Shown: positions 1 through 64,000, numbered from the stretch's first letter. The stretch: DNA of 64,000 bases from a virus (IMGVR_UViG_3300026484_000095:1-64000), one strand, 5' to 3'. Made by a program: numbers and translations. Notes: generated from the letters alone by a model not told the origin.

Positions 1-323
1 GAGGTATGAAAAGCTCACCTAGTATGATGTATGCTGTTAATTGTTTAGAAGGAGTAGCAGAGAAAATCCCTAGTGTGATACATATAGACGGTACTTGTAG
101 AATACAAACCGTTAATAAAGAGCAAAATGAACATTATTATAATCTGATTAAAGAATTTAAAGAGCGAACTGGTGTTCCTTTGCTTTTCAATACATCTTTT
201 AATTTAGGAGGTGAACCTCTGGCTGAGACCTTAGAGGATGCTTTTAAAGTGTTAGCTAATTCAGATATTAATTATTTATACTTACCTGAACATAACATCA
301 TTATTCATAAGTTAAAGGAATAA
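1..323 (+). CDS. Carbamoyltransferase (NodU/CmcH/TobZ family) C-terminal domain, 5'-truncated by window edge
   Basis: Motifs HIDGTCRIQTV and GVPLLFNTSFNLGGEPL; frame is open back to the window start. Confidence 0.85.
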   Translation, partial: GMKSSPSMMYAVNCLEGVAEKIPSVIHIDGTCRIQTVNKEQNEHYYNLIKEFKERTGVPLLFNTSFNLGGEPLAETLEDAFKVLANSDINYLYLPEHNIIIHKLKE

Positions 324-326
324 ATA

Positions 327-417
327 ATGAAAGTTTTGATAACTGGTGCAGGGGAAGGGCTTCATAGGAAGTTCTTCCTTAGCAGAAGTTTTAATTAGTG
401 TATTGAGAATATGTTAA
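327..417 (+). pseudogene. Remnant of NAD-dependent epimerase/dehydratase N-terminus
   Basis: MKVLITGAGEG, then after a frameshift near 360, FIGSSSLAEVL; together a Rossmann GxxGxxG start; stops at 417. Confidence 0.55.
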
Positions 418-435
418 ACTTTTAATATAGGTTTT

Positions 436-474
436 ACATAGTGGCTCTTAAAAAAAAAAGAGGAGCCACTATGT
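436..474. terminator. 12-bp perfect inverted repeat, hairpin/terminator-like
   Basis: ACATAGTGGCTC ... GAGCCACTATGT. Confidence 0.5.
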
Positions 475-547
475 TACAATTTACTACCCCCTTAAATGAT
501 GATATTCATTCCCAATTCCACGAACCATTTGATTATAAGGCTTAATA

Positions 548-748
548 ATGGTATTAAAAGATTATAATTTGGTAACTTATTTAAAGCTGAACGGATTTAA
601 TTATGTAAAAAAGGATATAAAAGGTTTTCATTATGAGCTTAAAGGCCGTGAGAAGCTTTACAAGGCTTTATATTCAAATTATAAAAAGGTTTTTAAACCC
701 TTTGTAGATGAAGTTAAGAATTTAAAGAGAACCTACCTTTATTCTTAA
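548..748 (+). CDS. Small hypothetical protein
   Basis: 66-aa ORF in the prevailing orientation. Confidence 0.5.
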   Translation: MVLKDYNLVTYLKLNGFNYVKKDIKGFHYELKGREKLYKALYSNYKKVFKPFVDEVKNLKRTYLYS

Positions 749-815
749 AACATACTCCCCTTTCAGAGTATAAATGAATTTAAAAATAAAGTAAATAACG
801 AAAAAGGAGTAGGTT

Positions 816-1673
816 ATGGCTTATGATTTATCAAGTCAGCATATTACGCTTACAGCACAAGATATGACACACGGTATCAAATCTGCTGTGGTTAATGCTC
901 AAACAAGAATTGAGGAATTAAAGACAGGTCAAGACAATCTTAATGACGCTGTTGAAACAGCTCTTAATAATGTTGATGTAAGACTTAATGCTTTGCTAGG
1001 TGGGGAAACAGTCCTTAGTGCTGATGTTTCTAAAGATGGAACAACTATCACAGTTGATGGACCTTCAATAGTTACAAAAGATGCTAAATTGGAGATTGGG
1101 GATAGTGATACAGTATATACTGTTGTTTCAAAAGATGAAAACAATGTTATTACACTTGACCCTGCTATTGATGCCGATTATGCACAAGGCACAGTAGTTA
1201 ATGTTCACTCTGCCGCTGATGTTACAGCTATTCAAGAGCAAATGAATGTACTTGCTGAGATATTCTCAAAAGAGGGGACAGCAAATGATGTATTCGACGC
1301 TCTCGTAATTCTAGCTAATGCTTGGAACGAAGCAGGTGATATGATTTCTGTTAAAGAAGTAGAGTTCACTGCTGAGAATGGCGAAGCTTCTGTCGATTTA
1401 TCAGCTTTCAATTTTCAAGACACTTCTTACAAATTGATTGGTTCAGTTGATGGTAAAGGTGCAATGGCTTCAAGAACTGGTTTTATCAAAGTTAGTAAGT
1501 CAGAAGCAAAGATAGTAGCTTATGATACTAGATACTTTGTGGAAGACGAGGTTAAATATAATGCAAGTGTAGATGGAGCTAGTTTCATTGTAACTATTGG
1601 TGTTACATATCCTAGACCTCGTCTATCATTTAGCATTACTGATGAAGAAAATAACACAACTTCAGTAGAGTAA
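816..1673 (+). CDS. Putative virion structural protein (coiled coil + beta-rich domains)
   Basis: AAGGAG RBS, acidic and beta-rich, sits in structural-looking block. Confidence 0.5.
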   Translation: MAYDLSSQHITLTAQDMTHGIKSAVVNAQTRIEELKTGQDNLNDAVETALNNVDVRLNALLGGETVLSADVSKDGTTITVDGPSIVTKDAKLEIGDSDTVYTVVSKDENNVITLDPAIDADYAQGTVVNVHSAADVTAIQEQMNVLAEIFSKEGTANDVFDALVILANAWNEAGDMISVKEVEFTAENGEASVDLSAFNFQDTSYKLIGSVDGKGAMASRTGFIKVSKSEAKIVAYDTRYFVEDEVKYNASVDGASFIVTIGVTYPRPRLSFSITDEENNTTSVE

Positions 1674-2088
1674 AAAGGTAAGAGTTAGATATGTTACGAG
1701 ATGAGTAAGTACTAGAACACATAGCATATAGCATAAGAAGATTTGTAGATAGTAGAGATAAACCTATTTATAGTCAGTTTCATATTGTTAATATCTTTTT
1801 AATTGCATTTATGTTTGTGTTTCTTTTACTGTTCATCTTGGTTCTATATTGAATGTATAGCTATACGGGACAGTCCGAAACTGAACATAAGAAAGTGGTA
1901 GCCCCTATAAAAGCACCCAACACTTGTAATAATGATAGCCATATACAAAAAGGTATAGACATTTCTACTTTTAGGTTTCTTTATTCAGAGAAAAAAGGTC
2001 GAAAGACTTGTATGTATTATTCTTTAATAGGTAATACAGAACAGTATTACACTGTGTGTAAATAAAAATAAAAATTAAAGGAAAAGTT

Positions 2089-3390
2089 ATGGCAGATAAT
2101 GTTACAACTGGAAAGTTAGAGGTTAAGTTAGGTGAGTTAGCTGAGGGTATGGCGATAAGCACTAAGAAATTTGTTGAAGCAGGTTTCGTAGATAAAGCTA
2201 CTTATATGGCAAACAATCAAGCTATCATCAAAAGACTTGAAGCAGTCGACTCTATTGCAGATGATGATGTAGAGAGTTTAGCTGAGAAAATTATTGAAAT
2301 TCGTAAAATGATTGGTGAAGCAGGTGACGATTTAGTTAAATCTTTATTTAATAGACTTGCAGAAATCAAAGCTTCTGTAACTGCTGTTGATTCAGATTTA
2401 CAAGCTCACAAAACAGCAACTGCTGACAGTTTCATTGCTCTTCTAAGTGCAACAAAAGCTAACACAAATGCTATCACAAGCCTATCCGAAACTGTTTCTA
2501 AAAACAAACAAGATATGGAAACTGCTGTTGCAGGTGTTCAAGAAGATGTAAATACATTGGCAAAAGAGACTGCACAATCGGCTGAAGACTTGGCAAAAGC
2601 TGTTTCTGATGAAACTGCAAGAGCAAAAGCACAAGAAGCTCAAAACCGCAAAATTTCTGATGAAGCTATTGCAACTGCAAAAGAGGAAGTTCTTACAGCT
2701 ACTGCTGAAGGTCTAGCTCCTATTTCTGAAAAAACTGACTTGAATGAAAGAGCTATTCAAATACTGAATGGTGATAAAACTGTTGAAAATTCAGTTGATT
2801 TCAAAGTTGAACAAGCTAAAATCAGACTACAAAATGAAATCAAAGCTGTAAGCGACAAACAAGTTAAAGACGTTACTGCTAACATACAAGAGCAAATTGA
2901 TTCAATCACTGGTGGTGAAGAGGGTTCTCTTAAAGACCTTATCGAGAAAGCAAATGTAAATGAAGTAAGCACAAAGGCAAATCAAACTGCTATCTCTGAA
3001 ATGCAAACTGCAATGGCTGAAACAAACAAGAATGTTGAAGCAAATGCTACTGAAACAGCAAAAGTTGCTACTGATGTTCAAAAAGTAGGTGCTTCTGTTA
3101 CTGAAATGCAAAATCAAATCAATGATGTTACATTGAAAAATGGAGGCCTACAAAAAGGTCTTATGACTAGAACATCTGAGTTGGAAAAAGCTGTTGAACT
3201 TGAAGCCCAAAAAAGAGTTGCAGAGTTGGAAAAAACTGTTGAAGATTTGAAAGCATATTCTGACAGTAAAGACTTGAGAGCTAGTTCTATAAGTGTTTGT
3301 GTAATCCTAAGTAAATTTGATAGTATCTTGGGTGTAGCAAGTGACTGTGGTGGAACAACAACTAATTCAGGTGATGGTGAGTCACTGTAA
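2089..3390 (+). CDS. Long coiled-coil protein, probably virion fibre/structural
   Basis: Ala/Glu/Lys/Thr heptad-rich 433 aa, AAGGA RBS. Confidence 0.5.
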   Translation: MADNVTTGKLEVKLGELAEGMAISTKKFVEAGFVDKATYMANNQAIIKRLEAVDSIADDDVESLAEKIIEIRKMIGEAGDDLVKSLFNRLAEIKASVTAVDSDLQAHKTATADSFIALLSATKANTNAITSLSETVSKNKQDMETAVAGVQEDVNTLAKETAQSAEDLAKAVSDETARAKAQEAQNRKISDEAIATAKEEVLTATAEGLAPISEKTDLNERAIQILNGDKTVENSVDFKVEQAKIRLQNEIKAVSDKQVKDVTANIQEQIDSITGGEEGSLKDLIEKANVNEVSTKANQTAISEMQTAMAETNKNVEANATETAKVATDVQKVGASVTEMQNQINDVTLKNGGLQKGLMTRTSELEKAVELEAQKRVAELEKTVEDLKAYSDSKDLRASSISVCVILSKFDSILGVASDCGGTTTNSGDGESL

Positions 3391-3408
3391 TCTGATTTAA
3401 TTTTTCGT

Positions 3409-3434
3409 GGGTAGGTAGTTTTTTCTACCTACTC
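3409..3434 (+). terminator. Hairpin after coiled-coil gene
   Basis: GGGTAGGTAG-TTTTTT-CTACCTACTC. Confidence 0.5.
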
Positions 3435-3479
3435 TAAAATTAAATAAAGTGAAGTAAGAGAAGTAAAAAGGTTATAAAT

Positions 3480-4490
3480 ATGAAAATTAAAAAGTGTCTT
3501 AATGTTGAGTATGACTTAACAAGTGATGAGTTTAAAGTTCAAAAGCAAGATGAAGTAAGTGCAAAATTCCAAGCTAAATACCCTGATTATTTAGTTAAAG
3601 TTATGACTTTCTGTGTAGCTGATAAAAATCTAGTTATCCATACCACAGAAAATAACAAATCTTTTATTGGTGCTAGTGATAAGATGTTAGCTCATAGACC
3701 TATCAAAGAGCAGTCTTTCTTGAATATGGACGATGAAATGTTAAAAACTTATGAAATTAACATAACAAAAGATTCTCCAATTTCAGATTACGAAACAGCT
3801 TTAGATACAGCACAAGATGTAGCAGACAATCTATTTGAGCAAGATGATACTAAAATCCCTGTCGTAACTGTAATTGACTACAAGTGGGGTAATTCCCCAA
3901 AAGTTCTAAGTTCTAGTCTATTTACTGAGTTAGATGAAAATGGAGATACTGTAAGTCTAATAGGTCAGTCTGATAGTGCTATTGAGGTTATTGCAATGCC
4001 TACTGCAAAAATTAAAATGCTGAATAATGGTGCAGAGTTCACTGGTAAAGCCTTAGAGACTGATATTTATATAGATGAGATTAAATCTCTAAGCTTTGAG
4101 GTAAAAGGTTTTTCACACGACGATAACAAAGCTAATCTATTATTTGGTGTTCTTAGAAGAGAGGGAAAGAGCTGGAATAACTTCGCATTAAAATATGATA
4201 TAATAAACTCTAGATTCGGTATATCTGTAAATGGTATTTCTTACTCTAATAAGGGTTTCTCTATCCCCAACTTCCCATACGAAGAGCTTAATGGTGATGT
4301 TTATCGCAAAGTAACTGTTAAAGTGTCGGATAAAGTAGAGATTTATATTGACGATACAAAAGTTCTCGGAGTTAAAAAATCAAAAGCTTTCCCACACGAT
4401 AAATTGGTATTCTTTGGAGCAACAAAAAATGGTGTATTAGACCCTCTATATAATTGTTCAGGAACTATAAGAAACATAGTAGTTAAGTAG
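3480..4490 (+). CDS. Hypothetical structural protein, possible C-terminal ConA/LamG-like beta-sandwich
   Basis: 336 aa; beta-rich C-terminus (KVEIYIDD...GTIRNIVVK). Confidence 0.4.
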   Translation: MKIKKCLNVEYDLTSDEFKVQKQDEVSAKFQAKYPDYLVKVMTFCVADKNLVIHTTENNKSFIGASDKMLAHRPIKEQSFLNMDDEMLKTYEINITKDSPISDYETALDTAQDVADNLFEQDDTKIPVVTVIDYKWGNSPKVLSSSLFTELDENGDTVSLIGQSDSAIEVIAMPTAKIKMLNNGAEFTGKALETDIYIDEIKSLSFEVKGFSHDDNKANLLFGVLRREGKSWNNFALKYDIINSRFGISVNGISYSNKGFSIPNFPYEELNGDVYRKVTVKVSDKVEIYIDDTKVLGVKKSKAFPHDKLVFFGATKNGVLDPLYNCSGTIRNIVVK

Positions 4491-4509
4491 GTTTTATCCT
4501 GCTTAACTA
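4480..4509. terminator. Hairpin over stop codon
   Basis: TAGTTAAGTAGG ... CCTGCTTAACTA. Confidence 0.4.
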
Positions 4510-4514
4510 AAAAA

Positions 4515-4877
4515 ATGAAAGGTGTAGAAATGGTAACTATTCAAGGATATTATGAGAGAAGAAATGTTATAGAGACGAAATTAGAAATAAATAATTTTTT
4601 CAATAAGTCATTATTTGCTGTATTTAATAAGCCCACTTTTGTGTTTATAAGTCAAGAGCATTATGATTATCTAAACCCTAAGCTAGATGAGGATTGCTCA
4701 TTTATAGGGGGAGCAGATGATACTAGAACAGTTGATGATTTATTGAAAGAACCTATATTATATGCTATATCTACTGGCGATTTACAAGCTGATATTATTG
4801 CAGTAGTATCTACTATTGAAGCTTATACAAAACAATCAATGAACTATTTAGTTATAACTAAAATTGAAGAGGAGTAA
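4515..4877 (+). CDS. Hypothetical protein (start may be ATG 4530)
   Basis: ORF track; AAGGTG precedes 4530. Confidence 0.55.
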   Translation: MKGVEMVTIQGYYERRNVIETKLEINNFFNKSLFAVFNKPTFVFISQEHYDYLNPKLDEDCSFIGGADDTRTVDDLLKEPILYAISTGDLQADIIAVVSTIEAYTKQSMNYLVITKIEEE

Positions 4878-4880
4878 ATT

Positions 4881-5396
4881 ATGGCAGATACAAAAAGGAT
4901 AGATTTATTCCTTAGACCTGATTCAACAGCTACTAAACAACAAGCCATAGATTATGCTTTCAAGAGGGCAAACGAGAGGGATAATGATGGTTCTAACTAT
5001 GTAGATGGTGTTCAACAAAAGGCTCACTATTATGATGTTACAGATAGTAGAACTGGTGCTAAGTATATGGTCTTTGGTGAAGATGCTCAGAAGATTTTGA
5101 GATTACCTAAGCTGTTAGATATTTTAAATAAATCAGAGTTCTTAAAAGGATTTACTAAGGATTATATCATTAATAGTAAAGATGGTGTTTATACAGTTGA
5201 ATTAGACAATGACGATGATTATAATGTAATTCTTACAGTAGAAGATAATAATAGAGCTGACGCCCATATAGAGAATGAGAAACAAGGCTCTTTTGATATA
5301 GCTTTGTATGATAAAGACGCTTTCGTAGAAGATGAGGAGCGATTAGACTGTTCTGAGAACCCTATTAAAGTAAATGCTGTTATTGTTTATAAGTAA
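4881..5396 (+). CDS. Hypothetical structural protein, C-terminus resembles that of 816..1673
   Basis: Shared YDxxxFVEDE motif; AGGAG RBS. Confidence 0.5.
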   Translation: MADTKRIDLFLRPDSTATKQQAIDYAFKRANERDNDGSNYVDGVQQKAHYYDVTDSRTGAKYMVFGEDAQKILRLPKLLDILNKSEFLKGFTKDYIINSKDGVYTVELDNDDDYNVILTVEDNNRADAHIENEKQGSFDIALYDKDAFVEDEERLDCSENPIKVNAVIVYK

Positions 5397-5443
5397 CTTG
5401 TTTTATATATCTTTCTTATATAATTTTTTTAAAGGAAAGATAT

Positions 5444-5908
5444 ATGCCATTAACTATAAAAGAAAGAGTAGAGCAAGTTGAAGAGTGCTGTAACACAACT
5501 AAGGATAATATCTTACCTATCCTCCAAGCATTAAAAGATGATATACTTCCTAATCTAAATGTCGGTAACAAAGGTGAGTATAAACTCAATAAAGGTTGGA
5601 ATTTTGTTGCTATCAATGTAAGAGGGGTAAAAGTAGCAGATTATTTTGTGAAAAGACTGAATGATAAATATAATACAAGTGATAGGGAACTAATAGATGT
5701 ATGTAATGCTTTCATAGGTCATAGTCAGGATTATGTAGATTATGTGCCGGGAAAAACTACTAATACAATGGTAGGTAATTTCCCATTAGTGATAGAAGAT
5801 GATGACCATTTTGAAATACAACCTTTCTTTGTATTCATAAATGATTACTCAGATATAGCTGATGAAATTATTTATACTTGGGATTCGGCTGATGGTAATA
5901 AGGGGTAA
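5444..5908 (+). CDS. Hypothetical (virion-associated?) protein
   Basis: LNKGWNFVA motif typical of surface/beta-sandwich proteins; RBS. Confidence 0.45.
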   Translation: MPLTIKERVEQVEECCNTTKDNILPILQALKDDILPNLNVGNKGEYKLNKGWNFVAINVRGVKVADYFVKRLNDKYNTSDRELIDVCNAFIGHSQDYVDYVPGKTTNTMVGNFPLVIEDDDHFEIQPFFVFINDYSDIADEIIYTWDSADGNKG

Positions 5909-5911
5909 TCT

Positions 5912-7312
5912 ATGGCTTTAAATATCACAGTAATTGGTAACTCTTATTATAATGATGAGAAAGTAGATTGTTATTATCAAGTTCATTATTACCCTGCTAT
6001 GGTCTCCTCTCCTATATATGCAACAGAAGACCAAACATTTAGTTTCAATATAGGGGGAGCTGACCATCTAGGTAAAGATGGTGAATTTAAAAAAGACCAT
6101 ATCTGTTTAGTAAATCTTTGGTTAGGTGAATCTGATAAGAGTGAGATGACTAGCCAAACAGTATTGAGAATAAAGCACGATGGGGAGTCCCACTTATATG
6201 ATAGTGATATAAATCTTAAAAACATATTTGATACACAAGTTTCTTTGGAGCTGAACGAGGTTTATGAGTTAGGTGATAAAGTTGAACCTATAGTTAATAT
6301 AAACAGCACCTTTCAATGGTTATACAATGAAATCTATTTATATCAAAGACCTTCTTGGTATGGGTTTATTTTAAATCCAAACACTGGCACAGATGCTATG
6401 AGTATAAACTTCGATTATGAGTTAGGTTTAACATCTGACTATTTCTATATATACAAAGATATAGGGGTTAAAGAAGTTCTTTTAAAAGTTATTGATGGTA
6501 TGAATAGAGAATACTTAGATAGTAAATCTCTTGAAGTGAAGCATAAACAACCTATCATAGATATATCTTACTCCCCAAAAGCTCCTGATATAGATGACGA
6601 TATTGAAGTTAGTGTTAGTATTACATCTCAAACATCTTACTCTTATAATCTTTACATAGATGATTATTTGGTTTCAAATCACTCTAAATCTATTTCAACT
6701 AATATAGGAAAATTGCAGTTGGATAGTTATAGTATAAAAGTTGAGCTTACTTACAATGATGGCTTCCAAACAAAATTAGTAACTTCTACTCTCCCTATAT
6801 TTATGAGGAATATGCCACCTGAGGTATCAATAATAGAGGTAGAGAAAAATCCACCTATTTTAAGTTTAGGTTCAGATATAGTTAATAGAGATGACGATAT
6901 TGCTAGTATAGATTGGTATATCTATAAATTAGTAAAAGACAAAAGCTCAAATATAGTAACTAAGGTTCGTTTGGATAAAGTAAGCTCAAAAGATTTATAT
7001 TACAACTTTAATGAGTATGGCGATATTATTATAGAATTGGAGGTTATAGATATACACGGAGCTATTGGTAAGGCTATCTATAATTTACACATTGACTGTG
7101 CTTCTGTGGGTGCGGTATTCGTTCAGGATGTAGAATTTATACAAGAGGGAGTTATAGTACAAGACTTTTCTCAAAAGATTATAGTAAATAATTATGACTT
7201 TTCTGCTGAGTTAGTAGTCCCCAAGTTCAGAGGAGCGACAGTTTATAAGGAAGTATTTAAAGAGGTTATAAAAGATAGTGCATTTAATGTCTATAAAGTA
7301 GAGGAGATATAA
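5912..7312 (+). CDS. PKD/Ig-like repeat structural protein
   Basis: Repeated Ig/PKD-like segments (YKDIGVKEVLLKVIDG; NMPPEV; FNEYGDIIIELEVIDIHG). Confidence 0.5.
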   Translation: MALNITVIGNSYYNDEKVDCYYQVHYYPAMVSSPIYATEDQTFSFNIGGADHLGKDGEFKKDHICLVNLWLGESDKSEMTSQTVLRIKHDGESHLYDSDINLKNIFDTQVSLELNEVYELGDKVEPIVNINSTFQWLYNEIYLYQRPSWYGFILNPNTGTDAMSINFDYELGLTSDYFYIYKDIGVKEVLLKVIDGMNREYLDSKSLEVKHKQPIIDISYSPKAPDIDDDIEVSVSITSQTSYSYNLYIDDYLVSNHSKSISTNIGKLQLDSYSIKVELTYNDGFQTKLVTSTLPIFMRNMPPEVSIIEVEKNPPILSLGSDIVNRDDDIASIDWYIYKLVKDKSSNIVTKVRLDKVSSKDLYYNFNEYGDIIIELEVIDIHGAIGKAIYNLHIDCASVGAVFVQDVEFIQEGVIVQDFSQKIIVNNYDFSAELVVPKFRGATVYKEVFKEVIKDSAFNVYKVEEI

Positions 7313-7314
7313 CT

Positions 7315-7686
7315 ATGGCAGAAGTAATAAAAGTTACACAAGGTAATAGCACAGATATATACTTATACAGTTCAGATGATATTGGTATATTAGACCCTAA
7401 TGAATGGTCTGCTACATTTACAATCGGTAATCCAAAGGAAGAAGACTTATCTAAACAAGTTCTATTAAACGGTAATTTAGGGTTTAGTGAAGAGGGTGTA
7501 AAAAACCTACCTGCTAATTCGTTCTTAGTTTGGCAATTAAGCCCAACTGCAACAGCTAGACTTCCAATAGGCAAATATACAATGGTAATTGAGGCAGAAA
7601 GAACTGTAAATAATGAAGTTGTCTTTAAGAAAGAGATATTTATATATCAGGTAATAGTTTCAGCTAAGACCTTCGCAATAGCATAG
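7315..7686 (+). CDS. BppU-like baseplate/tail adaptor protein
   Basis: IKVTQGNS start and LSPTATARLPIGKYTMVIE pattern. Confidence 0.45.
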   Translation: MAEVIKVTQGNSTDIYLYSSDDIGILDPNEWSATFTIGNPKEEDLSKQVLLNGNLGFSEEGVKNLPANSFLVWQLSPTATARLPIGKYTMVIEAERTVNNEVVFKKEIFIYQVIVSAKTFAIA

Positions 7687-7750
7687 GTAAAGAATTGAGA
7701 TAGATATACTTATATATAAATGGTATCAAATTTTAGAAAGGAAAACTGAT

Positions 7751-8158
7751 ATGATAGATAAGAAATTCACAAGAAGTGGAGGTCATACAAGAATGGACTT
7801 CCAAATAGATAAAATTCGTGCTAATATGGGTACGGTTATATCTTTTCGTGATACACAAAACAGAAATGCTATTGCGATAGCTACTGCTCTAACATTAGAG
7901 TATCAAGATAGATATAACCGTTCTATTGAGCTGAAAGCTATCAAAACTGATATGATTCCTATGGGTAAGAATAAAGGCTCTATTCTAACTCAAATAGGTT
8001 TTCAAGATGTTTATAACAATGAGCTTGATAAACAAAATGCAAAACACTTCGTTCAGATGTATAACAACGGTGATTTGGGTTGGATAGAGGATTTTATACT
8101 AAATAATTTCCCTAGTGTCGATATAAGTTCAATAAAAGTTCTTAACCAAAAGGTTTAA
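7751..8158 (+). CDS. Hypothetical protein
   Basis: ORF with AAGGA RBS. Confidence 0.55.
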   Translation: MIDKKFTRSGGHTRMDFQIDKIRANMGTVISFRDTQNRNAIAIATALTLEYQDRYNRSIELKAIKTDMIPMGKNKGSILTQIGFQDVYNNELDKQNAKHFVQMYNNGDLGWIEDFILNNFPSVDISSIKVLNQKV

Positions 8159-8160
8159 TT

Positions 8161-8373
8161 ATGAAAATTATAGCAGGTAGATTGGATTTTGAAGCAATGA
8201 CTTCGAGATTGAAATTCTATACAAAAAGAGAAGGTGACTATATAGAGTTTAAAGTCTATATAGATACAAAGGCTATAATTTCTAATAAAATTAAGATAGC
8301 GACATTTAAGAAATTATATAAAAAGCTATCTAAGGTTATAGAAGAGCTAGAGAGTAATAATACGGAGGTTTAA
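8161..8373 (+). CDS. Small hypothetical protein (starts MKIIAG)
   Basis: ORF tightly packed with neighbours. Confidence 0.5.
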   Translation: MKIIAGRLDFEAMTSRLKFYTKREGDYIEFKVYIDTKAIISNKIKIATFKKLYKKLSKVIEELESNNTEV

Positions 8374-8374
8374 A

Positions 8375-8890
8375 ATGGCTGAATTAAGTAGGGAAAAAGA
8401 AATCATTGGTATTATACAAAAACAATTAAATAATACTTCAAGATTTGAATCAGCAAACACAATGATACCTAATCCTGATAGTCCTGAAATGCAACAAGCT
8501 ATTGAAGACGCTGTTGATGATATAAATCTGAAAACTCATTTATCTAATTACACATTAGAGGCATACTGGAATAAAGGTAATCCTTATAGAAGATTACTCC
8601 GATTAGCAACAGAGATTAACATCTATAAATTGCTAATCAAAGATTGGGTAGCTAATGGAATGGACGTCGACTTAGGCGATTTAAGTCTGCCATCAAAGTT
8701 GGGGGATTATCAAAGTTTATTATCTGACTTAAAAATTGAGTTTGATGAAATAATTGAGTCCGTTAAGAAAGGCAAACCTCGTTCTAGTATGTCCTCTTTT
8801 TCTACAAAGCCTACTTCTTTAAATGGTCGTAGTAGTGCTTATCTACAAGCTTTAAGAAATCAATTAGAGAAGAACAGAACTGTATATTAG
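8375..8890 (+). CDS. Putative head-tail connector/neck protein
   Basis: AIEDAVDDIN helix pattern and size as seen in large-phage neck proteins; GGAGG RBS. Confidence 0.4.
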   Translation: MAELSREKEIIGIIQKQLNNTSRFESANTMIPNPDSPEMQQAIEDAVDDINLKTHLSNYTLEAYWNKGNPYRRLLRLATEINIYKLLIKDWVANGMDVDLGDLSLPSKLGDYQSLLSDLKIEFDEIIESVKKGKPRSSMSSFSTKPTSLNGRSSAYLQALRNQLEKNRTVY

Positions 8891-8916
8891 TTCTGTATCC
8901 CTTAAGGAGGTAAAAA

Positions 8917-9666
8917 GTGTTTAAAATTAGTGCAAACATTGATACGGTTTTAGTAGATGAATTGGAAACATTTATTATGAATGAATCTAAACTTCAAAAA
9001 TACTATGACTCAGTTACAAAAGACTTGTCAAAGAAGTTGAAGAACGGCAAGTTCGATAAAAATAAGGCTACTAAAGGTCTTATGGTTTTTGTTAATGAGG
9101 GAGCTAAGTTATATCAGGCTAAGTTTGGTAATAAAGATATTGACTGGCAAAAGGCTTTTCCAATGGCTGATAGGAAGGCAACTGCTGAGAGTATATTAGA
9201 CTCTTGGTTAATGGAAGAGAATTTAGGAGTGAAAGGGTTTGATATGACGAGTGTAGCTTGTGGGGAAGATAACGGTATGAAAGTAGAGGGGTGTCCTATG
9301 CAGGATAAAGCAGATTTGATGAGTCAAGCTAATGACTTGGGCTTAACAATGATTATAGCGAGTGAGATTTCGGAGAAGACTGGTAGTCTTATTTCTAAGT
9401 TCGGTAAATTGAAATATGATGAAACTAAACAAGCTGTAGAGAGTGGTAAGTATGAGGGAGACGAACTAGATTTCCTTAAAAAGAAATTAGCAGGTATGGA
9501 TAATATGAAAAACGGCAGTCTTAAAGCTAAATCAATGGAAACTGATAGTAGTGAAGTAGAGGAAAAAGTATCTGATGTTATTCCTGAGGTTACATCTTTT
9601 GCAGATAAAAAATCCACAAATGATTTAGTGGAAGATGAAGTACCTAAGGTTATTATTTTTCAATAA
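8917..9666 (+). CDS. Conserved phage hypothetical protein, possible internal head protein
   Basis: GTG start with AAGGAGG; helical domain KKLKNGKFDKNKA...AKLY. Confidence 0.5.
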   Translation: MFKISANIDTVLVDELETFIMNESKLQKYYDSVTKDLSKKLKNGKFDKNKATKGLMVFVNEGAKLYQAKFGNKDIDWQKAFPMADRKATAESILDSWLMEENLGVKGFDMTSVACGEDNGMKVEGCPMQDKADLMSQANDLGLTMIIASEISEKTGSLISKFGKLKYDETKQAVESGKYEGDELDFLKKKLAGMDNMKNGSLKAKSMETDSSEVEEKVSDVIPEVTSFADKKSTNDLVEDEVPKVIIFQ

Positions 9667-9723
9667 CGGCTTCATAACAGATTTTATACAAAATTTAATT
9701 ATATAATCTTATCATAGAGGTTT

Positions 9724-9763
9724 TTATAGCTATCCTTTAAATTTTAAAGAAAGGTAGCTATAA
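9724..9763 (+). promoter_or_regulatory. RBS-sequestering hairpin before 9763 gene
   Basis: TTATAGCTATCCTTT pairs with AAAGGTAGCTATAA, which contains the AAAGG RBS. Confidence 0.5.
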
Positions 9764-10275
9764 TGACTGATATGATAGATAAACAAATAGCAACTCTTGA
9801 TAAATTAAAGATGGATATTATATCTATCATTGAAGACTCAGGGAATGCTAAGGAACTTACAGATAGATTTATGTCTTTATCAAGAACAGTAGATGAAGAT
9901 GATTATGAGATTATTCAGACTCTAATTCTTATGCAAGATATATCTAACACTAATCACAAAAACTTCAAAAATGTAGCCATACAAACTCTAACAATCTTGA
10001 TAGATTCCAAGATTAGTAGTTATCGTGATATTAAATTATTGAACGAAAGAATTACAGTATTAGAAAAAGCACAAGGCACACAAGTAAAGATACCTATGTT
10101 AGGTAAAATATCTACTAAGGATTTAATGTACTTTATAATCGCTATGTTCATTCTTATATTTACAGCTTACTCTCTCAATCCACAAGCTACAGAAAGAACT
10201 GCTAAGTTCGTAGGTGGCAAGGTTACAAAGAAATTGAAAGAAGAACTAGATATAAGTATAAAGGATAACCAATGA
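9763..10275 (+). CDS. Coiled-coil protein with C-terminal transmembrane helix
   Basis: LMYFIIAMFILIFTAYSL hydrophobic segment; ATGA overlap with next gene. Confidence 0.6.
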   Translation: MTDMIDKQIATLDKLKMDIISIIEDSGNAKELTDRFMSLSRTVDEDDYEIIQTLILMQDISNTNHKNFKNVAIQTLTILIDSKISSYRDIKLLNERITVLEKAQGTQVKIPMLGKISTKDLMYFIIAMFILIFTAYSLNPQATERTAKFVGGKVTKKLKEELDISIKDNQ

Positions 10276-11093
10276 GTATTTTAGAAAGAATAAAAAATTT
10301 CCTTAAACTAACGGATAGAAATTCTAGAGAGAAAGAAAAATGCAAGTTTAACTCTGAGTGTGGGAATAAAAATTCTTCAAATTATGACCCTGATAAATGT
10401 CACTCTAATTTATCATCTTATAAAGATATATTAGATAGCATTAAAACAAAACCTAAGGAAGCTGATAAAGAGGAGCAACTAGTTCCCGATTTAGACCATA
10501 TAGAGCAAAGGGTCGATTGGTCTAAAAAGATTGTATTGATAATGGACGATGAGCCTTTAATCAATTATTTCATACAAGATGATTTAAGATACTTTGAATC
10601 AATAGCTAAGAAGATAGCAAAAGGTATTAATCTTAACTCATCTGATAAAACATTGTTGGCTTTAGCTGATGCTAATGAAGTTGGAGAAACATTGAGAAAT
10701 TTCACTGTTAATGATTACAGTATAATTTCGGTTACTGGTGATTACGCCGCTTTTTCTATACAAAGGTATATAGAGAAGATTAAAAGAGTAGACTATGCTG
10801 TTTTAGATATCTCTATCGGTGGCACTTTGGTTGTAAATGGTTCAAGAAAAAGATTAAGTGGTATTGATATTGCTATTACACTTAAAGAGAAAGTGAACCA
10901 CAAAGTCAATCTATTGATGTATACTGGGAATGATTTAGGTAAATATAGTCCTGAATCAATACAGTTTGAAGAGAATATCAAAGATGACTTGTTCTTGTAT
11001 TTAGTTAATAAGGACTCCCCTCTTAATGTTCGTAGAGTTAAGCTATTGCTATTTTTGATGAATAGACCTTTCTCTATGATTAATTATAATTAG
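10272..11093 (+). CDS. Response regulator, receiver domain only (with insertion and Cys-rich N-terminal extension)
   Basis: VLIMDDEP acidic pocket, AVLDISI phospho-Asp, SGIDIA, LMYTG, VNKD; no output domain. Confidence 0.8.
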   Translation: MSILERIKNFLKLTDRNSREKEKCKFNSECGNKNSSNYDPDKCHSNLSSYKDILDSIKTKPKEADKEEQLVPDLDHIEQRVDWSKKIVLIMDDEPLINYFIQDDLRYFESIAKKIAKGINLNSSDKTLLALADANEVGETLRNFTVNDYSIISVTGDYAAFSIQRYIEKIKRVDYAVLDISIGGTLVVNGSRKRLSGIDIAITLKEKVNHKVNLLMYTGNDLGKYSPESIQFEENIKDDLFLYLVNKDSPLNVRRVKLLLFLMNRPFSMINYN

Positions 11094-11105
11094 AGGAGTT
11101 TTGTT

Positions 11106-12506
11106 ATGCTTGAAGCTTTTTACTACGGGATGAAGAATAGACTACAAGGTCTGTTCTCCTCTATTTATTATGTTCAGAAAGAAGTTCTTACTTATCAAAA
11201 CAAAAAATTAATTATGAAAGTTATATCTGCAATAGCTATTATAGTACTCTTATCCAATCTTATATATTCTATATACTCTACAAATTCCCTTGTAGAAAAC
11301 AATAAACAGAACTTAATGGTTTCTATCAATGAGTTAATAACTTATGATGGTGAAGTGGATTTGACTTACATAGCAAATTTGTCTAAGGCTGATTTTATCA
11401 TTATTGAAAAGGGGGACACAACCTATAACATTTATCATAGAGAGGGTCAGTTACTGAAAAAATATAGAGATTCAGATAAGAATGATTATTACACTCCATT
11501 ATATACAGCAAACTATAAAGATTGGTATATATCTAACAATTTTAATTTGGTTATAAAGTTAACTAATTCTGATTTACAATATCATTCCAAATATAATGTA
11601 TTGTTGTTAAGCGGTTCTATACCATCTATCGTTATTTACAATTTCTTTTATACATTTTTATTAACTGTATTTTTCATTTTTCTTAGTTTAACTGCTATTG
11701 TATATGTAGCAAGTAAAGTTAGGATTTCAGAGCTGATAGCCACGGCAAGTAATGAAGCTATGCTACAAGTTAAGAATAGCCAAAAGTTCGTAGAGAGTAT
11801 GCACCACGAAGTAAAAACTCCCCTAGCTGTGTTAAATTCTACATTTAATAAAATGGAAGTATTAATAAATGACCTATGGGAGAACACTGAAAATTATGAT
11901 TATATCAAAGAGAGATTAGGGGAGGATAAGCAAATTATCGAGGATTTGACGGTAGCTGTGTCGTTCAATTTTGAGCTAATCTATAACATACTAGATAAAC
12001 AAAAGAATAATAGAGCTATAAGATTTTCTAACGGTAATTACAATCTATTTGACTTATTACAACACTCCTGTGAAAATTTGAGATGGGATACTAAAATAAA
12101 GTATTCGTATGATATAGACAATCGTTTTAAGCTGTTATCTAACAAAACCTTAGCTAATGAGGATTTTGTTAATATCTTTATTAATCATATTAAGAACTCA
12201 TTAGAAGCTAATGCAAATATGATTAAAATACACTTACAAGGTGTAAAAGATGATAAAGCTATTATTTTGTTAGCTGATAACGGTTCAGGAATACCTGATA
12301 GTGTAAAAGATATGATTTATCTTCCTAGCTTTTCAACCAAAAAACAATTAAAAGATAGCGATAATCAAGGTGTAGGAATGTACTTATGCCATTCTTTGTT
12401 AGAAGAAGCTAAAGGGTCTGAATCTGTTAAGTATAGCGATAGTCAAGGAACTGTATTTGAGATTATTCTCCCTATAACTGATTATATAGAAAAGGAGAAG
12501 CAATGA
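11106..12506 (+). CDS. Membrane sensor histidine kinase
   Basis: Two TM segments around a periplasmic region; H-box MHHEVKTPL, N-box NHIKNSLEA, G1 DNGSGIP, F-box FSTK, G2 GVGMYLC. Confidence 0.9.
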   Translation: MLEAFYYGMKNRLQGLFSSIYYVQKEVLTYQNKKLIMKVISAIAIIVLLSNLIYSIYSTNSLVENNKQNLMVSINELITYDGEVDLTYIANLSKADFIIIEKGDTTYNIYHREGQLLKKYRDSDKNDYYTPLYTANYKDWYISNNFNLVIKLTNSDLQYHSKYNVLLLSGSIPSIVIYNFFYTFLLTVFFIFLSLTAIVYVASKVRISELIATASNEAMLQVKNSQKFVESMHHEVKTPLAVLNSTFNKMEVLINDLWENTENYDYIKERLGEDKQIIEDLTVAVSFNFELIYNILDKQKNNRAIRFSNGNYNLFDLLQHSCENLRWDTKIKYSYDIDNRFKLLSNKTLANEDFVNIFINHIKNSLEANANMIKIHLQGVKDDKAIILLADNGSGIPDSVKDMIYLPSFSTKKQLKDSDNQGVGMYLCHSLLEEAKGSESVKYSDSQGTVFEIILPITDYIEKEKQ

Positions 12507-12766
12507 AATACATACTTATAATGCTAGGCTTGTTATCAACTATCAATGCAGATTGTTTATTGGTGTTTAGGAAATATCCTAACATTGAGTTAGAAACTAA
12601 ATCTCATAAATCTTGGGTAAGAGTTTTAAACAATCCAAATAGATTGAAATACTATGGTTTATCAATAGATAAAAACAAGGGCGATATTATCATAATGATA
12701 AAATGCTTAAAAAATAAAAGAATAAACTTACAATTAGGAGAGGGACACAATGAAAGTGATTTTTAG
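12503..12766 (+). CDS. Small secreted/periplasmic protein
   Basis: Sec-type signal MKYILIMLGLLSTINA; two Cys; ATGA overlap with kinase. Confidence 0.6.
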   Translation: MKYILIMLGLLSTINADCLLVFRKYPNIELETKSHKSWVRVLNNPNRLKYYGLSIDKNKGDIIIMIKCLKNKRINLQLGEGHNESDF

Positions 12767-13841
12767 TATAATGTTAATATGTATAACAACTTTATCAGCA
12801 AGGGATTTAGTAGCTGTTGATTTAGATGTAGCTAATTATTATTATACTTCAAAAGATGATAGTTACAACATACAAGACTATAAGGCACAAGTTACCTATG
12901 CAGAGGTATTTAAAAACAATTATAAAGTGGTTTCACAAGTGGAGGTATTAGCAAGGAGGAATGCTCACCTTAATCACGAAACATTCGATGGGAACTATAT
13001 TTATTTCAAAGCTCTTTATTTAGAGTATCTAATCAATAAGAACTATTCTTTTTATATTGGGAAAGTTCCTTATCTATATGATGAGCTAGATATATATAAC
13101 TATGGTGGTTCTAGTTCATCTAAAACAACTCTTGGAGAGGGCTTATTTTTAATTTCAGGTAATATACGAAATACAGTTGGTATTTCTTTTCATAAAGATA
13201 GGGCGAAGATAAACTTTGGTTATATAGCAAAGCTTGATAACTTCTTGGATGGTGCTTCTCCTTATCAAGATTTTAATATGCAATCTACATTTGATAAAGC
13301 AGATGGTCTAACTTTATATATTAAATGTAACCCTATTGAGAAGCATATATTTACCTATGACTCTTATTTAGTTAAAGCTCGTTTGAGTGATAAGAACACT
13401 GATATTTTAGCTTATAATGGGGCAATACAGTATTTATATGATGATACTGATTATTCAGGTTATAAGTTTATCAATGAGGTAGCTTACAGTTATAAGAACT
13501 CAGATAGTGATACACATACAACAACTAATGGTTATGCTTATAGAACAGCTATAATGAAACAGATTGACTATTTATATGAAACAGTCGTAGGTTTTGAGTA
13601 TATTAAGACTTCCAAAGATTTTGTATCTATAAAAACATCAGTAGTGAATAACCGTAACAATATGGTTTTCGGAGGTTCTAATTATAATATGTTCTCGACT
13701 TTCTCTTTTAGCAAAGATATATCTATGTCTTTTTGTTTTAGCTATCAGAGAGTAAATTATGTTAGACCTAGCTTAGAACAAGTTGTACCTTCAAATTTTT
13801 CAATTAAAACAATTCACACATCTATATCTTACCATTTCTAA
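12750..13841 (+). CDS. Outer-membrane beta-barrel/porin-like protein
   Basis: Signal peptide, Tyr-rich amphipathic strands, C-terminal SISYHF (terminal Phe, BAM-signal-like). Confidence 0.7.
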   Translation: MKVIFSIMLICITTLSARDLVAVDLDVANYYYTSKDDSYNIQDYKAQVTYAEVFKNNYKVVSQVEVLARRNAHLNHETFDGNYIYFKALYLEYLINKNYSFYIGKVPYLYDELDIYNYGGSSSSKTTLGEGLFLISGNIRNTVGISFHKDRAKINFGYIAKLDNFLDGASPYQDFNMQSTFDKADGLTLYIKCNPIEKHIFTYDSYLVKARLSDKNTDILAYNGAIQYLYDDTDYSGYKFINEVAYSYKNSDSDTHTTTNGYAYRTAIMKQIDYLYETVVGFEYIKTSKDFVSIKTSVVNNRNNMVFGGSNYNMFSTFSFSKDISMSFCFSYQRVNYVRPSLEQVVPSNFSIKTIHTSISYHF

Positions 13842-13851
13842 AACAAGTATT

Positions 13852-13889
13852 AACCTCCTATAATCGTTACAAAATTTTTATGGGAGGTT
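13852..13889 (+). promoter_or_regulatory. Hairpin sequestering holin RBS, with TATAAT in its 5' arm
   Basis: AACCTCCTATAA / TTATGGGAGGTT 12-bp stem (one G:U) covers GGGAGG; TATAAT at 13859-13864. Confidence 0.6.
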
Positions 13890-13893
13890 CGTA

Positions 13894-14208
13894 ATGGACG
13901 AAAAACAAATAGAAGAGAAAATACATCAGGCTACGGATTGGTGGGCAGAGCATAATCTTGGAACAAGAGTTAGTTTAATAACTTTCACATTGTTATTGAT
14001 AGTGGTTATCCTTTACCCAATGTTAGCTCCTGCCAAAGAAATCGTAGTCAAAGGTGTTCCACACTTAGTAGTTAAAGATATTCCTCACTATGATAAAATC
14101 GTAGGTATTGTATCTGATTTAGCTTTTTGGTCGTTTGCAGTTGTAACAGTAGGGGCGAACACTTTATTAAAGTTAGCAGACGCTTGGATAAAAGTGAAAG
14201 GTAAGTAA
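13894..14208 (+). CDS. Putative holin
   Basis: 104 aa, two TM helices, basic C-terminus, first gene of spanin/endolysin block. Confidence 0.6.
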   Translation: MDEKQIEEKIHQATDWWAEHNLGTRVSLITFTLLLIVVILYPMLAPAKEIVVKGVPHLVVKDIPHYDKIVGIVSDLAFWSFAVVTVGANTLLKLADAWIKVKGK

Positions 14209-14537
14209 TGGTTATATTTAACAGTATTAAAACTGTCGGTACTATATTAGTTAGCTTCTTAGCTTTATTCGGTTTTTGGAAATACAAAAACAAAGAAGAA
14301 GAAGTAACTGAACTTAAATCTTATGCAGAGCAAAAAGATAAAGAGGTTCAAGCTATGAAGCAAACTGTCGAAGTTCAAGAGAGAGTGTACCAACAAGAAG
14401 TATCAAATTTTGAGATGGAAAAAGAGGTTCAGAGTGAGTCTGCAAAGACTGGTAAAGAGAACATAAAGAGAAAGAATGAAATGCACTTAACAGTAGATAA
14501 TGCTGTAGAGGGTGAAGAGTTCGACTTAAAGGCTTAA
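14208..14537 (+). CDS. Putative inner-membrane spanin (Rz-like)
   Basis: N-terminal TM then coiled coil; directly before a lipoprotein. Confidence 0.7.
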   Translation: MVIFNSIKTVGTILVSFLALFGFWKYKNKEEEVTELKSYAEQKDKEVQAMKQTVEVQERVYQQEVSNFEMEKEVQSESAKTGKENIKRKNEMHLTVDNAVEGEEFDLKA

Positions 14538-14539
14538 AA

Positions 14540-14839
14540 ATGAAGTTTATACAATTATCTATCATAGGTCTATCTTCTTTGTTACTGGGTGGTTGTATAT
14601 CAACAGAGTATAAAACAATCGAAGTGCCAAAGTATATTGAGAGACCTATGCCTGAGTTAAAAGTTTATGAGGTTAATAGTTCTTACACATTTACTAGGCT
14701 TAAAAAAGAGAACGGTTATATTAAGGTTCCTATTAAGCAATTCAAAGAGTATGTAGGAATTAAAATGGACTTGGAAGCGAGTTTAGAGAAAGCTAATAAT
14801 CAAGTTCGTATTTACAACAAAAAACGAACAAAAAAATAA
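14540..14839 (+). CDS. Putative outer-membrane spanin lipoprotein (Rz1-like)
   Basis: Lipobox LLLGGC, Pro-containing segment, helical C-terminus. Confidence 0.7.
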   Translation: MKFIQLSIIGLSSLLLGGCISTEYKTIEVPKYIERPMPELKVYEVNSSYTFTRLKKENGYIKVPIKQFKEYVGIKMDLEASLEKANNQVRIYNKKRTKK

Positions 14840-14851
14840 CGGAGAAATGAA

Positions 14852-15316
14852 ATGTTTGATTATGGAACACGAAGTCAAGATAGATTGGAAACTTGTCATA
14901 AAGATATACAGCTAATCTTTAATGAAGCGATTAAATTCTATGATATATCTATCTTAGAGGGTATTCGCTCAGATGAAACTCAGCTAGAGTATTATGAGAC
15001 GGGTAGAAGTCAGTTAGATGGTAAGATTAAGAAGTCTAAACATCAAGGTAAAGTAGACGAAGATGGTAACATAGTTTCTTATGCTATTGACTGTATGCCT
15101 TACAAGAAAGGCACTAATGCCTTTAGTGGTAAAGAGGAAGATAAATATCGTTTCTACTTCTTAGCAGGTTTGATTTATAGTATAACTGAAAGGCTGTATA
15201 ATAAGGGTAAAATAACCCACAAAATACGATGGGGCGGTGATTGGGCTATGGATATGGTTTATCACCCTGATAGAGAGTTCACTGATTTACCACATTTTGA
15301 GTTAGTTGAAGCATAA
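14852..15316 (+). CDS. Endolysin, M15 L-alanyl-D-glutamate peptidase family
   Basis: GIRS...Q, SKH, AID, RWGGDW, DLPHFE motifs. Confidence 0.9.
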   Translation: MFDYGTRSQDRLETCHKDIQLIFNEAIKFYDISILEGIRSDETQLEYYETGRSQLDGKIKKSKHQGKVDEDGNIVSYAIDCMPYKKGTNAFSGKEEDKYRFYFLAGLIYSITERLYNKGKITHKIRWGGDWAMDMVYHPDREFTDLPHFELVEA

Positions 15317-15319
15317 TAG

Positions 15320-15531
15320 ATGGTGGATTTTCTGATACTAGCTTTAATACTACTAGTTATTATATTTTTCATAATTTTAGCTTTTATAACAAAAGGAGCT
15401 AAAACTTGTGGAAATTGTGGAGCTTCAATGTATTCACCTTTAATAGGTGGGAAGAAGCGAGATGGCTTTACAGATTACACATTTATAAATGTGTAAATTG
15501 TTCTGAAATAGTGGAAGAAATTTGTAAATAA
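15320..15531 (+). pseudogene. Membrane-anchored zinc-ribbon protein, frameshifted
   Basis: TM + CGNC in one frame; second CVNC in the -1 frame. Confidence 0.4.
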
Positions 15532-15543
15532 GGTTGTATCGTT

Positions 15544-15798
15544 TATAATGTGTTAAGGGTGTTTAAGATAATGAACTGCACTAAGTTATCTCTGACAAGC
15601 CAACCCCTTAACATTGATACCATATGATTTTTATCTACATTTTTCCCTTGTTAATTTTATCTCAAAAAGATTCAAAGTGACCTTAGTTGGCTAGGTCTTT
15701 TGTCATTCTCTATTACCCTACACCAACTAAGGTAGTAGTTAAAGTGTCCTTATCGTAACCCTTTATATCTTGCTATCCCAAAAGCAAGGAGAGGGTTA
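15544..15798 (+). promoter_or_regulatory. TATAAT followed by a ~250-nt structured leader/ncRNA with three stems, the last covering the KTSC RBS
   Basis: TGTTAAGGG/CCCTTAACA, ACCTTAGTTGG/CCAACTAAGGT, TAACCCT..CTTGCT/AGCAAG..AGGGTTA. Confidence 0.5.
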
Positions 15799-16133
15799 TG
15801 TTACAAACAATCGCAACTGAAAAAGTAGATAGTTCTACAATCGCCGAAGTTGGTTATAATGCAACTTCAAAAATCTTAAAAGTAAAGTTCAAAAATGGTT
15901 CTAGTTATCTGTATATAGGTGTGAGTAAAGACTTATATCAACAGTTACAGAAAGCAACTTCAATCGGTTCTACATTTCATCAAAGAGTTAAAACAGATAA
16001 AAGACTTATAGCTGTAAAAGAAGATGACTTAGATATGACAAAAGTATTTCAAGTTATTAAAGCTATGAAAGAAGATGATAGTAACTGTAAAAATCTAAGA
16101 GCTATGTTGATTGAGCACTCAGGGGTTATCTAG
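15798..16133 (+). CDS. KTSC-domain protein
   Basis: VDSSTIAEVGYN...LKVKFKNGSSYLY...SIGSTFH. Confidence 0.85.
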   Translation: MLQTIATEKVDSSTIAEVGYNATSKILKVKFKNGSSYLYIGVSKDLYQQLQKATSIGSTFHQRVKTDKRLIAVKEDDLDMTKVFQVIKAMKEDDSNCKNLRAMLIEHSGVI

Positions 16134-16205
16134 GTAAGGTTAAAAGGTTATCGTGCAACCTGCTATATGGTTGTGTTGAAAACAAAAAAGCAAGGAGAAA
16201 GCAAA

Positions 16206-16529
16206 ATGAGTAAAGTAATGGAAATCCAAAACGAACAAGAGTTCGATAAGTTTGTAGAAGAAAATGGAACTGTCCTGATTGATTTCTGGGCACCGTGGTG
16301 TGGACCGTGTAGAATAATTGCACCAGTTATCGATGAGTTGGCAAGTGAAGAGGAAACAAACGGCTTTAAAGTTGTTAAAGTAAATACAGATGAGCAACCT
16401 GATTTGGCTCAAAGATTGGGTGTCCGTTCAATCCCAACTCTTATGGTGTATAAAAATGGTGAAATGGTAACAAGTGAAGCAGGTGCAAAAAGCAAAGACG
16501 CTATCAAACAGATGGTAGCTAATTGTTAG
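16206..16529 (+). CDS. trxA: Thioredoxin
   Basis: DFWAPWCGPC, VRSIPTL; AAGGAG RBS before ATG 16206. Confidence 0.95.
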   Translation: MSKVMEIQNEQEFDKFVEENGTVLIDFWAPWCGPCRIIAPVIDELASEEETNGFKVVKVNTDEQPDLAQRLGVRSIPTLMVYKNGEMVTSEAGAKSKDAIKQMVANC

Positions 16530-16562
16530 CAGATGGCTACTAAGCAACATCTAGCTTAAACA

Positions 16563-16610
16563 AGAGGTCAAACTAAGCTCTCTATTTTTTGAGTTTTGGT
16601 AATGACCTCT
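16563..16610 (+). terminator. Stem-loop after thioredoxin
   Basis: AGAGGTCA ... TGACCTCT with inner stem, followed by Ts. Confidence 0.4.
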
Positions 16611-16644
16611 TTATAGTTTATAAAAAGGTTAAAAGGTTAATAAG

Positions 16645-18018
16645 ATGGAAACAAAATTCTTTAACATTGATACAACAATACCTACATTTGAGAGTGATGG
16701 TATTTTTATAGACTCTAAAGAGGTTACACCTTTACAAGCAGTTCTTATATTGTATAATGCTACAAAAGATAAAAAACAGTTCCAAGAGGTTCATATACCG
16801 TGGGAATTAGAAGAGTTTGCAGTATTTACTTATGAAGCTAATGGGTTCAGTAAAGATTTAATAACAGTTGATTTAGAGTTAATCCCTACTCATTTAGAGT
16901 ATAAAGATGTAGTCCTTACAATGTTCACTGGTGGTAAAGATAGTTTTAGCTCTTTTGTTAAATACTCCCATTTAGCAGAAAAAGATGTAAATGTATTTAT
17001 AAAAGGTTTAAATCCTCTATACCCTAATGAGTATAAAAATGCTTTAATGTTAGCTGATGAACTAGGAATAAGTTTAGATATTATAGAAGTAAAGTTGCCA
17101 AAGGTTGTCAATCAACCTGAAAGTCCTGTCAAAAATGCTTTAACTTATGTCTTAGCAATAGAACATTTAGGGTATATACCTGATTATTTCAGCTTTGGGC
17201 ATACAACTGGTTATTATGTGGACAATCATAATGAGATTGTAGAAGAGGACGGTAATAAAGAGGTCTATGATGATTTAGTTGATACATATTTAGAGACTGG
17301 AGAGTTCAGACAAATTGCAGGGGTTCAAGCTAGTTTAGTATCAGGAGATACTTTGGAAGCCTCTTATATGTTTGATTTCTTTTTTAGTCTAGCTTATGGA
17401 GATAAGGTAGATACTCAGGGAACAAAAGATGAAATAGAAGCTTACAGATGGCAAGAGAGTTACGGGTTAGGTCAAAAAAGCTCCTCTTGTATGAGTTCAA
17501 TAGCTTATAAGAAACCTCATAAGAATAGGCTCAATGCTAAATATAGTATAGAAATCCAAGGGAAAAATCTAATAGCAGGGACTGTATATCTCAAAAATAG
17601 GGCTGTATCTATATTTGATTTTAGAAACCTAGCTAGAGATGTATCATTTGAAGTATTTGATAAAGACGATAATAAGTTAGGCGATTACAATATAAACGAT
17701 ATTCCTCTATCTGCTATTGATAAAAAAGATTGGTTTGGAGAGTACGAATGTGGAGTTTGTTGGAAAGACACGGAAAGATATATAGTATACTCCAATCATT
17801 TTGGCTATCAGTATGCAGATGGTTTTATACTCAATGCCAAAGAGAGTATATATCGCTTTTATGCTAAGTATAAAGATGAAAATATGAACTCTAATGATGA
17901 TAAGTATTATATCCAAGAGGTGCTACAATTAAGAAAAAGTGAAGTACCTAAGAAGTATCTATCTCAAAAGAGCAAGATGGGGGTACCTCAATCTGTATTA
18001 GATAAGTTCCTTAAATAG
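16645..18018 (+). CDS. PP-loop ATP pyrophosphatase, QueC-like
   Basis: FTGGKDS PP-loop; SSC and CGVCWKD metal-binding remnants. Confidence 0.6.
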   Translation: METKFFNIDTTIPTFESDGIFIDSKEVTPLQAVLILYNATKDKKQFQEVHIPWELEEFAVFTYEANGFSKDLITVDLELIPTHLEYKDVVLTMFTGGKDSFSSFVKYSHLAEKDVNVFIKGLNPLYPNEYKNALMLADELGISLDIIEVKLPKVVNQPESPVKNALTYVLAIEHLGYIPDYFSFGHTTGYYVDNHNEIVEEDGNKEVYDDLVDTYLETGEFRQIAGVQASLVSGDTLEASYMFDFFFSLAYGDKVDTQGTKDEIEAYRWQESYGLGQKSSSCMSSIAYKKPHKNRLNAKYSIEIQGKNLIAGTVYLKNRAVSIFDFRNLARDVSFEVFDKDDNKLGDYNINDIPLSAIDKKDWFGEYECGVCWKDTERYIVYSNHFGYQYADGFILNAKESIYRFYAKYKDENMNSNDDKYYIQEVLQLRKSEVPKKYLSQKSKMGVPQSVLDKFLK

Positions 18019-18036
18019 TTTAAAGGGTGTATAAGT

Positions 18037-19869
18037 ATGCAAAGAAAGAAGAGAACTAGAAAGAGAATTAATTTTGTTGAAAAGGTTAAGAATAACCCAA
18101 GTTCATATATGAATGGAAAATATCCTTTGAGGGACTTCCAAACAGAAGCAGTAGCTTTTTTGATACAGACTTGGAGAAGTATCTTAGCTCTTCCAACTGG
18201 TTTAGGTAAAAGCTACTCCTCTTTATCTGCTTATACATATCTAAAAGATAGAATACCTGAATTAAAGCTATTGTATATATCAGAAAAAAGTATTTTACCT
18301 CAAACAGCTTATGAAGATTTACCTAAGTTCTTTGATGATTTATCAGTAAGCTTGATATATGAGAACTCTATAAAGCAAAGAGAGAAAATATACAACGAGT
18401 TCATTAAGTTCAACAATGATGTATTGTTTATGAATTATCACACTCTTAAAAATGATATAGGTATTGTAGAAGACTTATTTAGAATGTATAAGTTCCTTAT
18501 TATCTTTGATGAAGCAGACAATATATCAGGTAATAGCCAAATGAGTGCTACTGCAGGTTTTATTAGTAAACTAGCATATAGAGTATGGGCTTTAACCGCA
18601 AGTCCAAGTAGGAGTAATTTAGAGCATATCTATAATATATTTACTAATATAGGTAATAAGCAAATATCCGTAACGGAGTTCAGAACACAACACTGTATTA
18701 TCGAAAACAAGCAATTTGGTAATCTCTCAATCAATGGTAAAAAGGTAGGCAATCTATTTGGACAACCTATGCAAATCGGAACAGCATTTATGGGTTCATT
18801 TAGAAAATTAATATATGAAGCTAAGTATTATAATAGAATGGAGATAAAACAGAACTTACAAAAAGGTAAGCTATCTTTGTTTGATAAACAGAAGATGACT
18901 TTTAAATTAATAGTTCCAAGTAACTTCATAGGTAGAGATTATTTTATTGTAGTATTATACAATGATAAAAAGAAAAAGAAAAAACAACTAAATATCCAGT
19001 TCAGCTGTTTCCCTAACACCTCTGTCGTTGGTTATAAGAATATAAGTAAGTTTGTAGAGAAAACAAAGAACTCTATGTTCGTAAGAAGTAAAAAGCAAGT
19101 AGCAAAAGATATCCCACCTTTTACAGTTCATAAGCTGTATTTAAAAGAAGATAAGACGACCTTTAATAAAATTAGTAGCTATTATTATGAAGTTGATGTA
19201 ACTTCTTCTGCTAAAATTAATATCGCTTTAAGTATGCCACAGTTGTTAGAGCTTGATAATGATATAGAGATAGATTACTATTATGCTAATGAGAAAATCA
19301 AGGAAGCAAAAAGAATTATAGTTAAGAGCCACTTCGAGGGTGAGAAAGTAATTATATACACTCCTTACAGAACAGTTATAGAGCGATTTATAGAGATATT
19401 ATTAAAAGATAAAATCATTAAAAAAGGTAGCTATGCTATTGTTACGGGAGCCGTTAAAGGGGCTGAAAAAACAAAAGCAAAAGAGAGCTTTGTTAATGAC
19501 CCCAGATGTAATGTTATGTTCATCACTGATGCAGGGCTTAAAGGTTTAAATCTACAAGTGGCAAACAACTTAATATTATTAAATATGCCTAAAACTGGTT
19601 CAGATTTAATACAGTTAGCAGGTCGTATATCGAGGATAGGAACTACCTTTTCATTTCTTAATATTTATATATTAATGCAAGAAGCTACTAATGATGTCGA
19701 TATGTATAAGCTTATATTTGGTCAGATTGGTTTTATTTATATGCTTAACCCTGATTTAGTTGATGCAGGATTATATCAACCTGAGCTTGACAGAATTGAT
19801 GAGAAAAAAGCAGATATATTCATAGCACGAAGTCTTAGTAATAGAAAAGCAAAATATCTAAAAGGTTAG
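18037..19869 (+). CDS. SNF2-like SF2 helicase
   Basis: PTGLGKS, DEAD, LTASP, GLNLQVAN, QLAGRISRIG. Confidence 0.85.
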   Translation: MQRKKRTRKRINFVEKVKNNPSSYMNGKYPLRDFQTEAVAFLIQTWRSILALPTGLGKSYSSLSAYTYLKDRIPELKLLYISEKSILPQTAYEDLPKFFDDLSVSLIYENSIKQREKIYNEFIKFNNDVLFMNYHTLKNDIGIVEDLFRMYKFLIIFDEADNISGNSQMSATAGFISKLAYRVWALTASPSRSNLEHIYNIFTNIGNKQISVTEFRTQHCIIENKQFGNLSINGKKVGNLFGQPMQIGTAFMGSFRKLIYEAKYYNRMEIKQNLQKGKLSLFDKQKMTFKLIVPSNFIGRDYFIVVLYNDKKKKKKQLNIQFSCFPNTSVVGYKNISKFVEKTKNSMFVRSKKQVAKDIPPFTVHKLYLKEDKTTFNKISSYYYEVDVTSSAKINIALSMPQLLELDNDIEIDYYYANEKIKEAKRIIVKSHFEGEKVIIYTPYRTVIERFIEILLKDKIIKKGSYAIVTGAVKGAEKTKAKESFVNDPRCNVMFITDAGLKGLNLQVANNLILLNMPKTGSDLIQLAGRISRIGTTFSFLNIYILMQEATNDVDMYKLIFGQIGFIYMLNPDLVDAGLYQPELDRIDEKKADIFIARSLSNRKAKYLKG

Positions 19870-19923
19870 AAATCTCTCTAGGACTGCAGTATATAGTGTA
19901 TTAAATATAGGAAAGGTATAAAT

Positions 19924-20223
19924 ATGGAGATATATTCTGTTAAGTTTTACTTAGATGGTAAAAGATATGATTTGAGAGAAACAAAAAGACCTGGCACTGT
20001 AGCTAAAATACAAGTTATTGATGAAAACGAATCTATTAAAGAGCAAAGACTTGTAAGTATAGCCCAATATGAGCCTAATACAAATTTCAAGGAAAACACT
20101 TCTATGATAATGTCTATATCTGATTTTCACGAAAGTAACTATCAATCAATGAGGACTCTAAAAGATTTATCTAATTTCTTAGATAGACATTTTTATAAAA
20201 ATTTCAATTATATAGAAAGTTAA
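19924..20223 (+). CDS. Hypothetical protein
   Basis: ORF with AAAGGT RBS. Confidence 0.55.
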   Translation: MEIYSVKFYLDGKRYDLRETKRPGTVAKIQVIDENESIKEQRLVSIAQYEPNTNFKENTSMIMSISDFHESNYQSMRTLKDLSNFLDRHFYKNFNYIES

Positions 20224-20226
20224 ATA

Positions 20227-21129
20227 ATGGCTGGAGGAGACCTAAAGAAAGAGGATAAAACTGTATATGATAATCGTAAGTCTTTTAGCTTTGTGCGACA
20301 GCATTTACAAAAAGCTTATAATAAGCTTTTATATCGTTTATTTGGTTTATATAGGGGAAAGGTCATCTTATGTAGAGAACTCGTTCCTATGGTATCTCTA
20401 AATGATTTATATGAGAGTTTAGAAGCTGAAAAAATATCCCAAAAGTTAAAAGAGAAGCAAGAGGAGTTTGATAAACTAGAAGCAAGAAACAATGAGTTAG
20501 TATTTGAACTAGAAAGTTTCCAAAAAGTGATAGATAGAGAGACTTATGATTTGATGTTAAAAATTATAGAGTTACAGAGAAAGCTAAATCCTGAGATGGA
20601 CTTGAATGACTTAAAAGAGCATTTTGAGAGAGTTGAATCAGGTAACTCTAAAATAGATAAACCAAAAAAGAAAACAAAGAATACAGATAAGAAGTTAAAA
20701 AAATTGTATAGATACTTAGCCAATATCTATCACCCTGATAAAGCTCCAAAAGGTAAAGAGGAAGAATACTCCGAAATATTTAAACAGATTACTGCTTTTC
20801 GAGATAGTGGTGATTATAAAGGACTTAAATTATATGCTGGGAAAGTTAAAAAGTCCATCTTCAAAGGAAAACCAAATATCAAAGCTTTAAGTAAGATGTT
20901 AAAGGATATTACTGAGAGAGTAAATATCTTATATGATAATATCTCTAATATAAAGAACTCTGATTTGTATATGGATTATTTGAGCTATCAAAAGAGACCT
21001 GATATGTTAATAAAGGAGAAGAGAGATAGTCTTAGAATGACTATCCATTCTTTACAAAGAGAGTTAGAGATGAGAGATAGTCTTATATACGGTCGAAGAA
21101 AAACATCAAGGACTATGTATGGATTATAA
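20227..21129 (+). CDS. J-domain (DnaJ-like) coiled-coil protein
   Basis: LKKLYRYLANIYHPDK...FKQITA. Confidence 0.75.
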   Translation: MAGGDLKKEDKTVYDNRKSFSFVRQHLQKAYNKLLYRLFGLYRGKVILCRELVPMVSLNDLYESLEAEKISQKLKEKQEEFDKLEARNNELVFELESFQKVIDRETYDLMLKIIELQRKLNPEMDLNDLKEHFERVESGNSKIDKPKKKTKNTDKKLKKLYRYLANIYHPDKAPKGKEEEYSEIFKQITAFRDSGDYKGLKLYAGKVKKSIFKGKPNIKALSKMLKDITERVNILYDNISNIKNSDLYMDYLSYQKRPDMLIKEKRDSLRMTIHSLQRELEMRDSLIYGRRKTSRTMYGL

Positions 21130-21224
21130 AGGGCTATATGTTCCAAACAAATTAGAGTACCAATTCAATGGTAGTGAAAAAGTCTAACAACTAAAAGTAT
21201 ATATCTTTAACAAGGAGAGATAAA

Positions 21225-21836
21225 ATGCCAAAGAAACGAGTTCCAAATAAAATTCCAAAAGAAACGGAGGAAGTGGATTCTAATCGCTATGAGTGTAACA
21301 TTTGTCAAGATAGAAAAGTCGTTTATAAAGAGGATAATTCTTATAGAACTTGTAAGTGTGTGATAGAGAAGAGAGTTAAGGAGTTCCTAGACCTTCCCTA
21401 TTTTAACAATGTCAAGGTGAATAAGAAACTAGATGTTTCCAAGCTAGATAAAAACTTACTGATGTATAGAGGTGTCAAGTATGCTAATTATATAAGTAGG
21501 GTTAAGTCTTTCTTATTCAAATACTTCTTACAGGTCGATAATCAAATTGATTATGTCGTGATGACTGGTTCAGATTATATAGGTTATTATGTAGTGGGAG
21601 AACACGAATGGGTTACAGAATTGGATTATCTATTTTTGACCTTAGGGAAAGATAATTATAATACAGCAATGCAAACTGTGATAGCTACATTGATAAATGA
21701 TAGAATAAACAGAAGCAAGAAGACTTGGGTGTTTCTTTATGATGATGTTTCAAAATCTAAGCTAGTAGACCTATATGGCAATGATTTTTACAAGCAAGTG
21801 GTAGAGGGAACTGATTTCTCTAAAGTATCAAAATAA
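21225..21836 (+). CDS. DnaC/DnaI-like helicase loader with zinc finger, degenerate ATPase
   Basis: CNIC...CKC, LINDRINRSKKTW; immediately upstream of DnaB-like gene; no Walker A seen. Confidence 0.55.
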   Translation: MPKKRVPNKIPKETEEVDSNRYECNICQDRKVVYKEDNSYRTCKCVIEKRVKEFLDLPYFNNVKVNKKLDVSKLDKNLLMYRGVKYANYISRVKSFLFKYFLQVDNQIDYVVMTGSDYIGYYVVGEHEWVTELDYLFLTLGKDNYNTAMQTVIATLINDRINRSKKTWVFLYDDVSKSKLVDLYGNDFYKQVVEGTDFSKVSK

Positions 21837-21848
21837 AGGGGTTCATAT

Positions 21849-23261
21849 ATGTATGTAAAACAGATATTAAAAACAATACTCTATAAAAGAGTTACAACTG
21901 TATTCGAGAAAATTGAGGGTAGAGAAGCTATTATTTTCTCAACTGAGGAATCTTTGGGGTTCTATCAATTTCTGGAGAAATACTACAGAAGATATGATAC
22001 AATCCCTAGTCGTAAGTATTGTAAAGACTTTTTCGGTATGGAAAAAGATAGCCCTGCAAAAGATGGCTACTTACAAATTCTTAAAAAATCGGTGTTAGTA
22101 GTTCCTGATATTGAAGCAACTGTTGATTTACAGCTAAGAACAAAGCTGAAAGACACAACTGAGGATTTGATAAATACAGTTAAAACAGATATAAAGTTAG
22201 GTAACCCTAGTGAGCTTCCTGATATAGTGGAAAGGTTACAAGAGGACTTAGTTTATGTTAGTGAAAATTTAACTGATAGACAAAATATAGAGGGTATCTT
22301 ACACGAGAAAGCTAATGCCAAAGAGAAGTATCTAGCTAAGTATAATAAGAGAAATACTGGCGAGGGTTATTATATCGCTAAGACTGGTATTCCACATATT
22401 GATAATACAATCGGTGGTATTCACTCAGTTGATTTTATATCATTGATAGGTTATACAAAGCAGTTTAAATCTACTCTTTGTAGGCAAATAGGCTATAATG
22501 TAACTACACAAGTAAAGAATGTTATGTTCATCACTTTGGAGATGAATTATGATGATATAGAAAATCATTTTTATACATTGCACGCAAACAATCAAGCAAG
22601 GTTTGGTTATGACAATCCTAAGATAGTAAATAAGGCTGTTAAGGAAGCTACACTATCCTCAAAAGATTTAGAGTTCTTTACAAAAGCAGTAGAAGATTAT
22701 ACTTCAGCAGATGATTTAGGGTCTGTTTATATCAAGCAACCTAGTGGTATCTATACTTTCGATATGTTAAAGTCAGATGTTAATAAGGTGCATAAGAATA
22801 TAATGCCTATTGACCTTCTAATCATAGATGGTGTAGTATTGATGTACCCTCATCTTAAAAGTAGAAAGTCAAGAGAAGAGATGAATACTTTTATAGCTGA
22901 TTTGAGAAATTTCGGTTTAACATTTGAAAATGGTAAAGGCTTACCTATCATTGCTCCATTCCAAACAAACAGAGCAGGTTACGATAATATGTTATCTAAT
23001 AAAAACAATCTATATGACCTAACAGCTATATCTGAATATAATGAAATTGAAAGAAGTTCGACGCACGTAATTTCCACAGCTCAAACAAGAGATATGAGAG
23101 ATGCAGGAGAGCTTCAAATACAGCACTTAGCAACAAGAGAGAGTGAACAATTTGAACCTAAGAAGATAGCAATAGATGCCTCTACGGGTGTATTCATTGA
23201 AACAAAAGCAGAGTTTAGCGAAGAGGATACTATGGAGCTGATTGATGAGATAGAAATTTAA
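21849..23261 (+). CDS. dnaB: DnaB-like replicative helicase
   Basis: TGIPHIDNTIGG, GYTKQFKST (Walker A variant), FITLEM, LLIIDG, QTNR. Confidence 0.8.
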   Translation: MYVKQILKTILYKRVTTVFEKIEGREAIIFSTEESLGFYQFLEKYYRRYDTIPSRKYCKDFFGMEKDSPAKDGYLQILKKSVLVVPDIEATVDLQLRTKLKDTTEDLINTVKTDIKLGNPSELPDIVERLQEDLVYVSENLTDRQNIEGILHEKANAKEKYLAKYNKRNTGEGYYIAKTGIPHIDNTIGGIHSVDFISLIGYTKQFKSTLCRQIGYNVTTQVKNVMFITLEMNYDDIENHFYTLHANNQARFGYDNPKIVNKAVKEATLSSKDLEFFTKAVEDYTSADDLGSVYIKQPSGIYTFDMLKSDVNKVHKNIMPIDLLIIDGVVLMYPHLKSRKSREEMNTFIADLRNFGLTFENGKGLPIIAPFQTNRAGYDNMLSNKNNLYDLTAISEYNEIERSSTHVISTAQTRDMRDAGELQIQHLATRESEQFEPKKIAIDASTGVFIETKAEFSEEDTMELIDEIEI

Positions 23262-23276
23262 TGAGGGGAGGGTATA

Positions 23277-23447
23277 ATGTCAAAGAAACAACTAAGTCCA
23301 AAAAGTCAAAAGTTATTAGATAAAATAATGGTTGACTTTAAAAAGGATGCACCTACTATAGCTAATGTAGTGATGAATATTAAAAAGTTAAGTACACCTG
23401 AAGGTCAAAAAGAGCTGAAAGATATCCTATCAAAAAAGGGGTTATAA
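23277..23447 (+). CDS. 56-aa hypothetical protein (below ORF-track cutoff)
   Basis: GGGAGGG RBS, MSKKQLSPK..., TAATG coupling to MTase. Confidence 0.55.
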   Translation: MSKKQLSPKSQKLLDKIMVDFKKDAPTIANVVMNIKKLSTPEGQKELKDILSKKGL

Positions 23448-24214
23448 TGAGAAGAAAGAGAGTTATAAACAAGGTATATAAAGGAGACTGTTTAGAAATC
23501 CTGCCTACATTAAAAACAAAGTTCGATTTAATTGTAACAGATTTACCTTATGGAGTAACTCGGAATAGTATAGATATAGTTATACCTTTTAAAAAGATGT
23601 GGGAGAATATCTTACCTTTAAGAAAGAGTGCAGAGACTCCAATCGTTTTGTTTGGTCAAGGTTTGTTCGCTTACAAACTTGCTTTAAGTAATGAGAAGAT
23701 GTTTAAGTATGAGATAATTTGGGATAAACAACTTACATCAGGTTTTTTAAATGCTAAGAAAATGCCATTAAGACAACACGAGAACATCTTAGTATTCTAT
23801 GAGAAAACACCCAAGTATAATCCACAATATACAAAAGGCAGACCTTTACATTCTAAGGGAACATTGTATAAAGATAAAGAGCATACAAATAGAAACTATG
23901 GTGATTTTAAAATGACTGATGATGATAGAGCAGGTTCAACAGATAAATATCCAACTTCAATATTGTCTATACAGAAGCCACACCCATCAACAGCTATCCA
24001 CCCAACTGAAAAGCCCGTAGAGTTAATGAAGTGGTTAGTATCTACCTTTACAGATAAAGGCGATAATGTTTTAGATTTTACAGCAGGGAGTGGAACAACT
24101 GGTGTAGCTTGTAGAGAGATAGAGAGAAACTATGTCTTAATAGAAAAGAACGAAGATAATTATAATCTCATTGAAGATAGGCTATCTCATAAAGTCGCAC
24201 TGGATTTATTCTAA
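23447..24214 (+). CDS. Beta-class N4/N6 DNA methyltransferase
   Basis: TDLPYG, HPTEKP, LDFTAGSGTT. Confidence 0.9.
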   Translation: MRRKRVINKVYKGDCLEILPTLKTKFDLIVTDLPYGVTRNSIDIVIPFKKMWENILPLRKSAETPIVLFGQGLFAYKLALSNEKMFKYEIIWDKQLTSGFLNAKKMPLRQHENILVFYEKTPKYNPQYTKGRPLHSKGTLYKDKEHTNRNYGDFKMTDDDRAGSTDKYPTSILSIQKPHPSTAIHPTEKPVELMKWLVSTFTDKGDNVLDFTAGSGTTGVACREIERNYVLIEKNEDNYNLIEDRLSHKVALDLF

Positions 24215-24225
24215 AAGGACTAAGT

Positions 24226-24594
24226 ATGATATATACTAGCAATTTCAGTAAAGCTATGCTAATGCTAAAAGCTTCGAGACTGAATAAGTTTAAGATTAAA
24301 CAATTAGTAGGTATAGTTAGGATAACCCCTAAGCTATCCACTGATAAGATTATATTTGAAACTCTTATAGCTCCTGATAAAAAGTTACTGAAAGGTTATA
24401 AAGCAAGAGAGATAACAGAAGAGCAATATACGGAAGCATATATCAAGAAGTTAGAGAGCATTGGGGCAGATACTATATCATCATTGTATAATAACAAGGT
24501 ATTACTATGTTATTGTAAATCAAATGGATTTTGCCATAGACACATACTGAGAGATTGGTTAGCTAGTAAAGGTATTGAATCCATTGAAATATAG
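24226..24594 (+). CDS. DUF488-family protein
   Basis: MIYTSNF, IAPDKKLL, LLCYC...CHRHIL. Confidence 0.7.
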   Translation: MIYTSNFSKAMLMLKASRLNKFKIKQLVGIVRITPKLSTDKIIFETLIAPDKKLLKGYKAREITEEQYTEAYIKKLESIGADTISSLYNNKVLLCYCKSNGFCHRHILRDWLASKGIESIEI

Positions 24595-24602
24595 GAGCTG
24601 AA

Positions 24603-24866
24603 ATGAAACAACCTAGGAATGTCTTATCTGTTACTTTTAAGAAAAAATGTTTAATCATAGTAACAGATAAAATTACTTATTTAGTTAGTGATGGTTTATT
24701 AACCACTCACAAATCGTTTGATAGTGCTAATTATTGTTTAGAAAATAATGAGTTCAACAAATATCCTACTCACAAAGGTTTTGTAGCTAAGGTGGAGCTA
24801 CAACCTCTTTTTCCACAATTAACAAATTACACTATCTCTAAAATTAAGAGCTTAATTTCCTTTTAA
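24603..24866 (+). CDS. Hypothetical protein
   Basis: AGGAG RBS. Confidence 0.5.
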   Translation: MKQPRNVLSVTFKKKCLIIVTDKITYLVSDGLLTTHKSFDSANYCLENNEFNKYPTHKGFVAKVELQPLFPQLTNYTISKIKSLISF

Positions 24867-24918
24867 GGGATTTTTAAGCCTCTTTTCGCTATCATTCTTT
24901 ATCTAAAATAAAAAGGTA
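24863..24918 (+). promoter_or_regulatory. Repeated promoter module copy
   Basis: TTAAGG-N5-TTAAG-N11-TATCAT ... AAATAAAAAGGT. Confidence 0.75.
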
Positions 24919-24923
24919 GAGCA

Positions 24924-25298
24924 ATGAGTAATATCCCAACTTCAAATACATTAAGTGAGTTAAAAGCATTAAAAATACAACTTAAAGAGTGTAGAATTTT
25001 TGCTGAGTGTCAAGACTTAAAACACAAAATAAACAGTATTGAAGAACCTCTCTTCAATGGTAATTCTTTTTATGTAGAGAGTGTATCTAACGATGATGCT
25101 GAAAATTATGTCTTAAAAGATAAAAGCAAATATACTTCTATTGATAAAGAAGAGCTATTGAAACAAAGGCTATCAGAATACCGTAACAATTCTAATCTAA
25201 GTCATAAATGGAAGACTAGAATGACAAGAGTAGTTGAGTATAAGCTGAAAAATATAAACTCTGATGGCTTCTATTGTCAAGGCTTTGTATTATGTTAA
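24924..25298 (+). CDS. Hypothetical early protein
   Basis: Directly after promoter module. Confidence 0.55.
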   Translation: MSNIPTSNTLSELKALKIQLKECRIFAECQDLKHKINSIEEPLFNGNSFYVESVSNDDAENYVLKDKSKYTSIDKEELLKQRLSEYRNNSNLSHKWKTRMTRVVEYKLKNINSDGFYCQGFVLC

Positions 25299-25330
25299 AA
25301 CAAACAAACCGAGATTTAGTGGGGTGTATA

Positions 25331-25597
25331 ATGTCATTTAAAAAGAAAAGCAAAGAAGTTGAGAAAGCGACTGGTATAAATAATCATACACAAGCATATA
25401 TACTTATATGTCAAGCTATCGGTCTTAAAGATTTAGAAAGGAGACTTGAAGATATAAAAAAGAAACAAGTTGAAATAGGTCACTTGTCTAATGAGCTTTA
25501 TGGTGAGCGAACTAAAATCTATTATGAGATGAACGAGAGAGGTCGCAACATCTTAGGTGCAGAGGAGTATGATAAATACTTTTATAGTAAAACATAA
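25331..25597 (+). CDS. Hypothetical protein (start 25292 or 25331)
   Basis: GGGGTG before ATG 25331. Confidence 0.5.
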   Translation: MSFKKKSKEVEKATGINNHTQAYILICQAIGLKDLERRLEDIKKKQVEIGHLSNELYGERTKIYYEMNERGRNILGAEEYDKYFYSKT

Positions 25598-25606
25598 GGA
25601 GCTATT

Positions 25607-25813
25607 ATGTATATTGTATTTGACGATAACACTGAGAAAGTAGTTAAAGGGTTTGAGGACTTAGAAGAAGCTGAGAAGTTTTTTAATGAGTATCAGAGGG
25701 GCGATGGCGATACATACTTAGATGTATATGATGATATAGATTATCAAGAGTGGAAAGATAAAGGGAGTGAATACTTAGAGTATGCCCCTGACACATCATT
25801 AGAAAATAGTTAA
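25607..25813 (+). CDS. Small acidic hypothetical protein
   Basis: AAGGAG RBS. Confidence 0.55.
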   Translation: MYIVFDDNTEKVVKGFEDLEEAEKFFNEYQRGDGDTYLDVYDDIDYQEWKDKGSEYLEYAPDTSLENS

Positions 25814-25831
25814 AGGTTTAAAGGTAACATT

Positions 25832-26554
25832 ATGAAAATTTTAGGATTAGATATTGAAACAACTGGGTTAAGTGCTAGTAATAGCGATTTGTTGGAAGTA
25901 GGGCTAGTATTGTATGATACAGACGAACATTCTAAGTTAAGCTATAAAGAGTTGAATAAAAGAGTACCTAAGGTTCGTATTCTCGTACATAGACCTACAA
26001 AGTATTTACAAGGTAATTTAGTAGCTTTTGGAATGCACCAAAAGAATGGCTTATTAGATTTGCATAAGAAGTTAGATACTGATGGTGGTTATATAGAGGT
26101 GTATGAAGATTTAGAGAGTAGAGCAAAATGGAACGAAACTTTTATAATCTGTAAGCCTGATGAACTTATACATAAGATATGCTTCGCTTTATTTGAACAC
26201 GGTTGGATAGATAGAGATGATTATGCTCGTAATAAAGTAAAAAATGCCTTAACGGTTGCAGGTAAAAATGTAGCAGGTTTCGACCTCCCTTATCTAAGAG
26301 AGTATATCTCTAACTTTAGTAAGTCTATTAAAATCAGACATAGAGTATTCGACCCTACACCTTTCTTCTTTGATTTAACATCTGATAGACTTCCCGACCT
26401 GCAACAATGTATAGATTTTGCAGTTAAAGTGGACGATACATTCCCCGCTAACACTGTTAAACATACAGCAGTTGATGATGCAATGGATATAATCAACCTT
26501 ATCCATTTAGTTATAAATAAAGGGCAAGATATTTTCTATTTAAGGAAAAATTAA
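25832..26554 (+). CDS. DEDDh 3'-5' exonuclease
   Basis: LDIETTGL, NVAGFDL, HTAVDDA. Confidence 0.85.
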   Translation: MKILGLDIETTGLSASNSDLLEVGLVLYDTDEHSKLSYKELNKRVPKVRILVHRPTKYLQGNLVAFGMHQKNGLLDLHKKLDTDGGYIEVYEDLESRAKWNETFIICKPDELIHKICFALFEHGWIDRDDYARNKVKNALTVAGKNVAGFDLPYLREYISNFSKSIKIRHRVFDPTPFFFDLTSDRLPDLQQCIDFAVKVDDTFPANTVKHTAVDDAMDIINLIHLVINKGQDIFYLRKN

Positions 26555-26598
26555 GTTAGTTTTAGTTATCATTTCTTATCTAAAAAATAAAAAGGTTA
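26540..26598 (+). promoter_or_regulatory. Repeated promoter module copy
   Basis: TTAAGG at 26540, TATCAT at 26567. Confidence 0.75.
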
Positions 26599-26602
26599 AG
26601 AA

Positions 26603-27166
26603 ATGAGTAGAGAAAATCAAACTAAGGTAAGTTTCAATAGTAATAGAAATTATCTATCTTATGAGATAAGCGAGGACGATGTTTGTGTAGCTACAAGTGG
26701 CTTCGGTATAAGTGGAGATGAGCTGAGAGAGTTCCTTAAAGATGAACCTCTTGCTTTGGATATTGTGTTAAATTCAGATAGTAGAGATATGAGAAGTATT
26801 CCTACTCCTATCTTCAATAAATTAAAAAGCGATTGGTTCAATGCTAGACATACAACTTACAGAAATTTCTTATTCAATAAGGAAGATATTGAGACTGAGA
26901 GAGGTAGAGAAATCGCTTGGACTCTAATCGAAGCTTATATGAATGACCAAGCTGTTTGTATCATAAGTAAAGAGGGTTGGGAGATGTACCCAAGTGATGA
27001 GTTAGGTATGTGTAGCACAGATGGATTAACTCGCATTGTTAGGATAGGTTCTACAACTAGTTCAGCAGGTAGCTCTCTTATTGAGCTTGAAACAATCAAC
27101 TCTGATGGTGGTAGTTTAGTATCTCTAAAAGGTATAAAAGAGGTTATCACATTAAGAGGTATATAA
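26603..27166 (+). CDS. Hypothetical early protein
   Basis: After promoter module. Confidence 0.55.
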   Translation: MSRENQTKVSFNSNRNYLSYEISEDDVCVATSGFGISGDELREFLKDEPLALDIVLNSDSRDMRSIPTPIFNKLKSDWFNARHTTYRNFLFNKEDIETERGREIAWTLIEAYMNDQAVCIISKEGWEMYPSDELGMCSTDGLTRIVRIGSTTSSAGSSLIELETINSDGGSLVSLKGIKEVITLRGI

Positions 27167-27175
27167 GGCATTTAC

Positions 27176-27326
27176 GAGGGCTATATGGCTCTCTTTCTGC
27201 TAAAAAGGTATAAAAGTATATCTAAGTAATAAAAGCCTTTAAAAAGCAAATATAGGGTTATCTTTTAGTTAAGGAAATTTTAAGCTATAATTCGTTATCA
27301 TTCTTTATCTAAAAAATAAAAAGGTT
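27176..27326 (+). repeat. Extended promoter-module repeat (upstream element + core)
   Basis: GGCTATATGG about 90 nt upstream of TTAAGG 27269; TATCAT 27296. Confidence 0.65.
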
Positions 27327-27331
27327 CAAAA

Positions 27332-27520
27332 ATGGCAAATGGTAAAAATATCTATCAAGTGCACGGTTATAATAATCGTAAAGAGTATCTTAAAGGTCTA
27401 GCAGAAGACTTTGGAGTTGATTTGGTTGTCGTACTTGAATTGGCGGGTGTATTAGGTGCAAGTGAAGATTTCGACGGTCTTGTTTCTGCTTTAGAAGATT
27501 ATCAGTTTTTAGAGGGTTAA
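27332..27520 (+). CDS. Conserved small phage protein
   Basis: GYNNRKEYL...LGASEDFDGLVSALED recognisable from phage hypotheticals. Confidence 0.6.
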   Translation: MANGKNIYQVHGYNNRKEYLKGLAEDFGVDLVVVLELAGVLGASEDFDGLVSALEDYQFLEG

Positions 27521-27521
27521 G

Positions 27522-27725
27522 ATGTATTTATACGGTTCAAAAAGATGGTTCGATATTGGGTGTCAGCCAGACGGTGCAGTTAAGGTTATTGAGTCAGATG
27601 GCACTAAAAAGCAAAGTCATAGAACTTTGCTTGTGTATGATAGAAAATTGAGTGATGAAGAGATTTACAAATATGAACTCAAATTTGTAAGAGAAATAAC
27701 TGATGAGGAGTTAAAATGTCTATAA
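27522..27725 (+). CDS. DarA C-terminal-like (defence against restriction) domain protein
   Basis: FDIGCQP...LVYDRKLSDEEIYKYEL pattern. Confidence 0.55.
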   Translation: MYLYGSKRWFDIGCQPDGAVKVIESDGTKKQSHRTLLVYDRKLSDEEIYKYELKFVREITDEELKCL

Positions 27726-28048
27726 GAGCTATAAAATATGACCCTAGAACCAAAGAGTTTAGTGAGGTAACAATTAATGGTCTTGATGACTATTATAAAC
27801 ATTTAGAGTGTAGAATATTCGATATAGTTCGACTATCAGAAGATATTGATGTCTATGTAGACGATGAGGGCTTATTCAATAGTGGAAGCCCTGTAACAGA
27901 ACTTATCGGATTTGGTAGAGAGATAATGTTAGCAGGTGTTTTACTGTTCACTGGTGGTGGGGATGATATGGGGGATACTATGAGTTTTAAGGGTTCTATT
28001 GAGGATATACAAAAGATAGTCAAGGAAACAAACTTAGTGGTAAAATAA
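27716..28048 (+). CDS. DUF3846-like protein
   Basis: YVDDEGL...LAGVLLFTG. Confidence 0.6.
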   Translation: MSIRAIKYDPRTKEFSEVTINGLDDYYKHLECRIFDIVRLSEDIDVYVDDEGLFNSGSPVTELIGFGREIMLAGVLLFTGGGDDMGDTMSFKGSIEDIQKIVKETNLVVK

Positions 28049-28084
28049 TCCCACTGATAAAAGTCCTAGCTTATGATTTTCTCT

Positions 28085-28142
28085 TTAGGGAATTTCTAAG
28101 CTGTATTTAGCTATCATTTTATATCAAATTAATAAAAAGGTT
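28085..28142 (+). promoter_or_regulatory. Repeated promoter module copy
   Basis: TTAGGG 28085, TATCAT 28112. Confidence 0.7.
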
Positions 28143-28147
28143 TAAAG

Positions 28148-28657
28148 ATGAAAATCATAGCAGGAGTAAGTCAATACTCAAAAGGTTCAAATAAAGAGTT
28201 AGCAGAGAAATTTGTAGCAAATGTAGAAAGCTACTTCAAAAAAGAGTTCCCTAACGGTTGGTTCAATGGTGGTCTAAGAAATGGGTTAGGTGCAGACCAT
28301 ATAGTATTCTCTTTTGGTATGAATAAAGAGGTAAAGGTTACTCCACATAATGACCCTATGTATCATTCAGTTATCATACAATGGGGAGACGGGTTCGGTA
28401 ATCAAAGCAAAACATTGGAACAAGGGGCCGAACTTACATTAAGTGCTAATGGTGGTATTCATACAAACCCTGCTGAGGGTTCATTTATGGCAATGGATAG
28501 AGTTAAAACAAAACTTACAAATGTTAAAAAAGGTGGAAGCTTAGATAAGTTCGACAAGAAGTTCAAAACCTTTATGCCTAAGTTGAGAAAGCTATTTGAT
28601 GAGCATAAACACAATCTCTACAGAGTAGAAGATATAAACCCTAAATATCTAAAATAA
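28148..28657 (+). CDS. Hypothetical protein (starts MKIIAG)
   Basis: After promoter module. Confidence 0.6.
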   Translation: MKIIAGVSQYSKGSNKELAEKFVANVESYFKKEFPNGWFNGGLRNGLGADHIVFSFGMNKEVKVTPHNDPMYHSVIIQWGDGFGNQSKTLEQGAELTLSANGGIHTNPAEGSFMAMDRVKTKLTNVKKGGSLDKFDKKFKTFMPKLRKLFDEHKHNLYRVEDINPKYLK

Positions 28658-28668
28658 GGGGTCTAACT

Positions 28669-29124
28669 ATGTTCAATGCAATGCAAGATTTCCATAAGGA
28701 GTTAAAGAACCATAGAGGTCTGTTTCGTGTAAAAAGAAATGAGCAAGACGAATTAGTATATCAAGGCTGTATGTTAATTGAAGAATACCCACAGTATTCC
28801 TACATAGCTTCCATCACCTATCGCTTCTTAGGTTTAGCAGGTAAGGTTAATGCTGAACGATATGACCCTGATACAGTTATCCCTCTGTTCTTAGAAGAAC
28901 CTGATAAGTTCCATTTTATTGAGAAAGTGTTTAAGATAAACCAAGTAACAGATAATGATACTTATTTAGTTGCTAAGGCTACTGTCAAAGTTGAGTTAGA
29001 TAAGGATATGAAGAGAGCTTTATATGACCTTAATACAGTTATAGAAGCTAAAGCTCCATTTACTTCCATAGAGATGCAAAACAGAGTAACACTGATGGCT
29101 GTTAGTATGTTTAATCTAAAATAA
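28669..29124 (+). CDS. Hypothetical protein
   Basis: ORF with AAGGGG RBS. Confidence 0.55.
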   Translation: MFNAMQDFHKELKNHRGLFRVKRNEQDELVYQGCMLIEEYPQYSYIASITYRFLGLAGKVNAERYDPDTVIPLFLEEPDKFHFIEKVFKINQVTDNDTYLVAKATVKVELDKDMKRALYDLNTVIEAKAPFTSIEMQNRVTLMAVSMFNLK

Positions 29125-29171
29125 GAGATTTGTATATAACGGAGGTTGGTTATAAGTTCCGTTAGTGCTAT

Positions 29172-29352
29172 AAAGTTCTTATAGTGATAAAGGCTTCCTA
29201 TATCGCTTATATGAGCTTTTATCTCTTTTTTAAGGGTAAAGTATAGGTAAAGGGCTAAAAGGTCTTAAAGAAAAAATATGAGGGTATTTTTTCTTTAAGG
29301 TATTTTTAAGCATTATTTAGTTATCATTTCGTTAATTCAAAAATAAAAAGGT
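29172..29352 (+). repeat. Extended promoter-module repeat
   Basis: AAAGTTCTTATAG...GCTTATATGAGC...TAAGGGT...TTAAGG 29295...TATCAT 29322. Confidence 0.7.
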
Positions 29353-29359
29353 GCAAAAA

Positions 29360-29521
29360 ATGGATAGAGAGCAAATGATAACTAAATACAAAAAGCTTCT
29401 GAATGATGCTTTAGTTAATTGGGATAGTGCAAAAGAAAATGGCAACACTGAATGTGCTGAGTATTGGAGTGGCTGTATAACTGCTTATAGAAAAATTGTA
29501 AATGATTTAGAAGAGGAGTAA
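29360..29521 (+). CDS. 53-aa hypothetical protein (below cutoff)
   Basis: MDREQMITKY..., AAAGGT RBS after promoter. Confidence 0.55.
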   Translation: MDREQMITKYKKLLNDALVNWDSAKENGNTECAEYWSGCITAYRKIVNDLEEE

Positions 29522-29525
29522 GACT

Positions 29526-31451
29526 ATGAGTATTCAGTTAGATAAATATCAAAGTAAAGTAGTTGCAGAACCTTTAACAGATAATAAGTGTATTACAGTT
29601 AGAGCGGGTGCAGGGAGTGGGAAGTCAACTACAATGGTAGCTAAAGCTCAAACAATGATTGGGGACGGTTCTAATCCATCTTCAATAGTTATCACAACTT
29701 TTAGTGCAAAATCGGCTTTGGATTTAAAACATAAGTATAAGAAAATGTTTCCAAACCAATTAAAAATTCCACATATCTCAACTCTACATTCTCTTGGTAT
29801 TACAATCTTAAAAGACTTCTTAGGTGTAGAATATCAGTTAATGAGTGAAGCACAAAGTGTAGGACTTATGAAGAGATGTATTCAAGATTTAGGATTTATA
29901 GATGACGGTTGGTTTGATGAGAAAGATTTGTTCCCATTCGCAAAAACTGTCCTCGATTATATCTCTATGTATAAAGAGCAAAATCTAGGTTACATTGATA
30001 TACTAGATGACATAGAGTTCAATATCTTCAAGTATGCAGATAAGAGTAGTAATTACTTTAATAGAAAAGAGTTTAAAGAGATAGCTAAGTATTATGACGA
30101 GCTGAAACAAGAAAAAGGCTTATATGACTTCGTGGATTTGATTTATGAAGCATATTATCAGTTGAAAGAGGACGAAGATGTCTTAGCATTAGTTAAAGAT
30201 ATGTATGGCAAACTTATCGTAGATGAAGCACAAGATGTTAATCAACTTCAATGGGATTTTATGATGTTGATATTTGCTCATAGACAAATGGTAGTAGTTG
30301 GTGACCCTATGCAAAACATCTATAATTTTAGATATTCAGTACCAGATAATTTTTCAGTTGATTATCTATCTAAGTTCTTTGACGAGGTAGTTCCTTTGGA
30401 TTTAGCATACAATTATAGAAGCACCAAAGAGATTGTAAAAGTTGGAAATATCCTTAGAAAGATAGGTGGAGATACTTTGGAGCTTGAAGCATTTAATGGT
30501 TCTAAACCTGCCTCTGTTCAATTTACAGAAGTGTATGACAATGTTCAAGAGGGAACAAAGGTTGCAGAACTGATTAAGGATTTAATCGAGCTTGGTTATG
30601 AATACAAGGACATAGCAGTAGTAGTAAGAACTAATAGTGTAATCAGAGATGTTGTTCAACCTGCTCTTATAAAAGATAATATCCCATATAAGATGAATAA
30701 TTATACAGCAGGGACTAAGTTAATGGATAGAGTTTCAAGTGATGTATACTTCAATGCTTTAAGTGTTATCTATGATACAGAAGACTGGTTCGCTTTTGTT
30801 GATTTAATGAGATTGCTATTAGCTGACGAGCCATTTGTGAATAGTTTAGCAGAGCAGTTATCAAAGACCAAAGATATTGATAGTCTTAAATTTACAGATA
30901 GCTATGAGAAAAAATTATATGACAGAGCAGTTAATATCTATTATGAGTTAGTAGAGATGAACGAGACTCTTGATGGTTATGATAAAGCAGGGGATATGTT
31001 AGCTAACCTATTCTTTCTGTTAAAAACAGAAGCAGAGGGCAAGGTGGACATAGTAAAAGATTTAGCAGTCGTATATAAAACAATCTTAAACTTTTGGTAT
31101 GCTTTAAAAGAAGAGTTTAAGAAACTATCTGTTCAGAAAACATTAGAAGCTATGATATTAAGAGCAAGAGACTATGATAAAGATGTCGAGACTGATTCAG
31201 TTAAGATAGGTAGTATTCATAGCTTTAAAGGACTTGAACATAAGGTATCTATTGTATGTGGCTTTACATCATTCAGACCTAAAAAAGATATTCATAATGA
31301 TTTGACTAATATGGTCTATGTGCAACTATCAAGAGCGATTGATAAGCTTATCATTGTTAATAGTTTCAACTATGTAAGTGATAAGTTCAAAGTAACAAGT
31401 GGTTATACACTTGATGATATAGCAAGTTTAAAGGTGCGATATAAGGCTTAA
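29526..31451 (+). CDS. UvrD/PcrA-like SF1 helicase (copy 1)
   Basis: AGAGSGKST, DEAQD, VGDPMQNIY, NYRST, HSFKGLE, YVQLSRA. Confidence 0.9.
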   Translation: MSIQLDKYQSKVVAEPLTDNKCITVRAGAGSGKSTTMVAKAQTMIGDGSNPSSIVITTFSAKSALDLKHKYKKMFPNQLKIPHISTLHSLGITILKDFLGVEYQLMSEAQSVGLMKRCIQDLGFIDDGWFDEKDLFPFAKTVLDYISMYKEQNLGYIDILDDIEFNIFKYADKSSNYFNRKEFKEIAKYYDELKQEKGLYDFVDLIYEAYYQLKEDEDVLALVKDMYGKLIVDEAQDVNQLQWDFMMLIFAHRQMVVVGDPMQNIYNFRYSVPDNFSVDYLSKFFDEVVPLDLAYNYRSTKEIVKVGNILRKIGGDTLELEAFNGSKPASVQFTEVYDNVQEGTKVAELIKDLIELGYEYKDIAVVVRTNSVIRDVVQPALIKDNIPYKMNNYTAGTKLMDRVSSDVYFNALSVIYDTEDWFAFVDLMRLLLADEPFVNSLAEQLSKTKDIDSLKFTDSYEKKLYDRAVNIYYELVEMNETLDGYDKAGDMLANLFFLLKTEAEGKVDIVKDLAVVYKTILNFWYALKEEFKKLSVQKTLEAMILRARDYDKDVETDSVKIGSIHSFKGLEHKVSIVCGFTSFRPKKDIHNDLTNMVYVQLSRAIDKLIIVNSFNYVSDKFKVTSGYTLDDIASLKVRYKA

Positions 31452-31506
31452 AAGGGTTTAATAAGGGTTTGGGCTTAGTCAAAGTGATTTAAGCCCATAT
31501 AAGCGA
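31443..31506 (-). repeat. Inverted copy of the GCTTATATG upstream element
   Basis: Minus strand reads TCGCTTATATGGGCTTAAA... Confidence 0.5.
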
Positions 31507-31533
31507 GATACGGAGCAATACAGTCGAAACACT

Positions 31534-31588
31534 CAAAGCTTTGTTAAAGTATCTTTTAGCTATAATAAATTTTCAAAAATAAAAAGGA
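31534..31588 (+). promoter_or_regulatory. Promoter module variant
   Basis: TTAAAG...TAGC-TATAAT 31561...AAAATAAAAAGG. Confidence 0.6.
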
Positions 31589-31593
31589 TTGAA

Positions 31594-32010
31594 ATGTATT
31601 TTGTATCAAAGACGGTAAAAGAACAGTTAGGCACTTATAAAGGTGCAGATAAGAAAGAGTATTCAAATGAGATACCCGAAGCTATGGAGCTTATCACCTT
31701 TGATATAAAGCTAAGAAAAGAAGCTAAGTTTCACACAGACCTCAGAGCACCTAGTGAAGCTGTTAAGCAGTTCAAGGAGGGAGAAATATCTCTAAGCACT
31801 TATAAAGAAAAGTTCTTTAGAAATTTAGAAGCCATGCAACCTCACATCATTGCTAACATATTGAGAGGTAAGGTTATACTTTGTAGCTGTGGTGGGAAAC
31901 ACGATAAGCATTGTAGTTCAGTACTTATCAAGGAGTTCATTGCCAAGAAGAACCATAAATTAGTTCCGATAACTAAAAAAACATTCGATAGGAAATTAAT
32001 TTCGCTTTAA
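31594..32010 (+). CDS. DUF488-related protein (second, divergent)
   Basis: APSEAV, YKEKF, VILCSC...HCSSVLI; same architecture as 24226. Confidence 0.45.
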   Translation: MYFVSKTVKEQLGTYKGADKKEYSNEIPEAMELITFDIKLRKEAKFHTDLRAPSEAVKQFKEGEISLSTYKEKFFRNLEAMQPHIIANILRGKVILCSCGGKHDKHCSSVLIKEFIAKKNHKLVPITKKTFDRKLISL

Positions 32011-32064
32011 GGGAAAATTAAGCGATATAATGTTATCATTCTCTATCTTAAAAAATAAAAGGTT
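32007..32064 (+). promoter_or_regulatory. Repeated promoter module copy
   Basis: TTAAGG 32007, TATCAT 32034. Confidence 0.75.
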
Positions 32065-32069
32065 TGAAG

Positions 32070-32249
32070 ATGGAAGAAGATATAATCCTATTAGAGGATG
32101 GACGAGAGGTTTCAGTTAGTTATAGAAAGTTCAAAAAAGGTGGACTTTATGTAACAATTATATTCCCTGATGGTTCAGTTAAAGAGGACTTGGTATCTTC
32201 ATTCGATACATTAGAGAACCTTTTAAACAAAGGATTTTATGATGCTTGA
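32070..32249 (+). CDS. Small hypothetical protein
   Basis: After promoter module. Confidence 0.5.
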   Translation: MEEDIILLEDGREVSVSYRKFKKGGLYVTIIFPDGSVKEDLVSSFDTLENLLNKGFYDA

Positions 32250-32353
32250 TTTAGAGATATACGAAGAGAGCTATGAACTGTTAATGGCTTATAATAGAGG
32301 TGAGTTTGAAGAACAAACTCCAGATGAAAATAATAATAATGAGGAGAAAACAA

Positions 32354-32734
32354 ATGACTAATGAAATTATAACAAGAGCTATAAATGACGAGGCAAGTGT
32401 AGAAGAGATTGAAAACATAGTTCAATTCTTTCAAGATAAACTAGAAGAGAAAAAAAGTGCCAAAGTAGTGGTGGAAAAGCTACCTCTTGGTATGAGTGCA
32501 ATGACAAGCTGGTTAAGTCCAAGATTGAGACCTGCTGTAAGTGTGCAAGACCTTATTGATTCTCTAAACATCATTAAGGATAAATCTCTTATAGTATCGT
32601 GGGAGCTAAGAAGTGACGATAGCTCTGATTGGGGAGAGATTGAGACTATAAAAGAAGTTATTGTTCGAGATAGTGATAACGAAGAGGGCTATGATTGTAA
32701 TCAAGTAGTGCTAAGTTTAAGTAGCAATGTATAA
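32354..32734 (+). CDS. Hypothetical protein
   Basis: GAGGAG RBS before ATG 32354. Confidence 0.55.
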   Translation: MTNEIITRAINDEASVEEIENIVQFFQDKLEEKKSAKVVVEKLPLGMSAMTSWLSPRLRPAVSVQDLIDSLNIIKDKSLIVSWELRSDDSSDWGEIETIKEVIVRDSDNEEGYDCNQVVLSLSSNV

Positions 32735-32735
32735 G

Positions 32736-32756
32736 ATAACACCTTCGGGTGTTATT
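32736..32756 (+). terminator. cUUCGg-capped hairpin
   Basis: ATAACACC-TTCG-GGTGTTAT. Confidence 0.65.
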
Positions 32757-32760
32757 CTAT

Positions 32761-32843
32761 AAGATTAATTTTTAAGGCTCTTAACCCGAACCTTTTTATT
32801 TTTGATTACCCATTTAGGGTTAAGGGTCTTAAAAATTAATCTT
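32761..32843. repeat. 27-bp-arm inverted repeat
   Basis: AAGATTAATTTTTAAGGCTCTTAACCC / GGGTTAAGGGTCTTAAAAATTAATCTT. Confidence 0.75.
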
Positions 32844-32847
32844 CTCT

Positions 32848-32903
32848 TTAAGGAATTTCCAAGCTAAAATTAGTTATCATTTCTTATCTGAAAATAAAAA
32901 GGA
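32848..32903 (+). promoter_or_regulatory. Repeated promoter module copy
   Basis: TTAAGG 32848, TATCAT 32875. Confidence 0.75.
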
Positions 32904-32912
32904 ATTAAAGTT

Positions 32913-33425
32913 ATGAGTATTCAACTTCAAACAATCGCAAAGTTTATCAAAGACGCAAGAGGAGCAGTCTTAGCTGACATAGAAGCTATAAGAGAGTTCG
33001 CTAGTCATAGGGGTTTTACTAATGAAATTCATTTAGACCTTAATCGCAAATTGGAAGAGGTGCTAAATAGCGAGTATAAAATGTACCCTGCTTTTAAATT
33101 GAACAAGGTAAAGTTCAATGAGAAACCCGAAGAAGCTGTCCTAAGACTTATACAAGATACAGATAAAGAAGTAGCAAGAGAGTTGAAATGGCACTTGGAG
33201 CTGTTAAAAGATAACAAAGTAAAAGTTAAACAGTTCTCAACTATCTATATGATTATTAGTTTTATCAATCGTGAGCTAGGTGGAACTATCCCTCTATTCT
33301 CTTCAAGTGATACAGAGAATACAAAAGAACGAGAGTGTATAAAAACATTCGCCAACGGTAAGAAAATCTATCAGCTGAAAGAGGCTGAATACAACCTTCT
33401 AAAATCCCTCATTAAAAAAGCATAA
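32913..33425 (+). CDS. Hypothetical early protein
   Basis: After promoter module. Confidence 0.55.
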   Translation: MSIQLQTIAKFIKDARGAVLADIEAIREFASHRGFTNEIHLDLNRKLEEVLNSEYKMYPAFKLNKVKFNEKPEEAVLRLIQDTDKEVARELKWHLELLKDNKVKVKQFSTIYMIISFINRELGGTIPLFSSSDTENTKERECIKTFANGKKIYQLKEAEYNLLKSLIKKA

Positions 33426-33445
33426 TCCAAACTTTCCCTCTTCAG

Positions 33446-33483
33446 GCTATATATCAATTTATGGTATATAGCTTTTTTTTTTT
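33446..33483 (+). terminator. Intrinsic terminator
   Basis: GCTATAT ... ATATAGC followed by T11. Confidence 0.65.
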
Positions 33484-33502
33484 CTCCAAAATCATCATTT
33501 AC

Positions 33503-33652
33503 TTCGCTTATATGAGCTTTTATATATTATCTAAGGGTTTATATCAAATAAGGATAAAAAGCCCTTATAAGCTAAATATAGAGTTATTTTCTTTTTAAGG
33601 AAATTTTAATAAAAGTTTAGTTATCATTTCTTATCAAATTAATAAAAAGGTT
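33503..33652 (+). repeat. Extended promoter-module repeat
   Basis: TCGCTTATATGAGC...TAAGGGT...TTAAGG 33595...TATCAT 33622; 5' UTR nearly identical to 28112-28150. Confidence 0.7.
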
Positions 33653-33657
33653 TAAAG

Positions 33658-33831
33658 ATGGCTTCATATAAAACAAAATGTATATACTGTGAAAGCAGGA
33701 ATGTAAGCGAGACGAGAGGAGCAGAAGATGATGTCTATGAAACAATAACAATCCACTGCAATAATTGTGGAGAGAGTTATAAATTGTTATATGATAATAA
33801 CAATGATGGTTATGAAATGGTGGAGGACTAA
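33658..33831 (+). CDS. 57-aa zinc-ribbon protein (below cutoff)
   Basis: MASYKTKCIYC...HCNNCG. Confidence 0.65.
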   Translation: MASYKTKCIYCESRNVSETRGAEDDVYETITIHCNNCGESYKLLYDNNNDGYEMVED

Positions 33832-33835
33832 TCTG

Positions 33836-34039
33836 ATGCAAATGTATAGAATATATGGAAGAGATAAAGGCTCAAAGCAGAGATTTAAACCTCTTGGTTC
33901 TCAGGGTGGTGACTTATGTTTCGTAGTGAATCTGATATATGCTTTGAATTGGGACGATAAAGATATAGTCGAAGCTAAGTGTAAAGAGTTAAATGATATG
34001 AACGAGACTCTTGAATTTGAAGTAAGAAAGGTAAAATAA
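33836..34039 (+). CDS. Hypothetical protein
   Basis: GGAGG RBS before ATG 33836. Confidence 0.55.
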   Translation: MQMYRIYGRDKGSKQRFKPLGSQGGDLCFVVNLIYALNWDDKDIVEAKCKELNDMNETLEFEVRKVK

Positions 34040-34040
34040 G

Positions 34041-34337
34041 ATGGGTTGTAGAGTAACTACAAAAGGGGTGGAAGCTAGGGCTTCTGCTTACCTTTACAAA
34101 TTAGTTGGTAGAAGATTTACTAAAAAGAGTTTCGTAAAAGAGCTTATGGAGACTTTCCCTCGTATGAATAAGTTTAAGCTACATAAAGAGAAAGAGGGTA
34201 AACTTAAAGACCAAGATGATAGTTTTTTATTCACTTTAAAGAGTCCTGAATTGTTTGTTGATGTAACTATATGGTATCTAAAAACAAATGATAAAAAAAC
34301 TTTCTATATTACTGAGGTGGCTACAAGTTATGAATAA
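34041..34337 (+). CDS. Hypothetical protein
   Basis: Packed ORF. Confidence 0.5.
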   Translation: MGCRVTTKGVEARASAYLYKLVGRRFTKKSFVKELMETFPRMNKFKLHKEKEGKLKDQDDSFLFTLKSPELFVDVTIWYLKTNDKKTFYITEVATSYE

Positions 34338-34563
34338 AGTTATATTTTTTGTGTATAATAACACGGGCTATCGCTGTAACAATCTAAAAGGCTCTATAAC
34401 TTATAATTGTTATGATGAGTCCTATGTAGTTTTAGATAGACTGAAAAGACCAAAGGGTAGGGTGTTCCAAATCAAAGATGAAGAGGAACTTAAAAGTGAG
34501 TTAGGACTTATGTTCCCAAGTTGCACTAGATTATTTTTAACAAGAAAAGAGATAAAGGATTAA
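34330..34563 (+). CDS. Hypothetical protein
   Basis: GAGGTG RBS. Confidence 0.5.
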   Translation: MNKVIFFVYNNTGYRCNNLKGSITYNCYDESYVVLDRLKRPKGRVFQIKDEEELKSELGLMFPSCTRLFLTRKEIKD

Positions 34564-34566
34564 AAG

Positions 34567-34800
34567 ATGGATAGCACGAAAGAAACTGCAAAAGGCTATA
34601 TGATTATTGAAGAAGAGTTCCACGAGAGAATACTTCCTGCACTGTATGGTAGAGAGCATACAGAGATAGAACCACATATCAAAGTTGAAATGTTTTACAA
34701 GTATCTTAAACACTTAGAAGCAGATGGTATCATTAGTACCTATTATGTAACGGTTTATGATATAAATTATCTAAAATCCATTTTTGATATAGGTAAGTAG
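34567..34800 (+). CDS. Hypothetical protein
   Basis: AAGGA RBS. Confidence 0.5.
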   Translation: MDSTKETAKGYMIIEEEFHERILPALYGREHTEIEPHIKVEMFYKYLKHLEADGIISTYYVTVYDINYLKSIFDIGK

Positions 34801-34842
34801 GGGGGGTAATTCCCCACTTATCGTGTTTAGAGGGTATATAAA

Positions 34843-34975
34843 GGCTTATAAGAGCTTTTATCTATTTTCTAAGGGTTTTATATGAGTAGAGCTTAAAAGC
34901 TCATATAAACAAAGTATAGGGCTATTTTTCCTTTAAGGGATTTTTAAGTATTATTTAGCTATCATTTCTTATCTA
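34843..34975 (+). repeat. Extended promoter-module repeat
   Basis: GCTTATAAGAGCTTTTA...TAAAAGCTCATATAA (internal inverted repeat)...TTAAGG 34933...TATCAT 34960. Confidence 0.7.
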
Positions 34976-35058
34976 AAAAGTTAAATCAATTTCGTAAATT
35001 GCTAAGAACTGCTAAGTGTTGGTTTCTCTTTAAGGTAAATTATTTCAAAGGAACTGTA

Positions 35059-35499
35059 ATGGCTAAAAAGAAAAATTATGCCTTAGTCGGTAAGACTGAA
35101 GACACAATCTTTTATAAAGAGTATCGAACTCCTACAAAAGATTTCATAATGAGAGGAACAGCTACCATTAGCTTATGGGGTGGTGGCACTGGTTCTATTG
35201 AAATGGATACCGTAGAGTTCCAAGCTGATGAGCTAACCAAAGCTGTTATATATGCTAATCTTAATGATGGACAGTTTGGCTGTGAAGATATAAATAGTGC
35301 AAATGTTACCATAGAGCAAAAGATAGCAGTTAATAGAGTTCATATAGACCCTAAGACACTAACAACAGTCAAGTCGGTTGATGTAGAACAATACGAAGAG
35401 GTTGTTTGCGATTTGTATGTATCTCATAAAGACTTTGATGAAGCTATTGGTCACCCTTGTAGAAGATTAAAAGGTGCTGTTTATAATAGCAGAAGTTAG
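35059..35499 (+). CDS. Hypothetical protein
   Basis: AAGGA RBS before ATG 35059. Confidence 0.55.
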   Translation: MAKKKNYALVGKTEDTIFYKEYRTPTKDFIMRGTATISLWGGGTGSIEMDTVEFQADELTKAVIYANLNDGQFGCEDINSANVTIEQKIAVNRVHIDPKTLTTVKSVDVEQYEEVVCDLYVSHKDFDEAIGHPCRRLKGAVYNSRS

Positions 35500-35596
35500 T
35501 TGAAATATAGTTGATAGTTGGCTCATATCTCTTAAATACGAGCTGATTATCTAAAATAGGTATAAGAGTATCAAGTCAAAGAGAAAAGGGCTTAAA

Positions 35597-35827
35597 ATGG
35601 ATATATCAAATGAGTTATCAATAGAAAGACTAGAAGAGTTGGCTTTCAAAGTCTTACTACAGCTTAATAAAGCATATAGTTTTCAATATAGAGAACAACT
35701 TAATGAAGCAGTCAAGCGAGGTAAGAGTAGTATCACGGTTAATTATCAAGGCACACCTACAATCTTATTCTTTGATAGTAAAGGGCAGGTTATCAATGTA
35801 GTTAAAAACCTAAAGGTTAAGAGATGA
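35597..35827 (+). CDS. Hypothetical protein
   Basis: ORF track. Confidence 0.5.
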   Translation: MDISNELSIERLEELAFKVLLQLNKAYSFQYREQLNEAVKRGKSSITVNYQGTPTILFFDSKGQVINVVKNLKVKR

Positions 35828-36201
35828 ATATAACTATCCAAGAGTTCATAGAACTGGATTGGGATTATTGGGGGAGTAAGTATCAAGAGAATGACTATCT
35901 TGCTGATTTAGAGTTCCAAGATAAGTATAATAAGATACTACGAGCACCTGATTTAGAGTTCGTATGCAGTTGTATAAGCCCAACCTCTGCTTCCTTTTTG
36001 CATAAGGTGTTAGATAATATGGTAGAGATTGAAGCTGACGAACAGACTATAACCTCTCTTAGAATCAAAGGTTGGAGTGAATTGGGTATAACTGGTTATA
36101 GTTCATCTATTCATAAAAGCACAGTAGATGGACGAGAGTATTTGGTATATATCAATAGTGCAATAGAGTATATATACTCTATTAATCAGCTTTTTAGTTA
36201 A
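35824..36201 (+). CDS. Hypothetical protein
   Basis: ATGA overlap. Confidence 0.5.
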   Translation: MNITIQEFIELDWDYWGSKYQENDYLADLEFQDKYNKILRAPDLEFVCSCISPTSASFLHKVLDNMVEIEADEQTITSLRIKGWSELGITGYSSSIHKSTVDGREYLVYINSAIEYIYSINQLFS

Positions 36202-36240
36202 GAAATTTTTAAGCGAAAGAGTAGTAAGATTCTTTATCTA
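36198..36240 (+). promoter_or_regulatory. Promoter module variant
   Basis: TTAAG 36198, TTAAG +11, TAAGAT 36225. Confidence 0.6.
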
Positions 36241-36275
36241 TTAAGATATAAGAAAATTTATTAAAAGGTGTTAAA

Positions 36276-36467
36276 ATGGTAGATGCAAATAAAGAACTTA
36301 AAATCTATTTGATTATTACAAATAGAAAAACTGAGAAAAGAAAAATCTTGGAAGTAACTGAGTATAGTTATAGAGATTTTGAAAAGACTATTAAATGTTA
36401 TGAGGATACTTGTGATATTATAGTAAAAAGAAGAGCAGGAGATAACTTTGAAATTTCAGAAACATAA
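36276..36467 (+). CDS. Small hypothetical protein
   Basis: AAAGGTG RBS. Confidence 0.5.
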   Translation: MVDANKELKIYLIITNRKTEKRKILEVTEYSYRDFEKTIKCYEDTCDIIVKRRAGDNFEISET

Positions 36468-36792
36468 AAGAGCTACGGTTATAGGTGCTAAATTCACATT
36501 AGCACCTTATATAACTAAGGAAACCAATTTGGATAAAGATAAGTTAGTAGCTGAAAGGTTATTAAATGCTTTGGCAGACGGTATTATAAAACAGTTGGAC
36601 TGTATATCTAAATCTAATTGTCCTAATGAAACAGATGGAACTGAAAGCTATGAGATAGAAGTTATGGTTGCTAACTTATCTGCTTACAAAGATACAATCG
36701 CTAGGGTTAAGGCAACTCTAAATGAAGCAAATGTTAATCCAAAAGTTACAGACTTAATCTTAAAGCTATTATTGGATTTACCACAAGGGTAG
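36448..36792 (+). CDS. Hypothetical protein (TTG start)
   Basis: AGGAG before TTG. Confidence 0.5.
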   Translation: MKFQKHKRATVIGAKFTLAPYITKETNLDKDKLVAERLLNALADGIIKQLDCISKSNCPNETDGTESYEIEVMVANLSAYKDTIARVKATLNEANVNPKVTDLILKLLLDLPQG

Positions 36793-36802
36793 GAGTGAAC
36801 TT

Positions 36803-37006
36803 ATGGAAAAGTATAGAATTAGAGAGGAATACAGACCGATAGATGGAGTTCCTTTTTATATAGCCCAAAGACGAGTTCTAATCTTCTTTTGGACTGATTG
36901 GTTTCAATGTAAAAATGGTTCAAGCCAAACTTATTCTAGCACAGATAAAAGCATAGTAAAGAAGTTCCTACGGGATATTGAAGCTAAGGGGGTGTTAAAA
37001 TGTTAA
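36803..37006 (+). CDS. Small hypothetical protein
   Basis: AGGAG RBS. Confidence 0.5.
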   Translation: MEKYRIREEYRPIDGVPFYIAQRRVLIFFWTDWFQCKNGSSQTYSSTDKSIVKKFLRDIEAKGVLKC

Positions 37007-37428
37007 ATGATATAAGAGTGCTTAAATATGAACTCTATCTTAGAGAGCTATTTGAAGAGCTTAAAGAGAAAAAAGTTAAAATAGGTAATCTGCCTTATAT
37101 GAGCAAAGAAAAGCAGAATTTGGTGCATTTACTTGAGTTTAATGGGTATATAGTTAGATATAAAAATGTCTTTATAGTTAAAGATAGAATGTTGCGAATG
37201 GGAGTATTAGAACTAGCAAATAGTTTTGAAGACTATGAGAAGCTTGAAATAGTTGAATCCTTTAAAGCTAAATACTTAGGCAGAGTTATAAAAGGACTTG
37301 TATTAGATGGGAATAGTTACCCTACTATGAGAATCATCAATATAAGTGATGAGTTATTATTTACCTTATACAATCCTATATTAGGAGTAAAAATAAAAAT
37401 GGATTATAAGGAGTTCTTAAATGAGTGA
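37000..37428 (+). CDS. Hypothetical protein
   Basis: Overlapping ORF. Confidence 0.5.
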   Translation: MLNDIRVLKYELYLRELFEELKEKKVKIGNLPYMSKEKQNLVHLLEFNGYIVRYKNVFIVKDRMLRMGVLELANSFEDYEKLEIVESFKAKYLGRVIKGLVLDGNSYPTMRIINISDELLFTLYNPILGVKIKMDYKEFLNE

Positions 37429-37545
37429 TATAACCTTATTCTTGTTATTAGCCACTATATATTTGGTTTATATATCAACTCTTGCTTATATCTACCGAAA
37501 ATCTGAAAAAAAGGCAAATGATGTTCGTGATAGTGAGGATAACTT

Positions 37546-37755
37546 ATGGAAGTAGAATATCCTTTTAGAGAAGTTAAGATTATACTATTTTCCACATATC
37601 TATTAACTTCTCTATTAATGTTACTTAGCTTAATGAACTTAGTCTCATTGAGAGTTGTATTAAGTGTATTAGTTAGTGGTTGGTTAATAACAACTATCAT
37701 CTTTATCTTAGATTGTTTAGTATATCTATACAATAAGATAATAAAGCCTAACTAA
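37546..37755 (+). CDS. Small membrane protein (2 TM)
   Basis: Hydrophobic 69 aa; GAGG RBS. Confidence 0.5.
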   Translation: MEVEYPFREVKIILFSTYLLTSLLMLLSLMNLVSLRVVLSVLVSGWLITTIIFILDCLVYLYNKIIKPN

Positions 37756-37766
37756 AAGGTGTAGTT

Positions 37767-38105
37767 ATGAAGTGTAACGGTCGCAATATAGCAAAGGTAG
37801 GTAATTCTATTGTAAAAACAAATGAATATAGATGCACTGAATACTGTCCTAATTGTCCTTTCCTTGATGATGGAAAAGCAATCCAACTTAAAGAGGGTAG
37901 AGTAGATGAAATAAAAGCTATGCTACTAGAAAGTGACCAAAACAGTTTCAGTTGTCATAAGACTGTATATAATCTTGATAACAATATGAAAAGCACCGAA
38001 GAGCAACCCGTTAAGATGTGTTTCGGGGCTTATGAGTTCTTAAAGAAAAAGAAAAGACCTAATCTAATGATGAGGTTAGCAATAGCAATGAGTATAGATA
38101 CCTAG
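37767..38105 (+). CDS. Cys-rich conserved phage protein
   Basis: CPNCPF...FSCHK...CFGA. Confidence 0.55.
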   Translation: MKCNGRNIAKVGNSIVKTNEYRCTEYCPNCPFLDDGKAIQLKEGRVDEIKAMLLESDQNSFSCHKTVYNLDNNMKSTEEQPVKMCFGAYEFLKKKKRPNLMMRLAIAMSIDT

Positions 38106-38114
38106 GGAGATAAA

Positions 38115-38510
38115 ATGTATTTAATTGTAAAAATAGATAGAGATACTATGAGAGTGCTGGATAAATGTCCTACTAAGGGAGCTGTAATTAGCCATTTTGA
38201 GAACAACGAGACAAACTCTTGTTCAGATAATAAAAATAAGCTTGTTATAAAAGCGGAAAGTATAGACAACTTTGTTAAGTTTAATTCTGAGCCTAGAACC
38301 AATGATATAGAGTTAAATCTAACTATGTCTAAAATTAGAGATAGGCTATTGCTGAGAAATCTTTATGTAGAGGTAGAAACAAACACTCAGAAAAATGTTT
38401 CAATAGTTAGGGTATATGCTAAGGGTCAGACCTCTTATATAAGAAGAATAGAGCGAGACACTTTAACAGAGTGCTTTGATGAGGTTCAAAGACTATATTT
38501 AAGAGGGTAG
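38115..38510 (+). CDS. Hypothetical protein
   Basis: GGGAG RBS. Confidence 0.5.
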   Translation: MYLIVKIDRDTMRVLDKCPTKGAVISHFENNETNSCSDNKNKLVIKAESIDNFVKFNSEPRTNDIELNLTMSKIRDRLLLRNLYVEVETNTQKNVSIVRVYAKGQTSYIRRIERDTLTECFDEVQRLYLRG

Positions 38511-38513
38511 ATT

Positions 38514-38813
38514 ATGGGAATGTTTGATTACACTTATTTCAAGTGTCCTAAATGTAAAGAGATTGTAGAAGAGCAGAGCAAGGCAGGTGACTGTTCTTTA
38601 AATAGATATTTCTTTGGAGATATAGCTTATGAACTTCCTATCTTTAAAGATGAGTTCGGAGAGTTAGAAGGGGTAATACCTGTTCCTATTGAGATTGTAG
38701 CAGAAGCAAGTAAATACGGGTTAGAGTGTTCTCATTGTGGGCATAAAACAAAACCCGTTATCACATCAAGTTATATCTTAGTACCTTTTGGAGAAGATGA
38801 TGAGCGATACTAA
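38514..38813 (+). CDS. Zinc-ribbon protein
   Basis: MGMFD..CPKC...CSHC. Confidence 0.6.
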   Translation: MGMFDYTYFKCPKCKEIVEEQSKAGDCSLNRYFFGDIAYELPIFKDEFGELEGVIPVPIEIVAEASKYGLECSHCGHKTKPVITSSYILVPFGEDDERY

Positions 38814-39711
38814 TACAAACAATGAAGCAGAGGTTAGCGAAGTTGAGTTAAGAGACGATATAGAGGATTTAGTGCTTGTTGTAGAACACGAAAGATTTGT
38901 AGAAAGCAGAGGGCAATACTTCTGTGTAGCTAAGAGCTGTAACGGTTGTCCTTATGTGGAGTTCTGTGAAACAGAGGAAGATGAACTGGAAATAAATCTA
39001 ATCCCTGCTACAAGAAGAAGTATAGGAACTGCTGATATAACTGAGGGTGTCTTTGTGGATAGTATTCCAATAGAACAAGTGAAAGGCAACTCCAAGCAAA
39101 ATAATCGTTGGGAAAATGAGACTGGCTATCTATCAAGAAGAGATGTTAAAATCTATAAGAAAATCTTAGAGCTACCTGGGGATTATGAAAGAGGGGAAAT
39201 CCCTTATATACTGTTTGATGAAGATGAAGCTAGTTATTATTGTATTAAACAGACTTGTGATGATTGTCCTTTTGATAAGAATGGCTGTAAGGTAGAACTG
39301 CAATATGCTAAAAATGTAATGAAAGTGGTAGCAACCGATGTTAAATCTCAAGAGCCAAGAGCCTTTACCCTATTATCAAGAGAGCCAAACTGGGTATCAG
39401 TGTTTGTTAATGATGGGTTACGAGAGATAAAGGGTCTATTGAGATATATCGACTTAGTCTTTAAAGAAGAGTTCAGAATAAACATTAAAACAGACCAACA
39501 TTATTTCGCTTACTTAGATAATAGATTTTTCTTTGATAAAACAGTTCTATATGAGTTCAACTATTTATGTGAAGCTCATAGAAGAGGTCATAATGTAACT
39601 AAGGCTCTTAAAAAGCAGATAGAGATATTTAGAAAGGACTATGATAAGTTTCTTGAAGAAGTTAAATCGGGTGAAGTTAAACTAAAAAACATTCCAAAAT
39701 TAACATTATGA
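38797..39711 (+). CDS. Protein with two Cys clusters (metal/Fe-S binding?)
   Basis: CVAKSCNGCPYVEFC and CIKQTCDDCPFDKNGC. Confidence 0.55.
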   Translation: MMSDTNTNNEAEVSEVELRDDIEDLVLVVEHERFVESRGQYFCVAKSCNGCPYVEFCETEEDELEINLIPATRRSIGTADITEGVFVDSIPIEQVKGNSKQNNRWENETGYLSRRDVKIYKKILELPGDYERGEIPYILFDEDEASYYCIKQTCDDCPFDKNGCKVELQYAKNVMKVVATDVKSQEPRAFTLLSREPNWVSVFVNDGLREIKGLLRYIDLVFKEEFRINIKTDQHYFAYLDNRFFFDKTVLYEFNYLCEAHRRGHNVTKALKKQIEIFRKDYDKFLEEVKSGEVKLKNIPKLTL

Positions 39712-39719
39712 TTTTAGAA

Positions 39720-39779
39720 TTAAGGTAAAATTAATTAAAATTTAGCTATAATTTCTTATCTTAAATAAATAAAAAGGTT
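39720..39779 (+). promoter_or_regulatory. Repeated promoter module copy
   Basis: TTAAGG 39720, TATAAT 39747. Confidence 0.75.
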
Positions 39780-39783
39780 TAAA

Positions 39784-40881
39784 ATGGAAGTTCAAAAACA
39801 AACTATTTCTAAAAATATAATGGTTATAGCAGATGGTATAAGAGAGTGTCTAGAGCAATCTGACTTGGAGTGTTATTTAGAGGGAGTAAGATTAGACCTC
39901 CCTGCTATCTTATCTAAATTAACAAACAAATATTTATCATTTTATGATGATGAAATTAAGTTTGACCTGCTAATGGAAATGTTTCTAAATGTGTATAAAA
40001 TCAGACTAGAGTGGATAATCGCTAATTATGATGATAATTATAGCTTATACACTTATCTATATACAATTATGAAAAATGAGATTATTGAGTTAAGCAAGAA
40101 GACCTTAAACAAGTTTAAAAAGCAAGTTGATTTAAAACCTACAATGGATAGTGATAATGATATGTCACCTGAGGAGGCTATGAGTAGAGCAGTATTTCAG
40201 TTCCAAAGAAGCAAAGGTGTACCTCGTAGTGCTTCACAAGATGAACTGGATGAGCTTAATAGTCTTATAAGTGATTATGAGCAACTGAAACAGAGGATAT
40301 TGTATGAAGAGCTTGTTGTGGACGATATGCAAAAATCCCTCGACAAGATTGATAAAAAGATAGAGAAGTTTAAAACAGATAAGCTGAAACTAGATGGGTT
40401 TTTCAGAGAGAAATATGTAGATGTATCTGAACTGTCGCAAGATGTTGATGATAAGGCAGAACCTATTGAAGATGATTTCATTATAGAGAGATTAAAGGCT
40501 AAGTTAATAGCTAAAACAACTATGTATCACAACAAGCCACATCACCCGTGGGACTCAGATAGAATAAAAATAGTAGATTTATTGTTAAATAGCTTTAATC
40601 TGACTGAGTGTGCTATATTCTTTGAAGTATCGCCTGTATCAACTAACAAGTGGGTTAAACAGATAAAAGAAGCTTTATTTGAGTTAGCAGACGAGATGGA
40701 GTTTGAAGAGGACGATAACAGCCTAGTAGAGCTTTTAAATCAATGGTTAGATGACCTAGAAGCAGAGGATAGAATAAATAAAGGGCAACCTGATGGGTGT
40801 CCAACAGTAAAAGATAAGGTGGAACTGTATAGACAAATAGTTAAGCTATTTGGTGCAGATTTTATGCAATTTGAAAAATAA
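39784..40881 (+). CDS. Phage sigma-70-family RNA polymerase sigma factor-like protein
   Basis: Region-2-like DLLMEMFL...SLYTYLYTIMKNEI; region-4 HTH FNLTECAIFFEVSPVSTNKW. Confidence 0.6.
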   Translation: MEVQKQTISKNIMVIADGIRECLEQSDLECYLEGVRLDLPAILSKLTNKYLSFYDDEIKFDLLMEMFLNVYKIRLEWIIANYDDNYSLYTYLYTIMKNEIIELSKKTLNKFKKQVDLKPTMDSDNDMSPEEAMSRAVFQFQRSKGVPRSASQDELDELNSLISDYEQLKQRILYEELVVDDMQKSLDKIDKKIEKFKTDKLKLDGFFREKYVDVSELSQDVDDKAEPIEDDFIIERLKAKLIAKTTMYHNKPHHPWDSDRIKIVDLLLNSFNLTECAIFFEVSPVSTNKWVKQIKEALFELADEMEFEEDDNSLVELLNQWLDDLEAEDRINKGQPDGCPTVKDKVELYRQIVKLFGADFMQFEK

Positions 40882-40898
40882 AACCTAAGGGAGTTACA

Positions 40899-41396
40899 AT
40901 GTCAGAACCTAGTAAAGCTACCTTAGTAATCAATCACATAAACGAAACAATCCCCATTGAAGATGTCTTAGAGAAAGAGTGCGACATAGAAGTCAAGTCT
41001 TTCCCTACTCAGATATTTTGCCCTTTTCACGACGATATTGAAGAGCCATCTGCAAGGGTGTATGGTGGTAAGAAAGGTATGTACTGCTTCGGGTGTGGTA
41101 GGACTTATCTACCTTTCGATTTCAGAAGATTTCAAAATATGGGGGTAGGTGAAGCTATTAACTATTTCAAAGAGATGTATAATGTAAATATACCTGAAAA
41201 TAGTGATGAGTTGGTAGATGGTTCATATAAATTAAACAAGCAAATAAGCCATCAAATAGGGCTTTTTAGGTCAAAGGGTGGGGAAGTATCTATAAAGGCT
41301 TTAAAGAGCTTAGAGAGGGGTTTACTAAGCTCTTATCGTATGGATAGGGTATCAGGTGGGCTTAAAAAGTTCATCAAAAACAATACAAGCTATTAA
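40899..41396 (+). CDS. Stand-alone CHC2 zinc finger (DNA primase N-terminal domain)
   Basis: CPFHDD..EPSA...YCFGCG; no TOPRIM domain. Confidence 0.8.
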   Translation: MSEPSKATLVINHINETIPIEDVLEKECDIEVKSFPTQIFCPFHDDIEEPSARVYGGKKGMYCFGCGRTYLPFDFRRFQNMGVGEAINYFKEMYNVNIPENSDELVDGSYKLNKQISHQIGLFRSKGGEVSIKALKSLERGLLSSYRMDRVSGGLKKFIKNNTSY

Positions 41397-41404
41397 TTTT
41401 CTCT

Positions 41405-41460
41405 TTAAGGTAAAGTTAAGCTGTTTTTAGCTATCATTTCGGTATCTTAAAAAGAGAGGT
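41405..41460 (+). promoter_or_regulatory. Repeated promoter module copy
   Basis: TTAAGG 41405, TATCAT 41432. Confidence 0.75.
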
Positions 41461-41465
41461 TAAAA

Positions 41466-41699
41466 ATGCAAGTAGAAAAATTTTCAATCCATAAAATAGC
41501 AACCAAGAAAGATGAAGAAGCTATAAGCAATATCAGAACCAAGTTGTTCGGTATAGCAGGTGTATTAGATACATTCCTATCCGACGGGAAGCTGGTTATC
41601 CTAAAAAATGGGGATAGACTAGCTGATAAAGAGTTAGTAGGTTATCTAAAAACTAGATTTAATTTAATTGAATACAATTTCGATTGTTACACTTATTAA
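41466..41699 (+). CDS. Hypothetical protein
   Basis: After promoter module. Confidence 0.55.
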   Translation: MQVEKFSIHKIATKKDEEAISNIRTKLFGIAGVLDTFLSDGKLVILKNGDRLADKELVGYLKTRFNLIEYNFDCYTY

Positions 41700-41710
41700 G
41701 GTTTAACCTT

Positions 41711-41971
41711 ATGTCTAGTAATTATGATGACCATAAAATAGTAAAAGTGCTTAATCATTTTATTGAGCACGAAGCCAACAAATATAAGAGTATAGGTCGT
41801 ATTTTTATAGAAAATGGTAAAATACACTTAGAAAAAAGAGAGAAAGCACATTGTGGGTATATCCCTACTATGTGTAAAGTTCCTATAAGTTCTTATAAGT
41901 CTATGTATAGACGGTATATTAGAGGAATGAAAAGAGACGATAGATTAACGATAGGGAGTTTAAAATGTTAG
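41711..41971 (+). CDS. Hypothetical protein
   Basis: AAGG before ATG 41711. Confidence 0.5.
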   Translation: MSSNYDDHKIVKVLNHFIEHEANKYKSIGRIFIENGKIHLEKREKAHCGYIPTMCKVPISSYKSMYRRYIRGMKRDDRLTIGSLKC

Positions 41972-42225
41972 AATGTAAAATAGAATTGACTGGTGTAACA
42001 ACAGAAGAACTTATCTATGCTTTAGATGAAGCCAAAAGACTTATAGAAGCAGGGAACATATCAGGAGCAGACTCAAGAGAAGATGAAACTGGTTCTTATT
42101 CATTTGAAGTAGATGGAGAAGAGAGTAACTCAATAGAGTGTAGCTGTAATCATACAAATTACTATGAAGATGGTGAAGTCCAAATTACTTGTAGTGATTG
42201 TCAAGCAACTATAACAGTTTTATAA
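41965..42225 (+). CDS. Acidic protein with C-terminal zinc ribbon
   Basis: CSC...CSDC. Confidence 0.5.
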   Translation: MLECKIELTGVTTEELIYALDEAKRLIEAGNISGADSREDETGSYSFEVDGEESNSIECSCNHTNYYEDGEVQITCSDCQATITVL

Positions 42226-42236
42226 AGGATAAAATT

Positions 42237-42386
42237 ATGTATATGATAGTAGATGACAAAGGTGTTATTTATAGTGGTTCATTAGAGGAGATGCAAGAGC
42301 AGTTTGCTAAGATGACTTCAAGTAAAAGTGAAGATAGTTGGACTGGGGATTTAAGATTAATCGAGGTCTTAGAAGTATATAGATAA
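42237..42386 (+). CDS. Small hypothetical protein
   Basis: AAGGA RBS. Confidence 0.5.
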   Translation: MYMIVDDKGVIYSGSLEEMQEQFAKMTSSKSEDSWTGDLRLIEVLEVYR

Positions 42387-42450
42387 AAGGGTTATTTTAA
42401 TCCTTTTACTGCTATATATGAGTTTATAAAAAATCAAGGTAGGTTTATAT

Positions 42451-44226
42451 ATGGAAGTAGAGACTTTAAAATCAAAGCAATTAACAGAGTTGTTGCACGA
42501 GGATAGTCTAAATAATGAAGATGTCGTAAATGGTGTAAAGAACTCAAAGGAAGCAATCGAAAAAAGTTTATTTGAGCCTATACCTTATGAGGGTAAATTT
42601 GCACAAGAAGTATTAGTTCAAATACCTGAGTTCAAATGGCTTAAAGGTGTAAAATGCAATCTAGTATATAATGATACAAAAAAGAGTGATAGAGAGTATT
42701 TACGAGGGCTATATGAGAGGTTATATCGCAAAGCTAAGGTAATAAGTGCAAAAGTTGCTATTAAAGAGGAAATGCCTCTTATCGCAATAGATTTAGAAAC
42801 AACTGGGCTTAATACATCTATAAAAATGGTAGGTGGAGAGATACAACGAAACATTGATTTAGTTGGTATCTGTTTAGCAATTAGTAACAAAGACGGTTTC
42901 TATATCCCTATTAAACATACTGAAGAAGATGGTATTCCTAATATGGATTTAAACTCAGCTTTGGATTTTCTACAAGATATTATTGACAACTTCTATCAAA
43001 TATATCACAATGCTTTCTACGATATGGAAGTACTAAGTATTCATCAAATAGAAATGAATACAAATTATGCTGATACTATGCTTATAGCAAATAATCTAGG
43101 TATGAAAGAATGGGACGATGTCTATGGGCTTGGACTCAAATTCCTTAGTGGTTACATTTTAGAAAGAAAAATGCTAGAAATAAATGAACTTATGGGTGCT
43201 AAGGGTATAATCAAGTTCAATAGGTTAGCAAGTAAGGACGCTGTTGTTTATGGATGCTCCGATGCTATGAACACATTTGGATTATTTGAGGAAATGGTAC
43301 TTAAAGCAAGAGATGACGATAATCCTTATAAATATAATTCATTGGCTATGAAGCTAGACACAAAAGTTCTTAATCATTTAAGAGGTATGTTTAGACACGG
43401 CTTCCCATTAGATTATAAAGTAGCAAGAGGTAATTTCTTGACCCTCATAAATAGAATGATTTTGTTTCAAAAGTATTTTTATAGCTATGAAATAACACAA
43501 GGTTACTCTATCGGTTCAGCCGAGCAAGTTAATGTAATGTTCGGAACTGTATTAGCTACAAAGTATTTAGAACGATATGGTATTAGATTATCTGAGAGTA
43601 TGGACTGGAATAACAAAAGAGTTTTAGCTTGTAAGAAAGCTTTATATAATGATTTTGGCTTAGAGATGAAAATAAAGAAACTTAAGGCTAGTTCAAAATT
43701 AACATTTGCTACAAGAAAAGAGGGAACAACTGGGGTTAAGGTTCTTAGTTGGATTTTGTCTAACATTGATAAATGGGATTTTTTGGATGAGAGTTTAAGA
43801 GACGATATTTACTGGATAGCCAATATCGTTGATAAGTACAGAAGTATGGTAACTGAACAAGGTCGTTTAGGTAAGATGATTCGCTATGTTTATAATGATG
43901 ACTTAAACATAAGTCGTTTTGGTATCGCCTTGAACCTTAATGGTGCCGATACTTCGAGGTTCTCTAATAAATCAGGTGTCGGGTCATTTGATAGGTTAGA
44001 AGTTAAAATAACAAAGACTGGGAAAGTAAATACAAAGTATTATGAGGGTGACGGGATTGCAGGTATAAATGCACAAGGTGTTCCTGCTCAACCTTATTAT
44101 ACAATAAAAGCTAAGAGAATGAAAGTCTTACCTGAACAGATGTTGGAATACATCACAGAGAAAGAGTACGATATTAATAATTATTATGAAGAATTATTAA
44201 TAACCAAATTAGTAAAGAAGAAATAA
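42451..44226 (+). CDS. Family A DNA polymerase, N-terminal part only (3'-5' exonuclease + thumb)
   Basis: DLETTGL, HNAFYD, YGCSDA exonuclease motifs; TSRFSN...INAQGVP (TGRLSS/NLQNIP equivalent); stops before motifs A/B/C. Confidence 0.8.
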   Translation: MEVETLKSKQLTELLHEDSLNNEDVVNGVKNSKEAIEKSLFEPIPYEGKFAQEVLVQIPEFKWLKGVKCNLVYNDTKKSDREYLRGLYERLYRKAKVISAKVAIKEEMPLIAIDLETTGLNTSIKMVGGEIQRNIDLVGICLAISNKDGFYIPIKHTEEDGIPNMDLNSALDFLQDIIDNFYQIYHNAFYDMEVLSIHQIEMNTNYADTMLIANNLGMKEWDDVYGLGLKFLSGYILERKMLEINELMGAKGIIKFNRLASKDAVVYGCSDAMNTFGLFEEMVLKARDDDNPYKYNSLAMKLDTKVLNHLRGMFRHGFPLDYKVARGNFLTLINRMILFQKYFYSYEITQGYSIGSAEQVNVMFGTVLATKYLERYGIRLSESMDWNNKRVLACKKALYNDFGLEMKIKKLKASSKLTFATRKEGTTGVKVLSWILSNIDKWDFLDESLRDDIYWIANIVDKYRSMVTEQGRLGKMIRYVYNDDLNISRFGIALNLNGADTSRFSNKSGVGSFDRLEVKITKTGKVNTKYYEGDGIAGINAQGVPAQPYYTIKAKRMKVLPEQMLEYITEKEYDINNYYEELLITKLVKKK

Positions 44227-44243
44227 GCAAATAGGACTTAGAG

Positions 44244-44819
44244 ATGGGTAGAAGTAAAGTAGATATATTAGCATCTTTATTAGATACGGAAACGAAATTA
44301 CATTGCGATATTGTAACAGAAGTAGCCTTACATTTGGGTAAGACTTTAAGATTACCTGATGAAGAATTATATAATTTAAAGATGGTAACTCATCTACACG
44401 ATATAGGGAAAGTAAAAATCCCTATAAATATAATCAATAAAAGAGGTAAGCTGACAGTTGATGAGTATAAGTTAATTATGCTACATTCAAGTATAGGTGA
44501 TGAGTTATACACTAAATTTACAGGTCATAAAGATAACACTGGTATTATTAGACATCACCACGAAAAGTGGAATGGTGAGGGATACCCTGATAAATTAAGA
44601 GGTATAGAAATACCTTTGTTGGCTCGTATAGTAGCTATTGCAGATGTTTATGAAGCATTGAGAAGTGCAAGACCTTATAAAAACTCTTGGTCGCATAATA
44701 AAACTTCTTCGTATATTTTGACAAATGGTGGGTCAATGTTCGACCCTAATTTAACAGCAGTATATTATAAAGAGAATAAAGCAATAGATAAACTATGGGT
44801 AGGTTTAAGAAATGGATAA
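44244..44819 (+). CDS. Stand-alone HD-GYP cyclic dinucleotide phosphodiesterase
   Basis: HDIGK, HHEKWNGEGYP, IADVYEAL, RPYK. Confidence 0.9.
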   Translation: MGRSKVDILASLLDTETKLHCDIVTEVALHLGKTLRLPDEELYNLKMVTHLHDIGKVKIPINIINKRGKLTVDEYKLIMLHSSIGDELYTKFTGHKDNTGIIRHHHEKWNGEGYPDKLRGIEIPLLARIVAIADVYEALRSARPYKNSWSHNKTSSYILTNGGSMFDPNLTAVYYKENKAIDKLWVGLRNG

Positions 44820-45282
44820 AAAGATAGAAGTGCTAGAGCAGGAAATTTTAACATTAAGAAGTTTAGTTAATAAATATAGATATGATTATCTAACTGGTTT
44901 AAAACAGCGATTAGATTTTGAGGATGATTTTAGTGAACTATTTTTTAGAAAGGAATCTTTCTCTTTGTTGGTCATTGACTTAAATAATCTTCATACAATT
45001 AATCTAAAGTTTGGTTACATTGAGGGCGATAGATTTATAAAAACTACTGCTTATCAAATATCTTCCAAAATTAAAGGGAGACTGTATAGAATAGGTGGAG
45101 ATGAATTTGCTTTATTAGTAACTGATTCAATAGATGATAATGAGCTAGACAAAATCCCTAACTGCACTTGGGCTTATAAGGAAGTGGATTATTTAAAACA
45201 TTTATCGACTAGTCATATATTCTCTGATGTTGATAAAATCTTGAAAGAGAAGAAAAGCAAACTGAAAGAACAAGTAAGATAG
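44812..45282 (+). CDS. Stand-alone GGDEF diguanylate cyclase-like protein
   Basis: DYLTGL, IDLNN, GD, YRIGGDEF. Confidence 0.88.
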   Translation: MDKKIEVLEQEILTLRSLVNKYRYDYLTGLKQRLDFEDDFSELFFRKESFSLLVIDLNNLHTINLKFGYIEGDRFIKTTAYQISSKIKGRLYRIGGDEFALLVTDSIDDNELDKIPNCTWAYKEVDYLKHLSTSHIFSDVDKILKEKKSKLKEQVR

Positions 45283-45284
45283 CT

Positions 45285-45710
45285 ATGACTATACAAGATA
45301 GGAAAGAGTATTTTAAAAAGTATTATGTTGAGAATAAAGACAAGATACGAGAAAAGTCAAGAGCTAGATATGAAGCTAAAAAGCCTTATATAAGAGAGCA
45401 GACAAAGAAGTATAGAACAACTAAGGGCTATAAAAAGAGTAAAGCTCAAAGCACAGCTAAGATACAAGCAGAAAGAGAACTGTCAAGTATTTTAGCAAAA
45501 GAGAGTGGAACATACGGCAAAGGCTACACATACGAAGAGGATAAATCCATCTTGTTGTATAAAGAACAGCTAGGTTGCACTTATAAATATATAGCAGAAG
45601 AAATACTTAAAAGAAGTATTAAAGGCATTGAGTATAGATATAACTATCTTAAAAAGATGAGAGCTAAGTCAAAAAGTAATAATCCTTTTACTGAGATAGT
45701 ATATAAATAA
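45285..45710 (+). CDS. Basic protein with C-terminal Myb/SANT-like HTH
   Basis: YTYEEDKSIL...YIAEEILKRSIKGIEYRY. Confidence 0.5.
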   Translation: MTIQDRKEYFKKYYVENKDKIREKSRARYEAKKPYIREQTKKYRTTKGYKKSKAQSTAKIQAERELSSILAKESGTYGKGYTYEEDKSILLYKEQLGCTYKYIAEEILKRSIKGIEYRYNYLKKMRAKSKSNNPFTEIVYK

Positions 45711-45729
45711 AATTTGAAGAGGGTTTTCA

Positions 45730-47673
45730 ATGGTAATTAAATTAGACGATTTTCAAAGAAAGGTTTATGTTCAACCTGTTCTGAAAGATACAGCATTGAT
45801 AGTTGAAGCAGTTGCAGGGTCAGGTAAATCAACTACAATGGTATCAAAGGCTTACAGGTTTATAAAAATGGGACTGAAGCCACATAACATCTTATTAACT
45901 ACATTCAGTAATAAGAGTGCTAAGGATTTAAGAACTAAATTCCGAAATACATTTGGCGATAAGGTTCAAGGCACTCCTATGATTACAACTCTCCATAGTT
46001 TCGGTATAGAGATATTAAAAACATTTTTCAAGATAAAGACACCTATCATTCTTACAGAGTGGAAATCTCTAATGGTTATACGAGAGATATGTGATAATAT
46101 GGGTCTATTTGTTAATGAAGATACTGGAATGAAATGGAACAAGAAAGACCAAACAGCTTTTGTAAGACAAGTGTATGATGGACTTGATTATCTTAAAAGT
46201 AATATGATAATCAATGATATAAGAGATATATCAACTGGTAAAGTTCTTATCAATGAGTTCAAGGATAAATCTAACTGGTTCTCCTCTGAACTGTTTGCTC
46301 AAATCGTAGTGCAATATGAAAATGTTAAAAGAGAACGGGGTTTCTATGATTACAATGACCTGATATTCAGAGTATATTATGAGTTACTAAATCATAAGAA
46401 AATTCTAGCTAAGGTTAGAAAAAAGTATAAAGTGGCTATAATTGATGAAGCACAAGACTTAGACGCTTCTCAATGGGCTTTTATCTTATTGCTAAGTATG
46501 GGTCAAAGACTTATAGCAGTTGGAGATAAAATGCAAAACATATATAACTTTCGGTACTCTGTTCCTGCGAATTTTAGCACAACTTTCTTATATAAGTTCT
46601 TTGGTAAAGTCATAGAGCTATCATTGGAGAATAATTATAGAAGCACCAAGAATATCGTAGATATTGGAAACATTGTACGATACATAGGTAAAGATAAATT
46701 GGTTTCTAAATCTTTTAGACCTAAGGTGCAAGGTTCAGTTAAATTCATCACAGTTAAAAACAACCTACAAGAGGGAACAGCTATTGCTGACCAAGTTAAA
46801 AAAGCATTAGAGCAAGGTTATTCATTAGGCGATATAACTATCATCTGTCGTAGTAATATGTATATCAAAACAAATGTAGAACCTGCATTAGTTCGTAATG
46901 ATATTCCTTATATGCTACTATCTAAACAAATCGGTAAGAAGCTAACAGATAAACCTGCTAATCAAATTTATTTCAATATCTTATCATTATTGATTAATCC
47001 CAATGACATTACTTCGCTATCAGATTTAACTGTATATATAAAAGGGTGTGGAGAGAAGTTTGCAGATGAACTTGGTAAGCAGTTGCTAAGAACTGGGGAT
47101 ATTAGAAGTGTCTCCGTGTCAAGTAATAACAAAACTAAATTAGATAATGTAAAAGTTCTTTACAATGAAATCTATAAACTGAGAAATAGTATTAGCAGTA
47201 TTAAGCTAATAACTAAAATGCTTGATGTAATAGGGTATCTTATAAATGTTTATCTTAAACCCGAAATTGTATCTAACAAAGAGAGGGAAACAATCGAGCA
47301 AGTTATATTAAACTGGGTTAATTATTACAAAGGCGAGGGTATAACTGATGTATGGGAAAACATCAATCAAGTTCTATTTGAGATAGACTCATTTGATGCA
47401 GATGATAGCGAAGATAAAGTAAGAGTAGGAACTATACATTCGCAGAAGGGACTAGAGCAACCTATATCAATATGTGCAGGGTTTGTAGGGTATAAGCAAA
47501 GACCTGATGTAGATAATGATAATGTTAATATGTTGTATGTTCAACTATCAAGAGCTATGGATAAATTGGTGGTTATTAACTCAATCGATTATGTTCTAAA
47601 GAGTGGCGACACAGTAAAAGGTGCTATGTTATCACAAATGAAAATTTTATTAAGTATATTAAAGGGGGAGTAA
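45730..47673 (+). CDS. UvrD/PcrA-like SF1 helicase (copy 2)
   Basis: AGSGKST, DEAQD, VGDKMQNIY, NYRST, HSQKGLE, YVQLSRA. Confidence 0.9.
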   Translation: MVIKLDDFQRKVYVQPVLKDTALIVEAVAGSGKSTTMVSKAYRFIKMGLKPHNILLTTFSNKSAKDLRTKFRNTFGDKVQGTPMITTLHSFGIEILKTFFKIKTPIILTEWKSLMVIREICDNMGLFVNEDTGMKWNKKDQTAFVRQVYDGLDYLKSNMIINDIRDISTGKVLINEFKDKSNWFSSELFAQIVVQYENVKRERGFYDYNDLIFRVYYELLNHKKILAKVRKKYKVAIIDEAQDLDASQWAFILLLSMGQRLIAVGDKMQNIYNFRYSVPANFSTTFLYKFFGKVIELSLENNYRSTKNIVDIGNIVRYIGKDKLVSKSFRPKVQGSVKFITVKNNLQEGTAIADQVKKALEQGYSLGDITIICRSNMYIKTNVEPALVRNDIPYMLLSKQIGKKLTDKPANQIYFNILSLLINPNDITSLSDLTVYIKGCGEKFADELGKQLLRTGDIRSVSVSSNNKTKLDNVKVLYNEIYKLRNSISSIKLITKMLDVIGYLINVYLKPEIVSNKERETIEQVILNWVNYYKGEGITDVWENINQVLFEIDSFDADDSEDKVRVGTIHSQKGLEQPISICAGFVGYKQRPDVDNDNVNMLYVQLSRAMDKLVVINSIDYVLKSGDTVKGAMLSQMKILLSILKGE

Positions 47674-48413
47674 ATGAGACCTAAAAGAAAAAAGAGAAAG
47701 CTCATTAAACCTAATAACATTTACAATATGGACGCTAGGAAGCTGTTAAGACTTATCCCCAGCAATTCTGTAGATTTAATTGTAACAGACCCTCCTTATC
47801 CCGTTATAAGTGGTGGTAGGAATGGAAAAAACAGTAAAGACCCAAAAGGTGTATTGTTAGCTAATGATGGTAAGATATTCAAACATAATGATATTTCAAT
47901 TCACGAATGGTTACCTGAATGTTATAGAGTATTGAAAGAAGATACACATATCTATATTATGACCAATATGCTTAATTTAGTAGAGTATCTTAATGCAGTA
48001 GAGAAATACGGGTTCAAGATACATAATCTTTTAGTATGAGTTAAGAATAATGCAACTCCTAACAAGTGGTATATGAAAATGTTGAGTATACTATCTTTGC
48101 TAGAAAGGGTAAGGCTAAATATATAAATAACCCTAGCTCTCTAACAGCCCAGAACCATAAGAATAAAGATAGAGGTAGAGTGAATGAATCATATCACCCA
48201 ACAGAAAAGCCTCTAACTTTAATGAGAGAGTATGTAAGTAATTCTGCTAAGACAGGAGATTTAGTTTTAGACCCGTTTATGGGTGGTGGGGCTGTACCCA
48301 TAGTATGTCAAGAGCTTAATATAGATTATATAGCAAATGATATAGATGAAGCTTATTACAAAGTAGTTCAAGACCGTTTAGAATTGGAAAGAACTGATAA
48401 TTGGTTTCAATAG
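47674..48413 (+). pseudogene. Beta-class DNA methyltransferase interrupted by an in-frame TGA (48037) and a 1-nt deletion (about 48076-48080)
   Basis: DPPY in first part; HPTEKP and DPFMGGG in second; reconstructs HNLLV(W)VKNNATPNKWYMK(N)VEY. Confidence 0.8.
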
Positions 48414-48452
48414 ATAGTTAATAAATAGTTAATAAAGTTCTATATATTGTAA

Positions 48453-48645
48453 AAAGTTCTTATAGTTATAAAGAGCTTCATATTTGGCTTATATGGGTTT
48501 AAAATAGTTTATTAAGGGTAAAGTGTATCTTAGAGAGAAAAAGGCTTAAAAGGGCTTAGAATTAAATTTTAAAATTTATAGTAAAAAATCTCTTCTTTAA
48601 GGTATATTTAAGCTATATTTTTATATCATTTTTTATCTAAAAAGT
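48453..48645 (+). repeat. Extended promoter-module repeat
   Basis: AAAGTTCTTATAG...GCTTATATGG...TAAGGGTAAAGT (as at 29172-29245); TTAAGG 48597, TATCAT 48624. Confidence 0.7.
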
Positions 48646-48762
48646 TAAAGAGCTTTTTAGGGTTATTTAAAATCATATTGTTAAGCTTTAATAGTTTATT
48701 TTTATAGCTTCCGAATCTTTATTATAATTTAGTATAAATAAGAAAAAATAAGGATATTAAAA

Positions 48763-49572
48763 ATGGAAAATGTAAAATTAACTAAGGGTTCTAAAGTAAA
48801 GTTAGCAGGTAAAGAGTATGAAGTAACTGTTGTTGGTTCAAATCAAGTTACATTAAAAAATGTAAAAGATGGTAAGACTAGAAGAGTTGCTTTTAGTAGT
48901 TCTGCCTATGCTAAGATTGAAGTCCTAGAACTTGTTGAAAGCAAAGAAACAGAAGCAAAAGAAGAGAAGACTTCTAAAAAAGCTCCTAAAAAGAGAGAGG
49001 GTAAGAAACTTCAAGAGAAAGAAGATATTAAACCTCTTAACATTGAAGAGTTTGAGATGGAATCTTGGAAAGAACTTGTAGGGGAAGTGGAAACAGTAGA
49101 AGAAGCACCTCATTTCAAGTTTGAAGCTGAAACATTCACTTCTGCTTGGATATATTCAATCCAAAGAGCAAATAAAGCTCAAAGACTAGAGTATATCTTG
49201 AAAAAGTTAGAGATGGAGGGAGAGGACAGTTTCTTTGGGTTGCTGTTAGCTATCTATAAAGTTAGACAAAATTACAAGTTTAACTTTAACAAGTTTGAGC
49301 AACGAGTTCTTCAAGATAAAGTTCATCAAGGTAAAAGAGCTAAAAAGATAAAAATCGCAGATATTTTAGAGGCAATGAAACCTGCATTACATAAATCTCA
49401 AAATAAAATCACAATGGAGATGTATGACGCTGTTATCAAAACAATACCTGATGATGGTGTTGATGGTAAGCAAAGTTGGATTTTCTATGCAATAGATGGT
49501 CTATGGACTGATGTTGGTTCTCTAAAATTATCTCAACAAGATTTAGCAAATATCAAGATACCTATGTCATAG
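48763..49572 (+). CDS. Hypothetical protein with SH3/KOW-like N-terminus
   Basis: LTKGSKVKLAGKEYEVTVVG; AAGGA RBS. Confidence 0.55.
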   Translation: MENVKLTKGSKVKLAGKEYEVTVVGSNQVTLKNVKDGKTRRVAFSSSAYAKIEVLELVESKETEAKEEKTSKKAPKKREGKKLQEKEDIKPLNIEEFEMESWKELVGEVETVEEAPHFKFEAETFTSAWIYSIQRANKAQRLEYILKKLEMEGEDSFFGLLLAIYKVRQNYKFNFNKFEQRVLQDKVHQGKRAKKIKIADILEAMKPALHKSQNKITMEMYDAVIKTIPDDGVDGKQSWIFYAIDGLWTDVGSLKLSQQDLANIKIPMS

Positions 49573-49667
49573 TAGGTGTCTTGACGGTCATTGGTTTTGC
49601 GGTGGGTTCGTTTGCTATAAAAATAAGCTATTAAGCTGAAACAATAAAATAATGTTAAAGGAAAGTT

Positions 49668-50021
49668 ATGACTGAGATTAGTGTAAAAACTGAGCAAGAG
49701 CTTGATGATGTTGTAAAGAGTAATGATTTTACTATGATTCGTTTCTCTGCTCAATGGTGCAACCCTTGTAAGATGTTAAATGAAACTATGGAGCAAAATG
49801 TATTGACTTCTGATGAGATTGACAGTAGCAAGATTGCTTTTGTTAAAATAGATGTAGATACACCAGAGCTTCAAACTTCCGTAGTACCCAAGTTTGATGT
49901 CCGTTCAATTCCTTATGTAGTCTTTGTAGATAAGCAAGGCACGAAGATAGAGGGTCTCAGTTTTGTTGGGTATAGAACTCCCGAAGATATACTAGAAATA
50001 ATTAAGGGTTTATATTCTTAA
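49668..50021 (+). CDS. Thioredoxin-like protein (second)
   Basis: FSAQWCNPC, DVRSIP. Confidence 0.85.
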   Translation: MTEISVKTEQELDDVVKSNDFTMIRFSAQWCNPCKMLNETMEQNVLTSDEIDSSKIAFVKIDVDTPELQTSVVPKFDVRSIPYVVFVDKQGTKIEGLSFVGYRTPEDILEIIKGLYS

Positions 50022-50108
50022 TTATCCCTTAGAGAAGCTATTTTTGTTAGAGGTTAAAATTTAATCCCTAACTTCGTATTTGGGTTAATCCTATTAAGGA
50101 GGTAAAAT

Positions 50109-51464
50109 TTGAAAATAATCAAGGTAGGTGCAGAAGTTAATTACTTGGGTCGCAATCATATCATTACAGATGTGACGGAACAAGGAGTTACAATAAAGCG
50201 AGTTGAAGCACTCCCTAATGAGTATTCTATTTATATCCGAAATGGCTCTGAACGATTTTTTAAAATCTTTCAAAAGGAGTTCAATGTAGAGGACATAGAA
50301 GTTACTGATGATGGAGGAACCGATGTTACATTGGTAAAGTCTAATCAACAAGATGAAGATGATGAGGAATACGAAGATGAGTATTTGTCATTGAACGATT
50401 TTATCGTTAATCTTACAAAAGCTCACACTGGTTATGCAAACAAAGAGGGAGTACTCGAATTTCTTGAGTCGGAAATCTTTGATTTTGACGACCCGTATAA
50501 TGAGCTGAAAAGGTTTACTGTATCTTGTTGGCTTAATAGAAGACTGTTGGTTAAATTTCAAACTGACAAAATTCAAGAAAGTTTAGACAAAATTCAAAAC
50601 AGACAGGAGGTTTATTCTAATGAGTTAAGATTATTCATTGAAAGTGCAGTAGGTGATTTAACGGAACCTTCGGCTAAGGAGTTAAAGAGTTTAGCTCAAT
50701 TAATTCCTTTGGAAGACGAAGAGTTAATTGTTAATATCATTAGAGGTTTTGATATACCAACACTATGGTTAAATCAAATGGAAGTTAAAGAGCTGTTAGA
50801 AGAAGCAGACTCTCAATTTTTAAACAATTCAAACAAGGAAAAAATTATGGCAACAATCAAAGGTTTAAGCGACAACACAGTTAAAGAGATGTTAGATTTA
50901 TTTTCAGCAGAAGCAAACGCAAGAGGGCTTGTTGGTGCAGAGGTAGAAGATACTGAGGAAGATGAAGAAGAAGAGCTAGACTTGGAAGCTATGTCTATCA
51001 AAGAGCTAAGAGCTTATTGTAAAGAAGAGGGTATCGACATCAAAGGTCTAAAGACAAAAGATGATATTCTTGATGCAATCTACGGCGAAGATGAAGAGGA
51101 AGCTGATGACGAAGAGGAAGAAGCTGATGAAGATGAAATCGACGAAGAAGAGGCAGAAGATATTGCTGATGAAGAGGCAGAAGATGAAGAATATACTGAG
51201 GAAGAGCTTGAAGAGTATTCTTTGAAAGACCTTAGAGAAATCGCTGATGAAGACTTCGGTATCGAGGGTGTTAAAAAGATGAAAAAACCTGCCCTTATTG
51301 AGGCTATCCTTGAAGCACAAGCAGAAGATGAAGATAACGATATGCCCGATTTTGAATCAATGACTCTAAAAGAGCTTAGAGATTTTGCAAAAGATGAGGG
51401 TATCGACACAAAAGGTCTTAAAAAGCAAGAGCTTATCGACGAGCTTGAAGCATTATATGAGTAA
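50109..51464 (+). CDS. Highly acidic protein with three Rho-N/HeH/SAP-like repeats; probable internal start at 50847
   Basis: Repeats MSIKELRAYCKEEGI, YSLKDLREIADEDFGI, MTLKELRDFAKDEGI separated by D/E tracts; AAGGA RBS before in-frame ATG 50847. Confidence 0.65.
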   Translation: MKIIKVGAEVNYLGRNHIITDVTEQGVTIKRVEALPNEYSIYIRNGSERFFKIFQKEFNVEDIEVTDDGGTDVTLVKSNQQDEDDEEYEDEYLSLNDFIVNLTKAHTGYANKEGVLEFLESEIFDFDDPYNELKRFTVSCWLNRRLLVKFQTDKIQESLDKIQNRQEVYSNELRLFIESAVGDLTEPSAKELKSLAQLIPLEDEELIVNIIRGFDIPTLWLNQMEVKELLEEADSQFLNNSNKEKIMATIKGLSDNTVKEMLDLFSAEANARGLVGAEVEDTEEDEEEELDLEAMSIKELRAYCKEEGIDIKGLKTKDDILDAIYGEDEEEADDEEEEADEDEIDEEEAEDIADEEAEDEEYTEEELEEYSLKDLREIADEDFGIEGVKKMKKPALIEAILEAQAEDEDNDMPDFESMTLKELRDFAKDEGIDTKGLKKQELIDELEALYE

Positions 51465-51480
51465 GAAGTTGGTGCAAAGG

Positions 51481-51502
51481 TAAGGGGTTTAATTACCCCT
51501 TA
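51481..51502 (+). terminator. Hairpin
   Basis: TAAGGGGT ... ACCCCTTA. Confidence 0.55.
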
Positions 51503-51583
51503 TGCTTTTATATATGTGTATCTATTATGTATATATGAGAGCATAAAAGTATAGGCATAAAATGATTATAAAGGTGGTTTACG

Positions 51584-52300
51584 GTGGCTAAAATAGATGT
51601 TAATCAATTAAAAGAGTTAAGGGAAGAGTGGAGCGAAATAGCACAAGATACGGCTGAAACATTGGAAACAATAAAGCAAAGAAGCGATAAAATAAAAAAT
51701 GAAGCTAAGAAGCTGATAGAAGATTTTACTAAGAGTAAGTATTCACTATCTAAGGTTACAGATAGAGTTATTAATAAACATACTTCGGCTATTGCAGGAT
51801 TAAAAGATATTCATAATTCATTGCATAAAGCACAAGAACTATCAGAGCATTTTAGAGCTATCTTGTTACCTAATGATGTAGAGTGCTTATCAGATGGTAA
51901 AGCTATTTGGGACGAAAAGTATGCAGAGTTCACTGGCGATATTGATGTTATAGCATTGTTACAAACAAATACAGATAAAGAGCGAGAGCATTATTATATC
52001 TTTAAAGATGGGCTTACTGCTTGGTCTTATATTAGAGCTAATTCGCAACAGATGGAGAGCTATGAAAAGTTCTTAACTAATCAAATCTTTGGCTTTAATA
52101 GGTTAGATAATCTAGTGCAAAAGTTAGAAAATATCAAGGCAAATGAGCTATTTACTGATATGAATGATGATAGCAGAATGAATAAAGATGAAGATGATAA
52201 AATCTTCAATAATGATGATATAGACGAAGATGGTGTAGAAGCTATGCCTAAAAGACGAAAAAGAAAATCTTTAGGTAAAAGATTAAATAAAGTTAAGTAG
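51584..52300 (+). CDS. Coiled-coil hypothetical protein
   Basis: GTG start with AAGGTGG; basic C-terminal PKRRKRK. Confidence 0.55.
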   Translation: MAKIDVNQLKELREEWSEIAQDTAETLETIKQRSDKIKNEAKKLIEDFTKSKYSLSKVTDRVINKHTSAIAGLKDIHNSLHKAQELSEHFRAILLPNDVECLSDGKAIWDEKYAEFTGDIDVIALLQTNTDKEREHYYIFKDGLTAWSYIRANSQQMESYEKFLTNQIFGFNRLDNLVQKLENIKANELFTDMNDDSRMNKDEDDKIFNNDDIDEDGVEAMPKRRKRKSLGKRLNKVK

Positions 52301-52307
52301 GTCTATT

Positions 52308-53675
52308 ATGTTCACCTTAAATCCTAATATCAAACCTAGTCCTCTAGCTAGTAAAGTTCTTAAAAAGTTGTTAGAGGGTAGAAATGTTTTTCTAACTGGT
52401 GCAGGAGGTATGGGTAAATCACACCTAACAAGGGAATTGATAAGTTTTTTTCCTAACCCATTGGTCTTAGGTTCTACAAATCTTGCCGCAACTATTTTAG
52501 GTGGCTCAACGGTTCATTCAGCATTTTGTCTTTATAATAGTAAAAATATAAGAGAGTTACAAGCTAAAGACCGAGATAGAATCAAAAGAATATCTATGTC
52601 AAAAGGTGTTAATATAAATACAGCAAAACATATTTACTTCTCTAAGATAAAAAAGGTTATACAAGCTACCAATGTAATTTTTATAGACGAAATATCTATG
52701 TTATCAGCAGAAGTATTTGATGCAATGCACTATCGTATTCATTCATTGATGGGGGACGATTATAATATTCCTATGATAGTGATAGGGGATTTTTTCCAAT
52801 TACCACCTGTTAAAAGTTCAATGTGCTATACCTCAAAGAATTGGGATTTCTTTATTATAGAGTTAGCAGAGATGAAAAGGAGTTCTAATAAGTCGTTTAC
52901 GGCAATGCTATCTGATTTAAGAAAGGGTTATTATTCTAAAAGAGTTAAAAATTTTATTGATAATCATTCAGTAGATTATGAAGAACCTCCTCTTGATATG
53001 TTAAGAGTATACCCTAAAAATGATGCTTGTGCTGACCATCATAAATTAGCTTTACATTCATTAAAAGGTAAAACATACAAGTTTAGAGCACGAATTAATA
53101 ATATAGCAAATTTAAGTCCTGATAAGGTTCAAGACTTTATGGAAAAAGGCTGTCCTGCTGAACCTCTTGTTCAATTAAAAGTGGGTGCTAAAATCATCTT
53201 TGTAGTGAATTATCAATCCGACCAAGATGATGGGTATTATAATGGGGAAACTGGGAAAGTATTAGCTATAAATAAAGCCGATAGAACTATATTGGTTCAA
53301 AAAGGTAATGGAAAAAAGATAACCGTAGGAGAGTTCATATTTACTAAGGAGAGGTATGATACTATATCAAGTAATCAGTTGAGATTAGTTAAAGAGTTAG
53401 AGGTAACTCAAATCCCTTTGAAATTGGCTTATGCTATGACTGTTCATAAAACACAAGGTATGAGTATCAAAGAACCCCTTTATGTTAATTGTTCTAAGAT
53501 GTGGAAGAGGAATCAAGGACTTGTCTATGTTGCATTAAGTCGTGTAACATCACCTGACTTAATATATATTTCTGATTTTCAAAAGAAAGTTCATTTGAAC
53601 ATACGAAGAGATATAGCTGAATTTTATAAGGAGGAAAAGAGAAAGGGTAACTTGGTTAGGTATAAAGGTTATTAA
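52308..53675 (+). CDS. Pif1/RecD-like SF1B helicase
   Basis: TGAGGMGKS, DEISML, GDFFQLPPV, AYAMTVHKTQG, YVALSR. Confidence 0.9.
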   Translation: MFTLNPNIKPSPLASKVLKKLLEGRNVFLTGAGGMGKSHLTRELISFFPNPLVLGSTNLAATILGGSTVHSAFCLYNSKNIRELQAKDRDRIKRISMSKGVNINTAKHIYFSKIKKVIQATNVIFIDEISMLSAEVFDAMHYRIHSLMGDDYNIPMIVIGDFFQLPPVKSSMCYTSKNWDFFIIELAEMKRSSNKSFTAMLSDLRKGYYSKRVKNFIDNHSVDYEEPPLDMLRVYPKNDACADHHKLALHSLKGKTYKFRARINNIANLSPDKVQDFMEKGCPAEPLVQLKVGAKIIFVVNYQSDQDDGYYNGETGKVLAINKADRTILVQKGNGKKITVGEFIFTKERYDTISSNQLRLVKELEVTQIPLKLAYAMTVHKTQGMSIKEPLYVNCSKMWKRNQGLVYVALSRVTSPDLIYISDFQKKVHLNIRRDIAEFYKEEKRKGNLVRYKGY

Positions 53676-53738
53676 GTTAAAAAGTGGTATACTGTGAGAG
53701 TATATTAAGTATTCTAAAATTAAATCAAAGGAAAAGTT

Positions 53739-54620
53739 ATGGCAACTACAAGAAGAAGAGCCTCAAGTAAAAGTGCAGAGAGTAAAGCTCCAACTAAAAG
53801 AGTTAAAAAGACAGCAAACAAAAAGGAAGCTCCAACTAAATCAAGAAGAGCCTCTAAGGTTGAAGATACAGAAGATGAAGATGATTACGAGAGTATCAGA
53901 GATGCAAAACCTGAGGGAGAGAAAGCTGAAACATTTAAGCTAGATGACAAAAAGCAGAAAAAGAGAATCGGCTTCCCACTGGTAACAAAAGCAGGTACTG
54001 TAGGTATGGTCAAAGTGCATTATTTCAAAGCTAAGTTTAACACAACATTGGCAGATGGTAAATGGCACGCATTTCAAGCTCCAACAGACCCTGATTTATT
54101 GCAGATGTGTAAAGACCACCCAAATCTCGATGAGAAAACAGAGAGAGCTACTATCGTTATCGTTTATGATACAGATAGTAAAGGCAAGGTTTATGGCAAA
54201 GGTGACGATATAGGTTATGAGCTTCTAGCTATGAAAATCAACAATCCAAAACTTATCGAGCTACAAGATATTGATGAAGATGATGATTTAACTCAGGTAG
54301 ATGTGATGGTTAGATTGGACGCTTCAAAAGATGTCAAGTTCCAAGATATGAGATTTAAAACAGCAGGTGACGCCCTTTGGCTTAATGATATGGATTCAGA
54401 GGAAATCCAAGAGGAGGCTAAGGCTCTAACTAAGAAGCTAAAAGATGTTATAGCTTTTAAATATGATGATGAAAAAATCGAGGCTCTTATCGGTGATGGT
54501 GATGTAGATGACGATGATTATGACGATGATTATGATGATGATTATGATGACGATGAGATAGAAGATGATGAAGAGGAGGAAGAGAAACCTGCTCCAAAGA
54601 GAAGAGCTAGAAGAAGATAA
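53739..54620 (+). CDS. Putative single-stranded DNA-binding protein (gp32-like) with acidic tail
   Basis: Position among replication genes, VHY motif, DDDDY-repeat acidic tail, Arg-rich termini. Confidence 0.5.
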   Translation: MATTRRRASSKSAESKAPTKRVKKTANKKEAPTKSRRASKVEDTEDEDDYESIRDAKPEGEKAETFKLDDKKQKKRIGFPLVTKAGTVGMVKVHYFKAKFNTTLADGKWHAFQAPTDPDLLQMCKDHPNLDEKTERATIVIVYDTDSKGKVYGKGDDIGYELLAMKINNPKLIELQDIDEDDDLTQVDVMVRLDASKDVKFQDMRFKTAGDALWLNDMDSEEIQEEAKALTKKLKDVIAFKYDDEKIEALIGDGDVDDDDYDDDYDDDYDDDEIEDDEEEEEKPAPKRRARRR

Positions 54621-54628
54621 ACTCTTAA

Positions 54629-54658
54629 AGTGCTAATAGTTAAAACTCTATTAGCACT
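54629..54658 (+). terminator. Hairpin
   Basis: AGTGCTAATAG ... CTATTAGCACT. Confidence 0.6.
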
Positions 54659-54697
54659 CTTCCTATTTCTCATAATATATAAATAAAGAGGTATATT

Positions 54698-55297
54698 ATG
54701 AGAAATGCGAAGAGAAGAAGACGGAAAAAGAAAGTATCTTTAATTCAGTTAGAACATAGAGATATAACTGAGTTCAGAGAAATAGTCCACGATAGTCAAG
54801 ATAGGATTTGTCCTATATGTAATCTTGAAATAGATTATAAAGATACAACATTAGACCATCAGCACCCATTAAACAAAAGTGAGCCTATTGGTCATAATGG
54901 CTCAGGACTCGTGAGAGGAACTATATGTCGTATCTGTAATTCAGCAGAGGGTAAGATTTGGAACAACTTTAAGAGGTCAGGTCTTATGAATAAGCAGATG
55001 GATAAGAACCATATAAAAGCTAGAGCTAAATGGTTGCGAAACCTAGCAGATTATTATGAGAGTGGAGTAATCAAGAATGAAGATGGCGAAGCATTTGTGC
55101 ACCCAACAGAGAAACCTCCTATGGCTACAATGGGTAAGCAGTTATTTAACAAACTGAACAAATTGTATAAAGCTAAGTATCCTAACAGAAAGCCTTTGGA
55201 AGTGCCTAAGAGTATTGGTAAAAGAGGTAAGAATAAAGGTAAATGGAAGATAACTGCAAAGTGGGAAGCTCTTTTAGATGAGTTTCAATTAAGTTAA
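54698..55297 (+). CDS. Endonuclease VII (Holliday junction resolvase)
   Basis: CPIC...LDHQH...VRGTICRICNSAEG. Confidence 0.85.
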   Translation: MRNAKRRRRKKKVSLIQLEHRDITEFREIVHDSQDRICPICNLEIDYKDTTLDHQHPLNKSEPIGHNGSGLVRGTICRICNSAEGKIWNNFKRSGLMNKQMDKNHIKARAKWLRNLADYYESGVIKNEDGEAFVHPTEKPPMATMGKQLFNKLNKLYKAKYPNRKPLEVPKSIGKRGKNKGKWKITAKWEALLDEFQLS

Positions 55298-55344
55298 TAA
55301 GTAAGTGCCACACTGCTGTATATAGGGTATATAAGGAGCATAAA

Positions 55345-55716
55345 ATGAATTTAGGTAAATCACATTTAACACACTATAAAAAGATAAAGTTGAATAAGGA
55401 TATTTCATTGAGATATTTCTTTACCTTTGAGGATAGACTTAACCTGAATGGTAAGTGGGTTATTAAATCCCACAGCACAAAAGAGTACGGTATTATAGAT
55501 GAGAGAACTGCAAGACTTATTGCCACAGCTCATAACAAGACCTTAGATGATTATAAAGAGATTATGGGTCGCTATGTAGCTAATATGTCAGGGACTGGTT
55601 CTGTATATAGAAAAGTGATTATATCTAACAATGAGAAAAAAGATAAAGCTAAGTTTACTTATGAACCTAATGTAAAGGTTACAGAGATTGATAAATCACA
55701 AAAAACAAAGGAGTAA
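55345..55716 (+). CDS. Hypothetical protein
   Basis: AAGGAG RBS. Confidence 0.55.
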   Translation: MNLGKSHLTHYKKIKLNKDISLRYFFTFEDRLNLNGKWVIKSHSTKEYGIIDERTARLIATAHNKTLDDYKEIMGRYVANMSGTGSVYRKVIISNNEKKDKAKFTYEPNVKVTEIDKSQKTKE

Positions 55717-55718
55717 AA

Positions 55719-56000
55719 ATGGCATTTGATGAAAAGACCTTAAAGGCACTTAGCTCAAAGTATGCAAAAAAGAATGAAGATTTTATCTATAACCCTAACA
55801 GAGTTTTAGAGGGGGCTTCAACTGGTTCAGTTATTGCTGATACAGTTATAGGGCAAGAGGGTATGCTTTTAAAAGGCAGAATGACAGAGGTGTTTGGACC
55901 TGAGAGTTGTGTTACAGCAGATACAATGGTTGAGGTTAGAATTGATGGTGTGGAAAGACTTATCCCTATTATAGAATTACAAGGCTTATTAAATGGGTAA
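55719..56000 (+). CDS. recA: RecA/UvsX N-extein (63 aa) fused to 30-aa split intein N-fragment
   Basis: STGS...GRMTEVFGPES|CVTADTMVEV...IPIIEL; Cys1 codon at 55908. Confidence 0.9.
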   Translation: MAFDEKTLKALSSKYAKKNEDFIYNPNRVLEGASTGSVIADTVIGQEGMLLKGRMTEVFGPESCVTADTMVEVRIDGVERLIPIIELQGLLNG

Positions 56001-56841
56001 AAGACTTTCGGATTTAGATATTATAGACGAGTGTAGAAGCTTAGGTCTTAAAGATATAGTTATCTATAGAGAGGAGTATAAGCCTCCGAGAGTGAGTTAT
56101 ATATGTACTTGTGGAGCTAAAGTCCAAAACAAAAATTGGTATAAAATAAAACACGAAAATCAATTTTTGTGTAAGGCTTGTTCTGACGACATAAGAAGTC
56201 AGGCTCAAATTAAATACTCTAAAAAAGTGATAAAAGGTAGGTTAAGTGAAGTTTCTAATGATAAACCCATAAAGATAAATGAGGGTATAAAGTCTGTTAG
56301 CGAGATACATTGTGAGTCTTGCAGTACTGTATACTATATTAGAAATGAGGAAATCTTTGCTTCTTACTTTAAAGGTCATCCTGATTGTTCTTATAAGCTG
56401 AAAATTAAATCTAAAGGAGAGTACTTCATAAAGGAATTATTGGATTCTTATAATATTAATTACTTACACAATAAATCTTTTAAGTCTTTAGGAATAGATA
56501 GTTTATTGAGATTTGATTTTTACCTACCTAATTTCAATTTAATAATTGAGTTTGATGGTATTCAACACTTCTCAAAAAAAGAATTAAAGAGGGTCGGTTA
56601 TAACATAAATTCTAGTAAATTTACAAGTAGAAAAGATTTATTCAAAGACCAAAGGCTAAGGGATTTCACTAAAAATCATCTTTGTTTAGATAATGATATT
56701 AATATACTTAGAATCCCTGCTTGGCATTTAGGTAAATTAAAAGAGATTCTACTTCCTATATTCACAAGAGAAGATGTAATTGAGGGCTTATATTACACTG
56801 ATGATAGTTTCTATAAAAAAGGTTCAAGGAGATTAATATGA
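55993..56841 (+). mobile_element. Free-standing putative homing endonuclease (Zn-finger repeats + Vsr/DUF559-like PD-(D/E)xK domain)
   Basis: CTC, CKAC, CESC; SKGE, RFDFYLP...IEFDGIQHF, ILRIP; inserted between the intein halves. Confidence 0.8.
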
Positions 56842-58340
56842 AGATAGAAATAAACACACCTGATGGGTGGCAAGAGGTAAGAAACTTCCAAGATAAAGGA
56901 TTTCAACATAGTATAAGAGTGGGTTTCTTCCGACCTGATAATCGTGAGATTATTTATGTTACCTGCTCTATTATGCACAGATTCCTATTATCAACTGGAG
57001 AGTGGATAGAGGCTGATTTACTCACAGAAGGTCATTTTATCCAATCTAAATGGGGTAATCTAAAATTTATGGCAAGAACAGATATGGGAGAACAACCTGT
57101 ATATGACATAGAGGTAAAGCACCCTAATCATAGATATTATACAAATGGTATTGTTTCTCACAATTCGGGAAAAACAACAATATGTTATCAGTCGATAGCA
57201 AGTGCACTGCAAAAGGGTTGGGTCGGTTGTATGTTCGATAATGAGCAGACTTTTGATAGTGATTATGCTCGTGCTTTAGGTGTAGAGATAGGAGAGAATT
57301 TTCAAGTGTTCCAACCTGATGATGCCGAAGAAGCAGAAGCTATATTCAATGAACTAGTCGGTATTGGTAAAGATGGTAAAACAAAAACACCTCTTCTCCC
57401 TGATATGGATTTTATAATTATTGATAGTATCACAGCTTGGGCACCTCGTAAATTGATGGCTATTGAAAATTCAACTGGTGAAGGTCAAACAAAAGGATTG
57501 CACGCCGCTTATTGGACTAATTTCAGTCGTAAGTTACAGATAGCTATTAAAAAGAGAAAGATTGCTTGTCTATGCACTAATCAGGTTCGTAACAAGTTGC
57601 AGATGGGTGGCTCGTTTCAAGCACAAGCTATGAAAGACACTGGTATCGGTGCAGGTTTCAGTCAAGATGCAGGGTGGACTACAACTGGTGGTAATGCTCT
57701 TAGATTTTATATGTCTGTGAGAACTCTAATGTATCAAGCTAAGAAGCTGAAAGAGACGAGAGTTATTAGAGGTGTAGAAACAGATGTAGACGAAGCACAT
57801 TGGGTGGAGTTCAAAAATGTTAAAAACAAAGTATCAGCACCTTTTAGAAAAGCTAGATTGGTTCTTAGATATGGTGTAGGAACTGATGATATTCCTCCTA
57901 TGATGGAGTATCTTAAATTGAATGGTATCATAACAAATGCAGGTGCTAACTTGATGTATAAGTCAAGTGACGGTAGTTGTGATGTTAAAGAGTTCGGAGC
58001 TAAGAAGTTCGATAAGGCTATGAAAGACCCTACTGTTGTTAAAGATATGAGAAAACAATATATAGCATTGAAAAGAGAAGAAGACCCTTATGCAGATGAA
58101 GATGAGGACATAGCAGTATTCTCTGACGATGAAGATGGAGTGGAGTTCGACGAAGAAGAGGTTGATTTTGATGAAGTAGAAACTGATAATGAAATCGAAG
58201 ATGAGGAAGAGGACAGTGGCTCTATAAAAGATTGGTCGTTAGCTGATTTAAAACAACTTGCAAAAGATGAAAAAATCAAAATCGTTGGTAAAGTAACTAA
58301 AGAGAAGTTGCTTAAAAAATTGTTAAAAATATATGATTAG
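56838..58340 (+). CDS. recA: 109-aa split intein C-fragment fused to RecA/UvsX C-extein with acidic + HeH tail
   Basis: TPDGW, TCSIMH block B, VYDIEV block F, IVSHN|SGKTT; then DNEQTFD, IIDS, NQVR, TTGGNALRFY, KNKVSAPF. Confidence 0.92.
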   Translation: MKIEINTPDGWQEVRNFQDKGFQHSIRVGFFRPDNREIIYVTCSIMHRFLLSTGEWIEADLLTEGHFIQSKWGNLKFMARTDMGEQPVYDIEVKHPNHRYYTNGIVSHNSGKTTICYQSIASALQKGWVGCMFDNEQTFDSDYARALGVEIGENFQVFQPDDAEEAEAIFNELVGIGKDGKTKTPLLPDMDFIIIDSITAWAPRKLMAIENSTGEGQTKGLHAAYWTNFSRKLQIAIKKRKIACLCTNQVRNKLQMGGSFQAQAMKDTGIGAGFSQDAGWTTTGGNALRFYMSVRTLMYQAKKLKETRVIRGVETDVDEAHWVEFKNVKNKVSAPFRKARLVLRYGVGTDDIPPMMEYLKLNGIITNAGANLMYKSSDGSCDVKEFGAKKFDKAMKDPTVVKDMRKQYIALKREEDPYADEDEDIAVFSDDEDGVEFDEEEVDFDEVETDNEIEDEEEDSGSIKDWSLADLKQLAKDEKIKIVGKVTKEKLLKKLLKIYD

Positions 58341-58560
58341 GGGGTATAAAATGAGAAAAGGTTACCATAAGAAAATTGGTTTAGATGGGTTGAAGCACCG
58401 TAAGGATATTATGCGATTGGAGAGCATAATCATACGATTAGGTTATAGTCATAATGATTATCGTATTAACTATTTCAATGAAAAAGCTGAGATGGTTATA
58501 ACTAATCAAGAGCTACATAGAGATTTTAAAACAATTCGTAGAACATCTTACGGAGAGTAA
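58333..58560 (+). CDS. Small hypothetical protein
   Basis: Overlapping ORF. Confidence 0.45.
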   Translation: MIRGYKMRKGYHKKIGLDGLKHRKDIMRLESIIIRLGYSHNDYRINYFNEKAEMVITNQELHRDFKTIRRTSYGE

Positions 58561-58561
58561 G

Positions 58562-59014
58562 ATGTCTTTATTTAGCTATGATGAAGTAAAGCAAAAGGAA
58601 GCTATTGAATCCTTTTATAATGCTATTACGGCGGTCTTTAAACAAGCAATCATAGTTCCGAAATACAGAGAGGGTTTGTATGTTATACCCCTCTCAAAAA
58701 ACAAATATGAAATCCCTGAAATAGATACTGTTGAGTTAATGAATGGGAACTATGATGAGTATATATCTCTTTTTATGGAGTTCAACTCTCCTATAAATAT
58801 AAGTAATATATCTTATATCAACTCCCTATCTGATAATATATTAAATGATTCTAATTATCTACTAATTAAACAGCAAGTAGAAGCTAAGGTTGATGTTTTG
58901 GTAAGAGCTATCAGTTCCTCTTTTAAAGCAACTGCTACCGCCTCTATTATTGATATAATAGATAATGGCGAGATTCTTTGGCAATTAGAATTAACTATAA
59001 GGGTGGGAAGATGA
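58562..59014 (+). CDS. Hypothetical protein
   Basis: GGAG RBS. Confidence 0.55.
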   Translation: MSLFSYDEVKQKEAIESFYNAITAVFKQAIIVPKYREGLYVIPLSKNKYEIPEIDTVELMNGNYDEYISLFMEFNSPINISNISYINSLSDNILNDSNYLLIKQQVEAKVDVLVRAISSSFKATATASIIDIIDNGEILWQLELTIRVGR

Positions 59015-59742
59015 GTACAGTAAGGAAAAGACGAAAAAAGCTACAAATAACAAAAAATAATGTATATAATGGCGATTCTTTAAAGCTAGTAAAGTATATA
59101 AAGGATAATTCTATAGATTTAATTATAACAGACCCTCCTTATGAGCTTGATATAAAGGACGGTGTCAAAGAGTGTTCTATACATTCCATACAAAAGCATA
59201 ATGACAAAGAGTTTTTAGCAATGTGTAGTGGGTTTGACATAGATGTCTACCTTAAGGAATGGAGTCGTGTCCTTAAAAAGATTAATATGTTTATATTTTG
59301 CAGTAGTCAGCAAATATCCTCACTTATGAAATGGGGCGAAGATAGAAATTATCTTGTTACCCTATTAACTTGGTGGAAATACAATTCTGTCCCTTTCTCC
59401 AATGGTGTTTATAGACCTGATACAGAATACATAGTTCATATTAGAGAGCGAGGGGCAACCTTTCAAGGTAGTGCTAAAATCAAATCTAAAGTATTCAGAA
59501 TCCCAACTGAAGTATCTAGGTTTAATCACCCAACTGAGAAGCCTATATTCTTTTATAAGAGATTCTTAGAGCTTTGTTCTAATGAGGGGGATTTAGTTTT
59601 AGACCCCTTTGGGGGTAGTGGCACATTAGCATCTGCTTGTATTGATATGGGTCGTGATTATATTCTGTTTGAGAAAAACAAGAAGCACTTTGAAACAATA
59701 AAAGAACGAATAGAGTTATGTAGTTCTACTTGGGAGTATTAG
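59011..59742 (+). CDS. Beta-class N4/N6 DNA methyltransferase (third)
   Basis: TDPPY, HPTEKP, LDPFGGSGT; ATGA overlap at 59011. Confidence 0.9.
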   Translation: MSTVRKRRKKLQITKNNVYNGDSLKLVKYIKDNSIDLIITDPPYELDIKDGVKECSIHSIQKHNDKEFLAMCSGFDIDVYLKEWSRVLKKINMFIFCSSQQISSLMKWGEDRNYLVTLLTWWKYNSVPFSNGVYRPDTEYIVHIRERGATFQGSAKIKSKVFRIPTEVSRFNHPTEKPIFFYKRFLELCSNEGDLVLDPFGGSGTLASACIDMGRDYILFEKNKKHFETIKERIELCSSTWEY

Positions 59743-59743
59743 A

Positions 59744-60949
59744 ATGTATACTTTAAGAGCTAAGAATTTCCAAAGATATAAAAATGTTCAGATGGGTATA
59801 GATAATTTTACTGTTTTGGAAGGACCTTCATCATTGGGCAAATCAGCTATTGTTAGAGCTATTGAAGTAGCAACTAAAAATAGTTGGTCGGCTAGTTATG
59901 TAACACAAGGTCAGAAATCTACTTCTATTCAATTAACATCAGATGACTTCGATATTCAAGTAGCTAAGGGTAACAAGAACTCTTTTATCATTAAAACAGA
60001 TAAAGGTTTAAAAGAATACTCTAAGGCAGGTAAAGATGTTCCATCTGAAATTTTAGACTTAGGCTTCTCTCCTTTGGTAACTGGTTCAGATAATAAAATT
60101 GATTTAATGCTTTCAGGTCAATATGACCCTCTGTTTATGGTTAGCTATTCAGATATGTTGAATACCAACATATTAAATAGTGTTTTTGGTATATCAAAAC
60201 TGGAAAAAGCTAATAGCTTAGTTATTAAAGATATTAGTGTAGCAAAGAAAGAACTTCAAAGAAATGTCAAGGATATTGAATATAAGAACAAAGAGCTTAA
60301 CCGTAACAAAGAGTTACAAGAGCAGTTTTTAGTTATCAAAGATAAATACAGTAATGCAGAAGATATAGGGAGCTATCACGGGCTTAAAAATGATTATATC
60401 AAGGTAAAAGGTAGTCTAAGTGATTTAAAGAGCTTACAAGCTAATTATGATAAGTTACGAGAGCTAAGAGATAGTATTCATCTTATTAGTGATTTTATAG
60501 ATGTATGCAGAGATATTGATAATTTGAAACCTAAATTAGATAAAGCAACTAATAAAGTTAAAGCTATTGAAATTTTAGATGGTTTATACTCCATCTTAGA
60601 TTACAATGATGTAGACCTAGATATTATCAGAGTAGGTATGGATTTAGATAGTTTAAAAAGTAAAACTGCACATTATAAACAGTCTGATGATTTACTACAA
60701 GATATATATCTTGTTAGCGATTTTGTAGCTATAAATGAAGATATATATAAGATGACCACAAGCATATCGTTGAAAAAGGCAACTCTTGATTTAGCATTAT
60801 TACAAGATTATCTATTGAAATCAGATTTATTAAAAGTAAAAAGAAATGCTATAACTGGCATATATGGTAGTGTTAAGCAGATAGAGAGTGAAATATCCAA
60901 TATAGGATACTGTCCTTGCTGTAATCAAAAAATAGGAGTTCATAAATGA
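59744..60949 (+). CDS. SbcC/Rad50/gp46-like ATPase, N-terminal half ending at the zinc hook
   Basis: KNFQRY, GPSSLGKS, Q-loop GQYD, coiled coil, terminal CPCC. Confidence 0.75.
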   Translation: MYTLRAKNFQRYKNVQMGIDNFTVLEGPSSLGKSAIVRAIEVATKNSWSASYVTQGQKSTSIQLTSDDFDIQVAKGNKNSFIIKTDKGLKEYSKAGKDVPSEILDLGFSPLVTGSDNKIDLMLSGQYDPLFMVSYSDMLNTNILNSVFGISKLEKANSLVIKDISVAKKELQRNVKDIEYKNKELNRNKELQEQFLVIKDKYSNAEDIGSYHGLKNDYIKVKGSLSDLKSLQANYDKLRELRDSIHLISDFIDVCRDIDNLKPKLDKATNKVKAIEILDGLYSILDYNDVDLDIIRVGMDLDSLKSKTAHYKQSDDLLQDIYLVSDFVAINEDIYKMTTSISLKKATLDLALLQDYLLKSDLLKVKRNAITGIYGSVKQIESEISNIGYCPCCNQKIGVHK

Positions 60950-61440
60950 GTGAGAATACTAAGGTCGCTATTGAAGAAGTGAAAAAGCTACTTAGAAAGC
61001 AAGAGAAAATTCAAAAATGGCTGAAAAAGAATGGTAAACCTAAAAATCAAAACATTCAACATAAGATAGCTTTTGCTTATGCTGTTTTAGATTTTCTATA
61101 CCATAATGAGTGCAGAACACACAAAGCATTGCTACCTAACAGTATGTTCTTTAAAGACGGAAGTGTCGTAGCAAAAGGTATTGAAGATGTACTAAATAGA
61201 GATGTTCAATCTTTCGTGAAAAAGGTTAGAAGTGTAGCATTTAGAAACCCTGCACATTGGTTTCTTTTTAGAGTAGCACCTTCAAGAAGAGGTCAAGTTC
61301 TAGGGTTGGAGTCAAAGTATGAAACCATCTCTAAGTTAGTAGGGAGACTATCTAAATCGGAGCTAGAGGATTTAGAAGACCTGATTCAAAATCGTTATGC
61401 AGTAGAGCTAACAGAAGAGGAGAAAAACTGTGAGAGTTGA
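60946..61440 (+). CDS. Hypothetical protein
   Basis: ATGA overlap. Confidence 0.55.
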   Translation: MSENTKVAIEEVKKLLRKQEKIQKWLKKNGKPKNQNIQHKIAFAYAVLDFLYHNECRTHKALLPNSMFFKDGSVVAKGIEDVLNRDVQSFVKKVRSVAFRNPAHWFLFRVAPSRRGQVLGLESKYETISKLVGRLSKSELEDLEDLIQNRYAVELTEEEKNCES

Positions 61441-62491
61441 TATTTATAAAGATGGTATAGGTTATGTGACTGATGAGGTGTCTGAAATCCCAACTTATCT
61501 AGCAAATGCTAGTGAGGGAAATAGACAAAAGTTTGTTACAGACCTCGCCGCAGTAAGTCGTGGTAAGAGTTCAAGTAACAACCCTGCTCTGAGATACAAG
61601 AAGCTATTGAAAGAAGCCGCACCTAAGTTCAAAGGGCTAGATGGTTACAAAATTGCTATGGAGTGTATTAACGATAAAGTTTCAATGGGTAAAAGCCCAA
61701 GTAGACCTTTGGAGTTCTTACCTATCATAGTCCATATATTCCTTGATGCAGGTGCAGTAACTATGTGGAAAACTAATTATAGTGATTCAGATGACCCTAT
61801 CTTTGAGTTCAAAGATTTAGCAGAATTTAACAATAGCTTAGGTAATCACTCTTATTTAGAGAAAATCCCTGATGAAGATAACTTATATAGATGTTATACA
61901 AATATGAGAGCTATGTTAAATGCAGGTGTTCCTTATGATAGTGTACCTTATGCGAGAGAGAGCGATTTACCTTTTTATAAAGAGTTCAAAGCACTTAAAG
62001 CAAGAGTTCCTATGTTTGCATTTAATCATCTAATCACTCATACAGCATTATCAAAAGAAGCTCAAAGTGATAGAGTAACTAAAGATGGTGAGTATTGGTT
62101 ACCTTCTGATTTAAGAAAAAGAGCCTATGAATATAATGATGTAGAGGATACCTCTTATAGAGAAGTCTATACTGAATGGACTGAAGTATCAGCTAGTATT
62201 TTATCTTTTGAAGATAGAAATAAATTAGTTAGTAAATTACTGAGTTTATCTCAAAATGTAGTACAAGCTTATTTGAAAGCTCTTGGTTATGAGCAAGAGA
62301 TATACCAAAGAGCTATGTTGGAGTTCAGATATAAAGAAGTTGTTATGACTGGTTGGTATAACAATCCAAAAACATTTAGACACTTTATGATTGAAAGAGA
62401 AGCATATCCTACTTTACACGAGAGTTGGGTGCAAAATGAAACAAGATTGTTAGCAAACGGTGTTAGAGAAGTGTTAGAGGTTTCTTTTTAA
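61430..62491 (+). CDS. Divergent ThyX-like (FAD-dependent thymidylate synthase) protein
   Basis: LAAVSRG; VPMFAFNHLITHTALSKEAQSDRV resembles the RHRx7SxR motif region. Confidence 0.5.
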   Translation: MRVDIYKDGIGYVTDEVSEIPTYLANASEGNRQKFVTDLAAVSRGKSSSNNPALRYKKLLKEAAPKFKGLDGYKIAMECINDKVSMGKSPSRPLEFLPIIVHIFLDAGAVTMWKTNYSDSDDPIFEFKDLAEFNNSLGNHSYLEKIPDEDNLYRCYTNMRAMLNAGVPYDSVPYARESDLPFYKEFKALKARVPMFAFNHLITHTALSKEAQSDRVTKDGEYWLPSDLRKRAYEYNDVEDTSYREVYTEWTEVSASILSFEDRNKLVSKLLSLSQNVVQAYLKALGYEQEIYQRAMLEFRYKEVVMTGWYNNPKTFRHFMIEREAYPTLHESWVQNETRLLANGVREVLEVSF

Positions 62492-62512
62492 AACATATTG
62501 AGGTGTGTTAAT

Positions 62513-62701
62513 ATGAATGAGAAACTGTATAAGGATTATGTGAGGGTGTGTATAGAGAAAAATCTAACATACCCTCCTCTACAGGACTGGTTAAAAAGAA
62601 TGGAGCATAAAGAGGTTAAAAAAGTGCGATATAAATCTGTTGAGACTTCTTTAGAGCAAGAGTTAGATGTAGCAAGGGAGTTACATAACTTATATAGATG
62701 A
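62513..62701 (+). CDS. Small hypothetical protein
   Basis: GAGGTG RBS; N-terminus similar to next gene. Confidence 0.55.
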   Translation: MNEKLYKDYVRVCIEKNLTYPPLQDWLKRMEHKEVKKVRYKSVETSLEQELDVARELHNLYR

Positions 62702-62711
62702 GGATTTTGAT

Positions 62712-64000
62712 ATGGAAGATAAGTTACACAAACTGTGGTTAGATTATTTAAGAATTTGTGAGGAAAAAGGTTTCACTCCCACTCCTGAACAAGAGTGGAA
62801 AGAGAGTAACAGACATAGCTTAAAAGGTGTCAAGGTTGCTAAAACAAATAAAGATGATTTGCTAGAAGAACCATTAGAAGATATAGAACAAGATGAGCCT
62901 TTAGTTATTTCTGAGTCTAAACCTACTGGTAGTAGAGTAGATTTATACATAGCTAAAGTAAATGAAATACCTGAGCATAAGTTGATGGAAGTTGCTAAGT
63001 ATCTTAATGTTACTGTTCAGTATTTTAGAGATAATGCTATATCTATCTTTGGAACTAATTCTAGTATAAGAAATGCTATCATTAAGGCTTATCACTCTTG
63101 TGATAATATCTTTTGTGCTAAAAACATCAATGAGAGAATACAGCTAAGATTGAGTAACCAACATTTAAAAGCTGATAAGGTAGTAGAGCATAAACCTGAA
63201 CAGCGAGAAGTAGAGGTTAGAGAAGATAGTAAACCGTTACCAAAAGAAGATGTTAAAAGAGAGGTCAAAGCTGATATTGTAGATGAGTATTACTCTATAC
63301 AAGAAGCTATAGATAAGCTACAAATTCAGAGAGCTACTTTATTGTTATATATCCGAAGAGAAGATATAAAAGGTTCTGTTAAGGACGATAAAGTTCTTAA
63401 AGCTGATATTGACAAACGATATAATGATTTAGTAGCCAAAGGTAAGCTAGGTAAATTAGGTCGTAAGAAATTTACTAAACAATCTTCTGATAGTGTTCCA
63501 ACTAAAAAAACAAAAGAGCAGATAGAAGAGCCAAAAAAAGTAGAGGTTAGAGAAGAACCAACAGTGCAGAGAACTATTTTAGATAGTGAAACAGTAGAAC
63601 TGGTTTATAAGTCTGTTCCTTTTTCAGTAGCACTTAAAGTGTTAGGTGTAACAATGTTCACCTTAGTAGCTCAAATTGAAAAAGGTATAATCAGAGCTGA
63701 CTATGATTTAGGTTTAGTTTCTTATCAAGATATATTGAGTAAAGCCAAATATAATCTAACTAGAAAGAATTGTAAAGTTAATCCTGACTTTCAAAAGATG
63801 CTTGATGGAGCTAGTATATCTCATTTAGAAGATAAAAAATATATAGTTAAAGATGTCCATACTGTTGTTGAGGAAGTCCATACTGAGAAAGTAGTGTATA
63901 AAGATAAGGTCGTAGTTGATAAGAAGTTTACTAAGGCTTATAAAAAGTTAAGTAAGAGAAAACAGAGATATTTCTACCATAAGATAATGGCTGAAGTATT
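62712..64000 (+). CDS. Large protein with multiple MerR/excisionase-like HTH motifs, 3'-truncated by window edge (absent from ORF track)
   Basis: MEDKLHKLWLDY...; YYSIQEAIDKLQIQRATLLLYIRR, VPFSVALKVLGVTMFTL; frame appears open to end. Confidence 0.65.
   Translation, partial: MEDKLHKLWLDYLRICEEKGFTPTPEQEWKESNRHSLKGVKVAKTNKDDLLEEPLEDIEQDEPLVISESKPTGSRVDLYIAKVNEIPEHKLMEVAKYLNVTVQYFRDNAISIFGTNSSIRNAIIKAYHSCDNIFCAKNINERIQLRLSNQHLKADKVVEHKPEQREVEVREDSKPLPKEDVKREVKADIVDEYYSIQEAIDKLQIQRATLLLYIRREDIKGSVKDDKVLKADIDKRYNDLVAKGKLGKLGRKKFTKQSSDSVPTKKTKEQIEEPKKVEVREEPTVQRTILDSETVELVYKSVPFSVALKVLGVTMFTLVAQIEKGIIRADYDLGLVSYQDILSKAKYNLTRKNCKVNPDFQKMLDGASISHLEDKKYIVKDVHTVVEEVHTEKVVYKDKVVVDKKFTKAYKKLSKRKQRYFYHKIMAEV

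Follow-up and report, generated by a model that had tools for sequence, protein, structure and literature searches.

The window, the whole 64,000-nucleotide stretch of DNA that was analysed, comes from an uncultured hydrothermal-vent phage (IMG/VR record IMGVR_UViG_3300026484_000095) and carries what is very probably a functional, conserved phage signalling cassette. The conserved unit, as judged from gene order across 19 records, is a membrane protein, a receiver and a sensor histidine kinase, and this kinase-receiver lineage, with both members of the pair present, has so far been found only in phages. The original prediction described a signalling module joined to a lysis cassette, nine open reading frames in all, and each of the nine is present where it was predicted.

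Features of the locus

9667..9762, plus strand: upstream intergenic region, with a promoter-like TTTAAA-17-TATAAT at 9736-9764 (consensus match only)
9763..10275, plus strand: membrane protein, first gene of the conserved trio, 170 aa, one C-terminal transmembrane (TM) helix
10272..11093, plus strand: atypical stand-alone receiver (REC), 273 aa, predicted phospho-acceptor D179
11106..12506, plus strand: sensor histidine kinase (HK), 466 aa, HATPase_c E 2.7e-12, phrog_857 and phrog_10912
12503..12766, plus strand: small Sec-exported periplasmic protein, accessory, 87 aa, signal peptide, Cys18 and Cys68
12750..13841, plus strand: outer-membrane beta-barrel, porin-like, accessory, 363 aa, signal peptide, ends ...SISYHF
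13853..13888, plus strand: RNA hairpin; the holin Shine-Dalgarno GGGAGG (13882-13887) is paired within its 11-bp stem
13894..14208, plus strand: putative holin, 104 aa, two TM helices, positioned before the spanins
14208..14537, plus strand: i-spanin, N-terminal TM helix and coiled coil, weak Rz-like match (phrog_214, 3.3e-4)
14540..14839, plus strand: o-spanin lipoprotein, lipobox LLGGC, weak Rz-like match (phrog_812, 4.7e-4)
14852..15316, plus strand: endolysin, M15-type peptidase, phrog_465 E 1.4e-26, weak Peptidase_M15_4 match

The genes are tightly packed. The membrane-protein and receiver genes share a 4-nt ATGA overlap, as do the kinase and secreted-protein genes, while a 12-nt gap separates receiver from kinase and the secreted-protein and barrel genes overlap by 17 nt. 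Promoter-like sites in the upstream region are no more numerous than expected from shuffled sequence. The phage had been called lytic; the sole basis for this is that no tyrosine integrase was found in it, and the record is that of an uncultured phage.

The kinase and its atypical receiver

The prediction of a two-TM histidine kinase with intact H, N, G1, F and G2 boxes was confirmed. The protein consists of TM1 (~38-60), a periplasmic domain (~61-168), TM2 (~170-200), a DHp domain that contains H234, and a CA domain. HATPase_c (PF02518) scores 47.5 bits against a cut-off of 26.4, with the same match obtained on DNA, and this is the sole HATPase_c gene in the phage record. HisKA (PF00512) reaches 14.2 bits, below its cut-off of 26.9, and matches the H-box helix alone; the DHp domain is divergent. 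The boxes (H, MHHEVKTPL; N, NHIKNSLEAN; G1, DNGSGI; G2, GVGMYL), together with the F box, are conserved among the relatives of the kinase, and H234, E235, N360, N364, G422 and G424 are invariant in 17 of 17 sequences.

The receiver could not be recognized with Pfam: a protein search at E <= 1 gave no Response_reg (PF00072) match, and a DNA-level search of the phage record returned none at E <= 0.1, so that the phage has no canonical receiver. Among 41 members of its family (94 relatives were found in total), five match Response_reg weakly, with a best E of 2e-4, and a profile built from the 41 sequences matches CheY, PhoP and Spo0F in register. Additionally, the AlphaFold model of the protein (pLDDT 88.6) retrieves 55 Foldseek matches at E <= 1e-3, of which the top ones are exclusively receiver domains (DesR, RcsB, ArcA, Spo0A and CheY; TM-score on target 0.57-0.73). 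Profile, model and Foldseek search together show that the 10272 product, though divergent, is a stand-alone receiver that has the D-D-D-T-K residues. A poorly conserved N-terminal extension of ~85 aa precedes the receiver fold, which carries a ~40-aa insertion between beta1 and beta3 and an extra hairpin after the acceptor Asp. D92, D93, D179 and T/S218 are kept in 17 of 17 sequences and K247 in 15. The predicted receiver-only response regulator is thus supported by its (beta-alpha)5 fold and catalytic residues despite the absent Pfam match. As neither Pfam nor the AlphaFold model revealed an output domain, the receiver must act by protein contact. The phosphotransfer residues appear intact in both proteins, which supports the proposal of a complete kinase and response-regulator pair carried by a phage.

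A conserved trio restricted to phage records

Members of the kinase family were found in another 19 IMG/VR records, from diverse, large phages. Synteny was counted over 19 records, namely the 18 IMG/VR records in which upstream DNA is present and the window. The atypical receiver gene lies directly 5' of the kinase gene in all 19, and relatives of the 9763 membrane protein lie directly 5' of the receiver gene in 18. The original prediction called for a test of whether receiver, secreted protein, porin and lysis neighbourhood are conserved along with the kinase; the receiver, with the membrane protein, is, while the secreted protein, porin and lysis genes are not universal. Mean pairwise identity within the kinase and receiver families is 26-28%, yet D92, D93, D179 and T/S218 of the receiver and the six kinase residues named above are kept in all 17 sequences, a pattern that indicates purifying selection on phosphotransfer chemistry. 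Furthermore, the pairwise identities of the three trio proteins co-vary (r = 0.70-0.74).

This distribution bears on the explanation that the genes are a passive moron, a two-component system taken from a host in the recent past that does nothing for the phage. Acquisition of host signalling genes by phages has a precedent in phiCDHM1, which carries agrB, agrC and agrD (PMC3901668). When 185,579 prokaryote species genomes were scanned for the kinase family, generic kinases alone were returned and no close homologue, so passive host capture is not supported. The best cellular matches in complete or large assemblies have <= 27% identity and E >= 2e-9, and the sole closer one lies on a 1.4-kb contig binned into an archaeal MAG. 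Homologues are therefore not found mainly on host chromosomes but, with the exception of that contig, in phage records; none of the 50,697 GenBank phage records searched yielded a close homologue. The family is present in at least 19 diverse phage records with gene order and catalytic residues conserved, and the G+C content of the region (0.29-0.30) is near that of the rest of the window (0.30-0.35). Passive capture is largely refuted, and we consider it very improbable.

The co-encoded membrane protein

The 9763 product was confirmed as a TM protein at the head of the module, with one C-terminal TM helix. Its AlphaFold model (pLDDT 76) predicts a cytoplasmic N-terminal four-helix bundle, the TM helix at about residues 118-138, and a C-terminal helix. 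It has no Pfam, PHROG, ESM Atlas or specific fold match and does not resemble known antiholins, and no residue is invariant in its family.

It is possible that this protein is part of the input, assisting in regulation of the kinase as LiaF does with LiaS or as small membrane proteins do with PhoQ and EnvZ; the cassette would then be a three-component envelope-stress sensor, with the receiver target elsewhere. This proposal concerns the wiring and is compatible with an output in either lysis or host takeover. Several kinases of the family have almost no periplasmic loop (in L006 and L009 the TM helices start at residues 5 and 50), as is usual for intramembrane-sensing kinases, a type reliant on accessory membrane proteins. 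The membrane protein also co-varies with the kinase as closely as with the receiver (r = 0.73 versus 0.74). Against this, it resembles neither LiaF nor other known accessory proteins in sequence or fold, and its ATGA overlap is with the receiver gene, not the kinase gene. We regard an input role as rather unlikely.

Linkage to lysis genes

In the window, the predicted layout of putative holin, i-spanin, o-spanin and endolysin starting 52 nt past the barrel gene was borne out, with weak family matches for the spanins. The putative holin matches no Pfam or PHROG family; it is called from its place before the spanins, its pair of TM helices and, in record L002, a homologue 67% identical to it that also precedes the spanins. 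A homologue of the i-spanin is present in L002 too. The hairpin ahead of the holin gene is stable (-17.7 kcal/mol, z = -3.7; none of 200 shuffles folds equally well) and holds a TATAAT (13859-13864) in its 5' arm; no such hairpin is present before the L002 holin. Because the holin ribosome-binding site is buried in a hairpin with this TATAAT, simple co-translation of the holin from the cassette transcript is argued against, and the arrangement suggests that expression of the window's holin is separate from that of the cassette.

In 5 of 19 records, confirmed lysis genes adjoin the cassette; three arrangements occur, and the holins are unrelated. Besides the window, these are L002, where holin and spanins precede the cassette; L006 and L009, which have a PF11351/phrog_3427 holin gene that stops 13-31 nt short of the membrane-protein gene and, next to it, a phrog_315 endolysin gene; and L019, where the 4-nt gap to the membrane-protein gene is preceded by a phrog_465 endolysin gene and one for a small TM protein. 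The cassettes of the window and L002 lie on opposite sides of their shared holin and are only 30-35% identical. The five cases represent about three independent lineages, so the enrichment is only a rough inference. Elsewhere, the endolysin lies 17 kb from the cassette in L010 and L018 and 112 kb away in L017, while the neighbours in some records are exonuclease, helicase or structural genes. From these distances and the 5 of 19 count, the originally proposed lysis linkage is recurrent, with non-homologous holins, but not obligatory.

These neighbourhoods can also be read as host takeover apart from lysis. The cassette would sense the state of the envelope or environment, its receiver would target a component of the host or the phage (the flagellar motor, RNA polymerase or a cyclic-nucleotide enzyme, for example) or would drain phosphate from host kinases, and adjacency to lysis genes would reflect genome organisation, with membrane-protein or late genes grouped. 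In line with this, 14 of the 19 cassettes have no confirmed lysis neighbour, and some lie between RNA polymerase subunit genes (L013 and L018) or beside replication genes. The targets of known stand-alone receivers (CheY, DivK and CpdR, for example) vary widely, and the window's phage also has HD-GYP and GGDEF genes, the latter found in 3 of 11 cassette phages examined. Of 6 near-complete cassette phages, however, 4 lack GGDEF genes, the sole universally co-encoded candidate partner is a membrane protein rather than a soluble enzyme, and holins repeatedly form tight operonic junctions with the cassette, in three unrelated arrangements. Host takeover is a possibility of some weight that we nonetheless judge somewhat unlikely.

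Accessory secreted protein and barrel

In this phage's sublineage the trio is accompanied by two accessory proteins, the secreted protein and the barrel. Homologues of the secreted protein lie directly 3' of the kinase gene in 8 records, and positional equivalents of the barrel were found in 7. Of the small Sec-exported Cys-pair protein that was predicted, the export signal and both cysteines are present, but the pair is not conserved in the family. A role of this protein as the circuit's own signal, as had been suggested, is not supported; its family has a conserved core, K[ST]xxGWxR[VY] (KSHKSWVRV in the window), and not a variable peptide. The barrel was confirmed as a porin-like outer-membrane protein on the basis of its signal peptide, C-terminal Phe and predicted fold. 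In the ESM Atlas it has a porin feature score of 0.98, a model pTM of 0.75 and TM-scores of 0.63-0.79 to Porin_4, Porin_5 and DUF3373 clusters, while it has no Pfam match and a word-indexed sequence search found no relatives.

These two proteins could instead be the effectors, altering outer-membrane permeability or blocking receptors in surface remodelling or superinfection exclusion, with the kinase and receiver tuning them. Some phage-borne outer-membrane proteins, the Lc porin of phage PA-2 among them, are known to serve in exclusion. Sequence divergence is far faster in the barrel, the secreted protein and the kinase sensor domain than in the cytoplasmic parts, and the sensor regions of records with the secreted protein resemble one another and differ from those of records without it. 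The pair is missing from 11-12 of the 19 cassettes, however, and therefore cannot be the core function, and a receiver without a DNA-binding domain has no obvious route to regulate either protein. We consider this explanation improbable.

A model for the cassette

We propose that the trio is a phosphorelay that sets the timing of holin-dependent lysis, a statement that, with its lysis output included, is plausible while falling somewhat short of probable. The kinase would insert into the host inner membrane during infection, read a periplasmic or membrane cue and autophosphorylate on H234, from which the phosphoryl group would pass to D179 of the receiver. The phosphorylated receiver would then contact a partner, most plausibly the always co-encoded 9763-type membrane protein, and the most likely downstream effect would be on lysis timing, as a delay or a trigger. 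That the cassette controls lysis timing at all we infer tentatively. A more specific chain, in which an envelope or periplasmic cue leads through the phospho-receiver and the four-helix-bundle membrane protein to holin gating in large phages, is unlikely as it stands. In this phage's sublineage the trio is extended by the periplasmic protein and the barrel. If the model is correct, the cassette would be a kinase-driven circuit for lysis timing or lysis inhibition, mechanistically distinct from T4 RI, arbitrium and quorum-sensing receptors, and one sublineage would have its own outer-membrane channel and periplasmic co-factor for it.

Comparison with known systems

Like the proposed circuit, T4 lysis inhibition (holin T, antiholin RI and RIII) is a phage-encoded system of the inner membrane and periplasm, and the cassette may share with it a holin-timing response to an external cue, lying as it does near lysis genes in some phages. 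T4 lysis inhibition works by direct binding between periplasmic domains, with no phosphorelay, and a comparison of all five cassette proteins with PHROG and Pfam gave no lysis-category match and no homology to RI, RIII or annotated antiholins.

Like CheA/CheY, Spo0F and DivJ/PleC-DivK, the cassette combines an H/N/G1/G2 kinase with a D-D-D-T/S-K (beta-alpha)5 receiver whose output is by contact. It differs from them in a receiver too divergent for Pfam Response_reg, with its insertion, extra hairpin and N-terminal extension, in the added gene for a membrane-anchored four-helix bundle (predicted; 18 of 19 records), and in belonging to phage records rather than to the cellular genomes scanned. 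LiaFSR likewise groups a kinase and a regulator with an accessory membrane protein, and the periplasmic loops of some cassette kinases are minimal. The likeness is one of architecture alone, as the cassette has no LiaF homologue, its regulator has no DNA-binding domain and its order is accessory-regulator-kinase.

Other phage genes that sense extracellular information include the agr genes of phiCDHM1, which are recognisably host-derived and include the histidine kinase AgrC without a response regulator (PMC3901668), and VP882 VqmA and arbitrium AimR, which are one-component DNA-binding receptors of temperate phages (PMC7790227). In contrast, the cassette is a full kinase-receiver pair in large phages, in this instance one with no tyrosine integrase found. 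Finally, cREC is a divergent receiver domain of jumbo phages that is described as tied to NAD+/ADP-ribose systems and as never linked to histidine kinases (PMC7824862). The cassette receiver shares with it a divergent receiver fold in large phages, but adjoins a kinase in every record examined.

A kinase and a divergent receiver in a hydrothermal vent phage

The nine open reading frames between 9763 and 15316 of the window have the coordinates and junctions of the original prediction.

Genes of the signalling and lysis region
9763–10275, membrane protein
10272–11093, receiver
11106–12506, sensor histidine kinase
12503–12766, small secreted protein
12750–13841, porin-like barrel
13894–14208, putative holin
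14208–14537, i-spanin
14540–14839, o-spanin
14852–15316, endolysin

The IMG/VR record that carries them is 109,819 bp long and complete by CheckV (100%), the window being its first 64 kb. The sole sequencing run containing the stretch, a hydrothermal vent metagenome (DNA), is probably its source, and no RNA run is listed. The host would probably belong to the Campylobacterota or Aquificota, a guess based on G+C and on the porins that the barrel resembles. Nearly all long ORFs of the window lie on the + strand, G+C is 0.29–0.35, no tRNA genes were found in the window, and PHROG matches there are to a fibritin-like tail protein, several helicases, a DnaB-like helicase and a DNA polymerase; a tyrosine integrase was looked for in the phage and not found. 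The kinase of the window also occurs, as an identical protein (P0001), on a contig of 139,849 bp. That exceeds the 109,819 bp of the IMG/VR record with its 100% rating; either the record may fall short of the full genome, or the larger assembly may be a concatenation.

The gene at 11106–12506 is the only HATPase_c gene in the phage record, exceeding the Pfam cut-off with an E value of 2.7e-12 and also matching PHROG kinase families. Its residues H234, E235, N360, N364, G422 and G424 are invariant across the 17 records compared, and its cytoplasmic core comprises about residues 205–466. The Pfam thresholds for HisKA and Response_reg are not reached by the kinase and the receiver, respectively; by fold and residues the two proteins pass the tests for both families. 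Kinase sensor domains span ~110 aa in most records and are minimal in two (L006 and L009). A Cys-rich insertion (e.g. CKMECASCLAFKKGTGC), which may bind metal or serve redox chemistry in the cytoplasm, follows the H-box helix in the DHp region of the kinase at L002:8560-9915 and of three metagenome relatives (P0008, P0012 and P0019); the window kinase lacks it.

The receiver has no Pfam match even at E <= 1. An exhaustive HMMER search returned 94 relatives, each 190–290 aa long, and an alignment of 41 of them reveals near-invariant D92, D93, D179 and K247, plus Thr/Ser at 218. These correspond to the acidic pair (D92/D93), phospho-acceptor (D179), Thr (T/S218) and Lys (K247) of receiver domains, and D92, D93, D179 and T218 are kept in 17 of 17 records compared. 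The family profile matches the CheY, PhoP, Spo0F and NtrC receivers in register, if weakly, and five family members touch Pfam Response_reg. The best Foldseek matches of an alignment-based AlphaFold model (pLDDT 88.6, pTM 0.78) are receiver domains without exception (DesR, RcsB, ArcA, Spo0A and CheY; TM-score on target 0.57–0.73). Because the conserved D-D-D-T/S-K residues, the register of the profile matches and the Foldseek matches are all of the receiver type, 10272–11093 is, on sequence and model, a divergent stand-alone receiver, which bears out the receiver-only response regulator originally proposed. It comprises a poorly conserved N-terminal extension of ~85 aa and a ~40-aa insertion between beta1 and beta3, and has no output domain. 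Residues 1–85 (window 10272–10530), where model confidence is low (pLDDT 47–63), contain a C-x5-C-x12-CH pattern; the extension is also Cys-rich in the closest receiver relative, P0044, and not in another, P0042.

A fixed membrane partner

The membrane protein is modelled (pLDDT 76) as a four-helix bundle (residues 1–105), a linker, a TM helix (118–138) and a C-terminal helix. It has no relative in Pfam, PHROG or the Atlas and no specific fold match; its structural matches are generic four-helix bundles with Z <= 8.6, below the tool's noise level for helical proteins. Its counterparts in other records are 147–207 aa long, with an N-terminal helical domain and a single C-terminal TM helix, and chained phmmer matches unite them in one family, within which no residue is invariant. 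The exception is the pair from L013 and L018, which resembles the others in architecture and position only. One reading of this protein is as a target of the receiver; the alternative is a LiaF-like input to the kinase. A complex prediction of receiver residues 80–273 with bundle residues 1–118 scored 0.00 and carries no weight either way.

The cassette is conserved as a unit in phages

In metagenomes, the window kinase has relatives that are 47–50% identical (P0002–P0007), and the receiver P0042 and the kinase P0003 each lie on a 142,226-bp contig. Scans of IMG/VR and JGI metagenome contigs with single proteins or the first alignment returned nothing, and a holin-based scan found only the contig of L002. 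A first profile of the wider kinase family then recovered 16 IMG/VR loci and a second profile three more, on contigs of 10–273 kb, six of which are >= 94% complete. These contigs are phages, because they encode endolysins, holins and structural proteins, with multisubunit RNA polymerase genes in two. ORF calling and HMM searches place a receiver gene directly 5' of the kinase in every record with upstream DNA (18 plus the window), and the membrane-protein gene directly before the receiver gene in 18 of these 19. Pairwise identities of the trio co-vary (r = 0.70–0.74 over 120 pairs) at mean identities of 18–28%. One locus (L019:8026-8637) has an additional 203-aa protein between the receiver and kinase genes, with a TM helix at each end and no family match.

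Among GenBank phages (INPHARED), neither the receiver nor three family kinases had a relative beyond generic kinase matches. The kinase profile was also run against one genome per species for 185,579 prokaryote species. The best cellular match was a 1.4-kb contig in a Woesearchaeota MAG (32% identity, E 3e-17), and the remainder were generic kinases with <= 27% identity over comparable spans and E >= 2e-9. Nothing else among these genomes is closely related to the phage kinase, and the contig (L020, CAYFOE010000024.1, 1402 bp) is probably a mis-binned phage fragment. Recent capture from a host, with homologues on host chromosomes, was the outcome that the original prediction had set against itself; the scan of 185,579 species speaks against it, because it yielded no cellular relatives other than generic kinases and this one contig. 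The kinase–receiver family is an old lineage, so far found only in uncultured large phages. As read from sequence, the pair looks intact, and its conservation as a unit with the fixed membrane partner is confined to phage records.

Recurrent proximity to lysis genes

The lysis genes of the window include an M15-type endolysin at 14852–15316 (phrog_465, 1.4e-26) and two proteins, 14208–14537 and 14540–14839, with i-spanin/o-spanin anatomy (an N-terminal TM helix and a lipobox, LLGGC, respectively) and weak Rz-like matches. The gene at 13894–14208, which encodes two TM helices and has no family match, is a putative holin from its position. Directly 3' of the endolysin, a 58-aa ORF (15320–15496) that has a TM helix at its N terminus and contains a CGNC motif may be a further member of the lysis cassette. 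Confirmed lysis genes adjoin the signalling cassette in five records, in three arrangements.

Arrangements of lysis genes beside the cassette
Arrangement 1, window: cassette, 52 nt, holin, spanins, endolysin
Arrangement 1, L002: holin, spanins, then cassette; endolysin 6 kb upstream
Arrangement 2, L006 and L009: phrog_315 endolysin on the opposite strand; phrog_3427/PF11351 three-TM holin 13–31 nt before the membrane-protein gene
Arrangement 3, L019: phrog_465 endolysin and an 84-aa TM protein, the latter ending 4 nt before the membrane-protein gene

The holins of the window and L002 are 67% identical, the cassette proteins, on opposite sides of the holin, 30–35%; the holins of arrangement 1 are unrelated to those of arrangement 2. 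Directly before the cassette in L072 (L072:6428-7492), the holin/endolysin slot is occupied by a DUF5675 protein and a three-TM protein of 205 aa (phrog_6637). They look like a lysis pair, and this position hints that DUF5675 may be lysis-related; we did not count L072 as a sixth record, as neither family has an assigned function.

Elsewhere the endolysin is 112 kb (L017) or ~17 kb (L010 and L018) from the cassette, RNA polymerase beta-type genes flank the cassette in L013 and L018, and other cassettes adjoin exonuclease, helicase, ATPase or tail genes. Five cassette contigs gave no match to Phage_lysozyme (PF00959), and nine of ten searched lacked phrog_465, so the endolysin was not located on most of the fragmentary contigs. 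As a rough estimate, a cassette placed at random among 150–350 genes would lie next to a lysis gene, of which there are few, in only a few percent of lineages; against this, some three independent juxtapositions in ~10 lineages look enriched, on an equally rough reckoning. The claim that the module is joined to the lysis cassette thus holds as a recurrent association (five records) and fails as an obligatory one (L010, L017, L018 and L013). Holin timing would be the most likely physiological output of the cassette; one alternative is that it acts on the physiology of the host.

The 52 nt between barrel and holin in the window form, by folding prediction, a hairpin with an 11-bp stem (-17.7 kcal/mol, z = -3.7, none of 200 shuffles as stable) that pairs the holin GGGAGG and contains TATAAT in its 5' arm. 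Because GGGAGG is paired, a holin message read through from the cassette would have a blocked ribosome-binding site, and a transcript begun inside the hairpin would be open. The predicted structure would fit separate timing of cassette and holin expression; L002 lacks the spacer hairpin.

Accessory envelope genes

A small signal-peptide protein is encoded 3' of the kinase in eight records (window, L002, L005, L007, L008, L015, L070 and L072), followed in seven by a barrel of 363–420 aa with an aromatic C-terminal residue. The small proteins share a core, K[ST]xxGWxR[VY]; the Cys pair by which the protein had been described is not conserved among its homologues. The window barrel has no Pfam match and falls among porins in the ESM Atlas (features 0.98, structural TM-score 0.63–0.79), and barrels of different records are barely alignable. 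In L008 the barrel is encoded by two separate ORFs of 129 and 244 aa (L008:10451-11584), which may reflect a frameshift or a decaying gene, and at L007:10600-11300 the barrel slot after the small secreted protein gene holds AT-rich, ~95-bp tandem repeats. In six of the eight records, the kinase sensor regions before the H-box are mutually homologous, and they match no record lacking the small secreted protein. This pattern in the sequences would fit a co-inherited periplasmic sub-module, and common descent by itself could also account for it. As an alternative function, the barrel and the secreted protein may remodel the cell surface.

A model for the cassette

We propose that the kinase would read a periplasmic or membrane cue and phosphorylate D179 of the receiver, which, because it has no output domain, would act by contact. 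The parsimonious target would be the membrane protein; its gene and that of the receiver overlap (ATGA). A GGDEF protein as obligate receiver partner was rejected, as 8 of the 11 cassette phages examined lack one and 3 have it. Short GGDEF ORFs on the contigs of L002 (G011:C1:94040-94309; 173 aa) and L010 (G001:C1:39582-39860; 187 aa) resemble a minimal cyclase at window 44812–45282. The original observation is confirmed and its interpretation partly supported: a more fitting description of the module is a signalling cassette of three genes, restricted to phages and here with two accessory envelope genes, that lies beside holins recurrently, not obligatorily.

Comparison with known systems

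Bacteria do most of their sensing through two-component systems, which are generally regarded as cellular genes, manipulated by phages or now and then acquired by them. The kinase–receiver pair described here is complete and, together with its fixed third component in the membrane, constitutes a separate lineage in at least 19 large phage records, with catalytic residues kept at ~26% identity. This implies that some phages monitor the envelope or environment for themselves while they infect a cell. Should the output be lysis timing, the cassette would represent a new type of lysis control. With three to five genes, the cassette is a compact, experimentally tractable system for asking what a virulent phage must sense.

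In the literature searched, the coverage of which is incomplete, we came across no kinase/receiver family specific to phages. The phage phiCDHM1 carries agrB/C/D, which includes a kinase and lacks the regulator (PMC3901668), and the cREC of jumbo phages is a divergent receiver explicitly without a kinase link (PMC7824862). The possible purpose of the cassette is like that of T4 lysis inhibition, although the two are not homologous, and LiaFSR likewise has three components without homology to it. In its proposed working, the cassette would resemble classical two-component systems whose regulator is a single CheY-like domain.
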